Shown: piece by piece, positions 1 to 64,000 of the stretch
Position numbering within the stretch: position 1 is the first letter of the stretch
How the letters are laid out: every line of letters starts with the position of its first letter
From: Candidatus Bilamarchaeaceae archaeon
Lineage (GTDB): Archaea; Micrarchaeota; Micrarchaeia; Anstonellales; Bilamarchaeaceae
Assembly: GCA_038870635.1 (NCBI GenBank)
Contig: JAVZJR010000001.1
Location: forward strand, 1 to 64,000
Length of the DNA: 64,000 nucleotides
Reading direction: 5' to 3'
The notes under the pieces: model-generated
Database searches by the model: none
What the model was told of the DNA's origin: nothing
The model's input: only the letters and a program-made list of their open reading frames with translations
Translations under genes and position numbers: made by a program

Positions 1-199
1 CTTACGCTCACCCAAACCCTGAGGTATTCTACCGGTTATTTTTATTTTTTTACGAAGCCTTTGACTTCTGTGTTATAATTGTGTAAACGTCTATACGTTT
101 ACAGCTCGATAGCATAGCTATCGATGGCAAAGGTTTACACTCGTTTTAACACTGGTTTTTAACTATACTATTAATTTATCTGAAAACTTTGCTCCACAA

Positions 200-652
200 T
201 TAGAAACTTCCGCCAATATAGAACATAACTCCTCTTGTATCATAATTGGGAGCGCCATAGAATGGTTGTTGCATTAGTGTTCTTATATCAGTTATATTTG
301 TAGGTATGCCTAAAAGAGGCCAATAACCAATGTATCCGACTACTCCTATTGTTAGCCATGCTGGGTATCCATATAGTTGTTGTTTCCAATCATAACTTAA
401 TCCTAACCTACCTATCAGTTTCTCATTATAATATTTTGATGCTTCACCTATTTTTTGGATGGATGTTGTATATTCTTCAACACCTGCCTCAAGATAAAAG
501 TTTAGCTTTGCTGTTTCACCTAGAATACCATCAAACCGCGCCCAAGTTATTCCTGTCGCACCAGTTGTCCTCTTTATCTCTTCTTTCATTTCTTCAGGTG
601 TAATAACACTGATTTCTTTTGTTATGTGATTTATCACAACGTAGCCATACAT
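200..652 (-). CDS. hypothetical protein, possibly a C-terminal remnant with amphipathic beta-strands and terminal Phe
   Basis: 150-aa ORF ending GVMFYIGGSF. The frame extends upstream through a single TAG (707-709) to an ATG at 775. Confidence 0.45.
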   Translation of the reverse strand: MYGYVVINHITKEISVITPEEMKEEIKRTTGATGITWARFDGILGETAKLNFYLEAGVEEYTTSIQKIGEASKYYNEKLIGRLGLSYDWKQQLYGYPAWLTIGVVGYIGYWPLLGIPTNITDIRTLMQQPFYGAPNYDTRGVMFYIGGSF

Positions 653-815
653 TTTATCTTGAATGTTGGCAAGATTAACATTGTTCCATTTACAAGGTTT
701 TTCTTTCTAAGAAAAAACTTCACCAAGGACGCGATCTACCATCGATCTACAACCGGCCAGTATTCTTTGAGACATAAGTTTATTTAAAGATTTAGCAAAT
801 CTGTATTAAAAAAAA

Positions 816-844
816 GAAAAAAATTATTTGCGCCTTCAGATACC
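816..844. repeat. left copy of perfect 29-bp inverted repeat (gaaaaaaattatttgcgccttcagatacc)
   Basis: Exact reverse complement of 3446-3474, read directly from sequence. Confidence 0.95.
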
Positions 845-855
845 ACAAATCCTCC

Positions 856-1434
856 TTACTCTTTTGTGATTTGGACTGCTGGCAGGCTGAAAAGCAGCTC
901 AAACGCATCTCCTCTATTCACATCCAATCTATAGTAAATCTCGTTTATCTCGTTGTCAGGGCAAACATATGGATATGTAGAGAGCCTGCGGCCGTAATGC
1001 GCTTTTTTGAAAATTCTCTCTAGTTCAAAAGGTATGCCGAGCGTCCTGAACGCTTTCCTTACTGAATACTCAACCCTTGGATTTTGCGTTCTTACCGATA
1101 CTGAATCACACCCAATCATCCTGCCATAAAATATCCTTGCTATAGTTAGCAGTGTGTGCAACCCTTTGCCTTGGTGCTCAAGGCATACCGCATCGCCGCT
1201 CAAGTAGAGATTGGTTTTATTTATCTTGATGAACCCAAAGCCTACGGGCGTATCGTCAAACAGAGCAACATAGTGCTGCTCAGCATCCCTTATATGCTCA
1301 AGTACCTCTTGCCTTTTCATCGTGGGCCCAAATGCACTTAACCCCACTTTAATAAGCTGCTCTTCAACCAGAGGAGTTATTTTCCCAAGCTGTTTTATCC
1401 TATACTCAGAATTAGTCTCGCCAAAGACCAGACA
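856..1434 (-). CDS. GNAT-family N-acetyltransferase (frame open to 1434; N-terminus apparently frameshifted)
   Basis: Acetyl-CoA motif A-like EHQGKGLHT and 'VGFGFI' strand. The track ORF is 856-1347, but the frame stays open up to TAG 1435-1437 with no ATG upstream of 1347. Confidence 0.7.
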   Translation of the reverse strand, partial: CLVFGETNSEYRIKQLGKITPLVEEQLIKVGLSAFGPTMKRQEVLEHIRDAEQHYVALFDDTPVGFGFIKINKTNLYLSGDAVCLEHQGKGLHTLLTIARIFYGRMIGCDSVSVRTQNPRVEYSVRKAFRTLGIPFELERIFKKAHYGRRLSTYPYVCPDNEINEIYYRLDVNRGDAFELLFSLPAVQITKE

Positions 1435-1501
1435 CTACGATTTCGTTTTGTATTTTCCTGTTTTCATTTGCCGTCTTCATATTTTCCTTTGCCGTTTCCA
1501 T
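1412..1501 (-). CDS. 29-aa ORF (METAKENMKTANENRKIQNEIVVSGLWRD), probable N-terminal part of the GNAT gene
   Basis: ATG at 1501 preceded by GAGGTGA RBS (1506-1512); overlaps the GNAT frame by 23 nt. Confidence 0.55.
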   Translation of the reverse strand: METAKENMKTANENRKIQNEIVVSGLWRD

Positions 1502-1555
1502 AATTTCACCTCATAATAATTATAGCATACTCAACTTTTAATACTTTTCTATTTT

Positions 1556-2527
1556 TTAAGTTTTTGCGGTGAGCATAAGGTTCATGTAAATATCCACAGC
1601 CTCCCTTAGCTCTTTTATTCTTATCTTCTCGTTTTTGGAGTGCGCGTCCTCGAGCTTTCCAGGTCCACATATCACACCTATACCGCCAGCCTTCCACCAG
1701 AAGAACATTTCAGTAAACGCAGGATACAGGTCAACGCTCCTCTTGCATTTCACAACCCTTGGCATCCTCACGCTCTCAATGCAATTCTCAATGGTGACCT
1801 TTCCGTTGCTGCACGCCTCTCTTATTTTCCTAATCAGCACCGTGTTATTCCCGACCGTTCTGAACGACACTCTCATTTCTGCATAGTCTGGAATCACGTT
1901 GTCCGCAATACCCCCTTTTACGACCCCAATATTCACAAATTCCCCTTTTGTTAGCCTAATCTTTAGCAGCCTATTCATCGCATCATTCATCTTAAGGACC
2001 GCACTCTCGCCCAGTTGCGGCATCGAAGAGTGCCCAGCCTTGCCTTTGAATTTAACGTGCGCAACCACAATCCCCTTCTGCCCGAACACGCACGCATTTC
2101 CGGAAGGTTCTCCTACTACAAAGAATTTTGGTCTCACCAGCGGCGCCGCCTTCTTAGCACCTTCAAACCCCCTTTCCTCATCAACAGTGAACACCAGCCC
2201 GAAATCATCAATCAAATCGAAAAGCTTCTCACCTGCGCACACCATAGCGGCAATGCTGCCTTTAGTGTCGCATGTTCCCCTTCCATATAGGTACTCACCC
2301 TTTTTCTTCAACGGGACATAAGGCTGCACCGTATCCATGTGTGCTGTTAATATCTTTTTCGGCTTCCCCTTTTTCGCAATTATATTGAACGCATTCCCTA
2401 CTTTCTGCTTCTCCACATCGAACCCCAACGTCCCGCAAATGTCCGCAAGGTACTCGCCAATCTTCTGCTCCTTTCCAGATGTAGACTCTATCTTAACAAG
2501 CTCCTCGAGCAATTTTACCGGATCCAT
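1556..2527 (-). CDS. M20 family metallopeptidase/deacylase (ArgE/DapE/LysK-like)
   Basis: HMDTV, YGRGTCDTKG, DEE, GEPS, GKAGHSS and C-terminal AHS..E motifs. Confidence 0.9.
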   Translation of the reverse strand: MDPVKLLEELVKIESTSGKEQKIGEYLADICGTLGFDVEKQKVGNAFNIIAKKGKPKKILTAHMDTVQPYVPLKKKGEYLYGRGTCDTKGSIAAMVCAGEKLFDLIDDFGLVFTVDEERGFEGAKKAAPLVRPKFFVVGEPSGNACVFGQKGIVVAHVKFKGKAGHSSMPQLGESAVLKMNDAMNRLLKIRLTKGEFVNIGVVKGGIADNVIPDYAEMRVSFRTVGNNTVLIRKIREACSNGKVTIENCIESVRMPRVVKCKRSVDLYPAFTEMFFWWKAGGIGVICGPGKLEDAHSKNEKIRIKELREAVDIYMNLMLTAKT

Positions 2528-2665
2528 AATTATACTTATTCCATGTAAGGATTAAAAACGTGCATTCCATGGTATGAAAACTAAACATATATTAAATGGA
2601 CAAACATATGTATAACTGGTGAATGAAATGCAAGGTGAATTACTTCACTAGGAGACCCTTAATGG

Positions 2666-2911
2666 GTGAATGGCTTCATACGGCTAGATAAGAAAGGCCG
2701 GCTAGTTTTGCCTGCAACCGTCCGCAGGATACTAGGGGATGAATACGTGCGCATACGGCTTAAAGGCAATAAGGTCTTCATCCTTGCCTGCTTAGAATCA
2801 GATATAAGCGGAAATAGGAATGCTACACAAACTGCAGGCGCAAAGCAACCCCCATTCAAATCCACATGCATACGGCGTAGATCTCGCAACGTTTGGGAGG
2901 TGTTAAGATGA
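2666..2911 (+). CDS. AbrB/MazE/SpoVT-type DNA-binding protein
   Basis: N-terminal RLDKKGRLVLPATVRRILG swapped-hairpin signature; start uncertain (GTG). Confidence 0.65.
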   Translation: MNGFIRLDKKGRLVLPATVRRILGDEYVRIRLKGNKVFILACLESDISGNRNATQTAGAKQPPFKSTCIRRRSRNVWEVLR

Positions 2912-3420
2912 TAATCGAGGTTGTAACCGCGGGCCTTCTTGTGCGCAGTCCCTACAGAAGGGGGCTTATGCGCGCATATAAGAGGGTCTTTGAGGGCAAG
3001 CCCTGGTATGAATCATGGCCTATGCCTCTTGTAGAGAAAGAGTTCCGCTCGCTTGCAAAGCAAATCCCTTTTGGCTACATTGGACTTGAAGGCGAAAAGC
3101 CAATTGCCTTCATAATTGCAGTGAACCGTGCGATCCGCGACCCCGTGATGTGGAACGGCATCTATATTGCGGAGTTTGGTGTGATTCCGGAGATGCAGTG
3201 CCGTGGTCTCGGCACAATTCTCGCCCAAACATTTGTGGAACAATTCCGCAGCGAAGGTCCTTTCATGTTTAGGACTCTGAATCCTGTCGTCCCATTAATT
3301 TTTAGAAAATTATGCTACGTTGAGTGTATGGGTTGCGCGAAGGACGACTCCTATGCAAAGGTTCTACTACTTAGCAAAACCTGTCAAAATGGATGTCAGC
3401 CAGCCACCAGTCCAAGTTAA
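2908..3420 (+). CDS. GNAT-family N-acetyltransferase
   Basis: YIAEFGVIPEMQCRGLGT motif A and 'F...PWYESW' N-terminal motif; ATG 2908 follows GGAGGTG RBS. Confidence 0.8.
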   Translation: MIIEVVTAGLLVRSPYRRGLMRAYKRVFEGKPWYESWPMPLVEKEFRSLAKQIPFGYIGLEGEKPIAFIIAVNRAIRDPVMWNGIYIAEFGVIPEMQCRGLGTILAQTFVEQFRSEGPFMFRTLNPVVPLIFRKLCYVECMGCAKDDSYAKVLLLSKTCQNGCQPATSPS

Positions 3421-3445
3421 GTATATTAAGATTGATGAGACCTGC

Positions 3446-3474
3446 GGTATCTGAAGGCGCAAATAATTTTTTTC
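3446..3474. repeat. right copy of perfect 29-bp inverted repeat
   Basis: ggtatctgaaggcgcaaataatttttttc is the reverse complement of 816-844. Confidence 0.95.
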
Positions 3475-3523
3475 AATATTTGGTTTTCATGACCATCTTA
3501 GCTGTTTTTAGGTATTCTTACTG

Positions 3524-3668
3524 TTTTCTTGGCTTCTTACTGTATTCTCTGTATTTCTAATGTTTTCTATGTGCCGTTACTCCGGTTTTCATCGGTGCCG
3601 GCAGGGGTTTTTATGTTTTCTCCTATTTTCTTGGCTTCTTACTGTTTTCTCTGTATTTCTAATGTTTT
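3524..3668. repeat. 43-bp direct repeat (3524-3566 and 3626-3668, one mismatch) around a 59-bp spacer
   Basis: ttttcttggcttcttactgt[a/t]ttctctgtatttctaatgtttt occurs twice. Confidence 0.9.
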
Positions 3669-5031
3669 ATTTATGATTGCGTAAGGAAGTTAAAAGTTCC
3701 TGATAAGAGGATTGAATTTTTTCCAATAAATCAGAATTACCAAAATCACCAATGTAAAGATAATGAGCTGCTTTACCATATTCTGCGATATCATGCCACT
3801 CTCGTGTTCTAATCTGTATTTCATATTTAGAAAAAGTATCATCGCGGGGGTCTATATCAAGATGCCAACTCTTATAACCTCGTTCGGTATTATAAAATTT
3901 TTCATCTATTTTATATTTTTTATGACTCAAAGGATTAATGGTCCGTACTACTTGACAAACTAAGTCTTTTACAGCATCAACTATATTCTTATTTTCCTCT
4001 TGACTAAGTTCAACCAAAGGCTTTCCTTTAAATTTGTCTATTATAACTCTAAGAGCAACAAGGTCATTAAAAAAATCAAAAAGGGACAACTCAGATAGGA
4101 CTTTTTTCTGTTCATTTACCTGCTTCTCAGAATCAACATTACCATGTGCTATGATAGAAGGGTAATCTTTTCTTAACCTAAACGCAAGTTTCTTCATTTG
4201 CTTTCCCAGATTTTTCTTTTCACGCAATTGCAATTCAAATTCGAAATCCATCGAACTTAGCGCGCCTTTAATAGCTTTTCTTATAGAGCGAACTAATGCA
4301 CATGTTGTTTCTAGTCGATGAATAGTTTCACTATCTTTATTAAATTTAACTATTGTCTCAAACAAATAAGGATGATTTACAGAATAAGATTGCAAAAAAA
4401 TTTCACCTGCTATAGATGGATACCCAAAAAGTTCTGCTACTTGCGCCAAGAATATCTCGCCAAATTTAGCTGTATTTAGAGTGACAATATCTGCTTCTTC
4501 TTTTGATTTATAAAACCTAAAAATCGGGTTATAATTTTTCTTTATAAATCGAAATGTTTTTGAATCATCTAAGTGTGTTTGTGCAACATCGATTAATACA
4601 GCAGGAAGGGCGGCAGGAGGGGCGCCACTATGATTTACAGCGTTAACAAGCTCTAAAGGTTGGGCGCCACTTCTGATTAGATTAGTAATAAGGGAAAACT
4701 TTTGTAACTCCAATAGTAAAACTGCAGAATTTTTAACAACTTCAGGAAGCTCACAATTATTTGGATTTACGTGGCTCATATCGATAGTGTGATAAAGAAG
4801 AATTTCGGTTAGTATTGAATTAAAGTTCTTAATCCCCTCATCAACATTTACTTTTCCATTTATAACGCGTTTATCTACAACATGAGAACTAATAGCAAGA
4901 TTAAGAACGCGTTTTCCATGATCATATAACAATAATTCGTTGTGTTTTTTAAAGAAATTTCGAGCACTTAAAATACGGCTTCTTAAATTTCTAGTATTAC
5001 AGCTGTCTGCACAAAATTTTTTATAATCCAT
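3667..5031 (-). CDS. RelA/SpoT-homologue-like protein (degenerate HD region plus nucleotidyltransferase/synthetase domain, no TGS/ACT)
   Basis: DLVALRVII, GYKSWH and EIQIRT..WH..AEYG.AAHYLY motifs; FLAQVAELFGY resembles the RSH YAPLA.RLG linker. Confidence 0.75.
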   Translation of the reverse strand: MDYKKFCADSCNTRNLRSRILSARNFFKKHNELLLYDHGKRVLNLAISSHVVDKRVINGKVNVDEGIKNFNSILTEILLYHTIDMSHVNPNNCELPEVVKNSAVLLLELQKFSLITNLIRSGAQPLELVNAVNHSGAPPAALPAVLIDVAQTHLDDSKTFRFIKKNYNPIFRFYKSKEEADIVTLNTAKFGEIFLAQVAELFGYPSIAGEIFLQSYSVNHPYLFETIVKFNKDSETIHRLETTCALVRSIRKAIKGALSSMDFEFELQLREKKNLGKQMKKLAFRLRKDYPSIIAHGNVDSEKQVNEQKKVLSELSLFDFFNDLVALRVIIDKFKGKPLVELSQEENKNIVDAVKDLVCQVVRTINPLSHKKYKIDEKFYNTERGYKSWHLDIDPRDDTFSKYEIQIRTREWHDIAEYGKAAHYLYIGDFGNSDLLEKIQSSYQELLTSLRNHK

Positions 5032-5044
5032 ACAATGTTATTTT

Positions 5045-6052
5045 TTAAAACAATTTAAAAAACTTTGCGTGTTTAAGTTCTTCGATATTTTTGCTTCCAG
5101 TAAGAAATGCAACTGTCTTTAACTGCTCTTTCCATTTTGTGAGTTCTTCATCTAATCTTTTGTTTTTCAAAGCAAGAAGAAAAGGTTGGGCTGCGCCTAC
5201 CATATCCGCTCCTAGAGCTAAAGCCTTTGCTGCGTCTATACCGCTCCTTATGCCGCCGCTTGCTATTAAAGGCAGTATACCTTTACACATAAATATACAC
5301 TCTACAGTAGGTATACCCCACTCTTCAAAACCAGGAACAGCATGTTTATTTCTCTCGTATTCTATTTTGCTCCATGATGTTCCCCCTGCGCCAGCAACAT
5401 CAATCCACTTCACACCTGCATTTGCAAGCTTAACTGCCACATCAGTACTTATACCAGCCCCTGTTTCTTTTACAATGACAGGCACCGAAATATTTTCACA
5501 GACACGCGTGATGGCATCAAGCACTCCTGAAAAATCCCTATCGCCCATCGGTTGGATAACTTCTTGCAAAGGATTTAGATGTATGGCAAGTGCATCTGCT
5601 TCTACAACAGAAACAATAGATGAGACTTGCTCTATACTATATTTTTTTAGTTGAGCCGCGCCGATATTCGCGATGATTGGGATAGTTGGCGCAACATTTC
5701 TTATTTTGTAGGTTTGAGTTAAAGAAGGATTCTCAACCATAGCGCGCTGCGATCCCAAACCAAAAGCAATTTTATGCTTTTCTGCTAATTCTGCTAATTT
5801 TTGGTTAAGCCGCTCTGCACCACTATAACCACCGGTCATAGCAGTCATCATTAAAGGAGCGCTTAATTTTTTGTTAAGAAAGGTTGTAGAAATGTCTATT
5901 TTGTCAAAAGAACATTCTGGTAATGCATTATGAACAAAAACAATTTTTTCAAAGCCAGCGGATGTAAGATATTGTGTCTTTTTATTAAGAGATAAAAAAA
6001 TGTGATCAGACTTTCTTTTTGATATTTCCACAGTAAGCACCCTATCTTGCAA
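5045..6052 (-). CDS. fni: type 2 isopentenyl-diphosphate delta-isomerase (FMN)
   Basis: RKSDHI, AMTGG, GSQR, HLNPLQE, VKETGAG, GAGGTSW, ASGGIR motifs. Confidence 0.97.
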   Translation of the reverse strand: MQDRVLTVEISKRKSDHIFLSLNKKTQYLTSAGFEKIVFVHNALPECSFDKIDISTTFLNKKLSAPLMMTAMTGGYSGAERLNQKLAELAEKHKIAFGLGSQRAMVENPSLTQTYKIRNVAPTIPIIANIGAAQLKKYSIEQVSSIVSVVEADALAIHLNPLQEVIQPMGDRDFSGVLDAITRVCENISVPVIVKETGAGISTDVAVKLANAGVKWIDVAGAGGTSWSKIEYERNKHAVPGFEEWGIPTVECIFMCKGILPLIASGGIRSGIDAAKALALGADMVGAAQPFLLALKNKRLDEELTKWKEQLKTVAFLTGSKNIEELKHAKFFKLF

Positions 6053-6779
6053 GCGGATATTTTTCCATGTACATCTCAGTTTGTAGTATTATTAAAAATG
6101 GTAAAAAAACAATTGAATTTAGTAGGAGAACTAAATACTGCGCGAAAACACCTGCTAGAATTAAATCAGCAAAAAGTTTAGATAAGATCAACAAAAATAC
6201 TCCAGTCAATAACCATGTGAAAATCAAAACGGGCTTTCTAATTGCAAGATCAGCAGATCGTATAAAGGCAGTAGAAAGATCAGAGTTATCAATAACAATA
6301 GCAGGTGGAATAAAAAATAACAAGAAGTATATTAAAAATAATAAAAATGGATAGATAAATTTTTGGAATGGTGCATCATACAGTAGTATTTGAAGAAAAA
6401 ACTGAACAATTAATAGAAGAGTAAAGAATATGAAAATTTTAGTAACATGAGTTGGTATCGCACTTACCATTTCCTGTGTAGTTTCATTAAGAGTACGTTT
6501 TGAACGTATAAGAATATTTATATTTACGATAGTATCGGATATTATAAAAAGCGAAAGTATATAAGCAACTAGAATAAGAACAATATCCCCTATTGAAAAC
6601 TCAGGCAAGCTACCCGTGCGAATAAAAATACCACCTGCTGCTGCGTAGGTTGGAGCAGGAACAAATATTGGAATCACAAAAGCAAAGAAAAAAGGCAAAG
6701 AAAACAATGCAATAAGTAATATCTTACTTAGATAAAAATCTATAGAATAATAAAAAATTCTTTTTAAATCTTCAAACAT
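6042..6779 (-). CDS. multi-pass membrane protein
   Basis: About six hydrophobic segments; coupled to neighbours in the operon. Confidence 0.75.
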   Translation of the reverse strand: MFEDLKRIFYYSIDFYLSKILLIALFSLPFFFAFVIPIFVPAPTYAAAGGIFIRTGSLPEFSIGDIVLILVAYILSLFIISDTIVNINILIRSKRTLNETTQEMVSAIPTHVTKIFIFFTLLLIVQFFLQILLYDAPFQKFIYPFLLFLIYFLLFFIPPAIVIDNSDLSTAFIRSADLAIRKPVLIFTWLLTGVFLLILSKLFADLILAGVFAQYLVLLLNSIVFLPFLIILQTEMYMEKYPLAR

Positions 6780-6787
6780 AAAAACAC

Positions 6788-7363
6788 CTACTTATCAAAC
6801 TTTTTCACAGATGCTACTGTGTTATTTTTTAATATATTAACAATATAATAGCTCGAAGATGAGGGGGAATCCCATTTAACTTCCCATCCATCACCAACAT
6901 CACGAGCTACTCCATAAACATCATTATATGATCTTAAATAAGAGGCAACATCCTCTGTTCCTGGAAAAGTATGAGAAGCAATAAGTGCTTCTTCTGGAAA
7001 AGCAAGCACGCAAAAGTTTTCAGAACACACACTACAATTAGTTGTTATTATTTCTGGCTGCCGCGGTACAAAATTTTGGATTGGGTAATTATAAAACAAA
7101 TGTACTCTTTCAGGACAGGGCCCACCTTGACCATTTGTGACTTTTGCTTTTATTTCGAAATATTTCTCATTTTTCTCATTTACGAACTCTTGTACACTTA
7201 TTATCTCTATATCTGCTTTTGGATATTTTGAATGAAGATCTTCGATAACAAATTTGGTAGCATCAGCCTCTACTACATGTGTCTTAAAAAACTCCCCGAC
7301 TTTAACTACAGAAATTATAACAATAACTATGATTATTAACCAGAGTATATTTTTTTTAAGCAT
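6788..7363 (-). CDS. membrane-anchored hypothetical protein
   Basis: N-terminal TM helix and Cys cluster; operon context. Confidence 0.75.
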   Translation of the reverse strand: MLKKNILWLIIIVIVIISVVKVGEFFKTHVVEADATKFVIEDLHSKYPKADIEIISVQEFVNEKNEKYFEIKAKVTNGQGGPCPERVHLFYNYPIQNFVPRQPEIITTNCSVCSENFCVLAFPEEALIASHTFPGTEDVASYLRSYNDVYGVARDVGDGWEVKWDSPSSSSYYIVNILKNNTVASVKKFDK

Positions 7364-7387
7364 AAAATGACATCTCAGAAAGTTTTT

Positions 7388-7720
7388 TTATTCTTTCTCT
7401 TTTAGAAGGAGAATCGCTTCTGCCATGTCACCCTTTGTTTTTTTTAATGCTTCGCGAGCTTGTTCCTCACTACATCCTGCCTGTTCCATAACAACTCTTA
7501 CGTCTTCATCTTTAAGGCTTTCTTCAAAAGATACAACACCACTTATTTGAAAAGATTTCTGGCCGCGCATATCGATCTCTATAACTTCTGGGTGGGATAT
7601 CACATAATTACCTTCTTCAGTTTCTATTACTACTCGCTTTGATTCTATTTTGCGTGACTTTATACCCATTTGGCGCATAATCTGTTCTATCTTATTTGGA
7701 TCAAGACCGCCAGCTATCAT
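7388..7720 (-). CDS. nac: nascent polypeptide-associated complex protein
   Basis: MRQMGI, FQISG and C-terminal UBA-like GDMAEAI. Confidence 0.93.
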   Translation of the reverse strand: MIAGGLDPNKIEQIMRQMGIKSRKIESKRVVIETEEGNYVISHPEVIEIDMRGQKSFQISGVVSFEESLKDEDVRVVMEQAGCSEEQAREALKKTKGDMAEAILLLKEKE

Positions 7721-7730
7721 AAAAACGCCT

Positions 7731-8339
7731 TCACTTAAATTCTTCTGCTCGTTCCGATTTGCGGACCTCTACTCTCTTCATTTCAGTTATTTGTTTTAAA
7801 CGATTAAACAACCTAGCCGAAAATCTTCCGTATACTACATCTTGCATAAGTTCATCGAATGTCTTGTCGCTTGCAGCTTTTTTAACATCATCAACTAAAG
7901 CATTTCGTATATTTCTTCGTGTATTTTCACTCACCTTTGATTGAGTTACTGCTATAAGCTTTAAACGCACACTTTCATTATCTTTTGTTTTTATGTCAAC
8001 AACTTGATGAATAAGAGATTTTCCCCTTCTTGCAAAAGTCTTTATAAAAGAAGGGGCGATTTCATGCCCTATCAATTTTGTATTTACATTAGAATCACTG
8101 ACTGATGTTATTCTAAAAGAAAGATTGGTAAACATAGCTATTTGAGATGAAGGATTACTAAGACCTAATTCAAAAAGGCTTACGCGAACCACTCTGTTTA
8201 TAAGATTTGATTCGTCACTAGAAACCACTTCTCCGATAGGTTTAAATTCAAAAGCAGCAGGGGCAAGAATAGTATACCACCTTTTTGTTTTCCATTTATC
8301 AACAACTTTTTTCTTCTTGTCAGCCATGTAATCCCTCAC
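7731..8339 (-). CDS. rps3ae: 30S ribosomal protein S3Ae (eS1)
   Basis: DKWKTKRWYTILAP motif; likely start 8327. Confidence 0.93.
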   Translation of the reverse strand: MRDYMADKKKKVVDKWKTKRWYTILAPAAFEFKPIGEVVSSDESNLINRVVRVSLFELGLSNPSSQIAMFTNLSFRITSVSDSNVNTKLIGHEIAPSFIKTFARRGKSLIHQVVDIKTKDNESVRLKLIAVTQSKVSENTRRNIRNALVDDVKKAASDKTFDELMQDVVYGRFSARLFNRLKQITEMKRVEVRKSERAEEFK

Positions 8340-8791
8340 TTAACTAAAAGCTCTGCTTGTTCTGCATTATATTTCCAATCAGAAGGAAGAATCCCTTCTT
8401 TCTTCAAGTATTTAGCAAGACGATTTATTTTAGAAATAACATGAAGGTACTTAGTTTTATTATGAATATCTTTTTTTGCATTTTTAAGATGCTTATTCAT
8501 ACGAACTGACCTTTTTATAAGATCCAAGAAATCAGCAGGATACCGCCCATAAAGGTTATTCTTTCTAAGAAAAGTAGTTAAACGAACTCCTAAGATCTGT
8601 CGAACATCTGGCACGGCGTATTCATCTCTTAAAACAATCCCTATTTTAGCAGGATGAACACCCTCTTTAGCCATTTTAGTAATCACTTCGATTATTTCTT
8701 CTTTATTTACTTCTACCCAATCAGGTTTTACCTTTTTTTTGGGCAGCTTTCGGCCCGACTTTCCTTTTTTTCTTGAATGTAATCTTGCCAT
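8336..8791 (-). CDS. rps15: 30S ribosomal protein S15 (uS15)
   Basis: MARLHSRKKGKSG, IGIVLRD, LPSDWKY. Confidence 0.97.
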   Translation of the reverse strand: MARLHSRKKGKSGRKLPKKKVKPDWVEVNKEEIIEVITKMAKEGVHPAKIGIVLRDEYAVPDVRQILGVRLTTFLRKNNLYGRYPADFLDLIKRSVRMNKHLKNAKKDIHNKTKYLHVISKINRLAKYLKKEGILPSDWKYNAEQAELLVK

Positions 8792-9375
8792 TAATTCACC
8801 TCAAGTAATATAATGTTTTTTAGATGTTCTATAAATAACAAAAGAGATTTATATCTATGGGATAGTTTGTTTTTTAATTCTATGTTTTCAGCGAATGTAT
8901 TAGAGTAACCATCTGGAATAAAAATTGGGTCATAACCAAAACCAGAGTGGCCTCTATTTTTTTCAGCTATATGACCAGAACAAACACCTCTAAAAAAAAC
9001 AATTTCTGCGCCATCGAGAGTAAAAGCAATAACTGTCTCAAAGCGTGCACGTCTATTTTTTCCTTCTAAAAGTTTCAGAATACCATCGTTACCTATTTTT
9101 TTCTGCGCCCATGCTGAATATGGACCCGGAAAATCATTAAGTGCTTCTATAAATAAACCAGTATCCTCAACAAAAACTGGCCTTTTTATTTGAGAATAAG
9201 CAGATAGAACGGCTTCTTCCGCAACTTCCATTAAATCATCAGCACGAATCTCTCTATGGATAAAAGTGAAATGATTTAGAATTATTGACTTCTCACAGTG
9301 AATTGAAAAAATATCTTTTGCTTCCTTGAATTTGTTTTCGTTAGATGTTGCAAAGTAAATTTCCATAAATATCAT
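8791..9375 (-). CDS. rdgB: RdgB/HAM1 non-canonical purine NTP pyrophosphatase
   Basis: FATSNENK, EDTGL, GFGYDPIF, SHR motifs. Confidence 0.95.
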   Translation of the reverse strand: MIFMEIYFATSNENKFKEAKDIFSIHCEKSIILNHFTFIHREIRADDLMEVAEEAVLSAYSQIKRPVFVEDTGLFIEALNDFPGPYSAWAQKKIGNDGILKLLEGKNRRARFETVIAFTLDGAEIVFFRGVCSGHIAEKNRGHSGFGYDPIFIPDGYSNTFAENIELKNKLSHRYKSLLLFIEHLKNIILLEVN

Positions 9376-9382
9376 TCGGACA

Positions 9383-11575
9383 TTACTGATCCAAAAAGAA
9401 CTGTGCAGTAGGTGGTTCTGGCTTTTCGCCCTTCCTCTCTCTAATTTGTCGTACTACCTTTCCAACTAATTCCTTAGGCAACGGGTGATAACCTGCATAC
9501 TCTTGATACCAAATGGCTCTACCTTGAGTTACACCTCTTAAATCATTGGCAAAACCAAACATTTCCGCAACCGGCAAAAGAGTTATTATAGTGGCGTTCT
9601 CACCTTCTTGTTGCATATCAACTAACTGCCCTCTCCTTCCATTTGTAAGATTGATGACATTTCCTGCATACTCTTGTAAAGTGTTTATTAAAACTTTTTG
9701 CTTTGGCTCGAGCAAAGAAACACCTGCCATTAACAAAGCCGCATAAATTGCCCTTTTTATAGTAGGTATCATTTGTGCAGGACCACGATGAACATTATCT
9801 TCATGCAAAGTAGCATCAACAAGTTTTACTTTTACGCCAGTCACACGTTCTTTTGCAAGCGGCCCCTGGTCTAATGCCTCCTCAAAACCTTGAATTAAAA
9901 GCTCTTCCACTTCATTTAGATACTGAATACCTTTTGTTGCGTTTATGAATATACTCGCGTTATGTATGTCGTAAACATTTTTAGCTTCTTCACGATCCAT
10001 ACCAAGTGCTACAAGTTGTTCGACAATTTCTTTGCCTTTTGGCCTTCCTTCTTTTATTTCACCATCTAAGATTGCATTTACAATCGCTGGTTCTAAAGGT
10101 TCGACTGTAACTTTTACGCGGTTGTGTTTATTAGGTGATTTTCCTTCTACAGGCGGAGATTTGTTAAATATTGCTTCACGATAAACTACTATTGGCGGAG
10201 AAGTTACTATAGGTATTTTCTTTTCATTTCTTATCTTATATTCAATAATCTCAAGATGTAACTCACCATTTCCACTTATTAGATGTTCACCGGTTTCAGC
10301 AAGTTGCACTTTTAATGTTGGGTCTTCCTTTGATATGCTGCGCAATGCTTCAATAAGTTTTGGAAGATCCTTTTGATCTTTTACATCTATAGATTTTGTA
10401 ATAACAGGTTCTGAGTAGTGTTTTATTTGTTCAAATGGAGCAATCGGCTCTGCGGATATTGTTTCACCAACATAAACGTCCTTAAGACCAACAACTGCAC
10501 CAATGTTACCGGCAGTTACTTTCTCAGCTGGTACTCGATCTGGGCCCATATAAATACCAACCTGCTGAACTTTCGCGTAAGTCTTTTTAGAAGATATGTA
10601 AAGCTCCTGTCCTTTGGTTATCGTACCGGAAAACAAACGAAGAACTGCCACTTCTCCTGCGTGCTCATCATAAACAACACCAAAACAAACACTTACAACT
10701 TTTGAATTAGGATCGCAGTTAAGCATTGCTTTTCCAATCTCGCTGTTTAAATCTCCTTCTTTCCAAAGAATAGGTATACGATATGTTTGAGCAACTTTGG
10801 GTGAAGGAAGATGTGTTATTATCATCTCTAAAAGAACTTCATCTAAAGGACTTCGTTCAACAAGATATTTATGATCACCTTCAATACATTTTTGATACAT
10901 CTCTTTAAATGTTATATTAAACTTTTTCATGGAGTTAACAGATAAAGCCCACTTGTTGAATGCTGTTCCAAATGCAACATTTCCTTTATTCACATCTATT
11001 AGCCATTCTTCTTTTTTGTCAGGGGGCGCATTGGCAGCTATTATCTTATTTACTTGCATTATTATCTTCAAAAATCTTTCTTGCATCTGTTTTGAATCAA
11101 GTTTAAGTTCATTTATGAGACGATCTATCTTATTTATAAAAAGGACTGGCTTTGCTCTTTCCTTAAGAGCCTGACGAAGGTTTGTTTCTGTTTGTGGCAT
11201 AACACCTTCTACTGCATCAACAACAAGACAAATACCATCAACTGCTCTCATAGCCCTTACCACGTGAAAACCAAAATCAACGTGGCCGGGTGTATCAATT
11301 AAATTAATAAGATAATTTTTGCCCTCAAATGTAAAACCCAATGATACATTAGCAGATTTTATTGTGATCCCTCTTGCTTGTTCCTGTTCATCAAAATCTG
11401 TCCATCTTTGCTCACCCGCAAGTTCCTTATTTATTAAGCCTGCGCGCGCGATTAAGCTATCGGTTAGTGTTGATTTTCCATGATCAACATGTGCTACTAT
11501 TGCAACATTTCTAACATTATCTATATTGTCCATCATCTTTTGTACTTCTTCAACTACAACTTCTTTTCTCGCCAT
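9383..11575 (-). CDS. fusA: translation elongation factor aEF-2
   Basis: AHVDHGKS, RGITI, DTPGH, NKID and diphthamide loop HEDNVHRGPAQ. Confidence 0.98.
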   Translation of the reverse strand: MARKEVVVEEVQKMMDNIDNVRNVAIVAHVDHGKSTLTDSLIARAGLINKELAGEQRWTDFDEQEQARGITIKSANVSLGFTFEGKNYLINLIDTPGHVDFGFHVVRAMRAVDGICLVVDAVEGVMPQTETNLRQALKERAKPVLFINKIDRLINELKLDSKQMQERFLKIIMQVNKIIAANAPPDKKEEWLIDVNKGNVAFGTAFNKWALSVNSMKKFNITFKEMYQKCIEGDHKYLVERSPLDEVLLEMIITHLPSPKVAQTYRIPILWKEGDLNSEIGKAMLNCDPNSKVVSVCFGVVYDEHAGEVAVLRLFSGTITKGQELYISSKKTYAKVQQVGIYMGPDRVPAEKVTAGNIGAVVGLKDVYVGETISAEPIAPFEQIKHYSEPVITKSIDVKDQKDLPKLIEALRSISKEDPTLKVQLAETGEHLISGNGELHLEIIEYKIRNEKKIPIVTSPPIVVYREAIFNKSPPVEGKSPNKHNRVKVTVEPLEPAIVNAILDGEIKEGRPKGKEIVEQLVALGMDREEAKNVYDIHNASIFINATKGIQYLNEVEELLIQGFEEALDQGPLAKERVTGVKVKLVDATLHEDNVHRGPAQMIPTIKRAIYAALLMAGVSLLEPKQKVLINTLQEYAGNVINLTNGRRGQLVDMQQEGENATIITLLPVAEMFGFANDLRGVTQGRAIWYQEYAGYHPLPKELVGKVVRQIRERKGEKPEPPTAQFFLDQ

Positions 11576-11600
11576 ATTTCATCCCACCAAAAATAAAAAG

Positions 11601-12215
11601 CTATCTGGCGCTTCTTGCGATGCGCTCAATCTCGTCTTTTTTCTTTATAGCATAACTATTCTGTAAATCACCTTTAGCGGTGTAAATAATTTCATCTGCT
11701 AAAGAGTTTTGAAGTTTTTTCTTTTTACCAAAAGAACCCATCAACGCAGCTAAGGTAATATTTCTTAAAGCCAAATCCAATCTTCTTGTCGCAGAAACAT
11801 CTACTGCAACCTGATAAGTGACCCCACCATAAGAAACACGAGTAACATCTTCGTTAGGTGCGGCGTTTTCTAAAGCACGGATTAGAACTTGTAATGGGTT
11901 TTCTTTTGTTTTTTCTTCTACAATAGCAAAAGCCTCTTCAACAATTCGCATCATTCTTAGTTTTTTTCCTTGTAGTCTACCGTGTGTTCTTATTACCTTT
12001 CCAGAAGTTTTTTCCCCTGTACCTCCTCTTAAAAGTTTATTTATAAGGCGTTCAACAACATTTACACCAATCTTTCCAAAATGCTTCTTTTTATGACGGG
12101 CAGAAGTATGTGGAACGCTGATCGGATTAAGAGAAATCACTTGTGCCAAACTTTTGTCATTTATTACAAGATTATCAAAAGGATATTTACCGAAAAGTTT
12201 ATCCATAAACATCAC
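11601..12215 (-). CDS. rps7: 30S ribosomal protein S7 (uS7)
   Basis: [30 protein letters not shown]. Confidence 0.97.
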
Positions 12216-12652
12216 CTCTTAGGCTTCTCCTTCTTACCCTTTCTAAGCATTTGAAGATCAGCATTGTTAACAGCCACTACTTTATACCTCACACCAGGAA
12301 TAGAACCCATCTGCCCTCTTTGAGAACCACCAAGACCTGCTATTATCACTTCATCATGCTCATCTATAAAAGAAATACTCTTATCTCTAACTGCGTGGGC
12401 GCTTACTATCTTCCCATTTTTCACCAATTGCACTTTTACACATTTGACTAACCCTGAGTGCGGCTGCTTTTGTTCAAGCACGATCTTTTCTAAAACGATT
12501 CCCCGTGCTTGCGGTGCACCTTCGAGTGGGTCAAACTTTTCCTTTAAGCGAAGTGTTTTTCTTTTAAAGCGCTTTGACAACCACCTTCTCTTTTTTCTAT
12601 TTCGCAATAGGTTAGTGCCTGCAAATTCCCCATTTTTACCTTTCTTACTCAT
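12212..12652 (-). CDS. rps12: 30S ribosomal protein S12 (uS12)
   Basis: [28 protein letters not shown]. Confidence 0.97.
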
Positions 12653-12770
12653 GAATCCACCTTAAGTAAACCAACTTATATGTAAAAGTCGTAGTTTTAT
12701 TTTGTTGCTGGCGAGGATTTATAAATATTGCTTTTTTGATTTAAGCATTATAAAAGTAGATGGTGAAAAA

Positions 12771-13397
12771 ATGGTGAAAAAATTGTTTTTTGTGATAGCA
12801 GTTTTGTTTATGTTATTTTTAACTGGATGTATTCAAATACCTCAACAAAACTCAACAAATTGGAATAACACGGCCTTACAAATGGAAAATTGCAGACTTG
12901 TAGAGCAAGAAATACCTTACACTGAACTTGTTTGCGAAAACCAAACAGAAACACAACAGGAATGCACCATGAGGGAGTTAAGTTACAAAACCGGCAGCAT
13001 ACAAGAATATGACATATGCATGACAGGTAATGGTTGTAGTGGAAAAAACCTAAGCCTATGCCAAAATGTTTGCACACAAGCAAATAAAAGATGTGTAATT
13101 GAAATAACAAATACTGATAAAGTAAATGGAAGATGGACGGTTGGCGCAACTTTTGTACAAGGAAGCGCGGTCTTTGTTAAAAATCCGCAAACGCAAGAGA
13201 TAAAACCTGGAGAAACAAAAAAATTTGATTTTATTCACATCTATAATATAGAAAAGGGAAGATTAACTACTACTACGTGTACCCTGCAAGTTATCTATCC
13301 TGCAACAACAGAAGAATGCAAATCCATAAGCAAACAAGTCGAAGTGTGTAAGGAAGTTAAAAAAACTAAAATAGAAGAAAAAGAAATCTGCGATTAG
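12771..13397 (+). CDS. Cys-rich secreted/lipoprotein-like hypothetical protein
   Basis: Signal peptide ending LTGC, many Cys; ATG 12771 after GGTGA. Confidence 0.75.
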   Translation: MVKKLFFVIAVLFMLFLTGCIQIPQQNSTNWNNTALQMENCRLVEQEIPYTELVCENQTETQQECTMRELSYKTGSIQEYDICMTGNGCSGKNLSLCQNVCTQANKRCVIEITNTDKVNGRWTVGATFVQGSAVFVKNPQTQEIKPGETKKFDFIHIYNIEKGRLTTTTCTLQVIYPATTEECKSISKQVEVCKEVKKTKIEEKEICD

Positions 13398-13406
13398 GGT
13401 TAAAGA

Positions 13407-14558
13407 ATGGAAGATAAACACCTCGTAGTTGTCCATTACTCTGAAATCGCTCTAAAAGGGCAAAACAGGGTTATTTTTGAGAAGGCACTACTAAACAACA
13501 TATTAAAAAAAATTAATGGCATACCTTACGAAAAAATAGAAAAAAAAGCGACCAGATTTTTCATAAGATTAAAAGAAAAAGATGATGCGGATTTAGTATG
13601 CGAAAAGTTAAGAAAAGTATTTGGAGTTAAGTGGTTCTCACCCGCGATTTCTGTAGAAAAAGAAATCAATAAAATAGAAAACGAAGTCAAAAAGATAGCA
13701 GAGCAATACAAAAACAAAAAAATCAAAATAGAAACTAAAAGAGTAGATAAAAAATTCCCCCTCACTTCTTTAGAGATAAGTAAAAGAGTAGCTAAAACAC
13801 TCGAAAAGAATGGTTTTTACACCGAGCTAAAAAATCCAGATGTAAAAATAATAATAGAAATACTAGAAAATGAAGCCATAATAGCATACAAAAAAATAGA
13901 AGGAGAAGGCGGGCTTCCAGTCGGAACTACCGGCAAAGTGCTCTGTCTTTTTTCAGGAGGCATAGATTCACCAGTAGCAGCCTGGCTTATGATGAGGAGA
14001 GGTTGCCATGTTGATCTTTTACATATTCATACTATGCCAAATGATGAGAAGATAAAAGATAGCAAAATAAACAAAATAAGAAATGTATTAGAAGAATATT
14101 CAAATGAGAAGATTTTACTATATCTTGCACCTTATGATGAATTTTACGCTACTTCATCTGTTTTTCCTCAAAAAGAAGAAGCAGTTATGTTTAGGAGATT
14201 TATAGTTATGCTTGCTAACAAAATAGCAGATAGAGATGGATATCTTGGCCTAGTGATGGGAGATAATTTAGCACAAGTAGCATCACAGACCTTGAATAAT
14301 ATTGCTGTGGTAGATGAGGTTTCAAAAATTCCAATTTACCGCCCTCTCCTCACCATGAGCAAAGAAGAAATAATAAAATTAGCACAAAAAATAGGAACTT
14401 ATGAACTATCAATCGAGAAATATAAAGATTGCTGCTCTCTCGTTGCACATAAACATCCGGCAACACGAGCAAATAAAAAAATAATAGAAGAAGCAGAAAA
14501 AAAAGCTAGGATGGAAGTAATAGTAGAAAAAACATTAGAAAAATTATCTAAGATTTAA
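13407..14558 (+). CDS. thiI: tRNA 4-thiouridine synthase ThiI (THUMP + PP-loop)
   Basis: YSEIALKGQNR, GGLPVGT, SGGIDS, QVASQT. Confidence 0.95.
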   Translation: MEDKHLVVVHYSEIALKGQNRVIFEKALLNNILKKINGIPYEKIEKKATRFFIRLKEKDDADLVCEKLRKVFGVKWFSPAISVEKEINKIENEVKKIAEQYKNKKIKIETKRVDKKFPLTSLEISKRVAKTLEKNGFYTELKNPDVKIIIEILENEAIIAYKKIEGEGGLPVGTTGKVLCLFSGGIDSPVAAWLMMRRGCHVDLLHIHTMPNDEKIKDSKINKIRNVLEEYSNEKILLYLAPYDEFYATSSVFPQKEEAVMFRRFIVMLANKIADRDGYLGLVMGDNLAQVASQTLNNIAVVDEVSKIPIYRPLLTMSKEEIIKLAQKIGTYELSIEKYKDCCSLVAHKHPATRANKKIIEEAEKKARMEVIVEKTLEKLSKI

Positions 14559-15539
14559 TTATCTCTCTAATACCCAAGAACATTGATCATAACTTTGCCA
14601 AAAACCAGAGAGAAAAAGCTTCAGATAACCAAGATAAGGAATACGAGCGATTACTTTTCCTTTTACATCATTTGAGGACGGAGGGCGATTTCCGATCCCT
14701 GTTGTCTTATCATATATTTGACTGTCTAAAACAGGATTATTATCCCCTGCAGTGAGGTAATAAACTTCATCATCAACAATTATCTTTGCAACACTTCTAT
14801 GAACGATATCTCCCACCGCCCCGTAAAAATCAGTTCTGCGGGGGGTGTAAACAATTATATCATTTTTCTTGTTTGGCACTTTTAGGCGCTTACCCTTTAT
14901 ATCGATGTAGTCGATGCATCGCATAGACGCTTTTATGTGAGAACCGATATAATTGACATTACATAACTTATAATGATATGTAGCAGGCCCTGCAACCTCT
15001 ATAAATTCATCATTCGTCATAAAATAAAGATTACAAATTTTCTCATTTGGGTTGTAATAACAATAATTGTTGAATGGTTTGCTAAAAGTATAGTTTTGTC
15101 CCTTGTATGAAACAATAAAAGGACCATTTACTAATTGCTCAAACTCATTCTTTGTCAAGTGCACTTCTGGTGCGTTGATATCCGCCCCTTGAACTATAAC
15201 AAAATCTCCACGTTGTAAATCATTAAGCATACTACATGAAACAACTGCTGAGATAGGGGAATGTGTATTTAAGATCCATTGGGCACCAAACCACAGCAAT
15301 AAGGCGAGTATTATACCTATTACTGTATCAAGAATCTCCTTTTTCCAACCGTGCTTTTTTGCTCCCTCACTAACCTCAAGACCAACAAAAAAAATCATTT
15401 CTAAAAATATAACCAAACCAGCGACAACGTCAAGCCATGCAGCAGTTGGTAAAAAAAATTTTAACACTACATATGTAAAAAGAGAAAGAAGTATAATAAT
15501 TAAACCAATATTTTTTTTTACTTCCTCTTCGATTTTCAT
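14559..15539 (-). CDS. signal peptidase I (S26B/Sec11-like) with large insertion
   Basis: VVSCSM (catalytic Ser), IVHR, TAGDNN..D, GKV...IPYLG; N-terminal TMs. Confidence 0.85.
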   Translation of the reverse strand: MKIEEEVKKNIGLIIILLSLFTYVVLKFFLPTAAWLDVVAGLVIFLEMIFFVGLEVSEGAKKHGWKKEILDTVIGIILALLLWFGAQWILNTHSPISAVVSCSMLNDLQRGDFVIVQGADINAPEVHLTKNEFEQLVNGPFIVSYKGQNYTFSKPFNNYCYYNPNEKICNLYFMTNDEFIEVAGPATYHYKLCNVNYIGSHIKASMRCIDYIDIKGKRLKVPNKKNDIIVYTPRRTDFYGAVGDIVHRSVAKIIVDDEVYYLTAGDNNPVLDSQIYDKTTGIGNRPPSSNDVKGKVIARIPYLGYLKLFLSGFWQSYDQCSWVLER

Positions 15540-15558
15540 TTTAATCAGATTTTAAAAA

Positions 15559-15834
15559 TTATTTAATAAGTTGTTGAAATTTTTTCTTAAATTCATCAGT
15601 TTCTTCTTCTATTTCTTCAAGAGCCTTAATAGTAACATCTGCAGCGGAAACCCCTTTTGTTTTTACTATTATTTTTTGACCTCCTATTAAAGGATGCTCT
15701 CTTTTGGTAGCGGCAAATTCAACACCGTTCTTTGAATTAAGCTTTTCAACTAGATAGTAAATCAAAGAAGCGTCAATATCTGTAATTTCCATTTCTATGT
15801 GATTTTTTTCTTTAACCAAAAACTTAACTGCCAT
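15559..15834 (-). CDS. rpoL: DNA-directed RNA polymerase subunit L (Rpo11)
   Basis: VEFAA..EHPL motif, 91 aa. Confidence 0.85.
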   Translation of the reverse strand: MAVKFLVKEKNHIEMEITDIDASLIYYLVEKLNSKNGVEFAATKREHPLIGGQKIIVKTKGVSAADVTIKALEEIEEETDEFKKKFQQLIK

Positions 15835-15888
15835 TATAAATCACCTTGCGAGTACTTTTTCTTAATAACATAATTATTAAAAATACCT

Positions 15889-15918
15889 TGCTTACGTTCA
15901 GGGTGCTTACGTTCAGGG
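15889..15918. repeat. 15-bp perfect tandem duplication (tgcttacgttcaggg x2)
   Basis: Seen directly; second copy overlaps the stop codon of the ERCC4 gene. Confidence 0.9.
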
Positions 15919-16581
15919 ATCGTCTTTTGGGTTGTATTCGTAATCAATTAAAGAACGAATAATTTTTGCTCTTTTTTCACCTAATTTTTCAACTTTTTTT
16001 AGCTCTTCTTCACTAGCATTTATAACAGCGCGAACAGAACCAAAATGAGACAAAAGAGTGCGTGCGAGTTTTGGCCCAACCATCGGTAAAGATTCTATAA
16101 CTGCTCTTTGATTTTGTGAGGGAGTGAGGCTTTTTCTTTTGGCAAAAATACGAAGGGACAAAGGCTTTGCCAATTGAGCGTGCTTTGCAAGATGAAAAAT
16201 TATATTTGCGCTTTCATTCAAATCTTTTGAAAAAAACAATGGAACACCGAAATCAGAAAGCACTGCCGCATACGCACCCATTACTGCTTCTTTTCTGATT
16301 ATACCAGCATCGCTTTCTCCTTCAATTAAAAGAACAGGATGGGAAAAATTTTCAACTAAATTTTTTAATTGTGTGAAGAGCCTGCCATCGATTATAGAAA
16401 CTTCAAAGTCTTCTCTAGTTTTTCTCTCTATTGCAATGTTTTCAGAACACAAAAAATCGCCAACTTCAAGTTGTTTTATCTCTACCTCGGCCCCAAACAT
16501 ATTTAAGATATTAACAAAATCTGGAGGCTCTCTTCTGTCAATTACTATTTTAGGTTTCTTTATCTCACTCAACTTACCCAC
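15913..16581 (-). CDS. ERCC4/XPF-family nuclease with HhH2 domain (short form)
   Basis: IDRRE, GDF, IERKT..D..SIIDGRL, tandem HhH. Confidence 0.92.
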   Translation of the reverse strand: MGKLSEIKKPKIVIDRREPPDFVNILNMFGAEVEIKQLEVGDFLCSENIAIERKTREDFEVSIIDGRLFTQLKNLVENFSHPVLLIEGESDAGIIRKEAVMGAYAAVLSDFGVPLFFSKDLNESANIIFHLAKHAQLAKPLSLRIFAKRKSLTPSQNQRAVIESLPMVGPKLARTLLSHFGSVRAVINASEEELKKVEKLGEKRAKIIRSLIDYEYNPKDDP

Positions 16582-17255
16582 CGAACATAAGAGAGAATTT
16601 CATCAAAGCTAATACTGCAACCATTAAATCTAAATGAGTATAAAGTTGCTTCGAGCATTTCCTTTTCAAGGTCACCATACTTGCTAAAAAATCCATTTTC
16701 ATAACCAAGAATAAGCAATTCACTACTACGAAAAGCATTAAGACCGCGAGTATATTTAGAAAAATCCTCCATGTTAGTCTTATTAACCATTATATTGACT
16801 TTTAGTTCATCTTCCATGTGCTCCTTTAGTCTAAATGGTGCTTCTATAAGCATTCTAGTGGTTCGCTCGTCAAGAACTATGCTTTCTGCACCTATTTCTT
16901 TAGCAAGAGCTATCATTTCTGTTTCACCCACGTCAACTAAATGAAGTGGTTTCCCTCTCGCATAAAAAAGATTATTGCCAACATTTAAGAGGTGGTCTCG
17001 AACATGAGTTAACTCATCAACGCGCATAATAACGATAACTTTATCTTCAATAGCTTTTTTTATCTTGAGAGCAGATTGCATATATTTTTTTATTCCCTTT
17101 CTCAACGGATACAAGACAACTTCTTCCTCTACGCTCGGTGGAATAACAAAGGTGATATTAAATTTATTTTTATAAAAATAAAGCAAATCAGAAGCACAGG
17201 ATGCGGTAAGAGTTATCAAAGACCCAGAATCACAAACCACATATCTTTCTTTCAT
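16569..17255 (-). CDS. PIN-like domain protein
   Basis: VVCDSGSLI, IPPSVEEE, VDVGETEMIALA, VLDER acidic motifs. Confidence 0.65.
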   Translation of the reverse strand: MKERYVVCDSGSLITLTASCASDLLYFYKNKFNITFVIPPSVEEEVVLYPLRKGIKKYMQSALKIKKAIEDKVIVIMRVDELTHVRDHLLNVGNNLFYARGKPLHLVDVGETEMIALAKEIGAESIVLDERTTRMLIEAPFRLKEHMEDELKVNIMVNKTNMEDFSKYTRGLNAFRSSELLILGYENGFFSKYGDLEKEMLEATLYSFRFNGCSISFDEILSYVRWVS

Positions 17256-17265
17256 AATATCGCTC

Positions 17266-17811
17266 CTACTCTAAAAGTTTTCTAACTTTCTTTACTCTTT
17301 CACGAATGTCGACCTCTTCTTTTAATCTATCGAACATCATGCTGTCGCCCGCATACTTTTGGATTTCTTGTTGACCAACTCCACTAATTTCAGCAGCCAA
17401 ACCAAGCGACACACCTTTAGCATAAAGTGTGGCCGCACACTTAACTCTTCCTTTGGTTAAAAGTCCTAAAAAGAAACGTTTGTCTTGTGCTTCCATACTA
17501 TTTACTATGACCTCAATTTTACGAAGCAACTCCAAAAATTCCTCATCTGTTTTTTTGCCGACACCACTTTCTATTTGTTTTAGGATGCCTTCTATCTTAA
17601 CTAATTCTTTTTCATATTTATCTGTTAAAAAACGCGGCTTAGAGATTATTTTCGAGAGAACATAAGTAATAACGCTAAACTCAAAAAAAAGTTTGCTACT
17701 TCGCATGATGCTTTCTGATAAAAAATCATCCTGTATTTTTCTTAATTTTTTCTCATTTCTTTTCTTGAAATTATTATAAAGTCCGGCTACAAGCTCGTGA
17801 AAAACCACCAA
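17266..17811 (-). CDS. conserved hypothetical protein with C-terminal UPF0175-like HTH
   Basis: LYAKGVSLGLAAEISGV; paired with the PIN-like gene. Confidence 0.6.
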   Translation of the reverse strand: MVVFHELVAGLYNNFKKRNEKKLRKIQDDFLSESIMRSSKLFFEFSVITYVLSKIISKPRFLTDKYEKELVKIEGILKQIESGVGKKTDEEFLELLRKIEVIVNSMEAQDKRFFLGLLTKGRVKCAATLYAKGVSLGLAAEISGVGQQEIQKYAGDSMMFDRLKEEVDIRERVKKVRKLLE

Positions 17812-17856
17812 ACCACAACCGATTAAACGTCGATAAAAATAATGATAAACGATATA

Positions 17857-17917
17857 TTTATAAATATTATCATGATATTATCATGACAGTTGCGTGATCT
17901 TAGCGCAACGTTGTCAT
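17857..17917 (+). promoter_or_regulatory. TATA box, tandem 11-bp operator-like repeat and 5' leader hairpin
   Basis: TTTATAAA 17857-17864; tattatcatga x2 17865-17886; stem atgaca-gttgcg/cgcaac-tgtcat 17883-17917. Confidence 0.5.
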
Positions 17918-17954
17918 TGCAGTGGAGCGAAATCCCATGTAGAGGTGATCATTT

Positions 17955-18398
17955 ATGGATGATAATAACAAAGATAAAATATATAAATCTAACGCACACG
18001 CAAGCAACAACAGTGGCATAAACTACGAAATAGAACGAGATATACAAGCAAACCTTGACAAGTTTCGAGACCCTATAATTTTAGGAGAACTTGTTTACAA
18101 GCTCCTAGAGGAACGAGAAAACACAAACAGAATATTAAAAAACTTACTTGCAAAAATTGAAGCCCTAGAACAAAAATTAGAAAGCAAAGAGATAAACGAA
18201 GAGGAACTACTTGTGCCAGAGATAGATGAAAAAATAATAGAATTCGTAAAGCAAAGGCAAAGAGTAACGGCCGAGGATGTTAGAGTACAATTTGGCTATA
18301 AAGGTAAAAACGCTGCATCATCGAGGCTTAATCGATTGTGCGATATGGGTATATTAAAAAAGAAACAAGTCGGGAAGAAAGTTTTTTTCTTCCTTTGA
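17955..18398 (+). CDS. coiled-coil plus winged-helix DNA-binding protein
   Basis: C-terminal wHTH pattern (DEKIIEFV...AASSRLNRL...GILKKKQVGKKVFF); GAGGTGA RBS. Confidence 0.8.
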   Translation: MDDNNKDKIYKSNAHASNNSGINYEIERDIQANLDKFRDPIILGELVYKLLEERENTNRILKNLLAKIEALEQKLESKEINEEELLVPEIDEKIIEFVKQRQRVTAEDVRVQFGYKGKNAASSRLNRLCDMGILKKKQVGKKVFFFL

Positions 18399-18413
18399 AT
18401 TTTTTGCTTATTA

Positions 18414-18590
18414 AGGCAAGGCAGAGGACGGCAAGCCAAAAACTCCCGCCTCTCAACCCCCCTATTTTTATTATTTGGCTGCCGGCCTCTCCACTATCCT
18501 CCCACCAGAAACCCCTCTGGGGTTTCTAATATTAATTTAGGCAAGGCGATAAGAGTCGCGCGTCCTCCCATAAACCCAAACGCGACTCTT
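18414..18590. other. GC-rich multi-hairpin intergenic element (candidate structured 3' UTR or ncRNA)
   Basis: Stems 18423-18440/18474-18490, 18507-18527 and 18551-18560/18581-18590; repeated aggcaaggc and tcctccca. Confidence 0.6.
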
Positions 18591-18673
18591 TCTATCTTTT
18601 TTAGTTTTTTATTCCAAAGAAAGTAAAGAAATTAAGATAAAGAAAGAAATAGATAAAATTAAAAAATAAAAAA

Positions 18674-19945
18674 TTATTGAGTCTTTGGGGTAACGTTAAG
18701 AACTATACCAGCTGCCACTGTTTGACCCATATCTCTTATGGCAAATCTTCCAAGTGGTGGAAAGTCTTGGAACTTTTCAATAACTACTGGTTTAAGCGGT
18801 TGTACTTTTACAACTGCAACATCACCAGTCTTAATAAAATCTGGTTTTACTTGTGCGGTCTGACCTGTTTTTGGGTCTTTCTTTTCTAGTATTTCAATAA
18901 TCTTACCAGCAAATTGGGCGGTATGAACATGGAAAACAGGTGTATAACCAACTGCTATTGCGGTTGGATGATTAAGAACGACGATTTGTGCAGTAAAATC
19001 TGCTGCAACTGTTGGGGGATTGTTCGTTGGGCCTATAACATCTCCACGCTTTATATCTTTCTTATCGACATTTTTAAGATTAAAACCAATATTGTCACCA
19101 GGTACTGCTTGTGGAAGCTCTTTGTGATGCATTTCAATTTTCTTAACTTCACCCTTTACACCAGAAGGCATAACAATAACAGTGTCATTTGGCTTGAGGA
19201 CACCTGTTTCTACTCTTCCTACTGGTACAGTACCATGACCAGTAATAGTATAAACATCTTGGATTGGTAATCTCAACGGCTTATCAATTGGTTTTGGAGG
19301 AACCACAAATGTATCTATAACTTCCACTAAAGTAGGTCCATTATACCAAGGCATGTTGGATGATTTTTTAGTTATATTATCACCCATGTAAGCTGATGTT
19401 GGGACGAACTTGACTTTACTCACATCGTAACCAATACCTTTCAACAACTTTTCAGCCTCTGCTTTTACTTTATCGTACTCTGCTTGGCTATAATTAACAG
19501 CATCCATCTTATTCAAACTAACTGCGATTTGTGGAACACCAAGAACCTTAGCTAAGAAGGCGTGTTCTTTTGTTTGTGGCTGAATACCATCTTTAACAGA
19601 TACGATAAGAATTGCTGCATCTGCTTGACTTGTACCAGTAATCATGTTCTTAACAAAGTCCCTGTGGCCAGGTGCGTCTATAATAGTGCAATAGTATTTT
19701 GGTGTTTCGAACTCTCTGTGGGCTACATCAATAGTAACACCACGTTCACGCTCTTCTTTTAAATCGTCCATAACATACGCAAATTCGAAAGTCGCCTTAC
19801 CGAGCTTTGCTGCTTCTTCTTTTAGCCTCGCAAGTACTTGCTCGGATATCGCGCCAGTCTCATACAAAATCCTACCAACACTTGTTGACTTACCAGAGTC
19901 AACATGGCCGATAAAGACCAAATTCAAATGCTCTTTCTGTGCCAT
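18674..19945 (-). CDS. tuf: translation elongation factor aEF-1alpha
   Basis: [40 protein letters not shown]. Confidence 0.98.
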
Positions 19946-20271
19946 ATACAATACCTCCTCTCGAATATTTTTTACCTTACCAGAATAAGGCTTAAAATGA
20001 GTTTAAAAAAAAACTTTTATAAAGCTTTCCCTAAATAATTTATATAAGTGGTAAAAAATATATAAAAATGCAATTGAAATGAGAAAAAAGAGGTACGAAT
20101 TTTTTGATTTCTTCCATTCTTTCTTTTCTAATCTTTTTATATAAAGGTATATAAGGCCCTTAAAAATAATATATTAAAACTCTGTTAAGTCCTAGAAACA
20201 CTTAGTTGCCGCCAACACTATTCATCATAAACATTAATAAATACTTTTATACACATTATTTCTGTGATTTT

Positions 20272-20982
20272 ATGGAGATGAAAACAAAAAAAATGGAAGG
20301 TAAAAAAGCAAAAGTTGAGAAAGATAATCAAAAGCCAAAAAACCTTGCCTTCGATACTTTGCTTGAAGAGGCCAGAAGAAACGAAATAAAAGCAAAAATG
20401 CAAAAGAATATTGAATTAATCGAAGCGGTTAAAAAACGTGATAAAAAAAAGATAAGCGAACTTATTATGGCAGGAGCTGATCCTACAAAAAGAGACATAC
20501 TAGGCGGCTATCCTGACGAAGCCATAATAATAGCAAAAAAGACTCAAGATTATGAAATGCTTACACTCATAACTAACAAGATTATTGAATATTTTGAAAC
20601 AAAAGGAAATGTGGAAAAAAAAGAAGAAAAAGATAAACTCAATAAAGTACTCATTATCGCAAGCGATATGTTTTTACCGCTTGAGAAGATCAAAAGATTG
20701 GTAGAACTCGGCGCAAAACCAGATTCACAATATAAAGACTTTGAAAATGGACAGAGCGCATTCATAAAATGTGCAATAAAAGGAAATATAGTTGCTGCAA
20801 ATTATTTTAAGGATTATATAAAAAATATATCGCATGAGGATGGAGATGGAAAAACTGCGATGATGCATGCGATGGCGCACAGACATGATGATATTAGATG
20901 GCTAATTTTTGAAGAAATGGAAAAACGCAGAAAATCACCTCCAAGAGAAATAGAAGAAGAATTAATAATTCCAGATGATTAA
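20272..20982 (+). CDS. ankyrin-repeat-like protein
   Basis: LIEAV...ELIMAGADP, LVELGAKPD, DGDGKTAMMHA. Confidence 0.7.
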   Translation: MEMKTKKMEGKKAKVEKDNQKPKNLAFDTLLEEARRNEIKAKMQKNIELIEAVKKRDKKKISELIMAGADPTKRDILGGYPDEAIIIAKKTQDYEMLTLITNKIIEYFETKGNVEKKEEKDKLNKVLIIASDMFLPLEKIKRLVELGAKPDSQYKDFENGQSAFIKCAIKGNIVAANYFKDYIKNISHEDGDGKTAMMHAMAHRHDDIRWLIFEEMEKRRKSPPREIEEELIIPDD

Positions 20983-21020
20983 GTTTTTTTTAATACTTTA
21001 CACAAAACATAAAAACCCAA

Positions 21021-21076
21021 GGAGAGGATGGTACACCCGAAGGCTCCATCCACTCCTCCCACCAGCCTAAAAAGGC
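21021..21076. other. hairpin plus tcctcccaccag element, second copy of the 18.4-18.6 kb motif
   Basis: Stem ggag-ggatgg/ccatcc-ctcc; 12-mer identical to 18497-18508. Confidence 0.55.
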
Positions 21077-21208
21077 ATCTGATAGTTATGTTAAAAAGAT
21101 TTAAATTACTTGATTTTTTTCTCGTGATAAAAAATACGCAAAAATTTATTTTAAAACACTAAAAAAATCTTACGAAAGAATTTTAAAACAAAAACGATAA
21201 ACAAATTT

Positions 21209-22411
21209 ATGGACGACCAGAAAATTGAGAAAATAATAAAATATGGAACAATAGTCGCTGTTTTGGGTCTGGCCACAATAGTAGTAGTTTTATTTTTACA
21301 AGTAAAACTTCCAGTAATTGGCAAACCGAGTAATTGGCTCGTGAGCGGAGGGCTAACACTTACAGAAATAGAAGAAACAGAAGAGGAAAATATTTGCGAT
21401 GATATGTGTTATTACAAAAAAGCTCTTCAAAACGCAACTTATTGTGATTACATAAAAAACGAAAGCGTAAAAGAGGATTGTTATGAGAAATGGGTAGATG
21501 AAAGCTTAGATTATTGTCTTAAGGTAAAGGGAAACATTAGGGAAGAATGCATATACTACCACGCGAAAAAAAACGACAACATAGATATATGTAGAAATGC
21601 AATAAATAGAAGCGCTTGCATGCTGTATGTTGATGATTGCTATAGCTACGAGGATAACACAGAAAAAGGCAGATGTTTCGCTTTTAAAAGAAAAAATTAC
21701 ACTTATTGTTTAGATGACTTATGTTATTTTGATTTCGCTCTTTCAATAAATGAAAAAGAAATATGTAATATGATAAGTTCGCCTGCAAGAAAAACAGCAT
21801 GCGTGTCGATAATAGAAAAGAATGATAGATGTACCGAATTAAATGTTCCTGCAGAAAAAGACTTGTGCTGGCAACTATATGCTATTGAATCGAAAGATAG
21901 TGCAGTGTGCTTCAGAATAAGCAAAGTGAGTAGGTATGCTCTTAATTGCTTTGCATATTATGCGGCTAAAATGAAAGATTTAAGCTTTTGCGATGCAGGC
22001 GGATTTGTTTTAGATGATTTATGGAAATGCTATCGCATATACTCCCTTGAGAGTGGGGATCTCACTGGCTGTGATTTGATATACAATAAATCATTAGGGT
22101 ACGCAACGACGAATATATATGCGTGTTATGCAGAGTATGCAAAAAAATATGGAAACCCTGCAGCATGTAATGGAATTCGTGACCTCTCTCAAATGAGAAC
22201 TTGTTATGAAGGGTCGATATTAGGAAAAACAAACATAGATTATACAAAGTGCGCAGATATCCAGCTATCTATATGGAAAAACAAATGTTATACAGAGTAT
22301 GCAAAATACAACAATGACCCCACTAAATGCGATTACATAACAACAAATAAAGAAGAAAGAGAAGCTTGTTATATCGCTTGGCGTGTTTATAATAATGTAA
22401 CGTCAAGTTAG
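21209..22411 (+). CDS. membrane-anchored Cys-rich repeat surface protein
   Basis: N-terminal TM then repeated C..I......C..Y units. Confidence 0.8.
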   Translation: MDDQKIEKIIKYGTIVAVLGLATIVVVLFLQVKLPVIGKPSNWLVSGGLTLTEIEETEEENICDDMCYYKKALQNATYCDYIKNESVKEDCYEKWVDESLDYCLKVKGNIREECIYYHAKKNDNIDICRNAINRSACMLYVDDCYSYEDNTEKGRCFAFKRKNYTYCLDDLCYFDFALSINEKEICNMISSPARKTACVSIIEKNDRCTELNVPAEKDLCWQLYAIESKDSAVCFRISKVSRYALNCFAYYAAKMKDLSFCDAGGFVLDDLWKCYRIYSLESGDLTGCDLIYNKSLGYATTNIYACYAEYAKKYGNPAACNGIRDLSQMRTCYEGSILGKTNIDYTKCADIQLSIWKNKCYTEYAKYNNDPTKCDYITTNKEEREACYIAWRVYNNVTSS

Positions 22412-22870
22412 TTTTATCTCTTTGTCAGCTAACAAATGAGAAAGAAAACCAGCAGTGCCAAAAACTGCAAAGTAAAAATTAAAAAAAACCAAAAGGATAA
22501 AAGCGTAAATGATGCTGAAGACAATCGAGTGAACAAAGCCGCGATGGCGAGGAATTAAAAATAACATAACTATGGAGTAAGCCCCAAACATAGCAAGTGC
22601 TTGGAAAAGAATTTTTTGAAGAACCACAATAATAAAAACGTCATCTATTTCATGAATATTTATAATCAACGGAAGTAAAAAAGAGAGCAAGAGAGCAGTG
22701 AAATTGCTCAATTGCCTTATCTTACTATCTTTGTGATCTATATCAGGCACTAAAGCAGATAAAGCGCAAACAACAACGAGAAGAGCAGAATAAAAAAAAT
22801 CAAAAGTGAAAAATAATGATAAAATAACGCCAGTGAGGAAGCCGATTAGCAAGTGTTGAGGCCAATTCAT
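22403..22870 (-). CDS. membrane-bound metal-dependent hydrolase (YdjM/DUF457-like)
   Basis: H, PDID, HRGFVHS, SHLLAD. Confidence 0.88.
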   Translation of the reverse strand: MNWPQHLLIGFLTGVILSLFFTFDFFYSALLVVVCALSALVPDIDHKDSKIRQLSNFTALLLSFLLPLIINIHEIDDVFIIVVLQKILFQALAMFGAYSIVMLFLIPRHRGFVHSIVFSIIYAFILLVFFNFYFAVFGTAGFLSHLLADKEIKLT

Positions 22871-22892
22871 AAAAAATTATTGAAAAAAATAA

Positions 22893-23783
22893 TTATAATG
22901 ATTTCACAAAGCCTAAGAGGTCTTCAACAGATTTTGCCTGAGAGATTTTAAAACGAATAGAAGAACAATTGTCGCAACCCCTAAAAATAAATAAGGCTTT
23001 TTGGCGTAAATCAGTAATATTGATATAACCTACTTTTTCACAAAATGAGAAATACTCAAGAAAAATTCTTTTTTGCCCTTTTATACCATTGGGTTTTTTG
23101 TTTTTAAAACAAAGGGGATTTTTCATTGCAGCGCGGCCTATCATAAAAGAAGCGCAAAAACCATCGCGTACCCTTCCTAAACCATCGGCTACATTTGCAA
23201 TATCGCCATTTCCCACAACTGGTACGTTTATTTCATTAGATATTTTTTTTATTATGTCCCAATTAGCTTTTCCAGAGTAAAGTTGAGTTGGAGTTCTGCC
23301 ATGTACTACTAAAAAATCTGCGCCGCCCTGTTCTATTTTTTTGCAAAAACATATTGTTTTTTTCTCATTTTCTAAAATACGCATTTTAACAGATATAGGT
23401 AAATCAGTATGATATAATGATGAAATTATTTCTACTATTTTTTTTGGCTTTTTGAGAAGTGCAGCTCCAGCTCCTACGCGTATTATATTATCCATAGGGC
23501 AACCACAATTAATATCAAACCATTTAATAAAAGGAAATGAGGCCAAAAGAACATGGGAAGCAATTTTAAACTCTGTTGGATTCGACCCAAAAAGCTGAAC
23601 GCCGACAAACTTTTCTTTATCGCTAATCTGGATTTTATCAATCCCTTCTTTTCTTTTAGCGATTGCAGTAACATTAACTAAAGGCACAACTGTAGCGCTA
23701 GCGCCGTATTTTTGACACAGAAGTCTAAAAGGTAGGTTGGTATACTCAGAAATAGGCGCGAGAAAGTTTTTTGGTAAGCGCAT
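22893..23783 (-). CDS. dus: tRNA-dihydrouridine synthase family protein
   Basis: LAP, QLFG, DINCGCP, GAGAALL, VKMR, VHGRT, GNGDI. Confidence 0.92.
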   Translation of the reverse strand: MRLPKNFLAPISEYTNLPFRLLCQKYGASATVVPLVNVTAIAKRKEGIDKIQISDKEKFVGVQLFGSNPTEFKIASHVLLASFPFIKWFDINCGCPMDNIIRVGAGAALLKKPKKIVEIISSLYHTDLPISVKMRILENEKKTICFCKKIEQGGADFLVVHGRTPTQLYSGKANWDIIKKISNEINVPVVGNGDIANVADGLGRVRDGFCASFMIGRAAMKNPLCFKNKKPNGIKGQKRIFLEYFSFCEKVGYINITDLRQKALFIFRGCDNCSSIRFKISQAKSVEDLLGFVKSL

Positions 23784-23801
23784 GTTATAATAAATAAGTA
23801 G

Positions 23802-24710
23802 TTAATCAAATAAAGCTGCCTCTAAAACGAAGGCATAACAACTGACTACATAACTACATATACGATCAATTATCTTTTGAGGCATTCTTCTTCTTTTTCC
23901 TTTACAAAGATAGACAGTACCTCCATGATGTAATCCAAGAGAATATGAAATTCCAAAACCAGGTGATGTAAAATTATCTATCTTTTCATAGTTAAAAAGA
24001 GGTAATCTTTCCATACAGCCGCCTAAATCAACACGTACAAGATTTCCAGTTTCCTTAGCCAAAAGAACTGCTTTTTTTATATCATTGATAGAAAAACCTT
24101 CAGCACAAATCCACTGACTTAATTGCGAAGGGAAAAAAGGAACACTGTCAAAATCTATTGAGAGATGTATATTATAATTTTTTGGGAAAGGATGGAGTAA
24201 ATCAACGATACTGCGCAAAAAATAACGTTGAAAGTATTCCAGCTGTTCATCTTTTATCCATCCTTTAGATACACCTTTACAAAGATGCTCATAAACTTCG
24301 TCATTAGCACACCATTTATTTGATTCTGGTATTGCAAATTGCGGAATAAATTTATGCCGGTATTCTGACTGAGACATATGATTAGCAAAATTAATTCTAC
24401 TTTTTTTATACTTCTTGAAAGGATCAACTTGCACCGGAATCCAATCAGAATGAGCATCAATGTTTCTCTTTATTGTTCTTCTTCTGCTGTCCTTATAATC
24501 AAAGTAATAGGAGAGATGATGATAATAACCGGAAGACCAAATGAGTATGGCTGGCTGATTTCGTGGCTGTTCTATTTTTGTTATCATACTAATTGCTTTT
24601 TTTGGCGAGAGTGGAAGGAACGATACTTGCGAAAAATGTTCAAACTCTTTTATCTTCTCAACAATTCTTTTGTTTGATTTGTTGTCCACGAAGTAAACAG
24701 TTTTTTGCAT
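23802..24710 (-). CDS. diverged arginase/ureohydrolase-fold protein (paralog 1)
   Basis: SGYYHHLS, IDAHSD and LSIDFD metal-ligand-like motifs. Confidence 0.6.
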   Translation of the reverse strand: MQKTVYFVDNKSNKRIVEKIKEFEHFSQVSFLPLSPKKAISMITKIEQPRNQPAILIWSSGYYHHLSYYFDYKDSRRRTIKRNIDAHSDWIPVQVDPFKKYKKSRINFANHMSQSEYRHKFIPQFAIPESNKWCANDEVYEHLCKGVSKGWIKDEQLEYFQRYFLRSIVDLLHPFPKNYNIHLSIDFDSVPFFPSQLSQWICAEGFSINDIKKAVLLAKETGNLVRVDLGGCMERLPLFNYEKIDNFTSPGFGISYSLGLHHGGTVYLCKGKRRRMPQKIIDRICSYVVSCYAFVLEAALFD

Positions 24711-24756
24711 ACTATTATTCTAAATAAAAGTGTTAAAAAATGTATTTGCTTGGCTA

Positions 24757-25917
24757 TTATAGACCTGCTTCTTCCCTCAACAACTTTGCCATATCAGTTT
24801 TTTCCCAACTAAATTCCGGTTCTTCCCTTCCAAAATGACCATAGGCCGCAGTTTTTCTGTATATTGGTCTTAATAAATTAAGTTTCTCTATCATGTCTTT
24901 TGGTTTAAACGAGAAGTTCTCCATGACAAGCTTTTCTATTTTTTCAACTGGAATCTTTGCTGTCCCTCTTGTATCTATGAATACTGAAAGAGGCTTTGCA
25001 ACACCTATAACATAAGAAATCTGCACTTCGCATTGGTCTGCAAGACCTGCTGCAACTATATTTTTTGCCACATATCTTGCCATATACGCGCCAGAGCGAT
25101 CGACTTTGGATGGATCTTTACCTGAGAAGCAACCGCCACCGTGATGACCTCTACCACCGTAAGTATCAACTATTATCTTTCTACCAGTTACACCACTATC
25201 CGCAGCAGGTCCACCAAGCACAAATTTTCCTGTGCCATTTATATGCACTATTGTTTTTGAGTCAAAAAGATCACCGCAAACTGGCTTTATTACTGTTTCC
25301 AATATATCTTTTCTTATTTTATCTAATGAAACGTTCTCGTCATGTTGCGCAGCTATAACCACAGTATGCACTCGTGCAGGAACATGATCGCGGTATTCTA
25401 AAGTAACTTGAGTTTTTCCATCTGGCCGAAGATAAGGTAAAGTGCCGTCTTTTCTAACTTCTGCAAGTTTTTTTGCCATCTTGTGTGCCAACATAATGGG
25501 CATAGGCATAAGCTCTTTTGTCTCTTTGTTTGCATAACCAAACATAATTCCTTGATCGCCCGCACCTTGCTCATGGCCTGCGGACTCATTTACACCTTGT
25601 GCTATATCTGGCGATTGCTCGTGTATAGAAGAAAGAACGCCACAAGTCCTGTAATCAAAAAGATATTCTGGTTTTGTATACCCAATATCTCTTATAACAT
25701 CTCGCACAACTTCTTGAAACTCAACATAACCAGTAGTAGTTATTTCTCCCATAACAACAACAAGACCAGAAGTAGTCGCAGTCTCAACAGCAACGCGCGC
25801 TTTTGGATCCTGTTTTAACAACTCGTCCAAAATGGCGTCTGAGATTTGATCGCACATCTTATCTGGATGTCCTTCAGTTACAGATTCTGATGTAAACAAA
25901 TAATTTTTAGATGACAT
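24757..25917 (-). CDS. metK: S-adenosylmethionine synthetase, bacterial/eukaryotic type
   Basis: [33 protein letters not shown]. Confidence 0.98.
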
Positions 25918-25984
25918 GCTTTTTTTTCTACACTATCATTTAAAAACATTTAATAAAAAAGTAGTACACAAAAGGTGACCATAA

Positions 25985-27589
25985 ATGGCTGAGTTGTTCA
26001 AGGATTTCAAGGAGCACTCAGTAGCGGAATTCTTCAAGAAAAACAGACAGATGTTAGGTTTCAGTGGACCTACCCGCTCCTTTACTATAATAGTACATGA
26101 GTTAGTGACAAATAGCCTTGACGCGTGTGAAGAAGCAGGAATACTGCCAGAAATAGAAGTAGAAATAAACCAACTTGAGGAGGATCATTTTCTAATAAAA
26201 ACAAAGGATAATGGACCCGGCATCCCTGAAAAATATATAGGAAAAGCACTTGGAAAAATGCTTGCAGGCACAAAATTCCACAGATATATCCAACAAAGAG
26301 GGCAACAGGGAATAGGAGCAAGCGGCTGTGTTATGTTTTCCTACTTAACAACTGGAAAACCTATCAAAGCGATATCCTGTTTTGATAAAGTTAAAAAAGA
26401 ATACGAAATTAGTATTGATTTGAAAAGAAATGAGCCGATAGTGAAAAAACTAAATGAAGAACCGACAGAAGAGCAAGGTCTAACATTTATAGCGGAATAT
26501 AAAGAATTGAAATATGAGAAAAGCAACAAGGGACCGTTTGAGTATTTAAGGAGAACGGCACTTGCGAATCCACATGCAACAATAAAAATAAAAGAACCTG
26601 ACGGAACATTGTCAGTCTTTCCGCGTTCAGTAACAACAAATCCGCCTCGTCCTTTTGAGATAAAACCGCACCCTCTTGGCATAGGAACACACGATCTTCT
26701 TGAATTTTGCCAAAGATATGCGAAGGATTACAGAAAATTTTCATCAATGTTACAAGAAGTTTTTGCAAGAGTGAGCGCTAACAAAGTCGCTGAATTGCGC
26801 GCACTTCTCCCCGATGTTGATTTAGATAAAAACCCAGCACTTATAAACTGGGAAGAGGCTGAGAAAATAGTAAATGCCTTTAAAAAAGTAAAATGGATAG
26901 CACCCTCGATGGACGCATTAGTACCTATAGGAAAAACGCAAATAGAAACTTCTTTCAAAAATATTTTTAGCCCAGAATACCTTGTAGTAACAGAAAGAAG
27001 CCCAAAAGTTTATCGCGGAGGCATTCCTTTTATGGTTGAGGCGGCTATCGCTTATGGCGGCGGCATCACAGCAGCAGATAAAAAAGGAGAAATAATGAGA
27101 TTTGCAAATCGTGTGCCTCTGCTTTTTGACGCTTCCAGTTGTGCGATAACAGAAACGGTAAAGAGTATTGATTGGTCAAGGTACAACTTAAAGAACTTCG
27201 AAGAAGAGCCAATAGTCGTATTAGTAAATTTTGTGAGTGTGTACGTGCCATACTCCAGTACCGGCAAACTTGCGATAAGTGGCGAAGACGACATAAACGA
27301 CGAGATAAAATTTGCGGTTATGGAAGCTGCGAGAGGGATGCAGAGATATATATCTGGTAAAAGAAAGACTATGGAGTTAGCAAACAAAAAGAGATTAGTT
27401 TTGAGGTATGTGCCGCAATTATCATCAGACCTTGCTTTTTTAACTGGTGAAAAAAAAGAAGATATAGAAAAGAAATTAATTGAGATAATAGAAAACAAAT
27501 ATTCAAGAGAAGAAACCGAAGCGGAGGAAGAAAAAACTGAAAAAAAACCGCAGCCAAGTTTGGAAGAAGAGGTAGATGTTAATGAATAA
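25985..27589 (+). CDS. top6B: DNA topoisomerase VI subunit B
   Basis: ELVTNSLDACE, DNGPGI, RGQQGIG, RFANRVPL. Confidence 0.97.
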   Translation: MAELFKDFKEHSVAEFFKKNRQMLGFSGPTRSFTIIVHELVTNSLDACEEAGILPEIEVEINQLEEDHFLIKTKDNGPGIPEKYIGKALGKMLAGTKFHRYIQQRGQQGIGASGCVMFSYLTTGKPIKAISCFDKVKKEYEISIDLKRNEPIVKKLNEEPTEEQGLTFIAEYKELKYEKSNKGPFEYLRRTALANPHATIKIKEPDGTLSVFPRSVTTNPPRPFEIKPHPLGIGTHDLLEFCQRYAKDYRKFSSMLQEVFARVSANKVAELRALLPDVDLDKNPALINWEEAEKIVNAFKKVKWIAPSMDALVPIGKTQIETSFKNIFSPEYLVVTERSPKVYRGGIPFMVEAAIAYGGGITAADKKGEIMRFANRVPLLFDASSCAITETVKSIDWSRYNLKNFEEEPIVVLVNFVSVYVPYSSTGKLAISGEDDINDEIKFAVMEAARGMQRYISGKRKTMELANKKRLVLRYVPQLSSDLAFLTGEKKEDIEKKLIEIIENKYSREETEAEEEKTEKKPQPSLEEEVDVNE

Positions 27590-28676
27590 AACAACATTGG
27601 AAAAACTCGAAGAGTTGGGGAAAAAAATAACTGCAGAGATAGAAAGAAATGAAAGCCCAACTTTTGAAACTCCTTTGCGCACTAAGGCAAATACAATATA
27701 CGACGAAGGATTAGGGTGCCTAAGGATAGGAGATAAAAAAGAAACACGAAAGTTTCTCAGCATGTCTCAAGCAAAAACTTTTATGCAAACAATAGCAATA
27801 GCAGCGAAAACAAAGAAGTTTATAAAAGAAGGATTACACACATCCATTCGTGGTCTATTTTACCAACTTAAATTTACATTAGGAGAGGATATAGAAGAAG
27901 ATTTATTTTCTGAGCAAAGCGAATCTAATGCACTCATAGAGGACTTAGAAGTTGCACTGGGTGTAAAAAGGGAAGACCTTAACCTTACAACCGACAGAAA
28001 AGGTTTTGTTGCAGGAGAAATGATAATAAAAGATAAGTTTGGGGGGGAAGAAACAATAATAGATTGCTCAAAACAAGGAAGAAGCGGTTGGAGCATCCCA
28101 AGTGATGTAGACAATGATATGGAGATAAAAAAAATAGATGCTAATTATGTGCTAGTTGTTGAGAAAGATGCGCTCTGGCAAAGGCTAAACGAAGATAAGT
28201 TTTGGAAAAAAGAAAACTGCATCCTTATAACACCAAAAGGACAATCGACGAGAGGAACACGAAGATTATTAAGAAAGTTGGCAGACATGAAGCTGCCGAT
28301 ATACGCCCTAATGGACTGCGATGCATGGGGATGGTATATTTATTGGACTATAAAGACTGGAAGTATGAACCTTGCCTATCTTGGAAGAAATTTTGCAGTT
28401 CCTGAAGCAAAGTTTTTGGGAGTAACGATGAGCGACATAGAAGAATTCCCATTCCTCAAAAAACTGACAATAAAGGCAAAAGAAGTAGACATAAAAAGAG
28501 CGGAAGAGATGCTTGAGTATCCTTGGATAAACAAGCACAAAGAATGGGTAAAAGAACTTAAACTAGTTTTGAAAACAAAACAAAAAATAGAGCAAGACGC
28601 TTTACAAGGCGAAAGATTAACTTTTGTCGGGGAGTATATAAAAAATAAAATAGAAAAGAAGAAGTGGTTGCCTTGA
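27582..28676 (+). CDS. top6A: DNA topoisomerase VI subunit A
   Basis: RGLFY (catalytic Tyr), VVEKDA, DCDAWG, KIEQDAL. Confidence 0.97.
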   Translation: MNKTTLEKLEELGKKITAEIERNESPTFETPLRTKANTIYDEGLGCLRIGDKKETRKFLSMSQAKTFMQTIAIAAKTKKFIKEGLHTSIRGLFYQLKFTLGEDIEEDLFSEQSESNALIEDLEVALGVKREDLNLTTDRKGFVAGEMIIKDKFGGEETIIDCSKQGRSGWSIPSDVDNDMEIKKIDANYVLVVEKDALWQRLNEDKFWKKENCILITPKGQSTRGTRRLLRKLADMKLPIYALMDCDAWGWYIYWTIKTGSMNLAYLGRNFAVPEAKFLGVTMSDIEEFPFLKKLTIKAKEVDIKRAEEMLEYPWINKHKEWVKELKLVLKTKQKIEQDALQGERLTFVGEYIKNKIEKKKWLP

Positions 28677-28677
28677 T

Positions 28678-29160
28678 TTACTTGTTTTCTCCTTTATACC
28701 TGCCATTGTAAAGTTCCTTTGTTTCTTCTAAAAGTTTTATAAAAACAATTTGACCTAATTTGGCATTTTTCTTTAAGATTATCCCATTTTCGTTATGGAC
28801 TACCAAAAGAGATTCACTTCTGCCTTCATAACCAGGATCCCAAACTGCGCATTCTAAAGTTGCACCGCATCGTAATAAAGAAGAGCGCGGGAAACAAAAA
28901 GCAGCTACGTCGGATGGAATCCTAACGTACTCATTATATAAAACCTTGTATGCCCCTTTCGGAAGAAAAACCTCATCCCTAACAAAATCTATTCTTTCCG
29001 CTGTGCTTAGCATTCTTTCTTTATTGTCAAAATCAATTTTACCTGGTGAAGAAAACCTATAAACTTCTTTCATAGTCATATCAAAACCTGCTGGCTGAAA
29101 CTGACTTTCACTTAAAAAATTTGAAAAAAAAGATTGCATTCTATGTTTTGGGATTATCAT
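28678..29160 (-). CDS. dut: dUTPase / dCTP deaminase family protein
   Basis: QPAGFD, PRSSLLRCG, WDPGYEG, YNGRY. Confidence 0.88.
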   Translation of the reverse strand: MIIPKHRMQSFFSNFLSESQFQPAGFDMTMKEVYRFSSPGKIDFDNKERMLSTAERIDFVRDEVFLPKGAYKVLYNEYVRIPSDVAAFCFPRSSLLRCGATLECAVWDPGYEGRSESLLVVHNENGIILKKNAKLGQIVFIKLLEETKELYNGRYKGENK

Positions 29161-29210
29161 GATTTGTTTTTTCTAGCAATGTTTTTTAAGGTGTGGTGCG
29201 TTAAACGTTC

Positions 29211-29603
29211 ATGAGAAAAAAGAAAGTTGTACTAACCGGTGGCGTTTTTGATGTTTTGCATGCGGGCCATATTTATACACTTGCGCAAGCAAAAAAATAT
29301 GGGGACAAACTCGTCGTGGTGGTAGCAAACGATGATTATATAAGAAAGAAAGGAAGAGAACCAATACACACACAGGAATATCGCGCCTTTATGGTAAAAG
29401 CAATACGCTACGTTGACGAAGTTATCCTAGGAGGAAAAAATCCAGAGGACATTATAAAAAAAGTAAAACCAGATGTCATAGTCTATGGATACGATCAAAA
29501 ACCATTTATTAATCCAAAAGGTGTGAAAATAGTAAAACTCAAAAAGCATATAGAAAAAAACAATCTTAAAACAAGCAACATACTAAAAAAATTGGGTTTA
29601 TGA
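29211..29603 (+). CDS. ribL: FAD synthase (cytidylyltransferase family)
   Basis: [29 protein letters not shown]. Confidence 0.8.
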
Positions 29604-29613
29604 AGGTGATGGA

Positions 29614-30099
29614 ATGCAAATAAAATCAATAAGTATAGATTTGCCAAAAGATTGTAATGTAATAATCGGGCATGCACATTTCATAAAGACAGTAGAGGAC
29701 TTATACGAAACTCTTGCGGAGAGTGGGACAGCGCTAAAATTTGGAATTGCATTTTGTGAGGCGTCAGGAAAATGTCTTGTGAGAAGTGATGGGAATGATG
29801 AAGAGCTAATAAAAGCAGCAGAAAAAGAGGCATTAAAGATAGGCGCAGGGCACACGTTTATAATTTTTTTAAAAAATGGTTATCCTATAAATGTCTTAAA
29901 TAGAATAAAAAATGTAAGTGAAGTATGCACAATCTTCGCAGCTACTGCTAATCCGCTCGAATTAATAGTAGCAGAAAACGACAAAGGAGCTCGGGGCATT
30001 TTGGGGGTTATTGATGGTGAAAAGCCACAAGGAATAGAAAGCGAAGAAGATAAGCAATGGAGAAAAGATTTTTTGAGAAAAATTGGCTATAAAAGATAA
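29614..30099 (+). CDS. adenosine-specific kinase family (DUF355)
   Basis: [36 protein letters not shown]. Confidence 0.9.
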
Positions 30100-30103
30100 G
30101 GGA

Positions 30104-30694
30104 TTATTTTTTAGCAAAGACAAGGTAAGCAGAGTGCATAAGACCAAAGTGTTTTGGGCGGACACCAAAATCCCGTACTTCGTAATCCCGAGTTATGCAT
30201 TCAGTCATAAAAACTTCATCACAATGTTTTTGGCATTCAAGTGCAAAAGCCTTGGCCTGTTCTATGTGAAGGCAATGTGCTACAGCAAAGCAACCTTTCT
30301 TTAAAACTTTTAGAACAATCGGGACAACTTTTTCTGCATCCGGTATATCACAAACTACTAAATCAAAAATTTCATCGTTTTCATCAATACCATCTTTTAC
30401 TACATCACGCAGTTTAAAAGATACGTTATCAAAACCTAATCGTTTAGCATTTTCCTCAGCGATTTTAAGAAATTCTGCCCTTTTTTCATAGGATATAACT
30501 TTTTTAGCAATGTTTGCCATTTGCAAAGACAAAAAACCAGAACCACTACCTATTTCAAGAACAGTACTATCTTTTCCTACACTAGTATAAGCGATTATCA
30601 ATCCTGCATCTTTTGGAAGTGTGACCGCGGGCCCTCTTTTTAGTTTTTTCAACAAAGGGGATAGATATGGTTTTGGAGCTGTAGATTTTTTCAA
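30104..30694 (-). CDS. trmI: tRNA (adenine-N1)-methyltransferase TrmI-like (short N-terminus)
   Basis: KRGPAVTLPKD, EIGSGSG, RP..H..HSAYL. Confidence 0.88.
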   Translation of the reverse strand: MKKSTAPKPYLSPLLKKLKRGPAVTLPKDAGLIIAYTSVGKDSTVLEIGSGSGFLSLQMANIAKKVISYEKRAEFLKIAEENAKRLGFDNVSFKLRDVVKDGIDENDEIFDLVVCDIPDAEKVVPIVLKVLKKGCFAVAHCLHIEQAKAFALECQKHCDEVFMTECITRDYEVRDFGVRPKHFGLMHSAYLVFAKK

Positions 30695-30784
30695 AAAACC
30701 ACCAGAGAAATTTTAAAAGACAGATTTTATAATCCATCGCAAAACGCAAAAGAATAAAAGGAAAAGCGTGCATATTTAATAGAC

Positions 30785-31552
30785 ATGAAAAAAATTGTTT
30801 ACTACTCGCCAACCTTATCTAATGAGCAGATTATAGAAAAAATGAAAAAAGTATTACCTTTTAGATTTAAACCGCTTAGCACTGAAATAATAAAAAGAAC
30901 AAGAGAACTGGAAAACATAGATGGAAGAGTAGCTTATATTTGGGGCGATGGAAGATACCATCATGAGTCTTACTTCTTTACAAAAAACAAAGTAAAAATA
31001 AAAATAAATTACGATTACCATTGCGATTTTGACGGTAGCGCCACCTATGTGGATTACTTTAACCACATGTATTACACTCAAAAAGACTCTACAAAGATAA
31101 TACTACCACGCGGAATAGAATTATTAAAAGACAAAAACGAAATAAGCAAAAAATTTGAGGAATACATAAATGAAATAAAAATAGAGACAAAACAATTTGG
31201 CAAAAATTCTATTGCTTTAACTATTGACTGTGATGCTTTTAGAAACTTTCCGGCAGTACCTTATTGGGTGCACGAAAACGCTTCAGAACCAGCACTCTTA
31301 ATAAATTTGATAAAAACTATACGTGAAAAAATAGCACTTCTGGATATTGGTGGCCTTGCTCCCAAAATAAAAGATTTTAAATTTATGAAAGATTTTTCAC
31401 TAGATGAGATACCACAAAAAAATGACACAAAAATATTTTTAGGAGAATACGATTATCTAAATAAAAAATTTGATAAAAAAATAATAAACAGAGTCGGCAA
31501 TTATGCGATTAAGATATACATTGAAGTATTGTCAGCCTTCTTTTTTGATTAA
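30785..31552 (+). CDS. diverged arginase/ureohydrolase-fold protein (paralog 2)
   Basis: [25 protein letters not shown]; aligns by eye to 23802-24710. Confidence 0.6.
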
Positions 31553-31983
31553 GCATTTTTTAAGCGATAATCCCTTAGTTTTTTAGAAAGATTTTCGTCT
31601 TTCAATGCAAGAATTTCAACTGCAAGCAGAGCAGCATTTTTACCATTGTCTATCCCGACCGTAGCAACAGGCACACCGGGGGGCAATTGAGCAATGCTTA
31701 AAAGCGCGTCAAGACCGCCAAGCTTTGCTGATACTGGCACACCTATCACTGGTTTTGTAGTTTTGCTTGCACAAAAGCCCGGCAAAGCCGCACTTAGGCC
31801 AGCGATTGCAATTATCACTTCCGCTTTTGTTTTACTTACCAACTCCTCAACTCTATCAGGATTTCTATGAGCAGAAGCAACTTCATATTTATAAGGGATG
31901 CCAAATTCCTGAAGGGTATCCAATGCCTTTTTCGCGATTTCATCATCGCTTTTGCTCCCACAGATAACTAAAACTTTTTCCAT
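31549..31983 (-). CDS. purE: N5-CAIR mutase / AIR carboxylase PurE
   Basis: [35 protein letters not shown]. Confidence 0.96.
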
Positions 31984-32045
31984 ATTGCGATTATCCAAGG
32001 GATTATTTAAAAATATACTCATAACAAAATAATGATGGTGGATTT

Positions 32046-32354
32046 GTGACCAAAGCAAAAGCGCCAAAAAGGAGACATATCATGATAGAAGTAAAAGAAA
32101 AAATCACAGAAGAAGACCTAAAAGCTCTACTCTATAGAGAGGCTCTTCGTTTTTTTGGAGAATATGGCTGCTCATTTTTACAGCTTAAAATAACCAAACA
32201 TGAACCTGAAAAAAACTTATGGATTATAACCTGTGCTCGTGATTATGCAGATAAAGTAAGGGGATTTTTAACATTAATAGAGAAACCAAGAATAATAGCG
32301 AAAAAGACAAGCGGAACTATGAAAAAACTTAAAGAAAAAATTATCTGCTCATAA
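32046..32354 (+). CDS. RNase P protein component Rpp14/Pop5
   Basis: [20 protein letters not shown]. Confidence 0.85.
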
Positions 32355-33522
32355 TCTCTATAATATCACGGTGTTTTAGGACATATTCTGCTCCGAGGGC
32401 TTTTTTTGTGCGTACATCTATAGCCTTCACAAAACCTTTTGCTAAGTCAGTATGTATAGTAGCTGCAAAATCCAAGGCAGTGCTACCTGGTTTCATTAGA
32501 AAACAATCTGGCAGGATATTTCCTTTGCTATCGGCCAACTTATTAACACCACCCGGAAAAACTGCTATATAGTGAAGAAAATCAAAAACTGCTGCGTTAA
32601 GAGCTTTCTGGACTCCTGTTCCGCCAGCCATCTTGATGTAATTTTTCAAAAATTCCATTGCTTTTTTTTGTTGCTCATCTAACTGTGCGATAATCTCAAA
32701 ATCACTATCGCCAGGAATGTATTTTATAAAACCATTCTTTGCTGCACTTTTAAGAGCAATCTCTGCTTCAGCAGAACAAGGAATTATAACATAGTTGGGA
32801 AACTCTTTCACAAGCCTTTGATAGTTTTGATAAGCGCCAGGAAGGTCGCACTTATTTGCTGCTATTAGAATTGGTTTTCCTATTTCTCGCATTTTTTTTG
32901 CAAATGCTAATTTTTCCTCTTCGCTCCACTGCTCTAATAATTTATCTTTTAAACGAAGCTCGACCAATGTTTTCACAATTGCGTTTTTACTTATCCCCAA
33001 ACCAGTGAATTGGTCAAACAAAACCTTTTCGTTTCCATCCTTCTTACTATCTTTTACTAACCTTATCCAATTGTTATCAAGAATTCCTTTTATCCAATAG
33101 TTAAGCTCGTTTTCAAGGAATATTATATCTTTTGCTGGGTCATAGCTACCAACAGGAACTTTCTCACCGTTCTCATTAGTTGAACCACTAGCATCAACTA
33201 TATGAATAAGCACATCTGCCTGCCGTAAATCATCTAAAAATTTATTGCCTAAACCTTTTCCTTCATGCGCCCCTGGCACTAAACCAGCAACATCGAGTAG
33301 TTCGACAGGAACAAAACGTCTGCTGTTTATGCAATAGCCGGCCCTCGGATTGCATTTAACCCCAAACTCCTTATCAACACATTCCACTTCAACATAACCT
33401 ATCGCATGATTTGGTTTAATAGTTGTGAAAGGTCTGGGAGAACGCTCTACGGCCACACTGGTGGCTGCCATAAAAAAGCTACTCTTTCCAGTTGATGGTT
33501 TTCCAACTATACCAATAAGCAT
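32341..33522 (-). CDS. ychF: YchF/Obg-family translation-associated NTPase
   Basis: [28 protein letters not shown]-terminal TGS (IHTDL). Confidence 0.93.
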
Positions 33523-33548
33523 TTTTTCATCACGCTCAAATTTTTATT

Positions 33549-34013
33549 CTATTTTTTATTAGCAGAATAAAAGCCAACAAGTCCAAGAACAAGAAGAATC
33601 AAACCTGATGAACCAGGGCATTGTTTTTCTACTTCGCCGCACTTAATGGCAGCATCCGCAATACAACGATCGGCAGCGCTATAACAAGTAGTCATAGAAC
33701 CTTCTTGGCAATCATATTTGTCGTTTCCAGTAGAAACATCTGCAATGCAACTTGATAACTGGGATGCACACTCATCAACTTGCGGGCATTGTCCTGCATG
33801 GTATTTCCCACTCATAATAGGATAACTCTTACTTATACATGTCAAAGCACTCGCTTTATAGGCATCTGAACAAGAACGGTCAATTTTTCCATTTTGGTCA
33901 AATCTGCAATTTGCGCATGCTTGTTTGTATGCTTCAAGTGAGCAATCTGCAAAAATTGTGCCAGACAACAGAACTAAACCTAAAAGAACAGCTAAGTAAA
34001 TAATAAATTTCAT
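33549..34013 (-). CDS. Cys-rich secreted protein with C-terminal TM anchor
   Basis: Signal peptide, many Cys, C-terminal CPG-hydrophobic-KK. Confidence 0.75.
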   Translation of the reverse strand: MKFIIYLAVLLGLVLLSGTIFADCSLEAYKQACANCRFDQNGKIDRSCSDAYKASALTCISKSYPIMSGKYHAGQCPQVDECASQLSSCIADVSTGNDKYDCQEGSMTTCYSAADRCIADAAIKCGEVEKQCPGSSGLILLVLGLVGFYSANKK

Positions 34014-34063
34014 ACTACAATTGAAAAAGAAAGGATTAATAAAGATAAACTTTGGGCTCTTGG

Positions 34064-35218
34064 TTATTTTCTTAAAATAACTACGCTCTCTCTTGTTTGC
34101 ACTCGTTGAGGTTTGACATCAGCAAAACGGTAGGCACCAATTATTATTTCTGCTTCCATACCTAAACGATTACCAATTTCTGCCAGTATTTTATCCACAA
34201 GTATGTGCTCATTAAATATCACTGCATTAGATACTACAAAATAAGCAGCGCGCCCTTCTCCTAATACCCTTTGTAATTCTTTTATGACTAGCTCCATATC
34301 CGCAAAATAACTTCCAACTATCGGTATTTTTTGTCCAACGTCTCCGCATTCTGGTGGAGAGTTAAGAGTAAAATGATCGCCTTTTATAAAAGAGTGCAAG
34401 AGCCTCCCTCTTGTCTTTTTTGTACTTTGTTGATCCAAGGCAAGAAGACTAAGTTCAAGACCATATATTTTAGAATAATCTACATTGTTTAGGTAAGGCG
34501 GCGAAGTTATAGCTACATCAAAATATTCATCTTTAAAATTCAAGTGACGAGCATCACCCAAAAAAACTGCTGGCTCTGGGCCATCTATTTTATTTTCCTC
34601 GATATCTTTTAGCATAAGTTTTAACTTTCTAAAAAAGGCCTCTTTTGCTGGCATTGCTCTTTTTCTTTTATCAATTTTAAGAACGCCGCCATCCTTTATT
34701 ACTATACTTGCCTGAGGAAGAATTGACAACAAAGCAAGGAGAAGAAAATCCTTTGCTTTTTGACCGCATTCGTATTCATATATCGCTTCACGGATAGATA
34801 ATATTTCTATAAGGTTTCTTTTTGGAAAAGCTGCCCTTGGACTAAAAAGCTCAAAATCCCATTTAATAGACGCCTCTCTCTTTAATTTTTTAGAAAGAAA
34901 AAAAATAATCTCTGAAATATCTTCTTTTGTGTAATTCGTACATTTAACTTTTGAAACAAGAACAGCCAGTTCAGAAGCATCTATTCCGCACGATTTTAAA
35001 CCGCTTTTTTTAGCCGCTAATAATGATGTGCCGACACCACAAAAAGGATCTATTAAAGATTTTATCTCTCGACTGTGGGACTGTTCTTTTTTTAGACAAT
35101 ATTCTACTATTTCAGGAGAATAGCCCTCTTTATAATAAAACCATCGATGAATAGGTTTTTCTTTGTTTGGCTGAAAAGTCATGTAGGGCGCAAGCCAAAG
35201 TTCTTCGTGTATTTTCAT
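34064..35218 (-). CDS. amino (N4-C/N6-A) DNA methyltransferase, apparently orphan
   Basis: HRWFYYKEGYS, DPFCGVGT (motif I), TSPPY (motif IV). Confidence 0.88.
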   Translation of the reverse strand: MKIHEELWLAPYMTFQPNKEKPIHRWFYYKEGYSPEIVEYCLKKEQSHSREIKSLIDPFCGVGTSLLAAKKSGLKSCGIDASELAVLVSKVKCTNYTKEDISEIIFFLSKKLKREASIKWDFELFSPRAAFPKRNLIEILSIREAIYEYECGQKAKDFLLLALLSILPQASIVIKDGGVLKIDKRKRAMPAKEAFFRKLKLMLKDIEENKIDGPEPAVFLGDARHLNFKDEYFDVAITSPPYLNNVDYSKIYGLELSLLALDQQSTKKTRGRLLHSFIKGDHFTLNSPPECGDVGQKIPIVGSYFADMELVIKELQRVLGEGRAAYFVVSNAVIFNEHILVDKILAEIGNRLGMEAEIIIGAYRFADVKPQRVQTRESVVILRK

Positions 35219-35222
35219 AAAA

Positions 35223-35618
35223 TCAACTTTTCTCTTTCGCTATTGCTTTTTTTGAAAGGTTATCTGCGATGGTATTATGTTCACGCGGTATATGCTCTAT
35301 CTCCACATCCATACCCCGGAGCAACTCATCTGCTTTTGATTTTAATATTTTAAGATTATGGTCCTTTACTTTGTATAGGCCGTTCATCTGATTCGCAAGC
35401 AGTTGGCTATCTGTCCGAATAAGAGCTTTTGACTCCCCGAATTTTTTTATTTCCTCTAAAGCACGAATTAATGCACTATATTCTGCAATGTTATTGGTGC
35501 CTTCACCTAAATATTCACTTATCTCTTTTATCTTATGTTTATTTTTATATATTACAACCCCTATGCCCATAGGGCCAGGATTACCAAAGCAAGCACCATC
35601 AATGTAAACATAAAGCAT
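35223..35618 (-). CDS. rnhA: ribonuclease HI
   Basis: IDGACFGNPG, TNNIAEY, TDSQL, HIPREHN..AD. Confidence 0.93.
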   Translation of the reverse strand: MLYVYIDGACFGNPGPMGIGVVIYKNKHKIKEISEYLGEGTNNIAEYSALIRALEEIKKFGESKALIRTDSQLLANQMNGLYKVKDHNLKILKSKADELLRGMDVEIEHIPREHNTIADNLSKKAIAKEKS

Positions 35619-35638
35619 AAAATCATTTTAGGCTGGAA

Positions 35639-36265
35639 CTATTTAAATTGTTCTTTCCCCCACCGCACTATCAGGGCGTGATATTCATTAAACAAACGAT
35701 AGTTTTTTGGGAGGTTTTTTTCAAAAAATAGTTGACAATCGTTATAACTTTTAAAATTACCAAGACCATAGTAAATGCAAAACCTAAGTGTGTATGCATC
35801 CACAACGAAAATAGGTTTCTTAAAAGCATAAAGAAGAATGGAATCCGCAGTTTCAGGTCCGATTCCTTTTACACTCAGAAGAGCTTCGCGCGATTCTCTT
35901 AAACTGCTGCATTTCCTTATTTTTTTATAGATAGGCAAAAGCCGTTTTATTCTTTCTGCTTTTTGATTGTAATAACCCGAGGAACGTATAAGCAAAGCCA
36001 ATTTTTTTATAGGCATACCTAACAGAGATGAATAGTCTAAGACATTATTTTCATAAAGTGAAAGAAGAGCTTTTTCAGCATTTTTCCAATTTGTCCCTTG
36101 AGCAAGAATGGCACCAATGGTAATCTGAAATCTATCTCTTTCATTTTTTGGAGTGTTGTAATCATTAGGGTGGTAATGGATTTTACCCCTTTTTATTGTT
36201 GGCCACCACCCCTGTGGACCGTATATACCAAGCAATCTTTTGTACATCGCTAAAAGAGATACCAT
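35639..36265 (-). CDS. HhH-GPD endonuclease III-related glycosylase
   Basis: GPQGWWP, GAILAQGT.W, GIGPETADSILLYA, VVDAY, HALIV. Confidence 0.88.
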   Translation of the reverse strand: MVSLLAMYKRLLGIYGPQGWWPTIKRGKIHYHPNDYNTPKNERDRFQITIGAILAQGTNWKNAEKALLSLYENNVLDYSSLLGMPIKKLALLIRSSGYYNQKAERIKRLLPIYKKIRKCSSLRESREALLSVKGIGPETADSILLYAFKKPIFVVDAYTLRFCIYYGLGNFKSYNDCQLFFEKNLPKNYRLFNEYHALIVRWGKEQFK

Positions 36266-36323
36266 AAATCGATAACACGGCGCAGATTTTTAAGCACTTA
36301 CCAATAATCATTTGTCGATTGTT

Positions 36324-38699
36324 ATGCTTGAAAAAAATTACAGCAGAGAGATTGAAAAGAAGTGGCAGGAAAGATGGAAGGAAGAAGGAACTTATAAATT
36401 TGATGAAAACGACAGTGTCAAACCTATTTATAGCATAGACACGCCCCCTCCTTTTACTAGTGGGGAGCTTCATATGGGACATGTGCTTTCCTACAGTTAC
36501 TTTGATTTCGCAGCAAGATATAAACGAATGCGTGGTTTTAATGTATACTACCCTCAAGGATGGGATACACAAGGTTTTCCAACTGAAGTAAAAGTAGAAA
36601 AAAAATATGGAAAGTTGCCGCCTGTTGAATTTAGGCAAAAATGTGTGGAATGGACAAAGGAGTTTATAGCAAGAATGAAACAACAGATGAACGAGCTTGG
36701 CTTTAGCGCAGACTGGAGATATGAATATAGAACAATGGACCCGGCATATCACAAAAAAGTACAACTCTCCTTAATACAAATGTACAATGACAAGTTAATA
36801 TATCGATCAAAATATCCTGTATTTTGGTGCACCAAATGTGTATCAGCAATAGCCAAGGCAGAATTAGACGATTTTGAAAAGGAAGGCGTTCTAAATTACA
36901 TAAAGTTTAAAGGACCAGAAAATGAAGACCTCATAATAGCAACAACAAGACCAGAACTTCTTCACGCGTGTGTTGCGGTTATGTTCAACCCAAACGATAA
37001 AAGGTATTTACATCTTGATGGTAAAAAGATAACTACCCCTCTTGGAAAAGAAGTTATCGCGATACCAGATAAGGAAGTTGACATGGAATTTGGCACTGGG
37101 CTCGTCATGCTGTGTACTTTTGGGGATAAGATGGATGTAGTATGGATGCATCGCTATAAGCTTCCACTAATAGAAGCACTTGATCAACACGGCAGATTGA
37201 TAAATGCAGGTGAATTTAATGGCTTAAAGGTAGAGGAAGCAAAAAAGAAAATAATAGAAAAACTTGAAAGAGATGGTAAAGTAGTAAAAAAGGAAAAAAT
37301 AAAACAAGTTATTAAAGTACATGACCGGTGTAGCACACCGATAGAACTTTTAACGTCGTATCAATGGTTCGCGGACATAAAGACAACTGCAAAAAGAATA
37401 AAAGATATGGCATATAAGATAAGATGGATTCCATCTTTTGGTATTACTTATCTAATAGACTGGGTGGAAGGTGCGGAATGGGATTGGGTGATTAGCAGAC
37501 AGAGAATTTTTGGCACCCCCTTACCTTTTTACTATTGTGAAAAATGCGGTGAAACCGCTCCTGCTGATATAAAAGATTTGCCTTTTTACGCAGAAACCGC
37601 TCCAATCAAAAAATGTAAATGTGGCGAACAGATGAAACCAGAAACAAGTACCTGTGATTGTTGGGTGGATTCAAGCATAACTCCATTAATAATAAGTGGT
37701 TGGCCAGATGATGAAAAAAAATTCAAACGGTTCTACCCAATAACTTTGCGCCCTCAGGGAGTAGAAATAGTAAGAACTTGGGCTTTTTATACACTCTATA
37801 GAAGTGGAGTAGCACTAACTGGTATCCCGCCATGGAAAGAAATACTGCTGAATGGAAATGTATTGGCTCCTGATGGAAAAAAGATGAGTAAGAGCTTAGG
37901 GAATGTAATATCTCCGGCAGAATTGCTAAACGATTATCCAGCAGATGCAATAAGACAATGGGCAGCTATGAGTGGGGCGATGGCAAAAGATCGACCTTTT
38001 AGTTATGAAGACTTACGTTTTGCAAAATCTTTTCTCAATAAACTTTGGAATGCTGCAAGATTCATAGAACTTAACTTAAAAGATTATAAAAAATTAGAGA
38101 GACATTCGCATCAATTGACACTTATAGATAAATGGATATTGCAAGAACTAAACAAGCTCATCCAAGATTACACAACAGCATTTGAAAATTATGATTATCA
38201 AAAAGCGATATACCGTCTACATTCATTTTTTTGGCAAGAATTTTGTGATGATTATCTCGAATATGTAAAACATAGAATATATGGACCAGATAGCGAAGAG
38301 AAAAACGCGGCCTTTTATACATTACACACTGTTTTGGAAACTGTAGTTAAGCTACTCGCACCAATTGCCCCGCATATAAGTGAAGAGATATATAGAGAAG
38401 TACTAAAAAATAACGAAAGTATCCACCTATCTTCTTGGCCTAAGAAAATCGAAAATATAGAAGGAGAAACGACCCCAGTGGAAATAATGAGAAAAATAAT
38501 AAGCCAAGTACGACAACAGAAAGCTTCCGCGAGATTGCCACAAAATGCTGAAATAGAAAAAGGAATAATAAGTGGCAAAAATGAAGACACAGATACACTC
38601 ATAAAAGCAGGGCTTATCGAAGAAATAAAGAAAATAACAAAAATAAAAGAATTAGAGATAAAAAAAGGCGAAGAGATTAAGATATCAATAGTGAACTAA
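36324..38699 (+). CDS. valS: valine--tRNA ligase
   Basis: DTPPP..SGELHMGH, DWVISRQR, KMSKS. Confidence 0.96.
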   Translation: MLEKNYSREIEKKWQERWKEEGTYKFDENDSVKPIYSIDTPPPFTSGELHMGHVLSYSYFDFAARYKRMRGFNVYYPQGWDTQGFPTEVKVEKKYGKLPPVEFRQKCVEWTKEFIARMKQQMNELGFSADWRYEYRTMDPAYHKKVQLSLIQMYNDKLIYRSKYPVFWCTKCVSAIAKAELDDFEKEGVLNYIKFKGPENEDLIIATTRPELLHACVAVMFNPNDKRYLHLDGKKITTPLGKEVIAIPDKEVDMEFGTGLVMLCTFGDKMDVVWMHRYKLPLIEALDQHGRLINAGEFNGLKVEEAKKKIIEKLERDGKVVKKEKIKQVIKVHDRCSTPIELLTSYQWFADIKTTAKRIKDMAYKIRWIPSFGITYLIDWVEGAEWDWVISRQRIFGTPLPFYYCEKCGETAPADIKDLPFYAETAPIKKCKCGEQMKPETSTCDCWVDSSITPLIISGWPDDEKKFKRFYPITLRPQGVEIVRTWAFYTLYRSGVALTGIPPWKEILLNGNVLAPDGKKMSKSLGNVISPAELLNDYPADAIRQWAAMSGAMAKDRPFSYEDLRFAKSFLNKLWNAARFIELNLKDYKKLERHSHQLTLIDKWILQELNKLIQDYTTAFENYDYQKAIYRLHSFFWQEFCDDYLEYVKHRIYGPDSEEKNAAFYTLHTVLETVVKLLAPIAPHISEEIYREVLKNNESIHLSSWPKKIENIEGETTPVEIMRKIISQVRQQKASARLPQNAEIEKGIISGKNEDTDTLIKAGLIEEIKKITKIKELEIKKGEEIKISIVN

Positions 38700-39221
38700 T
38701 CAATCTGGCGCAACTACTTTTGCGACTAAACGACCGCTTATAGTATGCTCATCACCACTACACGCAGCACTCTGCGGATCATCCCGCAATTCAGGCGCAC
38801 AGGAACGGTATTGTAAATAGAGAGAAAATTGTTTCAAGGCATTCTCTTCTAATTTTTTCTCTTGTGGAAAAGCACCATTGAAAACCAATTTGCTTCCACT
38901 CTCTACACTTTTTTGTTGAGAAGATAAAGCAACTTTGCTTCCATCAGAAAGAATTAAAGAAAAATCCGATATCTCTATAGGGTAAGAGAATGCATTAAGC
39001 ACCTCAATAGAAACCTTAGTAATACCCGCTCGGTCGTTATAAACAACTGCTTTACAAGGAATGTTGGAACCAAGTTCGCATTTTTCGCTTATAAAAAAGT
39101 CAGAGCGAAAAAAACCGCCAAAAAGTAATATACCAATCACAACCGCCAAAATAAATATCGCCCAACCATAAGTAGTGAGATATTCTATCATTGCCTGTCC
39201 TTTGAAATTTTTAAAGTTCAT
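38700..39221 (-). CDS. class III signal peptide (pilin-like) protein
   Basis: KGQ|AMIEYL followed by hydrophobic helix. Confidence 0.85.
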   Translation of the reverse strand: MNFKNFKGQAMIEYLTTYGWAIFILAVVIGILLFGGFFRSDFFISEKCELGSNIPCKAVVYNDRAGITKVSIEVLNAFSYPIEISDFSLILSDGSKVALSSQQKSVESGSKLVFNGAFPQEKKLEENALKQFSLYLQYRSCAPELRDDPQSAACSGDEHTISGRLVAKVVAPD

Positions 39222-39284
39222 ATTCTTGATTAAAACATATATAATTAAATTAATTACGGAAGAAATCCAAGTGAGAGTGATAGT

Positions 39285-39971
39285 ATGGATAGAGTTAAGA
39301 CGGGTATAAGTGGATTAGACGAAATGCTTAACGGAGGAATACCAAAAAACAGACATGTTGCGCTCTATGGTGGTCCTGGTTGCGGAAAAACTTCTTTCTG
39401 CTTTGAATACTTATACCGTGGCGCAGAAGAGGGAGAGAATGGTGTTTACATAACATTAGAAGAAACACCAGAAGACATCATTACAAACATGAGGAATACT
39501 TTTCCTCTTTTAAAAAATACTGAAAAACTAATAGAAGAGAAAAAACTAGAAATAGTAAAACCAGAGAAATTTGTAATGGAAGAAATAGCTAATATAATAG
39601 AGGAAAGAATAACAGAAAATGATGTAAAAAGGGCAGTCATAGATTCAGCAACAATGATAAGAATGTCTTTTGGTACTGAAATAGAGTATAGGCAAACGCT
39701 TTTTGAGTTCCTCTCTCTTTTAAGAAATCTTGACTGCACAACAATAACAACTGTTGAAGCAAATTCTGCTATGAAAACAGAAATGCGCTTTGATATAGAA
39801 CACTTTGTTATGGATGGTATAATAAATCTGTACAATCTTGATAGAGAAGACAGAAGAATAAGAGCGCTTGAAATATTCAAAATGAGAGGAACAGATCACT
39901 CGCGTGAACTCGTGCCCTTTAAGGTGACGCCTTCAGGCATAAAGGTTTATGTTGGCGAGAAAGTTTTCTAG
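39285..39971 (+). CDS. KaiC/RAD55-like ATPase (single domain)
   Basis: TGISGLDEMLNGGIP, GGPGCGKT, EE, VIDS, KMRGT.H. Confidence 0.93.
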   Translation: MDRVKTGISGLDEMLNGGIPKNRHVALYGGPGCGKTSFCFEYLYRGAEEGENGVYITLEETPEDIITNMRNTFPLLKNTEKLIEEKKLEIVKPEKFVMEEIANIIEERITENDVKRAVIDSATMIRMSFGTEIEYRQTLFEFLSLLRNLDCTTITTVEANSAMKTEMRFDIEHFVMDGIINLYNLDREDRRIRALEIFKMRGTDHSRELVPFKVTPSGIKVYVGEKVF

Positions 39972-40545
39972 AACTGGATAAGGGCAACCAGATACAACCA
40001 TCTTTACCTTTTAACGCGAGTGCTTTTTGTTTGTTAATAAAAAGTCCAGTTATGGCACAACACATAGCATCTATTTCATCTTGCGTGTAGTTTCTTTTCT
40101 TAAATTTAAAACCGCTTTTTCTAAACATTTCTAAAATTTCTCTTTTGTCTTTTCTATTCACTTTCCAAATATCATAGCTAGCGCCAGGAAAGACTTCAAC
40201 AACGCGAATCTTTTGTTTTTTCATTTTATTTCTCAATTTTATTCCTCTTTTTGTCAGCATTCTCATAGGACCAAGCGTTATAGGAAAAAACCGTATGCCA
40301 AGTTTTCTTAACTTTAAATCGCACTCACGAAAATGAGCTTTATTTTTTTGATTAATATTTTTCCTTCCTTTAGGTAATGTGAGAGGTGCATCAATAGCAA
40401 CAATTTCGAGTTTTGTTTTTTTTATAATTGTAAGCAATTCATTATCACTATGCACTATTCCTATGTCTAAAAAATTTTTTCCATCTAAAAGCGCTATTCC
40501 AGTGTTTCTTTTCTCACTCCCTGCAAGATCTACCCCTAAAATCAT
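39919..40545 (-). CDS. DUF429 family (predicted RNase H-fold nuclease)
   Basis: GVDLAG, AIDAPL, RECD, EVFPG, DEIDA; true start ATG 40545 (track ORF extends into the tRNA). Confidence 0.85.
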   Translation of the reverse strand: MILGVDLAGSEKRNTGIALLDGKNFLDIGIVHSDNELLTIIKKTKLEIVAIDAPLTLPKGRKNINQKNKAHFRECDLKLRKLGIRFFPITLGPMRMLTKRGIKLRNKMKKQKIRVVEVFPGASYDIWKVNRKDKREILEMFRKSGFKFKKRNYTQDEIDAMCCAITGLFINKQKALALKGKDGCIWLPLSSSRKLSRQHKPLCLKASP

Positions 40546-40566
40546 AAAAACACTTATTAAAGCTAG

Positions 40567-40641
40567 TAGCGGGGGTTGGATTTGAACCAACGAGCTCCGG
40601 GTTATGAGCCCGGCGGGCACTCCAGGCTACCCCACCCCGCT
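40567..40641 (-). tRNA. tRNA-Met(CAT), initiator type
   Basis: AGCGGGG acceptor stem with A1-U72, CAT anticodon with three G-C pairs, GGTTCAAATCC T-arm; CCA not encoded. Confidence 0.95.
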
Positions 40642-40661
40642 GAGAATAAGATTATATATAA

Positions 40662-40739
40662 TTATTCGAGCGTGCCCCGCCCTACAATTACTGCTTCTAT
40701 TTCTGGCACATCATCAACATATTCGGGTGCTTTTTCCAT
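40662..40739 (-). CDS. putative 25-aa small protein (MEKAPEYVDDVPEIEAVIVGRGTLE)
   Basis: Fills the gap upstream of tRNA-iMet; TTTAAAAA box about 25-30 nt upstream (leaderless pattern). Confidence 0.4.
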   Translation of the reverse strand: MEKAPEYVDDVPEIEAVIVGRGTLE

Positions 40740-40790
40740 GCATACGATTTAGCACTATCATTTTTTAAAGCTACCGACAGATTTTTTGTT

Positions 40791-41258
40791 ATGGAAAAAA
40801 TATACCGTCTTCTATACCCTATGAGAGTGGCTCTAATAACAACATCGCACGGCAAAAAAGAAAATGTAATGTCTGCCGCGTGGTGTTATCCGCTATCTGC
40901 AGACCCCCCTCTGTTTGGTGTTGCAATATCAAAAAAAAGGTATACTTACGAATTAATAAACGCCTCAAAGAAATATGCTATAAATTTAGCAACGCCCCAA
41001 ATGAAAGAAGCTGTAATGATATGCGGCTCGATTAGTGGAAGAGATAAAGATAAGTTTGCGCTTGCAAAATTAAAAAAAGAGAAGGGAAAGATAACCACCG
41101 TACTTTCACAATCATCTGCCTCAATAGAATGCGAAGTAATTGATGAATACGAAGCAGGCGACCATATAATTTTCGTTGGTAAAGCGATTAATGTGATAAA
41201 AAGAAAAGAAGAAAAAGGTCTTTATCATCGTGGCGGTGAGGAATTTGAAGCTATCTGA
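40791..41258 (+). CDS. flavin reductase family protein
   Basis: NVMSAAW, PPLFGVAI, SGRDKDK, IEC, GDHIIFVG. Confidence 0.92.
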   Translation: MEKIYRLLYPMRVALITTSHGKKENVMSAAWCYPLSADPPLFGVAISKKRYTYELINASKKYAINLATPQMKEAVMICGSISGRDKDKFALAKLKKEKGKITTVLSQSSASIECEVIDEYEAGDHIIFVGKAINVIKRKEEKGLYHRGGEEFEAI

Positions 41259-41769
41259 CAACGTAAAAAAAGGAATAACGCAAATTTTAATAGGTTTAAT
41301 AATCGCCATAGTTGCTTTTTATTCAATAAATAACATCTCAGAATTTAAAGAATATGGCTATGTTGGAGTTTTTATAATATCCTTTTTAAGTGCAGCCACC
41401 ATATTCATACCGGCACCTGGTTGGGCAGCAGTCATTGCAACAAGTGGTGTTCTTAATCCATACCTTATTGGAATAGTTGCTGGCTTAGGGAGCGGTATAG
41501 GTGAAATAGTTGGTTATAATATAGGAAGCGGTACTGCTGAAATATTGAAAAAAGAAAAAAATGGCAATTTCCAAATTGTAAAAAAATATGGCGTTTATGG
41601 TGTTTTTATCTTAGCGTTCATACCGAATCCTTTTTTTGATATCGCAGGTATAGCCGCAGGCGCTTTAAAAATAAATCAGATTAAATTTTTAATAGCAGTA
41701 ATAATCGGCCGAACTCTTCGCTTTATTTTACTTGCCCATCTTGGGGCGCAAATGCTTAGTCTTATATAA
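41230..41769 (+). CDS. VTT/DedA (SNARE-associated) membrane protein
   Basis: GSGIGEIVGY, FIPNPFFDIAG, GRTLRF; start may be TTG 41245. Confidence 0.85.
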   Translation: MAVRNLKLSDNVKKGITQILIGLIIAIVAFYSINNISEFKEYGYVGVFIISFLSAATIFIPAPGWAAVIATSGVLNPYLIGIVAGLGSGIGEIVGYNIGSGTAEILKKEKNGNFQIVKKYGVYGVFILAFIPNPFFDIAGIAAGALKINQIKFLIAVIIGRTLRFILLAHLGAQMLSLI

Positions 41770-41771
41770 AA

Positions 41772-42782
41772 TTAATCAACTTTGAATTGTCTAACTTTGA
41801 TACCTGCTTCTTTAAGCAATTTCATAGCGCTTTCTGAAATAGGATATCTCTCATTGTAAACTACTTCCACTATGCCGGCGTTTATTATCATCTTAGTACA
41901 TAACAAACAAGGTGAAAAAGTTGTATAAATAGTGCAGCCCTTTGTACTAACACCGTTATACGCAGCCTGTACTATCGCATTCTCCTCTCCGTGAGAACAA
42001 AAACATTCATCAAGATTTTTGCCACTTTCAGTAAAATTGTTACAACGCGGGCAGCCACCCTCATTGCAATTTCGTGTTCCACGAGGAGTACCATTATAGC
42101 CAGTGGATATTATCTGCTTGTCGCGAACAATAACTGCTGCAACTTTTCTTTTGATACAATTACTTCTTGTTGCAACTTGTTTTGCGATGCTCATAAAATA
42201 CTCATCCCAACTTGGCCTATCTATTTTAAACTCAGTCGATATGTCAGCTAATGCACGATCTATTTGTTCATAAAAAGAAGAAAGTTGGCCGTTATTCTCT
42301 ATTTTTTTATCTGCCATTGCAAAAGTCTGCTTAAGATTTTGCTTTGTTCTTTCTGCATTTTCCATTTCAAGTTTTTCTATCTCTAAAAATGCTTCTAGAG
42401 TTTTTGGATCTTCCTCTCTTCCTCTTTTTTTCAATCTCTCAAAACGAACTTCTGGCGAAGCTGTGATGTAGATCAAATAAAAATTTTTTAGACGCCGTAA
42501 TTCTTCAACTTCCGCGGGATTTCTTATTGAATCTATCACGTAATTTTTATCCTTTGTTATTTTTTCTTTTGCACGTACTGCAAGCACAGAAGGACCAAAT
42601 TTTTCCCTTAATTCATTTCCCTTTTTTATCAATGCTTCTCTTGTCAAGGCCTTTCCTTCTGCTTGCAACTCCTCTCTTATTATATCAGAGAGAGATATAG
42701 GATAAAATCCTTTTTTTGAAAGATAATAGACAGCAGTAGTCTTACCAGCACAATTTTCACCAGTTAACCCTATGTAAAGCAT
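41772..42782 (-). CDS. P-loop kinase + dCMP deaminase fusion
   Basis: N-term GENCAGKT and VIDSIRNP.E; C-term RPSWDEYFM, GYNG, HGEEN, PCLLC. Confidence 0.92.
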   Translation of the reverse strand: MLYIGLTGENCAGKTTAVYYLSKKGFYPISLSDIIREELQAEGKALTREALIKKGNELREKFGPSVLAVRAKEKITKDKNYVIDSIRNPAEVEELRRLKNFYLIYITASPEVRFERLKKRGREEDPKTLEAFLEIEKLEMENAERTKQNLKQTFAMADKKIENNGQLSSFYEQIDRALADISTEFKIDRPSWDEYFMSIAKQVATRSNCIKRKVAAVIVRDKQIISTGYNGTPRGTRNCNEGGCPRCNNFTESGKNLDECFCSHGEENAIVQAAYNGVSTKGCTIYTTFSPCLLCTKMIINAGIVEVVYNERYPISESAMKLLKEAGIKVRQFKVD

Positions 42783-42824
42783 GGAGTAAGATTAGTTAAA
42801 CTATGTTTAAATTGTTTTTGTTTT

Positions 42825-44453
42825 TTACGGGAAGTTTATACGCGGAATTATGCATGCTCCATCTTCACAACCTACATCGCAAATTATGGTAACAGGCGCG
42901 ATATAGTTAGCACTACAAGTATATTCTACTAATTTGTTGTTATCTATACATTTATCTTCTGCATAAAGATTTTTTCCTCTACGCACGGTTGTTTTAATAA
43001 AGTAGGCATTGTCTCCTTCACTTTCATCTGGGTCATAGCATTGAGCTGGTATTAATTCACCATTATAGCACTCTTGCATGGAACCAGCGGTGTACGTAAT
43101 ATTTACCAAATTATTATCAACACAAGCATACTCAATGAGATGAAAGTAGTCGATGCAGTAATCAGTGTAAGATTTAGAGTCAAAAATGACTGTTCCTTTT
43201 ATACCAAGTTCGTCTCCACCATCACTATCAGTACATGAATGCGGAGGCTGTTTCTTAATACATCTGCCTCCCAAACATTCGTAATTAGTCGGGCAAACAA
43301 TTGTTTCGGAAAGCACTCGATTATTAGAAGAACAATAATATTCTTTTACTGATTTAGAATCTACGCAATAATCAGAATAAGAAACAGAAGCGTTCTCTGT
43401 TTGTCCTTTTACGTAGATTTCCATACCATTGTCGCTATCCATACAGTAATCAGCTAACTTTACACATCTACCGCCACTACAACTATAACCACTTGGACAG
43501 TCCTTTTCTACAGAAATAACATTGTCACCACTGCAATAGTACTCTATTATAGTTTTGGGATCAACACAATAATCTTTATATTCAAAATTATTTTTTATAA
43601 CTGAACCAAAAGAGTAAATATCTATACCACCGTCGCTATCAACACAGGAAAGGAGAAGAGAACACGCTCCATCTACACATCTGTAACCACTAGGACATTT
43701 TACCACCTGAGTTTTCACATTATTATTCTCACAATAGTACTCCACGCTATGGGTTGCGTTTGCGCAATAATCACTAAAAGTTTCATTTCCTTTTGTAACG
43801 TTATCCTTCACATAAAAATCAAAAAACTTAGAAGAAGAAACAGTACTTATACACACAGGAATGCATGCTCCATCAGAACAACCGTACCCTTTTGGGCAAG
43901 GAAATTTTTGGCTTTTAAGAAAGACGTCGTCACAAAAGTATTCAACTACTTCACTCATGTTAACGCAATAATCAGTTTTACTTTCACCATCCAAAAAACT
44001 TGCTGTTTTTTTGTAGATATCTTTTCCATCATCATCTTTGCATACAATTGAAACACACTTTCCATCTTTGCATGCATTGGCCCCTGCCACTGAAGAGCAA
44101 TCAATTGTTTCTTTATATGCTTCTTTACTAGTGTTAGACGAACAGTAATATTCTACTAAATTCTTATTGTCTGCGCAATAATCATCAAATCTTTTATTAT
44201 TCACAATAACATAACTAGATTCACTCGCTATCTTACCATCGTCATAATCCTTACACTTTATACAATTTCCTTTATACGCAACCCCTACCCCTGCATCTTT
44301 GGCAGCACATTCACTTGAGTATTCTTTATTATCTATACCACAAACAACTCCTTGATCAGAACACGTAGAAGATTTCATTTGAAGCTGATCAACACAACCT
44401 GCAACTAAAAACACAAACACAAAACATAAAACAATAAAAGAACCTGCTTTCAT
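42825..44453 (-). CDS. Cys-rich repeat surface protein (Kazal-like domain + C.DSDGG repeats)
   Basis: Signal ending VAGC; VCGIDNKEYSSEC; about seven DYC...EYYC...CP.GY.C..G.C units. Confidence 0.85.
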   Translation of the reverse strand: MKAGSFIVLCFVFVFLVAGCVDQLQMKSSTCSDQGVVCGIDNKEYSSECAAKDAGVGVAYKGNCIKCKDYDDGKIASESSYVIVNNKRFDDYCADNKNLVEYYCSSNTSKEAYKETIDCSSVAGANACKDGKCVSIVCKDDDGKDIYKKTASFLDGESKTDYCVNMSEVVEYFCDDVFLKSQKFPCPKGYGCSDGACIPVCISTVSSSKFFDFYVKDNVTKGNETFSDYCANATHSVEYYCENNNVKTQVVKCPSGYRCVDGACSLLLSCVDSDGGIDIYSFGSVIKNNFEYKDYCVDPKTIIEYYCSGDNVISVEKDCPSGYSCSGGRCVKLADYCMDSDNGMEIYVKGQTENASVSYSDYCVDSKSVKEYYCSSNNRVLSETIVCPTNYECLGGRCIKKQPPHSCTDSDGGDELGIKGTVIFDSKSYTDYCIDYFHLIEYACVDNNLVNITYTAGSMQECYNGELIPAQCYDPDESEGDNAYFIKTTVRRGKNLYAEDKCIDNNKLVEYTCSANYIAPVTIICDVGCEDGACIIPRINFP

Positions 44454-44498
44454 AAAAAAAATTATTAAAAGATGTTTTTAAAAACTATTTTGATTGTA

Positions 44499-45317
44499 CT
44501 ATGGGTATTTTTTCATTGATTCCTTTAACTCTTCGATCATTTTATTAATTTGCTCCTTAAATTCTTCTTCTACTATTTTATCCACCCTCTCTCGCCCCAT
44601 AACAAATTGATATGTGTCTGCTAAACTCCGCCACACCATACTCTTCAAATCCTCAAACATTTTATTTAGTTTTGAATATATCGAATTTATATTATTCAAT
44701 TCTTCAAATGTTAGCATAATCTTCTTGTCGCCGTATTGTAAAAAAATTGTGTTAGGTTGATTGGTTTGAACACATTGCTCAATACTACATTCAACTAAAC
44801 GCACTGTGCTTTTTAATTTTTGAATATTTTCGGTAACAATCTCATTAGTTTTTTGCTTGGTCAATTTTTGAGCATCTTCTAAAGATGGTATATAATAAAT
44901 ACCATATTTAGCATTTACAATATTTTGGTAGAACGCCAAACAAGCTTTAATTCTTTCTTCTAGCAATTTAATTTTTTGAGGATTAGCATCATCTCTCTTA
45001 TCTTTTTCTTTTTTTAATTCTTCTTGGGCAAGGTCACACTGTTCGTCAATGTTTTTTATTATTTGATACACTCTTCTATTACTCTCTAAAACCATATTTT
45101 GTAGAGTTTCAACTTTTTTTTCTAGTTGTTGTATATTGCTCTCTAGTGTACTTTTTGGTGCAAAAAGAGCACAGTTAGACAAAGTAAGCATCGCAGCGGC
45201 GCAAATCGGCAAAAGCGAAGAAAAAGGTTTTCTTCTCTTTTTAGTATTAACTTTTTCTTTATTTTCCTTATTAGATTGATTAATTAATTCTTTAACGCCA
45301 CATTTCATTAAAAACAC
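44499..45317 (-). CDS. hypothetical coiled-coil protein with internal hydrophobic/lipobox-like segment
   Basis: 272-aa ORF, LLPICAAAMLTLSNC then heptad-rich region. Confidence 0.65.
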   Translation of the reverse strand: MFLMKCGVKELINQSNKENKEKVNTKKRRKPFSSLLPICAAAMLTLSNCALFAPKSTLESNIQQLEKKVETLQNMVLESNRRVYQIIKNIDEQCDLAQEELKKEKDKRDDANPQKIKLLEERIKACLAFYQNIVNAKYGIYYIPSLEDAQKLTKQKTNEIVTENIQKLKSTVRLVECSIEQCVQTNQPNTIFLQYGDKKIMLTFEELNNINSIYSKLNKMFEDLKSMVWRSLADTYQFVMGRERVDKIVEEEFKEQINKMIEELKESMKKYP

Positions 45318-45422
45318 CTATCCACCTACTTCAACTTATATAAATATGTGTAAAAATATTTAAAAATATGTAATATTAGAGATAAAATTAGGGAGAATGA
45401 GTAAAAAAAATAAAAAAGAAAA

Positions 45423-45875
45423 CTAAACTTTTTCTATCTTTACTACGGCTGTATTTGTCTGAGAATCATATATGTTGGATATTTTCAATCTCGTCCAACC
45501 ATAGCTCGGTTCTTTTACTAAAGTGCCATCACCTGTTGATATAACGTGGTATTTTACTACTTCAGCAAAATCTTTTTCTCCACTAGGAGTGACTGCTTTT
45601 AATTGAACTTCAGCAGCGCCGCCAACATTTTTTACTCTAAAATATTTCGTGCCTCCTGGGATATAAACGTCGCTATAAACAATAGTGTTTGCGCCTAAGC
45701 TTCCCACTGAATTTATTAGATAAGCTGTCCTGAAAGTTGCTATTTGAGCCTGGTAGGCCGCCATTTCTCTCTGAGCTTCATCAGCCTTGGTATAAACAAA
45801 AACAAGCAAAGGAATAAAAATAACGAAAATAACTGCTATGATAACCATTAACTCGGTACTTACCTGTCCTTTCAC
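45423..45875 (-). CDS. class III signal peptide (pilin-like) protein
   Basis: MKGQ|VSTEL plus hydrophobic helix. Confidence 0.85.
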   Translation of the reverse strand: MKGQVSTELMVIIAVIFVIFIPLLVFVYTKADEAQREMAAYQAQIATFRTAYLINSVGSLGANTIVYSDVYIPGGTKYFRVKNVGGAAEVQLKAVTPSGEKDFAEVVKYHVISTGDGTLVKEPSYGWTRLKISNIYDSQTNTAVVKIEKV

Positions 45876-46975
45876 TCCATCACCTTTGAACGAGTTCTCA
45901 CTTTTCGACTTTTCTCTATTGTTTTCTTTCTACCAAGTACTTTTTTAAGTTCAGAAGCTGCGATATTAATAGCGTCTTCTAGCGATGGTCCTTCAGCCGA
46001 AACTACAAATTTCTCCTTGCCCTCTACGTGCAGTTTAACAGAATAGAAAGATTTGGTACTTTTGACGTGTACTTTCACTCTCTCTATACCATAACTTTCC
46101 CTAAATTTTTCTGCGATTTTTTCTATTGTACCTTTTATTTCGTCATGCAACATTTTTGTTTCAGCGTCAAGACCACTGACAGTAACCTCTACCTTTTCTT
46201 CTAACTTTTGCTTAACCCATTTAAATATGTCCAATGCAGAAAGAACGCCGATGGGTTTCGCATCCTTATCAGAGATTATGATTATATGTGATATTTCTTT
46301 TTGTATCATTAATCGTGCGGCTTCTTTTACAGTGCTCCTTTCGCTCATTGTTATTGTTGTTGGCCGATAGAAAAACGCAAGAGGTTGATCGTCTATGGAT
46401 TTTTTGGCAACAACACCGCGCATCATATGTGTAGTTTCTTTTGGTTTAATCGCAAGACCTGCCAAGTCAAGACTGGAGAATACGCCTACAGGTTTGCCTT
46501 TTTTTGTCACAACAAGTTTTTTTGCATCATACTCTTTCATCTTACGTTTTGCTTCACCTATGGTACTGTTCTCATCTATTGTATAAACAGGACTGCTCAT
46601 AAGGTTTTTTACATTTATATCTGGGACTATATCTAAAGCCAACAATTCCTTGAGAACTTCAACACGGGTGATTATACCTAATGGCTTTTGATTTTTGTCG
46701 ATAACAGGAAGTGCTTTAAAACGGCCAAGCAAAAAAGCCTCTGTCCTTTCAAAAATATTAGAATCTTCAGATATCACAGGTGGTTTCACTACGACAGTTT
46801 CACACTTAACTTTAGCAGGGTCTGCTCCTGCGACTCGCAAATTCCTGTCATCAATCAAACCATAATACTTCCCATTTTTTGATATTATAACCGCAGTGTT
46901 ACTATCCAAAATACTTCCAAGGGCTTTAGAAAGTGGCTCACTTCCATCTAAAACAACGGCTTGTTTTATTTCCAT
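45872..46975 (-). CDS. four-CBS-domain protein with C-terminal HPF/RaiA-like domain (candidate ribosome hibernation factor)
   Basis: Two CBS pairs (ALPVID..GIIT, VGVFS..D, IGVLS..D); C-term pattern VKVHVK..YSVKLHV..FVVSAEG..LEDAI..A..EL. Confidence 0.75.
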   Translation of the reverse strand: MEIKQAVVLDGSEPLSKALGSILDSNTAVIISKNGKYYGLIDDRNLRVAGADPAKVKCETVVVKPPVISEDSNIFERTEAFLLGRFKALPVIDKNQKPLGIITRVEVLKELLALDIVPDINVKNLMSSPVYTIDENSTIGEAKRKMKEYDAKKLVVTKKGKPVGVFSSLDLAGLAIKPKETTHMMRGVVAKKSIDDQPLAFFYRPTTITMSERSTVKEAARLMIQKEISHIIIISDKDAKPIGVLSALDIFKWVKQKLEEKVEVTVSGLDAETKMLHDEIKGTIEKIAEKFRESYGIERVKVHVKSTKSFYSVKLHVEGKEKFVVSAEGPSLEDAINIAASELKKVLGRKKTIEKSRKVRTRSKVME

Positions 46976-47038
46976 CCCATCTACCTCCTTCTTAAATAGA
47001 ACACAAAATATATAAACAAGTTAGATTATTAAATAAAT

Positions 47039-47734
47039 ATGGCGCACCCTTTGGCAAACATCTCTTACTTTGAGCGAATAGTAGTAAAACCAACATGGAA
47101 AGAGATATTACTAGATTTAATAGCGCAAAATAAGATAGACCCCTGGAACGTCGATATAGTAAAACTAGCAGATGAATTTTTAAATAGAGTAAAGGAATTG
47201 AAAACGCTTGATTTAGGATTGCATGCAAATGTTATTCTGGCAGCGGCGATACTTTTGAAATACAAAAGCGATTATCTAAAATATTTCTCAGCCCCCCCTG
47301 TTATTGCTGAAGTACAAGAAGTACAAGAAATAATAGATACATCGTTAATTGAAACACAACTTTCTTTAGTTGGAAGACTCCCACCCAAAAGACAAATAAC
47401 AATGGACGAGTTAATTGCTGAAATGGAAAAAGTAATAAAATATGAAACAAATGAGATTAAAAGAATGCCAAAAGGTGCGATAACAAAAACAATAGATCTT
47501 GTATTAGATTTAGAAGATATAGAAAAATTAAAAGAAGAAATGTTAAGTAGAGTAAAAAATAACATAGATGAAAGTGGATTTGCAACTTTTTCTTCCATCT
47601 TAAGAGAAAAAACAAGAATGGAAATAATACAAGTACTAATATCTCTTCTACATTTAGCACAAGAAAAAAGAGTATCTATTTACCAAGAGAAACTTTTTGG
47701 CGAAATATTAATAGCGATAATAGAAGAAAAATAA
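47039..47734 (+). CDS. scpA: segregation and condensation protein A (kleisin)
   Basis: IDPWNVDIVKLAD, AAAILLKYKS, LLHLAQE..Q..LFGEI. Confidence 0.92.
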   Translation: MAHPLANISYFERIVVKPTWKEILLDLIAQNKIDPWNVDIVKLADEFLNRVKELKTLDLGLHANVILAAAILLKYKSDYLKYFSAPPVIAEVQEVQEIIDTSLIETQLSLVGRLPPKRQITMDELIAEMEKVIKYETNEIKRMPKGAITKTIDLVLDLEDIEKLKEEMLSRVKNNIDESGFATFSSILREKTRMEIIQVLISLLHLAQEKRVSIYQEKLFGEILIAIIEEK

Positions 47735-47750
47735 GAAAAAGTAAAAAGAA

Positions 47751-48134
47751 CTAACTTATTAAAGTTGCTCCACTGCTTGGCTTCTTTTTTGACTTTACAA
47801 TTTTTACATTAGTAGGAGTTAAAATTAAAAGGCCACTCTCTTTAGATATTAAGGAAATATCGCCGTTTATTTTTGTCGCATTGTTCTTTAATTTTGCGAT
47901 TATTCCCTTAAGTCTATTTGGCTGCTTAGAGATTGGCATAACATTAAGAATAATGATATTCTTTTCGCTCAACTCCTTTATAACTAAATCTGCATCTCCT
48001 TCATTTCTAAGATCAATCCTCTTAATATAAAAGTCAGCTGGCGGATTAACCACATCTCCTTCTTCATTCATCAATTCCTCTAAATTTGGTGTCTCACTCT
48101 TCTCTTTCCCAAAAATTTTATCGAATAGACCCAT
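47751..48134 (-). CDS. sepF: cell division protein SepF
   Basis: ELSEKNIIILN, INGDI, LILTPTNVKI. Confidence 0.88.
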   Translation of the reverse strand: MGLFDKIFGKEKSETPNLEELMNEEGDVVNPPADFYIKRIDLRNEGDADLVIKELSEKNIIILNVMPISKQPNRLKGIIAKLKNNATKINGDISLISKESGLLILTPTNVKIVKSKKKPSSGATLIS

Positions 48135-48222
48135 ATGGTCACCTTCTTTGTGCATGTTTTTTGTTCATTATTTAACATAATATATTTTAAACCATTTGCT
48201 TTTTGCAAAATTTAAAAAAAAA

Positions 48223-48690
48223 CTAACGATAAAGGTAAATATCAAAAGTTGCGATAGTGGTTTTTCCGTTGCTATCAACAATCGAACCGATCCTTCGTAT
48301 TTTTACAACTTCTGTATTTTGAGGAGGATTATCGCCGAATTTTTTAAGTGTTGACCCGCCTACCACTTCAGTGACCACTAGCTGCATGTTATACGGAGTC
48401 GCAAATTTTGATTTTAAATTTTCAGTGTTTGTTGGCAAAGCGTTCATAAATGAAGCGTTAACTCTTCTATCGCTTGATGATATTATAATACCAGAAGGAT
48501 AAGGAGAAAAAAGGGTGGCGGATATTCTCATCGCTTCTTTAGTCATATCGCCACCTTGAAATTCTAAAAAAGTTCGAACAGAGTGCCAATAGCTTAGCAG
48601 CATCACAACTGCCATCATAAAAATTACTGAAGCAATAATTGCATCAAAACTAAAATATTGACCTTTCCTAAACATATTCATCCTCCTCAT
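48223..48690 (-). CDS. class III signal peptide (pilin-like) protein
   Basis: RKGQ|YFSFDAIIA. Confidence 0.8.
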   Translation of the reverse strand: MRRMNMFRKGQYFSFDAIIASVIFMMAVVMLLSYWHSVRTFLEFQGGDMTKEAMRISATLFSPYPSGIIISSSDRRVNASFMNALPTNTENLKSKFATPYNMQLVVTEVVGGSTLKKFGDNPPQNTEVVKIRRIGSIVDSNGKTTIATFDIYLYR

Positions 48691-49121
48691 CTATTACTGA
48701 TAACTAAACCATTTTCAGTATTGTTTAATATAAGCAAGTTTGAGCATTTATCGCTCGAAAGTACTCCATTCTTTATACAACCATCATAAGAATAGCTATA
48801 AGTTGGCAAAGAGTAATAGTAATTAAAACTTCCATACTCATTTGTCCACTCCATCACCATTGCGTTAGTTTTAAAAGTTATGTTGTACGGATAACCATAA
48901 ATTGTTTTTGGGAAATAATAATAATAAGTAAAGCCAGGGCCGGCCCGCACTGCAAGAGAAATAGCATCAGCAATGTTGTAACCAACGCCAACTGCAACTT
49001 TATTTTTTTGTGAAGGTAACTCACTTCTTTGTGTATAATCAACCATTACAAAAGCAACGATGGCGATAAACATAAAGAGAGTGATGTAAAGAAAAAACTC
49101 AGTAGCAGATTGGCCTTTCAT
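48687..49121 (-). CDS. class III signal peptide (pilin-like) protein
   Basis: MKGQ|SATEF. Confidence 0.85.
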   Translation of the reverse strand: MKGQSATEFFLYITLFMFIAIVAFVMVDYTQRSELPSQKNKVAVGVGYNIADAISLAVRAGPGFTYYYYFPKTIYGYPYNITFKTNAMVMEWTNEYGSFNYYYSLPTYSYSYDGCIKNGVLSSDKCSNLLILNNTENGLVISNR

Positions 49122-49532
49122 CTAAGAAACCTCCGTGACAGAAACTTTTCCATCTTTGTTGTAGACAAGCAACTGGAAGAGACCGCTTCTTTTTATAACC
49201 TTCTGCTGATCAATAGATGCGAAAATAGGAGCACTAGCAGTGTAAAACCCTTTGCTAGTCTTTATAGAAATAGTAACCTCTTTGTTTCCTATGTTGATGC
49301 TCTCAGTGTTAGGGGGAGTGCTTAAAAGCATTATACGACTTGCTCCGCTACCTTGCGCATAAACAAGATTTAGGGTTTCTGCAAGTGAGCGAGCGGCTGC
49401 ATCTGCTTGCGCAAGAGTACTGTCCTCGTATCCTAACTGACTTATAGAGAAAAGTAAAAGTACAACTGGAATAGTAAATAAGAGCACAACGCCCAAAGTC
49501 ACAAAAAACTCAGCTGCAATCTGTCCTTTCAT
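49122..49532 (-). CDS. class III signal peptide (pilin-like) protein
   Basis: MKGQ|IAAEF. Confidence 0.85.
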   Translation of the reverse strand: MKGQIAAEFFVTLGVVLLFTIPVVLLLFSISQLGYEDSTLAQADAAARSLAETLNLVYAQGSGASRIMLLSTPPNTESINIGNKEVTISIKTSKGFYTASAPIFASIDQQKVIKRSGLFQLLVYNKDGKVSVTEVS

Positions 49533-51070
49533 TATTCACACCTCGCTCCACCATTATTGCAACTTACTGTATCAGCTCCATACTCCTTTACAGAATCTTC
49601 ACTTAAACCAAATTTTCCTGTTGAAGGATCACTACTGCATATTCCTTCACTCTTACAACCTGTTTCGCCTCGAACAAGCACTGTGGTATCGCTTTTTCCA
49701 AACATCTCGCGATCAAGCGCGCTTCCTTTTGTAAAATCAAATGTATTCTCTCCGCTTGCGTACTCACCTATAATAAATGTTTCAATACCATAAGTGCTGT
49801 TAAGCGAATAAGCATCTCTAAAAAATCTTTGTAAATAGGATGGTGCTTTGTCGCTTAAAACATAATAACCACACATCGTAAAGTCTCGCAATTTCTCTAT
49901 GTCAAAAACACCAGCGCCATCTTTTTTATATTTTAATTCAGGATTATTAGAAACTTCAAATGGAGAAGCACCTCCAATAATTAAAGCGCATAGTGATTCT
50001 TTTTTCTCAACTAAATTATAGCAAGTCGGTAAAGAAATAGAAGAAGAAACAATAACAAATGGTTTCGAAGTTCGGGTGGCGTCATCTATAGAAGGTTCGC
50101 ACTTAGCGCCTTCGTATTTTATTGCGTTGAAAGTATCTTTTTCACTTGTTTTAGTAGTGCCAGCAACAGTACACGTTCCCGCAGACGAAGGAGTATTTGT
50201 TACCATATAAGCACTGAAATTCTCGTATCCCTCAAAATTTACTATTTCATTATAACTTCCCTTCAAAATATATAGATGTCTGTATTGAGAGGGTATTAAA
50301 GATGCATCATTAACATTAACAACATATCCATAAAACCAACCTTGGCCCCCTCTAACATCAGCAATTTTACTTGCGCTCATATCGCTTGGGCTTGAATAAG
50401 GACCAAAAAAGAACCTCCTGTAAATCTTTGTTCCTTTCTTTCCGCTTTCTCTTGCTATTGCCGGATCAATATAGCCAGTGATGTTAACAAAACCTTTCAC
50501 ATCATAATCGCGAGTTAGCGTTGTAGTACCTGTTTTATCACGCATACTCAAAGACATTTTTATTGAGTAGTTTAAACCATCAAATCTTTCTTGCCAAACC
50601 TTAAAATCAGAAACAACAAAATTATCAATAAAAACGCCGGTGCCTTCAAGCGAGCGATTGAGTGCCATTACCCAACCACCAAAAGATGATTGTGGTTTTG
50701 AAAATGAGATGGCACCATCGAAATTGGTTTCAGATGGAGTCCCATTTACAAAGTATTCATTAATCGCTTTTTTAACATATTTCTCCCTATCCCCCTCTGG
50801 ACCCTTTTTTAAAGGAGTATCAATGGATACTATACTGAGATCGTATACTGCTCTTTGCATTACCATATCTGCAACCTTACCTACTTTTTCAGGTGAGAGT
50901 TCAGTAACTGCAAGTTCCACATTTGACTCCTTGTATATTTCTGCGTATGCTTTTTCAGATGTTTCTAATCCCTTCACCCAAACACTCAAAGACATAATTA
51001 TGTATGAAAGAATAAGAAAAACTGAAAGAACGAAAAAAAATCCTTTTCTGTCTTTTGTCATCATAATCAC
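49532..51070 (-). CDS. large pilin-like/adhesin candidate with class III-like signal
   Basis: RKG|FFFVL plus hydrophobic helix; 512 aa; within the pilin cluster. Confidence 0.7.
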   Translation of the reverse strand: MIMMTKDRKGFFFVLSVFLILSYIIMSLSVWVKGLETSEKAYAEIYKESNVELAVTELSPEKVGKVADMVMQRAVYDLSIVSIDTPLKKGPEGDREKYVKKAINEYFVNGTPSETNFDGAISFSKPQSSFGGWVMALNRSLEGTGVFIDNFVVSDFKVWQERFDGLNYSIKMSLSMRDKTGTTTLTRDYDVKGFVNITGYIDPAIARESGKKGTKIYRRFFFGPYSSPSDMSASKIADVRGGQGWFYGYVVNVNDASLIPSQYRHLYILKGSYNEIVNFEGYENFSAYMVTNTPSSAGTCTVAGTTKTSEKDTFNAIKYEGAKCEPSIDDATRTSKPFVIVSSSISLPTCYNLVEKKESLCALIIGGASPFEVSNNPELKYKKDGAGVFDIEKLRDFTMCGYYVLSDKAPSYLQRFFRDAYSLNSTYGIETFIIGEYASGENTFDFTKGSALDREMFGKSDTTVLVRGETGCKSEGICSSDPSTGKFGLSEDSVKEYGADTVSCNNGGARCE

Positions 51071-51679
51071 CTATATAAAAACTGTAAGACGAACAAGTGT
51101 GGAATTAACCGCAGGTGCAATCTTAGAATCATCTGGAGGCAAAAGCTCGGCATTACCACAAGTGATAACTCTTTTTTCAGATGCACCAATGTCCTTGCAA
51201 CTATTATATAGGTAGGGGTTACCAGTCTGGTATAAATAATCGCTTTGACTAAACAAACCTATATTTGTTATTGTAGTAGATGCTTGGAGTTTCTTCATTG
51301 ATTTTGCATGAGGATCACTTGCAACTAAAGAAGTATCATATATAACAACCCATTCATCTCCAGATTTCTTTTCTAATTTATAACCAAATTGATTAGGAAT
51401 AGATTTTCCAATACTTTGCTGGACCACGCTATTAATTATCGGTGAAGAAGAATCAGCAGAAACTATCAAGTCAAGTACAGAACCACTGCAATCTTTTATG
51501 AGCACGCTACATGGAGTTGAAGCCGACGAAATTAAAGCATCACGCGAAAGGTAGTGTGCCTGTGTAAGGACAAAGTAGTAAGCAGATGGAACACTTGAAA
51601 AGAATATCAATGTGTAGACTGCAACAAGAGCCAATATAAATGCCACAAAAGCATCTAAAGAAAAAATAAAACCTCTCAT
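51071..51679 (-). CDS. class III-like signal peptide (minor pilin-like) protein
   Basis: MRG|FIFSLDA plus hydrophobic helix. Confidence 0.78.
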   Translation of the reverse strand: MRGFIFSLDAFVAFILALVAVYTLIFFSSVPSAYYFVLTQAHYLSRDALISSASTPCSVLIKDCSGSVLDLIVSADSSSPIINSVVQQSIGKSIPNQFGYKLEKKSGDEWVVIYDTSLVASDPHAKSMKKLQASTTITNIGLFSQSDYLYQTGNPYLYNSCKDIGASEKRVITCGNAELLPPDDSKIAPAVNSTLVRLTVFI

Positions 51680-51888
51680 GAAATTACTTTGTTATGCACC
51701 TTTTAAAAATCCTGCGTATTCCTAAAAATTTTGCGATTAACTCTGAATAATATTTAATCTTAGTTTGGAAAACATACTAAAAGTACAAAAAGATATAAAA
51801 AACATATAAAAAAACACAAAATTTATATATAATAAGAGTAATATATCACTAATGCTAATAGCAGAATTAAGTATATTAGAATTAAAAA

Positions 51889-52398
51889 ATGGGGCGGGAA
51901 GATATGCCAAAGGGATATGATGATTTAGATATTGCGATAATGAGAGAGTTGCGGGATAATGCTAAAATATCATACAAGAAACTTGCAGAAAAACTAAAAA
52001 CCCATCCAAACACTTTAATGCAAAGAATAAAAAAATTAGAAAAAGATGGAGTCATAAGAAAATACAGCGTAGACATAGATTATCGCAAAATCGGCCTTGG
52101 TTTAAGAGCAATTATTTTACTTAGAATAAAAGGAATAAATATAGTAAAAGCAAAAGAAGAAGGCGAAACAGATTTTAGTGCGATACTTAAAATGCCGCAA
52201 GTTGTTTCGCTATACGGAATAACCGGCCCATACGACGCAATAGTTTTGGTAGAAGTAAAAGACATAAAAGATTTAACCGAGACAATAGGAAAGATACAAA
52301 GCACTCCTGGAGTTACAAGAACGTCAACTTTCATCATCCTAACTACATATAAACACAGTACAGATTATAATCCTTTTAAATATGAAGGAAACAGATGA
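51889..52398 (+). CDS. Lrp/AsnC transcriptional regulator
   Basis: DDLDIAIMREL..NAKIS..KLA, RIKKLE..GVI, ITGPYD. Confidence 0.95.
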   Translation: MGREDMPKGYDDLDIAIMRELRDNAKISYKKLAEKLKTHPNTLMQRIKKLEKDGVIRKYSVDIDYRKIGLGLRAIILLRIKGINIVKAKEEGETDFSAILKMPQVVSLYGITGPYDAIVLVEVKDIKDLTETIGKIQSTPGVTRTSTFIILTTYKHSTDYNPFKYEGNR

Positions 52399-53364
52399 CT
52401 AAGTTTTAATTTCATTTTCTTTTTTCTCAGATTCTCGATAAATCTTCTCTGCAGTTCTTAGAAATACGCTATGAACATCATCAATTGGCGTTGTACCTTC
52501 GCCCACAATAACAAGACGACCGTTTCTTATCCTCTTTATTTCAGTTTCTGTTTCATTTTTACCGAAAGGATCAAACAGTGTCTTAAAAAGTAGAGCAACC
52601 AAAGGATCGCTTTCACTTTCTAAAGTAAATCTCGATGGGTCTTCACCTATGACAATCATTCTTCCTCCTATTTTAAGATAATCGTGCAGAATTGTTAAAA
52701 CTTTGTTTTTTGCCTCTATTCCACGGATAACATCCAAAACTTGAGAAACAATAGCAACATCAACAGAATTAAGTGAAAGATTTATTTGTTGGCGTTTATT
52801 ATCATCTAAAAAATCAACAGAAAAAGAAAACAAGTCAACAATAACTAGATTATCGTCCTTATGATTTAATAGTTTTAATCTTTTTTTAGCAAGTGCAATC
52901 ATATTCTCGGCGATGTCATTTATGTACAAGACAACCTCTAATTTTCTTTTTGTTTTTTCATAATAATAATTTGCCATTGTTTTGAGGAGGTTTATGGTGA
53001 CATCACCGTTGCCTACAAATGGCTCAAAAACAATTAAAGGAGAATTTTTGTTGTTGAGGGCCCTCTTTTTATCTAAAAAGTAGGATGGGAAAAAAGAATC
53101 GACCTCTTTTCCTAAAAGAATTTTTATAGCATTCGTATGTTTTTGCATCATTTTTCCATAAGCATCGTCTACCGCCCATAGATTAAAAAGTAAACGGGCG
53201 CGCTCAGAGATATCAAGTTCCTTTAGGCTCTTAGTTATTTCCTCCTCTTTTCTTTTTACTCTTTTGAAATCTTTGTGCCATTTTAGTATCTCGTCTTTTA
53301 ATTTTTTGCTCCTTATATTTTTTTCTTGGTCTTGATTAAAAATCTGTGACAGAATCATAAGCAT
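52399..53364 (-). CDS. class I SAM-dependent methyltransferase-like protein
   Basis: VFEPFVGNG, INDIAENMI, VDVAIVSQVLD, LKIGGRMIV. Confidence 0.7.
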   Translation of the reverse strand: MLMILSQIFNQDQEKNIRSKKLKDEILKWHKDFKRVKRKEEEITKSLKELDISERARLLFNLWAVDDAYGKMMQKHTNAIKILLGKEVDSFFPSYFLDKKRALNNKNSPLIVFEPFVGNGDVTINLLKTMANYYYEKTKRKLEVVLYINDIAENMIALAKKRLKLLNHKDDNLVIVDLFSFSVDFLDDNKRQQINLSLNSVDVAIVSQVLDVIRGIEAKNKVLTILHDYLKIGGRMIVIGEDPSRFTLESESDPLVALLFKTLFDPFGKNETETEIKRIRNGRLVIVGEGTTPIDDVHSVFLRTAEKIYRESEKKENEIKT

Positions 53365-53499
53365 CTAATTTATTTATTGCAAGAAGCCTTTTTAAATCCT
53401 ACCATAAGATTATACGTCTAACGACGCATAAAATATTATAACTCTCAAACTTCTAATATTATTACGACGAAAAATAAAAAAATATGCAATTGTTTTAAA

Positions 53500-54717
53500 A
53501 TGCTTGCAATAAAAAATTTTGGTATGACTTCTTTTGAAAAATTTTTAGGTTCAAGCACAATATTCCAAAACATATCTGTTCTATCCCCGCATTATATACC
53601 TAAGACCCTTCCCTACAGAGAGAAACTAATGGAAGAAATAATGATGCATATTGCTCCAACTCTTAAAAACCAAAGAAGTAGGAATATATTAATATATGGA
53701 AAAACCGGAACAGGAAAGACATGCTCAATAAAAAAAATAATGGAAGAATTTGAACGAATACCAAGTAAAACAAAGATGCATTATCTTAATTGCCGGGTGT
53801 ATAATTCAAAGTACAGAGTTCTCCAAAAAATTATGAAAGAATACTATCCTGAATTAGAGAAAGCAGGTTTTGGTTTACCTTTTATATATGAAAAACTAAT
53901 AGAAACAATGAAACAAAATGCGTATATTATAACGGTGTTGGATGAAATTGATATGGTAAAGGACCTTGACGATTTAATATATACGCTCACACGTGCAAAT
54001 GACGAAGCAGGTAATGGTGGTATAAGTATAATAGGTATATCCAACAAATTATCATTCAAAGAAAACCTTGACCCTCGTAGTAAAAGTAGTCTTAATGAGA
54101 TAGAAATCGTCTTTCCTCCATATACGTCAGAACAACTTCAGAAGATATTAGAACAAAGAGTAAACGAAGGTTTTAAACCAGGTGTGGTGCAACAATCAGC
54201 AATAAATCTCGCTGCTGCCATAACCGCCCAGGAAAGTGGTGATGCAAGATACGCTCTTAAACTTTTAATGCGAGCTGGGGAGATTGCAGAAAAACAACAA
54301 AAAACCATCGTTGACGATAGTGATGTTGAAGAAGCAAGAAAACAAGTAGAAACTGACCTAATATCAGAAGTTGTAAATACTTTACCAGAAATGCATAAGA
54401 TAACGCTCTATGCGATAGCGAAACTTTCGCTTAATGGAAGTAAGTATTCAAGATTGGATGGTATAAGCGAAGGTTTTCTGATGTCAGGCGAGGTTTATGA
54501 AGAATATGAATATTGCTGCAAAAGATTACATAAAAAACCACGAAGCCTCAGATGGTATAAAGAATACCTTAATGATTTAGAAATGCTTGGCTTAATAATA
54601 ACCACACCAAGCAGCAAAGGAATAAGAGGACAAACGACGTTGATAAAACTTGGACACCCTGCAGAAAGCGTACATAAAATAACAAAAAGCGTTTTATTCG
54701 ATGGTGAAGGTGAATGA
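53500..54717 (+). CDS. cdc6: Cdc6/Orc1 replication initiator
   Basis: YIPKTLPYRE, YGKTGTGKT, LDEID, FPPY, GDAR, C-terminal wHTH (LEMLGLI). Confidence 0.96.
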   Translation: MLAIKNFGMTSFEKFLGSSTIFQNISVLSPHYIPKTLPYREKLMEEIMMHIAPTLKNQRSRNILIYGKTGTGKTCSIKKIMEEFERIPSKTKMHYLNCRVYNSKYRVLQKIMKEYYPELEKAGFGLPFIYEKLIETMKQNAYIITVLDEIDMVKDLDDLIYTLTRANDEAGNGGISIIGISNKLSFKENLDPRSKSSLNEIEIVFPPYTSEQLQKILEQRVNEGFKPGVVQQSAINLAAAITAQESGDARYALKLLMRAGEIAEKQQKTIVDDSDVEEARKQVETDLISEVVNTLPEMHKITLYAIAKLSLNGSKYSRLDGISEGFLMSGEVYEEYEYCCKRLHKKPRSLRWYKEYLNDLEMLGLIITTPSSKGIRGQTTLIKLGHPAESVHKITKSVLFDGEGE

Positions 54718-55448
54718 AAATAAAACTAATAAAAAAGAGCGATAGGTATTTTATCGAGTTGCCAAAAGAATTCGGAATTTACGATGAGCTGGAACTTTTC
54801 AAACTCAAAGAAGGATTTTATCTTATGACAATACCTTTAGAGAGCCAAGTGCAAAAAGAAGAAAAGAAAAAAGAAAATGAAGAGTATAAAGTTAGTGAAG
54901 AGGAAAAAGCGCTCATACAAAAACTTCTCAAGATAAGATTCGAAGAGAGAACACCAGCGTATGTAAGCAGAATATTAAACCAAAAAGAAAAAGAAATTTT
55001 ACGTGAATTAGAAAACAAGAGATTTGTCAATGTCTATAAAGGAGAAAAATACAAACAAGGAGTATACAACATAAACGACCGCGTTTATTCTGTGATTTAT
55101 ACTCAACAAAATAAACCAAAAAACAAAGAAGATGATTTATTTAAAAATGGTTATTTAGTAGCAAGTGAAAAAGAAGCGCTCGCACTTCTTGAAAAAATAA
55201 AAGAACAGATAAAAAAAGGGGAGATAAGAGGAATGAAAGGATTCGATGGAAATTATTACATAATAACCTTAAAACTTTACAATGAACTTTCAAGAAAAAT
55301 CTTGAAAACACTTGATAAGGAGAAAGAAATAAGCGAAATAGCAAAAACAGTTAAGGTAGAGGAAGAAGCAGTCCGCGCAGTGCTGCACTTCTTAGCTGAG
55401 GCAGGAGAGGTAATAGAAAAAAGAAAGAATGTTTATGTTGCAGTTTAA
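54714..55448 (+). CDS. hypothetical protein (AbrB-like N-terminus, wHTH-like C-terminus), coupled to cdc6
   Basis: 4-nt overlap with cdc6; YFIELPKEF; EIAK..VRAVLHFLAEAGEV. Confidence 0.65.
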   Translation: MKIKLIKKSDRYFIELPKEFGIYDELELFKLKEGFYLMTIPLESQVQKEEKKKENEEYKVSEEEKALIQKLLKIRFEERTPAYVSRILNQKEKEILRELENKRFVNVYKGEKYKQGVYNINDRVYSVIYTQQNKPKNKEDDLFKNGYLVASEKEALALLEKIKEQIKKGEIRGMKGFDGNYYIITLKLYNELSRKILKTLDKEKEISEIAKTVKVEEEAVRAVLHFLAEAGEVIEKRKNVYVAV

Positions 55449-55463
55449 ATAGATACTAAGCGG

Positions 55464-56393
55464 CTAAGAGGATAATAGTCTTAGCATGTTTACCCCAACA
55501 CCGCCAAAAATAAAAATAGATATATATAGAAAATAGAAAAGAACCACAACCATTATTGCTGTTAGAAATAAAATAGCTATAGAACCTACTGTAGATATAA
55601 TAGCACGATTTTGCGATAAGTTGTGGATGTGTTTTATCCCACGATATCTATAATAGAGCATAACTAAAAATATTAACAAACTAACTGCTTCGACAAGCGG
55701 CCCTAAACAATATCCGATTAAAACAGCACGAATTAAGTGGATAGGTATTAAAAAAATAAACATGCTTGCGGTAGATGATAAAAGAACAGACATGGTGTCC
55801 TTAAAACTTCCATTACCACCCAGTATTTTTGAGAATAAATAGTAAATGGTAGTTTCAAAAAGTAAACCTACAGCAGTAAGAATTAAAACCAAAAGAATAA
55901 TAGTTATAAAAATTAAAATAAATCCAACTACGCCACTTGCTAAAGTGAATACGACGCCCGTGCCCCCAATTATAGTTTTTAACAGTCCTCCAAATAATAC
56001 AGAAAAAAAAGCTGTAAGAATACCACCATAAAACACAAAAACTAATAAAAAAGGCCAGCCACCGATTAAACTAAAAATAAAAGATAAAAAGGTAAGCATC
56101 CACATGTCAATTATATTTTTTATTATTCCCCTTCCTTTTTTAGATTCTTCGTCTAAAACTTCCTCACATTTCCCGTCTGCAAATTTAATCCAGGTCGCAA
56201 CAGAAGAATATGGAATAAAATTAACTATCTTAAAGCAAAAGTTCTTATATTCTCTTACTATTTCAAATATATCAGAAAAAGAACTGTTGGAAGTTGTAAC
56301 GGTAGTTGAAGATTGCTCGGGTTTTTTACTTTCTTCCTTAATTTCATTTTTAGCTGAACGGAGTACTGTCTTTTTTTGTGATTCTGTTGCCAT
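55464..56393 (-). CDS. Yip1-domain membrane protein
   Basis: Multiple TMs, KILGGNGSF..T, HNLS..RAI; start MATESQ at 56393. Confidence 0.75.
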   Translation of the reverse strand: MATESQKKTVLRSAKNEIKEESKKPEQSSTTVTTSNSSFSDIFEIVREYKNFCFKIVNFIPYSSVATWIKFADGKCEEVLDEESKKGRGIIKNIIDMWMLTFLSFIFSLIGGWPFLLVFVFYGGILTAFFSVLFGGLLKTIIGGTGVVFTLASGVVGFILIFITIILLVLILTAVGLLFETTIYYLFSKILGGNGSFKDTMSVLLSSTASMFIFLIPIHLIRAVLIGYCLGPLVEAVSLLIFLVMLYYRYRGIKHIHNLSQNRAIISTVGSIAILFLTAIMVVVLFYFLYISIFIFGGVGVNMLRLLSS

Positions 56394-56454
56394 AAGGGAA
56401 AAATATAAAGAAGCATTTAAAAAAGTAAGTAGGGGAATAGGTAAGCGTATCATT

Positions 56455-57579
56455 ATGATAGTAAAAGACAATATCTACGGAACTATCGAATTTGACGAAT
56501 TAGAAGAAAGAATAATAAACACCCCAGAATTCCAGAGATTGAGAAGAATAAAGCAAATGTCAATAACTAATCTAGTTTATCCTGGTGCAAACCACACCCG
56601 TTTTGAACATTCTCTTGGAACGGCACACCTTGCTGAAAAAATCGCGGAGAAATTAGTGGACAACATAGAAGAACGCAAAATGATAAAACTTTATGCCCTT
56701 CTTCACGACATTGGCCATGTAGCATTTTCTCATGAAGGAGAAGACGTACTAAAGAGATACTTAGGAGACCATGAAAAAATAGCAAAAGACATTATACTCA
56801 AGACACAAATAGCAGACATAATCAACGAAAATTTTAACGTTAAAAAAATATTAGAAATAGAAGAAAAAGGGATTGGCGCAATAGTAGATGGAGATATAGG
56901 TGCAGATAGAATGGATTATCTTAAAAGAGATGCGTTAAACACCGGCGTTGCTTATGGTATAATAGATATAGATAGATTAGTACACACCACACGATTAGTA
57001 AAAAATGAGATGTGCATTACAGAAGGTGGCTTAGAAGCAGCAGAATGGCTTTTGGTTGCGCGATTTATGATGTTCTCTGCTGTTTATTTGCATAAAACAG
57101 TTAGAATAGCTACAGTGATGGTTCATAAAGCAATAGAACATGCTATAAAAGATAACACGATAAAACCAGAAGAGTTTATATGGATGGGAGATGAATTTGC
57201 TCTTGCGAAAATGCGCGAATCACCAGGCGCACGCGAGTATGTTGATAGAATTATAAAGAGAAGGCTTTACAAGGAAGTAGCAGTTATTAGAGAAAAAGAC
57301 ATTACAAAAAAAGAAGCAGAAAAATTAGAAAATGAATTAAAAGAAAAATTTGGAATAGACATAATATTTGACTATCCAACACAATTTTTCAAACCAATAA
57401 AACTTAAAGTCTTAAAGAAAAACAATGCACTTGTTCCAATTTCTAATCTTTCGGATTTAGTTTCATCCCTAAATGAAGCCGAAGAAAAAAGAAAAAAAAT
57501 AATGATAATTACAAGTGAAGAAAACAAGAAAAAATATGGCAAAAAAATACAAAAAGAATTGGAAAATTTCTTAAGTTAA
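56455..57579 (+). CDS. HD-domain phosphohydrolase (SAMHD1/dNTP triphosphohydrolase-like)
   Basis: FQRLRRIKQ, YPGANHTRFEHSLG, LLHDIGH, DRMDYL.RD, VYLHK; true start 56455. Confidence 0.92.
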   Translation: MIVKDNIYGTIEFDELEERIINTPEFQRLRRIKQMSITNLVYPGANHTRFEHSLGTAHLAEKIAEKLVDNIEERKMIKLYALLHDIGHVAFSHEGEDVLKRYLGDHEKIAKDIILKTQIADIINENFNVKKILEIEEKGIGAIVDGDIGADRMDYLKRDALNTGVAYGIIDIDRLVHTTRLVKNEMCITEGGLEAAEWLLVARFMMFSAVYLHKTVRIATVMVHKAIEHAIKDNTIKPEEFIWMGDEFALAKMRESPGAREYVDRIIKRRLYKEVAVIREKDITKKEAEKLENELKEKFGIDIIFDYPTQFFKPIKLKVLKKNNALVPISNLSDLVSSLNEAEEKRKKIMIITSEENKKKYGKKIQKELENFLS

Positions 57580-57582
57580 AAA

Positions 57583-57744
57583 TTAATGAATAAAAAAGCC
57601 GGCTATTTTTATAAAAAGAACGAATGCAAAAACTACGACAATCACTGTTTTAGGGTCTATTTCAAAGCCACTTAATTTTACATCAGGTGAAAAACCGATT
57701 ATCCCAGCTGAACCCATTGGCATTGTAACTTTTTCCTGTGCCAT
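57583..57744 (-). CDS. secG: preprotein translocase subunit Sec61beta (not in ORF track)
   Basis: 53 aa MAQEKVTMPMGSAGIIGFSPDVKLSGFEIDPKTVIVVVFAFVLFIKIAGFFIH: AG....., IDP and C-terminal TM signature. Confidence 0.88.
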   Translation of the reverse strand: MAQEKVTMPMGSAGIIGFSPDVKLSGFEIDPKTVIVVVFAFVLFIKIAGFFIH

Positions 57745-57786
57745 GGAAAAATTTTCACTTAGATCATTTTAAAAAGGTTTTGAAAT

Positions 57787-58908
57787 TCAGGAGACAGTAA
57801 TCTTACTTTTTTTAAAGGAGAGAACAAAAGGATACAAAAGGAGAAGGAAACCAAGAAAAACAAAAGAGAAACGAACATCACCTAGAGCATAGATAGAAAG
57901 TATTACTACAGAGATTCCAAAAACTCTCCCTACATTTAGAAATATTTCTCTCCCGCTCATCAAAAGCGAAAGATCTCTTTTGTTATCTACTAAAATAGCA
58001 GTAGTAAAAGGCCAAAAAAGAGCAGAGAAAAAATTACGAATTCCACTAAAAGCCGCCCAAGTAATTACATTTGAGTAAAAGAACATCAAGATAGTCGAAA
58101 GCGAAGTCATAACACTAAAAATATTTATGTATAACTTTCTCTTTTTTGTCTTATCCGAAAGATAACTCATAAAAAAAGAAGCTAAAATAGAGAAAATGGT
58201 TACAAAAGCAATAAAGATGCCTAGATAAAAAGGCTGATCGAGCAATGATAGAGAAACAATAGTACCGCCTGCCAAAACACCAGTTGTTGTTCCTTCTAAA
58301 AAATTCAGCGTTCTAAAACCTTTTGTCTCTTTTATACAGCTGTTTAAATTATTTTTATACTGCTCTTCTTTTAGCAAAAATATTAGAAAAACAACTGGCA
58401 AAAAAAGAAGTGCGCTTATCAGAAAGAAAGAAAAACCGCCCCATCGCTGCAATACTAACCCCCCGACCACTGTTAAAAGAATGCTAAGAAGACCGCTTAC
58501 AGAAAAATAGAGCGTGCTAGAAGTAGCGGCGCTATTAACTGCTCCACGAAAGTACAAAATATTAAAAGGCACCCAAAATAAAAAAACAGAAAAACCATAA
58601 ATAAAAAAACTTAAAGCAAGGAGCGGAAATGAAGGTGGAAAAAACAAAATGATGATATAGGAAATCATTGCAGATAATGCTCCGCAACCCATCAACGCTC
58701 TCTTATCCAAAGATGGAGCGAAACTAAAAGCAAATATAGTAAAGAGGGCAGACAATGGCCACATGATATAAGCTAATGAAATATCAAGATTACTTAACCC
58801 CGCCTCTTTAAAATAAATTAACCAAACACTGCTAAAAACGATTGGCATAAGCCAAAAAACATAAATGAGTATAAGGTTTCTTTGGTTTTGACCACGGCCT
58901 TCGTACAT
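57787..58908 (-). CDS. MFS transporter
   Basis: About 12 TM segments, YLSDKTKKRK loop motif. Confidence 0.85.
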   Translation of the reverse strand: MYEGRGQNQRNLILIYVFWLMPIVFSSVWLIYFKEAGLSNLDISLAYIMWPLSALFTIFAFSFAPSLDKRALMGCGALSAMISYIIILFFPPSFPLLALSFFIYGFSVFLFWVPFNILYFRGAVNSAATSSTLYFSVSGLLSILLTVVGGLVLQRWGGFSFFLISALLFLPVVFLIFLLKEEQYKNNLNSCIKETKGFRTLNFLEGTTTGVLAGGTIVSLSLLDQPFYLGIFIAFVTIFSILASFFMSYLSDKTKKRKLYINIFSVMTSLSTILMFFYSNVITWAAFSGIRNFFSALFWPFTTAILVDNKRDLSLLMSGREIFLNVGRVFGISVVILSIYALGDVRFSFVFLGFLLLLYPFVLSFKKSKITVS

Positions 58909-58969
58909 TCTAATACCTTTTTAATTATTAAAATAGCAAACTTAAAATCCTTTAGGAAGAATAAAACAC

Positions 58970-60292
58970 ATGGCAAAATATTTTGGGACGAATGGTGCAA
59001 GAGGAAAAATAGATGAATTCCCTCCACACATAGCAAAAAAACTTGCATACGCAACAGGCGAATACCTTAAAAATGGAAGGATTCTACTTGCACGCGATGG
59101 AAGAAATAGCGGCCAAATTTATTTTAATGCGATTTCAGAAGGTCTGCTTGAAGCAGGATGCACAGTAATCGATCTTGGAATGGTGACTTCTCCGACTGCA
59201 GAATTTATGATAAAAAAGCTGAATGCAGACGGGCTTGTGATAATAACCGCTTCTCACAATCCTCCAGAGTATAATGGTATGAAAGTAGTGGACGGCAATG
59301 GCGTGGCTGTCTCCAAAGAAAGAGCAGAAGAAATAGAGATAATAGCGGAAAAACCAGCAACTAAAAAAAATGGAGTTATGAAAAAATACGAAAGGGCAAC
59401 CGAAGACCACATAGAGGAGATTATAAAAAAAATCGATGTTGAAAAAATAAAAAAGATAAAACCACGCTTAGTGCTTGACTGTGGAAATGGAATGTCATCA
59501 CTCATAACACCTCAACTATTCAAAAGATTAGGATGCGAAGTAATACCTATAAACTCCCATGTTGATGGTAATTTTCCAGGCAGGCCTTCAGAACCAACAG
59601 AGGCAAACGTAAGCGATATGTTGTCATTAGCCAAAGAGGTTGGGGCTGACGCTGGGATTGCATGGGATGGTGATGCAGATAGAGTAGCATTTGCAGATGA
59701 AAACGGCCATTATGTAATAGGAGACAAGGTTTTTGCCCTTTCAGCTATCCTTAAGTTGAGAAAGGAGAGAGGAGATATAGTAACAACAGTAGCAACAACA
59801 AAAGCAATGGAGGATATAGCAGAAAATTTTGGCGTTAAAGTAAGATACACTAAAATAGGTGCGCCATATCTATGCGAAGAGATGTTGAAGGGAAACGCGG
59901 CGATTGCAGGGGAAGAGGTTGGCGGAGTGATTTGGCCAGAGATATCGCTAGCAAAAGAAGGCATATATACAGCTGCGAAGATAGTAGAAGCGATATGTGA
60001 AAAAAAACTTTCAGAGTGGATTAAAGATTTGCCTCAATATGTAAACATAAAAGAAAAAATAAAGGCAGATGATAAAAAGAAAAAAGAAATAATTAGAAAA
60101 ATGTTAGAATACGCAAAAACAAATAATCTCAATTACATCGACATAGATGGAGTTAGAATAAATTATGATTGTGGGTGGGTTATAGTTAGAGCATCAGGTA
60201 CAGAAGATTACGTTAGAATATTCGCAGAGGCAAAGAGCACCAAAGAAGCAAAAGAATTAATAAACAAGCATAGATTAATAATCGGTGAGTAA
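58970..60292 (+). CDS. phosphohexomutase (phosphoglucosamine mutase / PMM-PGM)
   Basis: FGTNG.RG, TASHNP, DGDADR, GEE.GG, VRASGTE. Confidence 0.95.
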   Translation: MAKYFGTNGARGKIDEFPPHIAKKLAYATGEYLKNGRILLARDGRNSGQIYFNAISEGLLEAGCTVIDLGMVTSPTAEFMIKKLNADGLVIITASHNPPEYNGMKVVDGNGVAVSKERAEEIEIIAEKPATKKNGVMKKYERATEDHIEEIIKKIDVEKIKKIKPRLVLDCGNGMSSLITPQLFKRLGCEVIPINSHVDGNFPGRPSEPTEANVSDMLSLAKEVGADAGIAWDGDADRVAFADENGHYVIGDKVFALSAILKLRKERGDIVTTVATTKAMEDIAENFGVKVRYTKIGAPYLCEEMLKGNAAIAGEEVGGVIWPEISLAKEGIYTAAKIVEAICEKKLSEWIKDLPQYVNIKEKIKADDKKKKEIIRKMLEYAKTNNLNYIDIDGVRINYDCGWVIVRASGTEDYVRIFAEAKSTKEAKELINKHRLIIGE

Positions 60293-60793
60293 ATGGCGAG
60301 GATCCTCTTGGTGCTCGCTGATGGTTTTTTGAATGCAGAGTATAAAATAAAAACATTACTAGAAAGAAAGGGACACGATGTAAGAGTTGCAAGCAAACAG
60401 AGAATTACAATAACAAGCAAAGATGGAGAAAAGATAATGCCTGACCTTGCCCTTTATGAAATAAACCCAGATTACTTTGATTTTGTTATCATAGCTGGAC
60501 AAGATATGAAAAAAATTATAACACCGGAAACAATAAATGCGATAAGGAAATGCGCAGCGAAAAAAGGTGTTGCTGGAGTAAACGAGGGTGCAGTCGCGCT
60601 GGCGTTTGCAGGTATTCTTAATGGAAAGAACGCAACTGTTGCTCGAGAAGAAAAATCAATAAAATTTTTAAGAGATTCTGGCGCGAAATATAAAAATGAA
60701 GAAATAGTACTTGATGGAAATATACTCACTGCTGCTTATCCTGAAATGGTAGAGGAGATAGCAGACAATATAGATAAGATAGTAAAAAAATAG
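60293..60793 (+). CDS. DJ-1/PfpI family protein lacking the catalytic Cys
   Basis: DGF..AEY, IMPDL, AGILNGKNAT, VLDGNILTA; VNEG at the usual ICHG position. Confidence 0.85.
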   Translation: MARILLVLADGFLNAEYKIKTLLERKGHDVRVASKQRITITSKDGEKIMPDLALYEINPDYFDFVIIAGQDMKKIITPETINAIRKCAAKKGVAGVNEGAVALAFAGILNGKNATVAREEKSIKFLRDSGAKYKNEEIVLDGNILTAAYPEMVEEIADNIDKIVKK

Positions 60794-60801
60794 GTGATAA
60801 G

Positions 60802-60999
60802 TTGATAACAATAAGACATGAAGGATGTATTGTTTGCGCTGGTTGCGCAGCTGTTTGTCCAACTGGTGCGCTTGAGTTAGTAGGAAATAGGATAGAATAC
60901 TACCCTGAAAAATGCATAAAATGTGGCGCTTGCGTAAAGGTGTGCCCAGCAAGCGTTATAAAACTTGAGAGAGGTGCGAAAAATGAAAACAAATTATGA
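60802..60999 (+). CDS. 2x[4Fe-4S] ferredoxin
   Basis: Two CxxCxxCxxxCP motifs. Confidence 0.93.
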   Translation: MITIRHEGCIVCAGCAAVCPTGALELVGNRIEYYPEKCIKCGACVKVCPASVIKLERGAKNENKL

Positions 61000-62197
61000 T
61001 GCTATAGTTATTGGTGGCGGGCCAGCTGGCTCTACCTTTGCGCGATTGGTTGCAGCAGAGGGAATGGAAGTACTTGTTATAGATAAAAGAAAGGAAATAG
61101 GTGTTCCAGTTAGATGCGGTGAAGGACTTGGAGCAAGAGAAGTAATCGCACAAGGCCTAGAATTGCCAAAAAGGTGCATTTCAACAGAAATAGTAGGCGC
61201 AAAAGTGGTTGCACCAAATGGCAAAGAAATAATCTGGAAAGACAAGACTACAACAGGTTGGGTACTCGAAAGAAAACTCTTTGACAAATGGCTGTGCGAA
61301 TTAGCAATAGAAAAAGGAGCGGAAGTAAGAACTTATACGAGAGCAACAGAGCTCATAAAGAAAGATGGAAAGATAATAGGATTAAAAGTAGTGCAGTGGG
61401 GAAATAACGAACAAGAAATCTATGCACCGCTTATAGTATCAGCAGAAGGAATGGAAGCAAGAATCGCAAAACAAGCAGGATTTGATACAACGCACAGGCT
61501 ATATGACGTTGACACATGCTACCAATATGAAATGAAACCATATGACCACGAAAACCTTATAGAGTTATATTTTGGAAACAAAGTTGCGCCAAGGGGTTAT
61601 GTTTGGATATTCCCAAAAGCAGATAGAAGAGCAAATGTTGGTATAGGAATAGGGGGCAACCTTACTAATGGAAATAAAAACGGCATCCCTGGTGCTGATC
61701 CTAAAATTCTTTTGGATAAATTTATAGAGAACCATCCGACACTAAAAGATGCGAGCACTCTCGTAGATTTTGGTGGTGTTATAAGTGTTGGTGCGCCACT
61801 TAATGAATTCGTCAAAGATAATTTTATGGTCATCGGAACGGCTGCAAAACAAGTTGACCCTATCCACGGAGGAGGCATAGCGCTGGCTATGGAAACATCC
61901 GTAATGGCGGCAGAAGTGGCTTTGAAAGCACATAAGAAAAGAGATTACAGCGCCCAAGCGCTAAAAGAATACGAAAAGAAATGGTTCCCCTCATTAGGAA
62001 AGAAGATGGAAAAAAGATTAATGCTTAGAAAAGTATTGGAAAAACTAAATGACGATGACTTAGACTATATATTCAATGCGATAACACCAACCGATCTTAA
62101 TGATGTAATGGAAGGTAGATTTGCAGGTCCTGTCGCAAAAGTACTGGCGGGCAGACCGCAGTTGCTAAAAATCTTAAGCGTTCTCGTAGGAAAATAA
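60983..62197 (+). CDS. geranylgeranyl reductase family (digeranylgeranylglycerophospholipid reductase)
   Basis: GGGPAG, PVRCGEG, LERKLFD, PRGYVWIFP, GGGI; adjacent ferredoxin. Confidence 0.92.
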   Translation: MKTNYDAIVIGGGPAGSTFARLVAAEGMEVLVIDKRKEIGVPVRCGEGLGAREVIAQGLELPKRCISTEIVGAKVVAPNGKEIIWKDKTTTGWVLERKLFDKWLCELAIEKGAEVRTYTRATELIKKDGKIIGLKVVQWGNNEQEIYAPLIVSAEGMEARIAKQAGFDTTHRLYDVDTCYQYEMKPYDHENLIELYFGNKVAPRGYVWIFPKADRRANVGIGIGGNLTNGNKNGIPGADPKILLDKFIENHPTLKDASTLVDFGGVISVGAPLNEFVKDNFMVIGTAAKQVDPIHGGGIALAMETSVMAAEVALKAHKKRDYSAQALKEYEKKWFPSLGKKMEKRLMLRKVLEKLNDDDLDYIFNAITPTDLNDVMEGRFAGPVAKVLAGRPQLLKILSVLVGK

Positions 62198-62257
62198 AAC
62201 AATTAAAAACCCTATGAAACAAAATTATAGTGTTAAAAAAAATATTTTGGTGATAAA

Positions 62258-62605
62258 ATGGCTGGCGGACCGGAGTTAAAGGGACATGAAGAAACAGAAT
62301 TGCCTCCAAAAGAAATAATACCAAAAAAAATAACAGGTGTCCAATATAAAATTGAAGTGGGAGACAAAGTGTACATAGTGGAACTTGAAAAAGGCGAACA
62401 TTTCAAAAAAGGAAGAAAATCAGCAGATATATACGCCCAAGAACTAATGACGGCAATTTCAAAAGCAAAAAATATTTATCGTGAGGAAGGAGATAAAAAA
62501 ATAGAATTGACAGAAGACGAGAAGTCTAATCTTAGGTCAACCATATTAAAACTATACAATGAAAACAAAGTTGCTGAAGTAATTGTTGAGAAAATAAAAC
62601 AGTGA
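62258..62605 (+). CDS. hypothetical protein
   Basis: 115-aa ORF with GGTGA RBS. Confidence 0.6.
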   Translation: MAGGPELKGHEETELPPKEIIPKKITGVQYKIEVGDKVYIVELEKGEHFKKGRKSADIYAQELMTAISKAKNIYREEGDKKIELTEDEKSNLRSTILKLYNENKVAEVIVEKIKQ

Positions 62606-62609
62606 GCAA

Positions 62610-63086
62610 ATGGGAAGAAGAATAGCAGCAGTGATAATAGCTGCAGCTATAATACTCAATCCTCACACGCCCCCGATATTTAAAAAAGAAAGACCGCTAG
62701 TTGAGCATATAAAAAACGGTGAGAGGATAATAAAAAAAATAGATAAAAAAAACGGTGTTTATACGATAACAGACAAAGGGATTATTTTTGAGGAAAAAAA
62801 TCCCAAAGTAGTGTCCGTAGAAGAAGTAGGAACAATAAATAACAATGGAAAAAGCATTAAAATAACAAAGCAGCAAATCGAAAAAGGACGGGAATTAATA
62901 TGGGAAGACAGTGGTTGCACTGATTTTATTTGTATGAAAGAAAGCGAAGATGATAGAGTACAAGTGCTATTAAAAAACAATAAAGGCGATATTTGCGTCG
63001 TTGATATAAAATTAGAAGATGATATAGACAAGGTCAGGGCGAGAGTTAGAAAAATGAAAAATAGTCAAATACCAGATTGCCGTTAA
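62610..63086 (+). CDS. hypothetical secreted/membrane-anchored protein
   Basis: N-terminal basic+hydrophobic segment. Confidence 0.55.
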   Translation: MGRRIAAVIIAAAIILNPHTPPIFKKERPLVEHIKNGERIIKKIDKKNGVYTITDKGIIFEEKNPKVVSVEEVGTINNNGKSIKITKQQIEKGRELIWEDSGCTDFICMKESEDDRVQVLLKNNKGDICVVDIKLEDDIDKVRARVRKMKNSQIPDCR

Positions 63087-64000
63087 ATAAAACAGATTTC
63101 ACTTTTCCTTTTAGTATTTGACCTTCAAAAGGCGACCATTTACATTTTGTATAGAGTTCCTCGCCTTCCACTTTCCATTCTTTTTTTAGATCAACTATAG
63201 TTATGTCTGCCTTTGCACCTTCTCTTATCTCGCCACGATCGCTCAATCTAAAAAGTCTAGAAGGTACTGCTGACATTTTTTTAATTATTTCTTCCAAAGA
63301 GAGAATCCTTTCATGGTACAACTTTAACATAAGAGCTAATGACGTTTCTAGACCTGGAAAACCGTGCGCACCGTTCTCTTTATCTTCTAATGTATGTGGT
63401 GCATGATCAGTTGCTATACAATCAATGAGAGAAATATTTTGAAGTAATTTTTTTCGTACACTATCACTTCTTAAATTAGGGTAAACAGTTCCTTTGTTTC
63501 CAAGACGAGCTGCATCTTTTGAAGATAAAAATAAATAATGGGGTGCGGTTTCTGTTGTTATGTTAAAAAAACGAGCCTTCTCAAGTTCTTCGCTAGCCGA
63601 AACGTGCGCTATGTGGCAATTTCTTTTATATTTTTTTGCAAGAAAGCCAACTGAAGATATGTTTTCTATTGTTTTTTCTATCTGTGTTACTTCATCGCCT
63701 TCTGAAGAAGAAGCATGAAAAACAAAAACCCCATCAAATGTTTGGAAGTGTTTCTCTATTGAATCTTTTTCTTTTAGTAAAAGATCACCAGTAGTCTTAC
63801 CTAAATAAAACTTCATAGATAATGCTCCTGCTTTTTTTGCTTCACCCTGGTTATTATCAGTCGCACCAAAATGGAAAAAAACATCACACAATGCTTTCTT
63901 TTTTGCAAGCTCTTTTTTTTCTTTATAGCGCGCGATAGTAATTGTAGGTAAAGGATTATTTGGCATATCAATTACTGTTGTAAATCCGCCTGCAATCGCC
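63046..64000 (-). CDS. pyrC: dihydroorotase (5' end beyond window)
   Basis: AGGFTTVIDMPN at the window edge, HIAHVS, APHYL, ATDHAPH, GFPGLET, KCKWSPF. Confidence 0.93.
   Translation of the reverse strand, partial: AIAGGFTTVIDMPNNPLPTITIARYKEKKELAKKKALCDVFFHFGATDNNQGEAKKAGALSMKFYLGKTTGDLLLKEKDSIEKHFQTFDGVFVFHASSSEGDEVTQIEKTIENISSVGFLAKKYKRNCHIAHVSASEELEKARFFNITTETAPHYLFLSSKDAARLGNKGTVYPNLRSDSVRKKLLQNISLIDCIATDHAPHTLEDKENGAHGFPGLETSLALMLKLYHERILSLEEIIKKMSAVPSRLFRLSDRGEIREGAKADITIVDLKKEWKVEGEELYTKCKWSPFEGQILKGKVKSVLFNGNLVFDYFSFF

Follow-up and report, generated by a model that had tools for sequence, protein, structure and literature searches.

A predicted RelA-like synthetase with a degenerate hydrolase domain, from an apparently undescribed long-RSH-derived subfamily of Micrarchaeia

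The window analysed here is a stretch of 64,000 nucleotides from a Candidatus Bilamarchaeaceae archaeon, and the gene of interest lies on its minus strand at positions 3667..5031. It encodes a protein of 454 aa, referred to below as the RSH protein, composed of a pseudo-HD domain, a linker and a synthetase (SYNTH) domain, without TGS, ZFD or ACT domains. The degenerate RSH HD domain occupies residues ~10-190 (4462..5004, minus strand), the linker and core helices typical of long RSHs residues 191-265 (4237..4461, minus strand) and the SYNTH domain residues 266-430 (3742..4236, minus strand). The gene idi2, coding for a type 2 IPP isomerase (5045..6052, minus strand; TIGR02151, E=4.8e-118, together with synteny), is the conserved upstream neighbour and is itself preceded by a gene for a conserved hydrophobic protein of 245 aa (6042..6779, minus strand), which opens the memb-idi2-RSH block in most relatives. 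Still further upstream, a same-strand run (6788..12652, minus strand) encodes S12, S7, aEF2, Ham1, S15, S3Ae, NAC and a hypothetical protein; this run is attached to the block within this genus only. The original prediction had the RSH gene start 13 nt after idi2, within an unbroken minus-strand run that opens with rps12-rps7-aEF2. Both statements were confirmed: the ORF coordinates give a gap of 13 nt, and the genes S12-S7-aEF2-Ham1-S15-S3Ae-NAC-hyp-hyp-idi2-RSH follow one another without a break on the minus strand. No tRNA gene adjoins the RSH gene and no second copy of its N-domain was found elsewhere in the genome.

Immediately behind the RSH stop codon is a dispersed intergenic repeat (3504..3668, strand unassigned) with units of ~100 nt, copies on five contigs and very high contig depth. 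Directly downstream of RSH lies an island of 2.6 kb (window 809-3481) with 45% GC, bounded by 39-nt inverted repeats and containing two GNATs, an M20 peptidase and a weak MraZ/AbrB-like ORF. It occupies the slot of Lrp-glnA in relatives, and Lrp and glnA homologues are found elsewhere in this genome. At window positions 41772-42782, a nucleotide-kinase-like AAA domain is fused to a dCMP deaminase.

A Pfam search of the RSH protein gave RelA_SpoT at residues 309-426 (E=2e-11), and the HMM search proposed for the original prediction (PF04607) was positive, with 44.6 bits against a curated cut-off of 27; besides RelA_SpoT, no Pfam family was found at E<=0.05. The synthetase motifs follow one another in canonical order, as had been described: R270-x-x-K273, whose spacing is one residue more than that of Rel's RxK, DLVALRVII (D323), GYKSWH (Y386, H390) and EIQIRT..WH..AEYG.AAHY (E404-Y424). 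The key residues of the domain are R270, K273, K281, D323, R328, Y386, H390, E404, Q406, R408 and AAH421-423. An alignment was made of the protein, SpoT and RelA from E. coli, and the 102 divergent RSHs from Micrarchaeia that reach at least 320 aa; in it the catalytic set corresponds to SpoT R236, K238, K246, D259, R264, Y303, H307, E319 and Q321. Among the 20 members of its subclade R270, K273, K281, D323, Y386, E404, Q406 and H423 are invariant, H390 is conserved in 19, and the position of R328 holds Arg or Lys in all 20. The residues shown to be important in T. thermophilus Rel, namely R249, D272, R277 and Y329 (bioRxiv 670703), map to R270, D323, R328 and Y386. Judged from the alignment, the synthetase catalytic residues are intact.

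Some positions differ from those of Rel. The Ser of Syn1 (SpoT S242) is replaced by Lys in 20/20 subclade members (K277 in the RSH protein), and the K.NGY loop reads T.RGY, with T382 and R384 where Rel and most subclade members have Lys and Asn. As K277, T382 and R384 lie near the substrates, they count against a plain Rel-like (p)ppGpp synthetase. With respect to the acceptor, a guanosine-type signature AVR/SxH/IR has been distinguished from an adenosine-type signature RYT/GxN/YH, with the reservation that these motifs by themselves do not determine specificity (PMC12226406). The RSH protein has ALR/SWH/IR and is of guanosine type; RYT/GxN/YH, the signature of (p)ppApp synthetases (Apk/Tas1), is absent from it, and the (p)ppApp product considered in the original prediction is therefore disfavoured. 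A second RSH-derived gene of this genome (G000:C1:119133-120057, L002), located beside purH, is broken by a frameshift into frames of 169 and 168 aa; four members of its cluster are intact at 331 aa, so split and intact alleles both exist. Since its Syn3 motif is GFN, which fits the adenosine-type GxN signature, it is a possible (p)ppApp synthetase.

An AlphaFold model of the full RSH protein had a pLDDT of 84, and when it was compared with the PDB the first 15 rows were long-RSH structures. The match to T. thermophilus Rel (6s2u) had a Z of 19.6 with an rmsd of 3.8 over 310 aligned residues (model residues 12-414), whereas small synthetases reached Z <=10.7; structure prediction against the N-terminal half of Rel, the second check proposed, was thereby positive. 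Whole-length profile comparison with canonical Rel gave a probability of 99.85, and the segment FLAQVAELFGY, which had been likened to the linker of long RSHs, aligned to Rel's IYAPLA.RLG. By these models and profiles, the RSH protein corresponds to the catalytic half of long RelA/SpoT enzymes and is not a small synthetase. It has the HD-fold domain joined to SYNTH through the long-RSH linker that defines long RSHs, whereas small alarmone synthetases consist of SYNTH without an HD-fold domain. HDxxED, which marks bifunctional Rel/SpoT, is missing from it. The reported absence of TGS and ACT is borne out, with only 31 residues following the AAH motif, and the TGS His and ribosome-binding ZFD/RRM that characterize ribosome-activated RelA are lacking together with their domains. 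A conserved adjacent antitoxin gene, as expected of a toxSAS, was not found, the conserved neighbours being idi2 and a convergent Lrp gene. The protein has no hydrophobic segment.

The N-terminal domain was also modelled alone (residues 1-210, pLDDT 91), and the ten best matches among 48,161 chains were RSH HD/SAH domains, that is, hydrolase domains and small hydrolases. The match to SpoT had a Z of 10.9 (rmsd 3.8, 154 aligned), which is modest for a helical domain; despite the modest Z, the list of matches to this model is coherent. Foldseek returned nothing for the model at E<=0.001. Profile comparison of the isolated domain with canonical HD gave a weak direct probability of 9%, and 97.7/93.5% by way of an intermediate profile that shares some sequences with the queries. 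These structure and profile comparisons indicate that what had been called a long helical region consists of a degenerate RSH HD domain with the linker of long RSHs after it, an identity that had been missed.

As originally stated, there is no recognisable HD-hydrolase motif: HDxxED is absent and H81-T82 stands at the site. The Asp of HD and both residues of ED are lost, as are the equivalents of R39, R140 and N143; H38, H81 and D148 align to SpoT H48, H72 and D139, whose equivalents we take to be Mn ligands in Rel. In a 61-row alignment that includes 45 divergent sequences, none of the 45 has the HD Asp, and the equivalents of H38, H81 and D148 are kept in 36/45, 37/45 and 37/45, all three together in 34/45. 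In E. coli RelA all three are lost (R58, F82, E155). The hydrolase motif is thus broken, yet three of four metal ligands are conserved. Canonical hydrolysis by the N-domain is unlikely on this pattern, and a metal or ligand site is plausible. A further histidine, H153, is specific to the subclade and conserved in 19/20 members; an HD-like motif picked up by a regular expression in 6/20 of them proved by eye to be the THDTE stretch at H153 and not the canonical site. It is conceivable that the His-His-Asp set, with H153 in the subclade, forms a re-wired metal site which hydrolyses the alarmone or another phosphoester, so that the enzyme would be bifunctional by a non-standard chemistry. The retention of the three residues, the conservation of H153 and the lack of a separate HD_4 hydrolase in the genomes of this genus searched would fit such a site. 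Against it stands the loss of the HD Asp and of ED, together with that of the equivalents of R39, R140 and N143, and we consider this reading improbable.

The protein has much in common with E. coli RelA, namely an HD-fold domain without HDxxED, the long-RSH linker, the full Syn1-Syn5 set and the guanosine-type signature. It differs in lacking TGS, helical, ZFD and ACT domains, in keeping His-His-Asp, in four insertions and the Ser to Lys change in Syn1, and in a dead hydrolase of separate origin. The best structural match, over residues 12-450, is the N-terminal catalytic half (NTD) of bifunctional Rel (T. thermophilus 6s2u, B. subtilis 8acu, RelSeq 1vj7), with which the RSH protein shares 15-18% identity and from which it differs by the loss of the hydrolase catalytic residues; it ends where engineered Rel NTD fragments end. 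With SAS/toxSAS proteins (RelP, RelQ, CapRel, FaRel2, Tas1/Apk) it shares the SYNTH fold and the lack of C-terminal regulatory domains; unlike them, it has the HD-fold domain and long-RSH linker (Z 8-11 vs 19.6), no adenosine-type signature and no conserved antitoxin neighbour.

RSHs had been described as only sporadic in archaea. This does not hold here, as the RelA_SpoT domain was found in 105/401 Micrarchaeota genomes, a count that includes small synthetases and canonical Rel. It occurs in 57/75 genomes of the Bilamarchaeaceae and in 0/30, 1/94 and 3/83 genomes of three other large families, and a profile built from close relatives of the RSH protein matched in 53/401 genomes. Loci were taken for most, not all, matches and gave 120 distinct ORFs, among them two E. 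coli references, six canonical Rels and seven CapRel-like proteins. Most divergent forms have 480-680 aa with a tail of 100-190 residues. In those that have diverged least, this tail gives a TGS match (Pfam E=2.9e-4, slightly short of the cut-off; profile 98%). The C-terminal tail of the Bilamarchaeaceae forms gave a weak direct match to the TGS profile (4%) and 98.2/98.4% through an intermediate profile that shares some sequences with the queries. Most relatives thus retain a degenerate TGS, and the RSH protein has none. The TGS His is known to read the tRNA CCA end (PMC7797070), and it is replaced in the TGS-bearing members of the Bilamarchaeaceae.

A quick IQ-TREE tree was calculated from 61 rows, for which 45 of the 102 divergent sequences were picked by hand for spread. 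All 45 were united (SH-aLRT 99) in a group to which the canonical Rel of family f20 does not belong, and the RSH protein fell into a TGS-less group of 12 rows (97) inside a Bilamarchaeaceae clade of 29 rows (97). Because short tails occur in two other branches of this clade as well, at least three losses of TGS within it are probable. A single origin of the divergent Micrarchaeia RSHs is likely rather than established, given the long branches and an outgroup that is not one clade. A FastTree tree contained long-branch joins among f6 and CapRel-like rows, and those placements were not used. A broader profile retrieved long Rel/RelA and HD-SYNTH-TGS proteins of 480-510 aa. The short RSHs of this kind (~480-510 aa; P0118, P0169), and Atlas look-alikes of 547-566 aa that are labelled Saccharimonadota on very few records, share the architecture of the TGS-bearing Micrarchaeia forms. 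Two of the short RSHs, P0118 and P0169, are likewise without an intact HD and form the nearest branch in the tree, a position that long-branch attraction may explain; unlike the TGS-bearing Bilamarchaeaceae members they keep the TGS His. The RSH protein, though similar to RelA, is not RelA; it is a predicted synthetase derived from long RSHs and belongs to an apparently undescribed subfamily of Micrarchaeia.

Other RSH genes were encountered in the survey. Family f20 of the Micrarchaeia has a canonical full-length Rel (HD-SYNTH-TGS-ACT with intact HD) beside L7Ae (L039-L044), on a branch apart from the divergent forms. Tandem RSH paralogues stand at the idi2 slot in loci L006, L012, L013, L030, L081, L087 and L124, and in such tandem loci the members of a separate TGS-less clade (~440-470 aa) stand beside partners that vary. 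Synthetases of 355-385 aa (L048, L050, L054, L055, L060, L062, L066) form one clade, which we take to be CapRel-like; L048 matches PADLOC PDC-S33 with E=1.7e-123.

The gene itself is archaeal. The concern that it might be mis-binned bacterial DNA is answered by its Micrarchaeota relatives, its synteny with idi2 and a bridging contig: the named matches among close relatives are Micrarchaeota, four of the six members of the 90% cluster of the protein are named Ca. Bilamarchaeaceae, and a contig from a second study (X4, 4717-5843) spans RSH and idi2. It evolves fast, with 29-45% identity to 10 relatives compared with 53-69% for idi2. In eight pairs of relatives, none of which includes the RSH gene itself, dN/dS was 0.13-0.38 and so below 1 in all eight, one further pair being saturated; two pairs of canonical Rel gave 0.05 and 0.07, and neighbouring genes mostly 0.00-0.24, save three rows that were apparently mis-paired or mis-called. 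These ratios indicate that the RSH family is under purifying selection and that the gene is kept. That the locus holds an inactive remnant, or mis-binned bacterial DNA, is accordingly a view to which we give little weight: a dN/dS above that of canonical Rel and one relative split into two frames (G235) would fit a remnant, against which stand the invariant catalytic residues, and bacterial origin is opposed by the relatives, the X4 contig and a GC content of 0.325 for the gene against 0.349 for the genome.

The cluster member P0093 differs in 21/454 residues, 17 of them in residues 1-190 (the pseudo-HD domain), and its neighbour proteins, for which the same strain is the presumed source, differ in 1/245, 4/191 and 1/191. 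In run X4, 41 differences were counted over 2,085 nt on two contigs (RSH with the end of idi2) and 3 over ~6,550 nt on five contigs upstream. Of the variants that fall within the RSH gene among 40 of the 88 listed, 11 change a codon's meaning and 7 are silent. In two pairs of relatives the dS of RSH (0.19 and 0.12) is far below that of most neighbours (0.40-0.59 and 0.56-0.86), as expected after allele exchange. In its variation RSH resembles genes engaged in conflict, or those that sense a variable cue, and this fast, N-terminally skewed pattern suits a role in conflict better than a housekeeping one. The protein might then be a dormancy or anti-virus effector that pyrophosphorylates tRNA CCA ends or other 3'-OH groups, its pseudo-HD restraining it until a trigger arrives, like a fused toxin-antitoxin. 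This would be in keeping with divergence from relatives much faster than that of idi2, the P0093 and X4 patterns, the low dS in two pairs, tandem paralogues in seven genomes and the substrate-side substitutions K277, T382 and R384; tRNA-modifying RSHs are moreover without a clear sequence signature (Kurata preprint), those that pyrophosphorylate tRNA (FaRel2, CapRel, PhRel) being characterized by the CCA end as acceptor and a basic patch on the surface. The fixed chromosomal slot beside core genes speaks against an effector, as do the lack of a conserved antitoxin-like partner, of a PADLOC match at E<=0.01 and of any relative among 23 candidate stretches in viral contigs, the long-RSH rather than toxSAS ancestry and dN/dS <1 in all eight pairs. 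On balance such a role is unlikely, although it is the alternative that we take most seriously.

Synteny was assessed in 61 genomes with the family RSH locus in view, some loci being short. The gene idi2 is upstream in 32/61 and Lrp or glnA downstream in 30/61, and neither is present in 21/61. Translation genes lie upstream in only three other genomes, all of this genus (G064, G074 and G291), and in G291 the run is interrupted. In 11 genomes the gene before the block is divergent and encodes FNR or a PQQ-repeat protein, and the idi2-RSH gap ranges from 13 to 384 nt in 32 genomes and is at least 55 nt in 26. The RSH gene also has a promoter signature of its own, which the original prediction had missed: a TATA box (TTTAAA, -28 to -23 from the RSH ATG; 5054..5059, minus strand) begins 28 nt upstream of the ATG, in the last codons of idi2, and is followed by a conserved TGTTTTA element at -21 to -15 (5046..5052, minus strand). 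A TATA hexamer at -31..-27 was found at 36/59 first ATGs of the family as against 3/700 internal ATGs; a looser promoter scan gave 53/65, with TGTTTTA at -21..-15 conserved in part of these. When the same TATA test was applied to this genome with crude gene calls, 66/250 head-to-head genes and 6/264 tightly coupled genes were positive, the RSH gene being among the six. On inspection by eye, a ribosome site of GGTG type stands before most of the upstream genes and not before RSH.

Because of these TATA statistics and the position of the box ahead of the RSH ATG, the gene most likely has its own leaderless transcript, as far as sequence can indicate, and the superoperon arrangement is most likely a local rearrangement; read-through from upstream into RSH may occur. 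Co-expression with translation genes, as originally proposed, is not supported as a conserved trait, these genes being found upstream in three other genomes only. It is very doubtful that RSH is a stringent factor coupled to the ribosome, transcribed together with S12-S7-aEF2 and switched on by uncharged tRNA. The unbroken same-strand run with its 13-nt gap, the identical gene order in G064 and possible read-through would suit such a factor; the lack of TGS, ZFD and ACT, the wider gap in 26 of 32 genomes, the divergent gene before the block in 11, the rarity of a TATA box among tightly coupled genes and the missing GGTG-type site all speak against it.

The promoter of a GGDEF protein with a GGEEF motif (G000:C3:75621-76856, L152) closely resembles the RSH promoter. 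A shared RSH-GGDEF regulon was considered and rejected, the promoter box being present in only 3/30 GGDEF loci. GGDEF domains occur in 64/99 genomes of the Bilamarchaeaceae, and bacterial-type second-messenger enzymes are therefore common in the family. In the Lrp promoters of f1 loci (e.g. L010, L015, L024), two copies of a palindrome of the form AACAAATGTT lie within the Lrp-glnA spacer ahead of Lrp and make a candidate Lrp operator; a possible link of the promoter box to this palindrome was judged by eye only. The adjacency of Lrp-glnA hints at nitrogen control and is broken in this genome.

Taken together, we lean, with moderate confidence, towards a (p)ppGpp synthetase that works without the ribosome and is under the control of its pseudo-hydrolase. 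An ancestral HD-SYNTH-TGS form would have spread through the Micrarchaeia and then lost TGS in the lineage of the RSH protein. The enzyme would act as a one-way pyrophosphokinase that transfers PPi from ATP to the 3'-OH of GDP or GTP, giving (p)ppGpp, and would not be switched on by starved ribosomes, since it has no ZFD/ACT or TGS. The pseudo-HD of RelA gates synthesis (PMC8012599). Likewise, the pseudo-hydrolase here may be an allosteric switch, possibly one that binds a metal or ligand, and the leaderless promoter would provide a second level of control. The product would be expected to slow growth through GTP-using proteins and to be cleared by a separate enzyme. An HD_4 hydrolase was found neither in this genome, which is 89.55% complete, nor in five of five others of the genus, and HD_4 matches occur in 32/75 genomes of the family. 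Across the 401 genomes, 77 have HD_4 matches, many in frames of 350-520 aa without a nearby synthetase (L138-L151), which are possible separate hydrolases; none is in this genus. As candidates for clearing the alarmone, the genome has only two Nudix proteins and a further HD protein; no Ppx/GppA and no IMPDH above the cut-off were found in it, and phosphoribosyltransferases were. The missing HD_4, Ppx/GppA and IMPDH and the few candidate clearers count against this reading, as does the fast variation skewed to the N-terminus.

As regards the literature, archaea have been listed as having no long RSHs and sporadic small ones (PMC3153485), and tests of archaea for (p)ppGpp have detected none (PMC10249747), as far as the accessible text of these papers goes. 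RelA/SpoT genes of proposed bacterial origin have been reported in Diapherotrites, Woese-, Pace- and Nanoarchaeota; as here, these are RSHs in DPANN, and the accessible text neither lists Micrarchaeota nor gives the architecture (PMC8407392). That paper was the only relevant one among the accessible literature on ppGpp or RSH in Micrarchaeota, DPANN and Woesearchaeota, which included few subscription papers, and the main text of two Micrarchaeota genome papers contains no mention of ppGpp, SpoT, stringent or alarmone. Members of the subfamily could already be contained in the supplementary Fig. S34 of PMC8407392 or among the RSHs tabulated in bioRxiv 575399. RSH genes of other DPANN are already in print; the present analysis adds the retention of the metal triad, the gene's own promoter signature and the variation between strains.

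With this family, which derives from long RSHs and is kept by purifying selection in much of one archaeal class, it could readily be asked whether ppGpp is made by any archaeon. The RSH protein has a complete synthetase site and neither ribosome-binding parts nor a hydrophobic segment, so that it should be testable without an archaeal partner, and the metal triad kept in a broken hydrolase poses a second clean question. A bolder proposal, which we hold to be speculative and rather unlikely, is that Micrarchaeia run an inherited ribosome-independent alarmone system on this class-wide RSH subfamily, in which the former hydrolase has become a fast-varying His-His-Asp metal or ligand sensor, possibly with a new chemistry, that reads a host, virus or nitrogen cue. 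If true, signalling of the (p)ppGpp type would for the first time be known to work in archaea, under a form of RSH control that has no earlier description.
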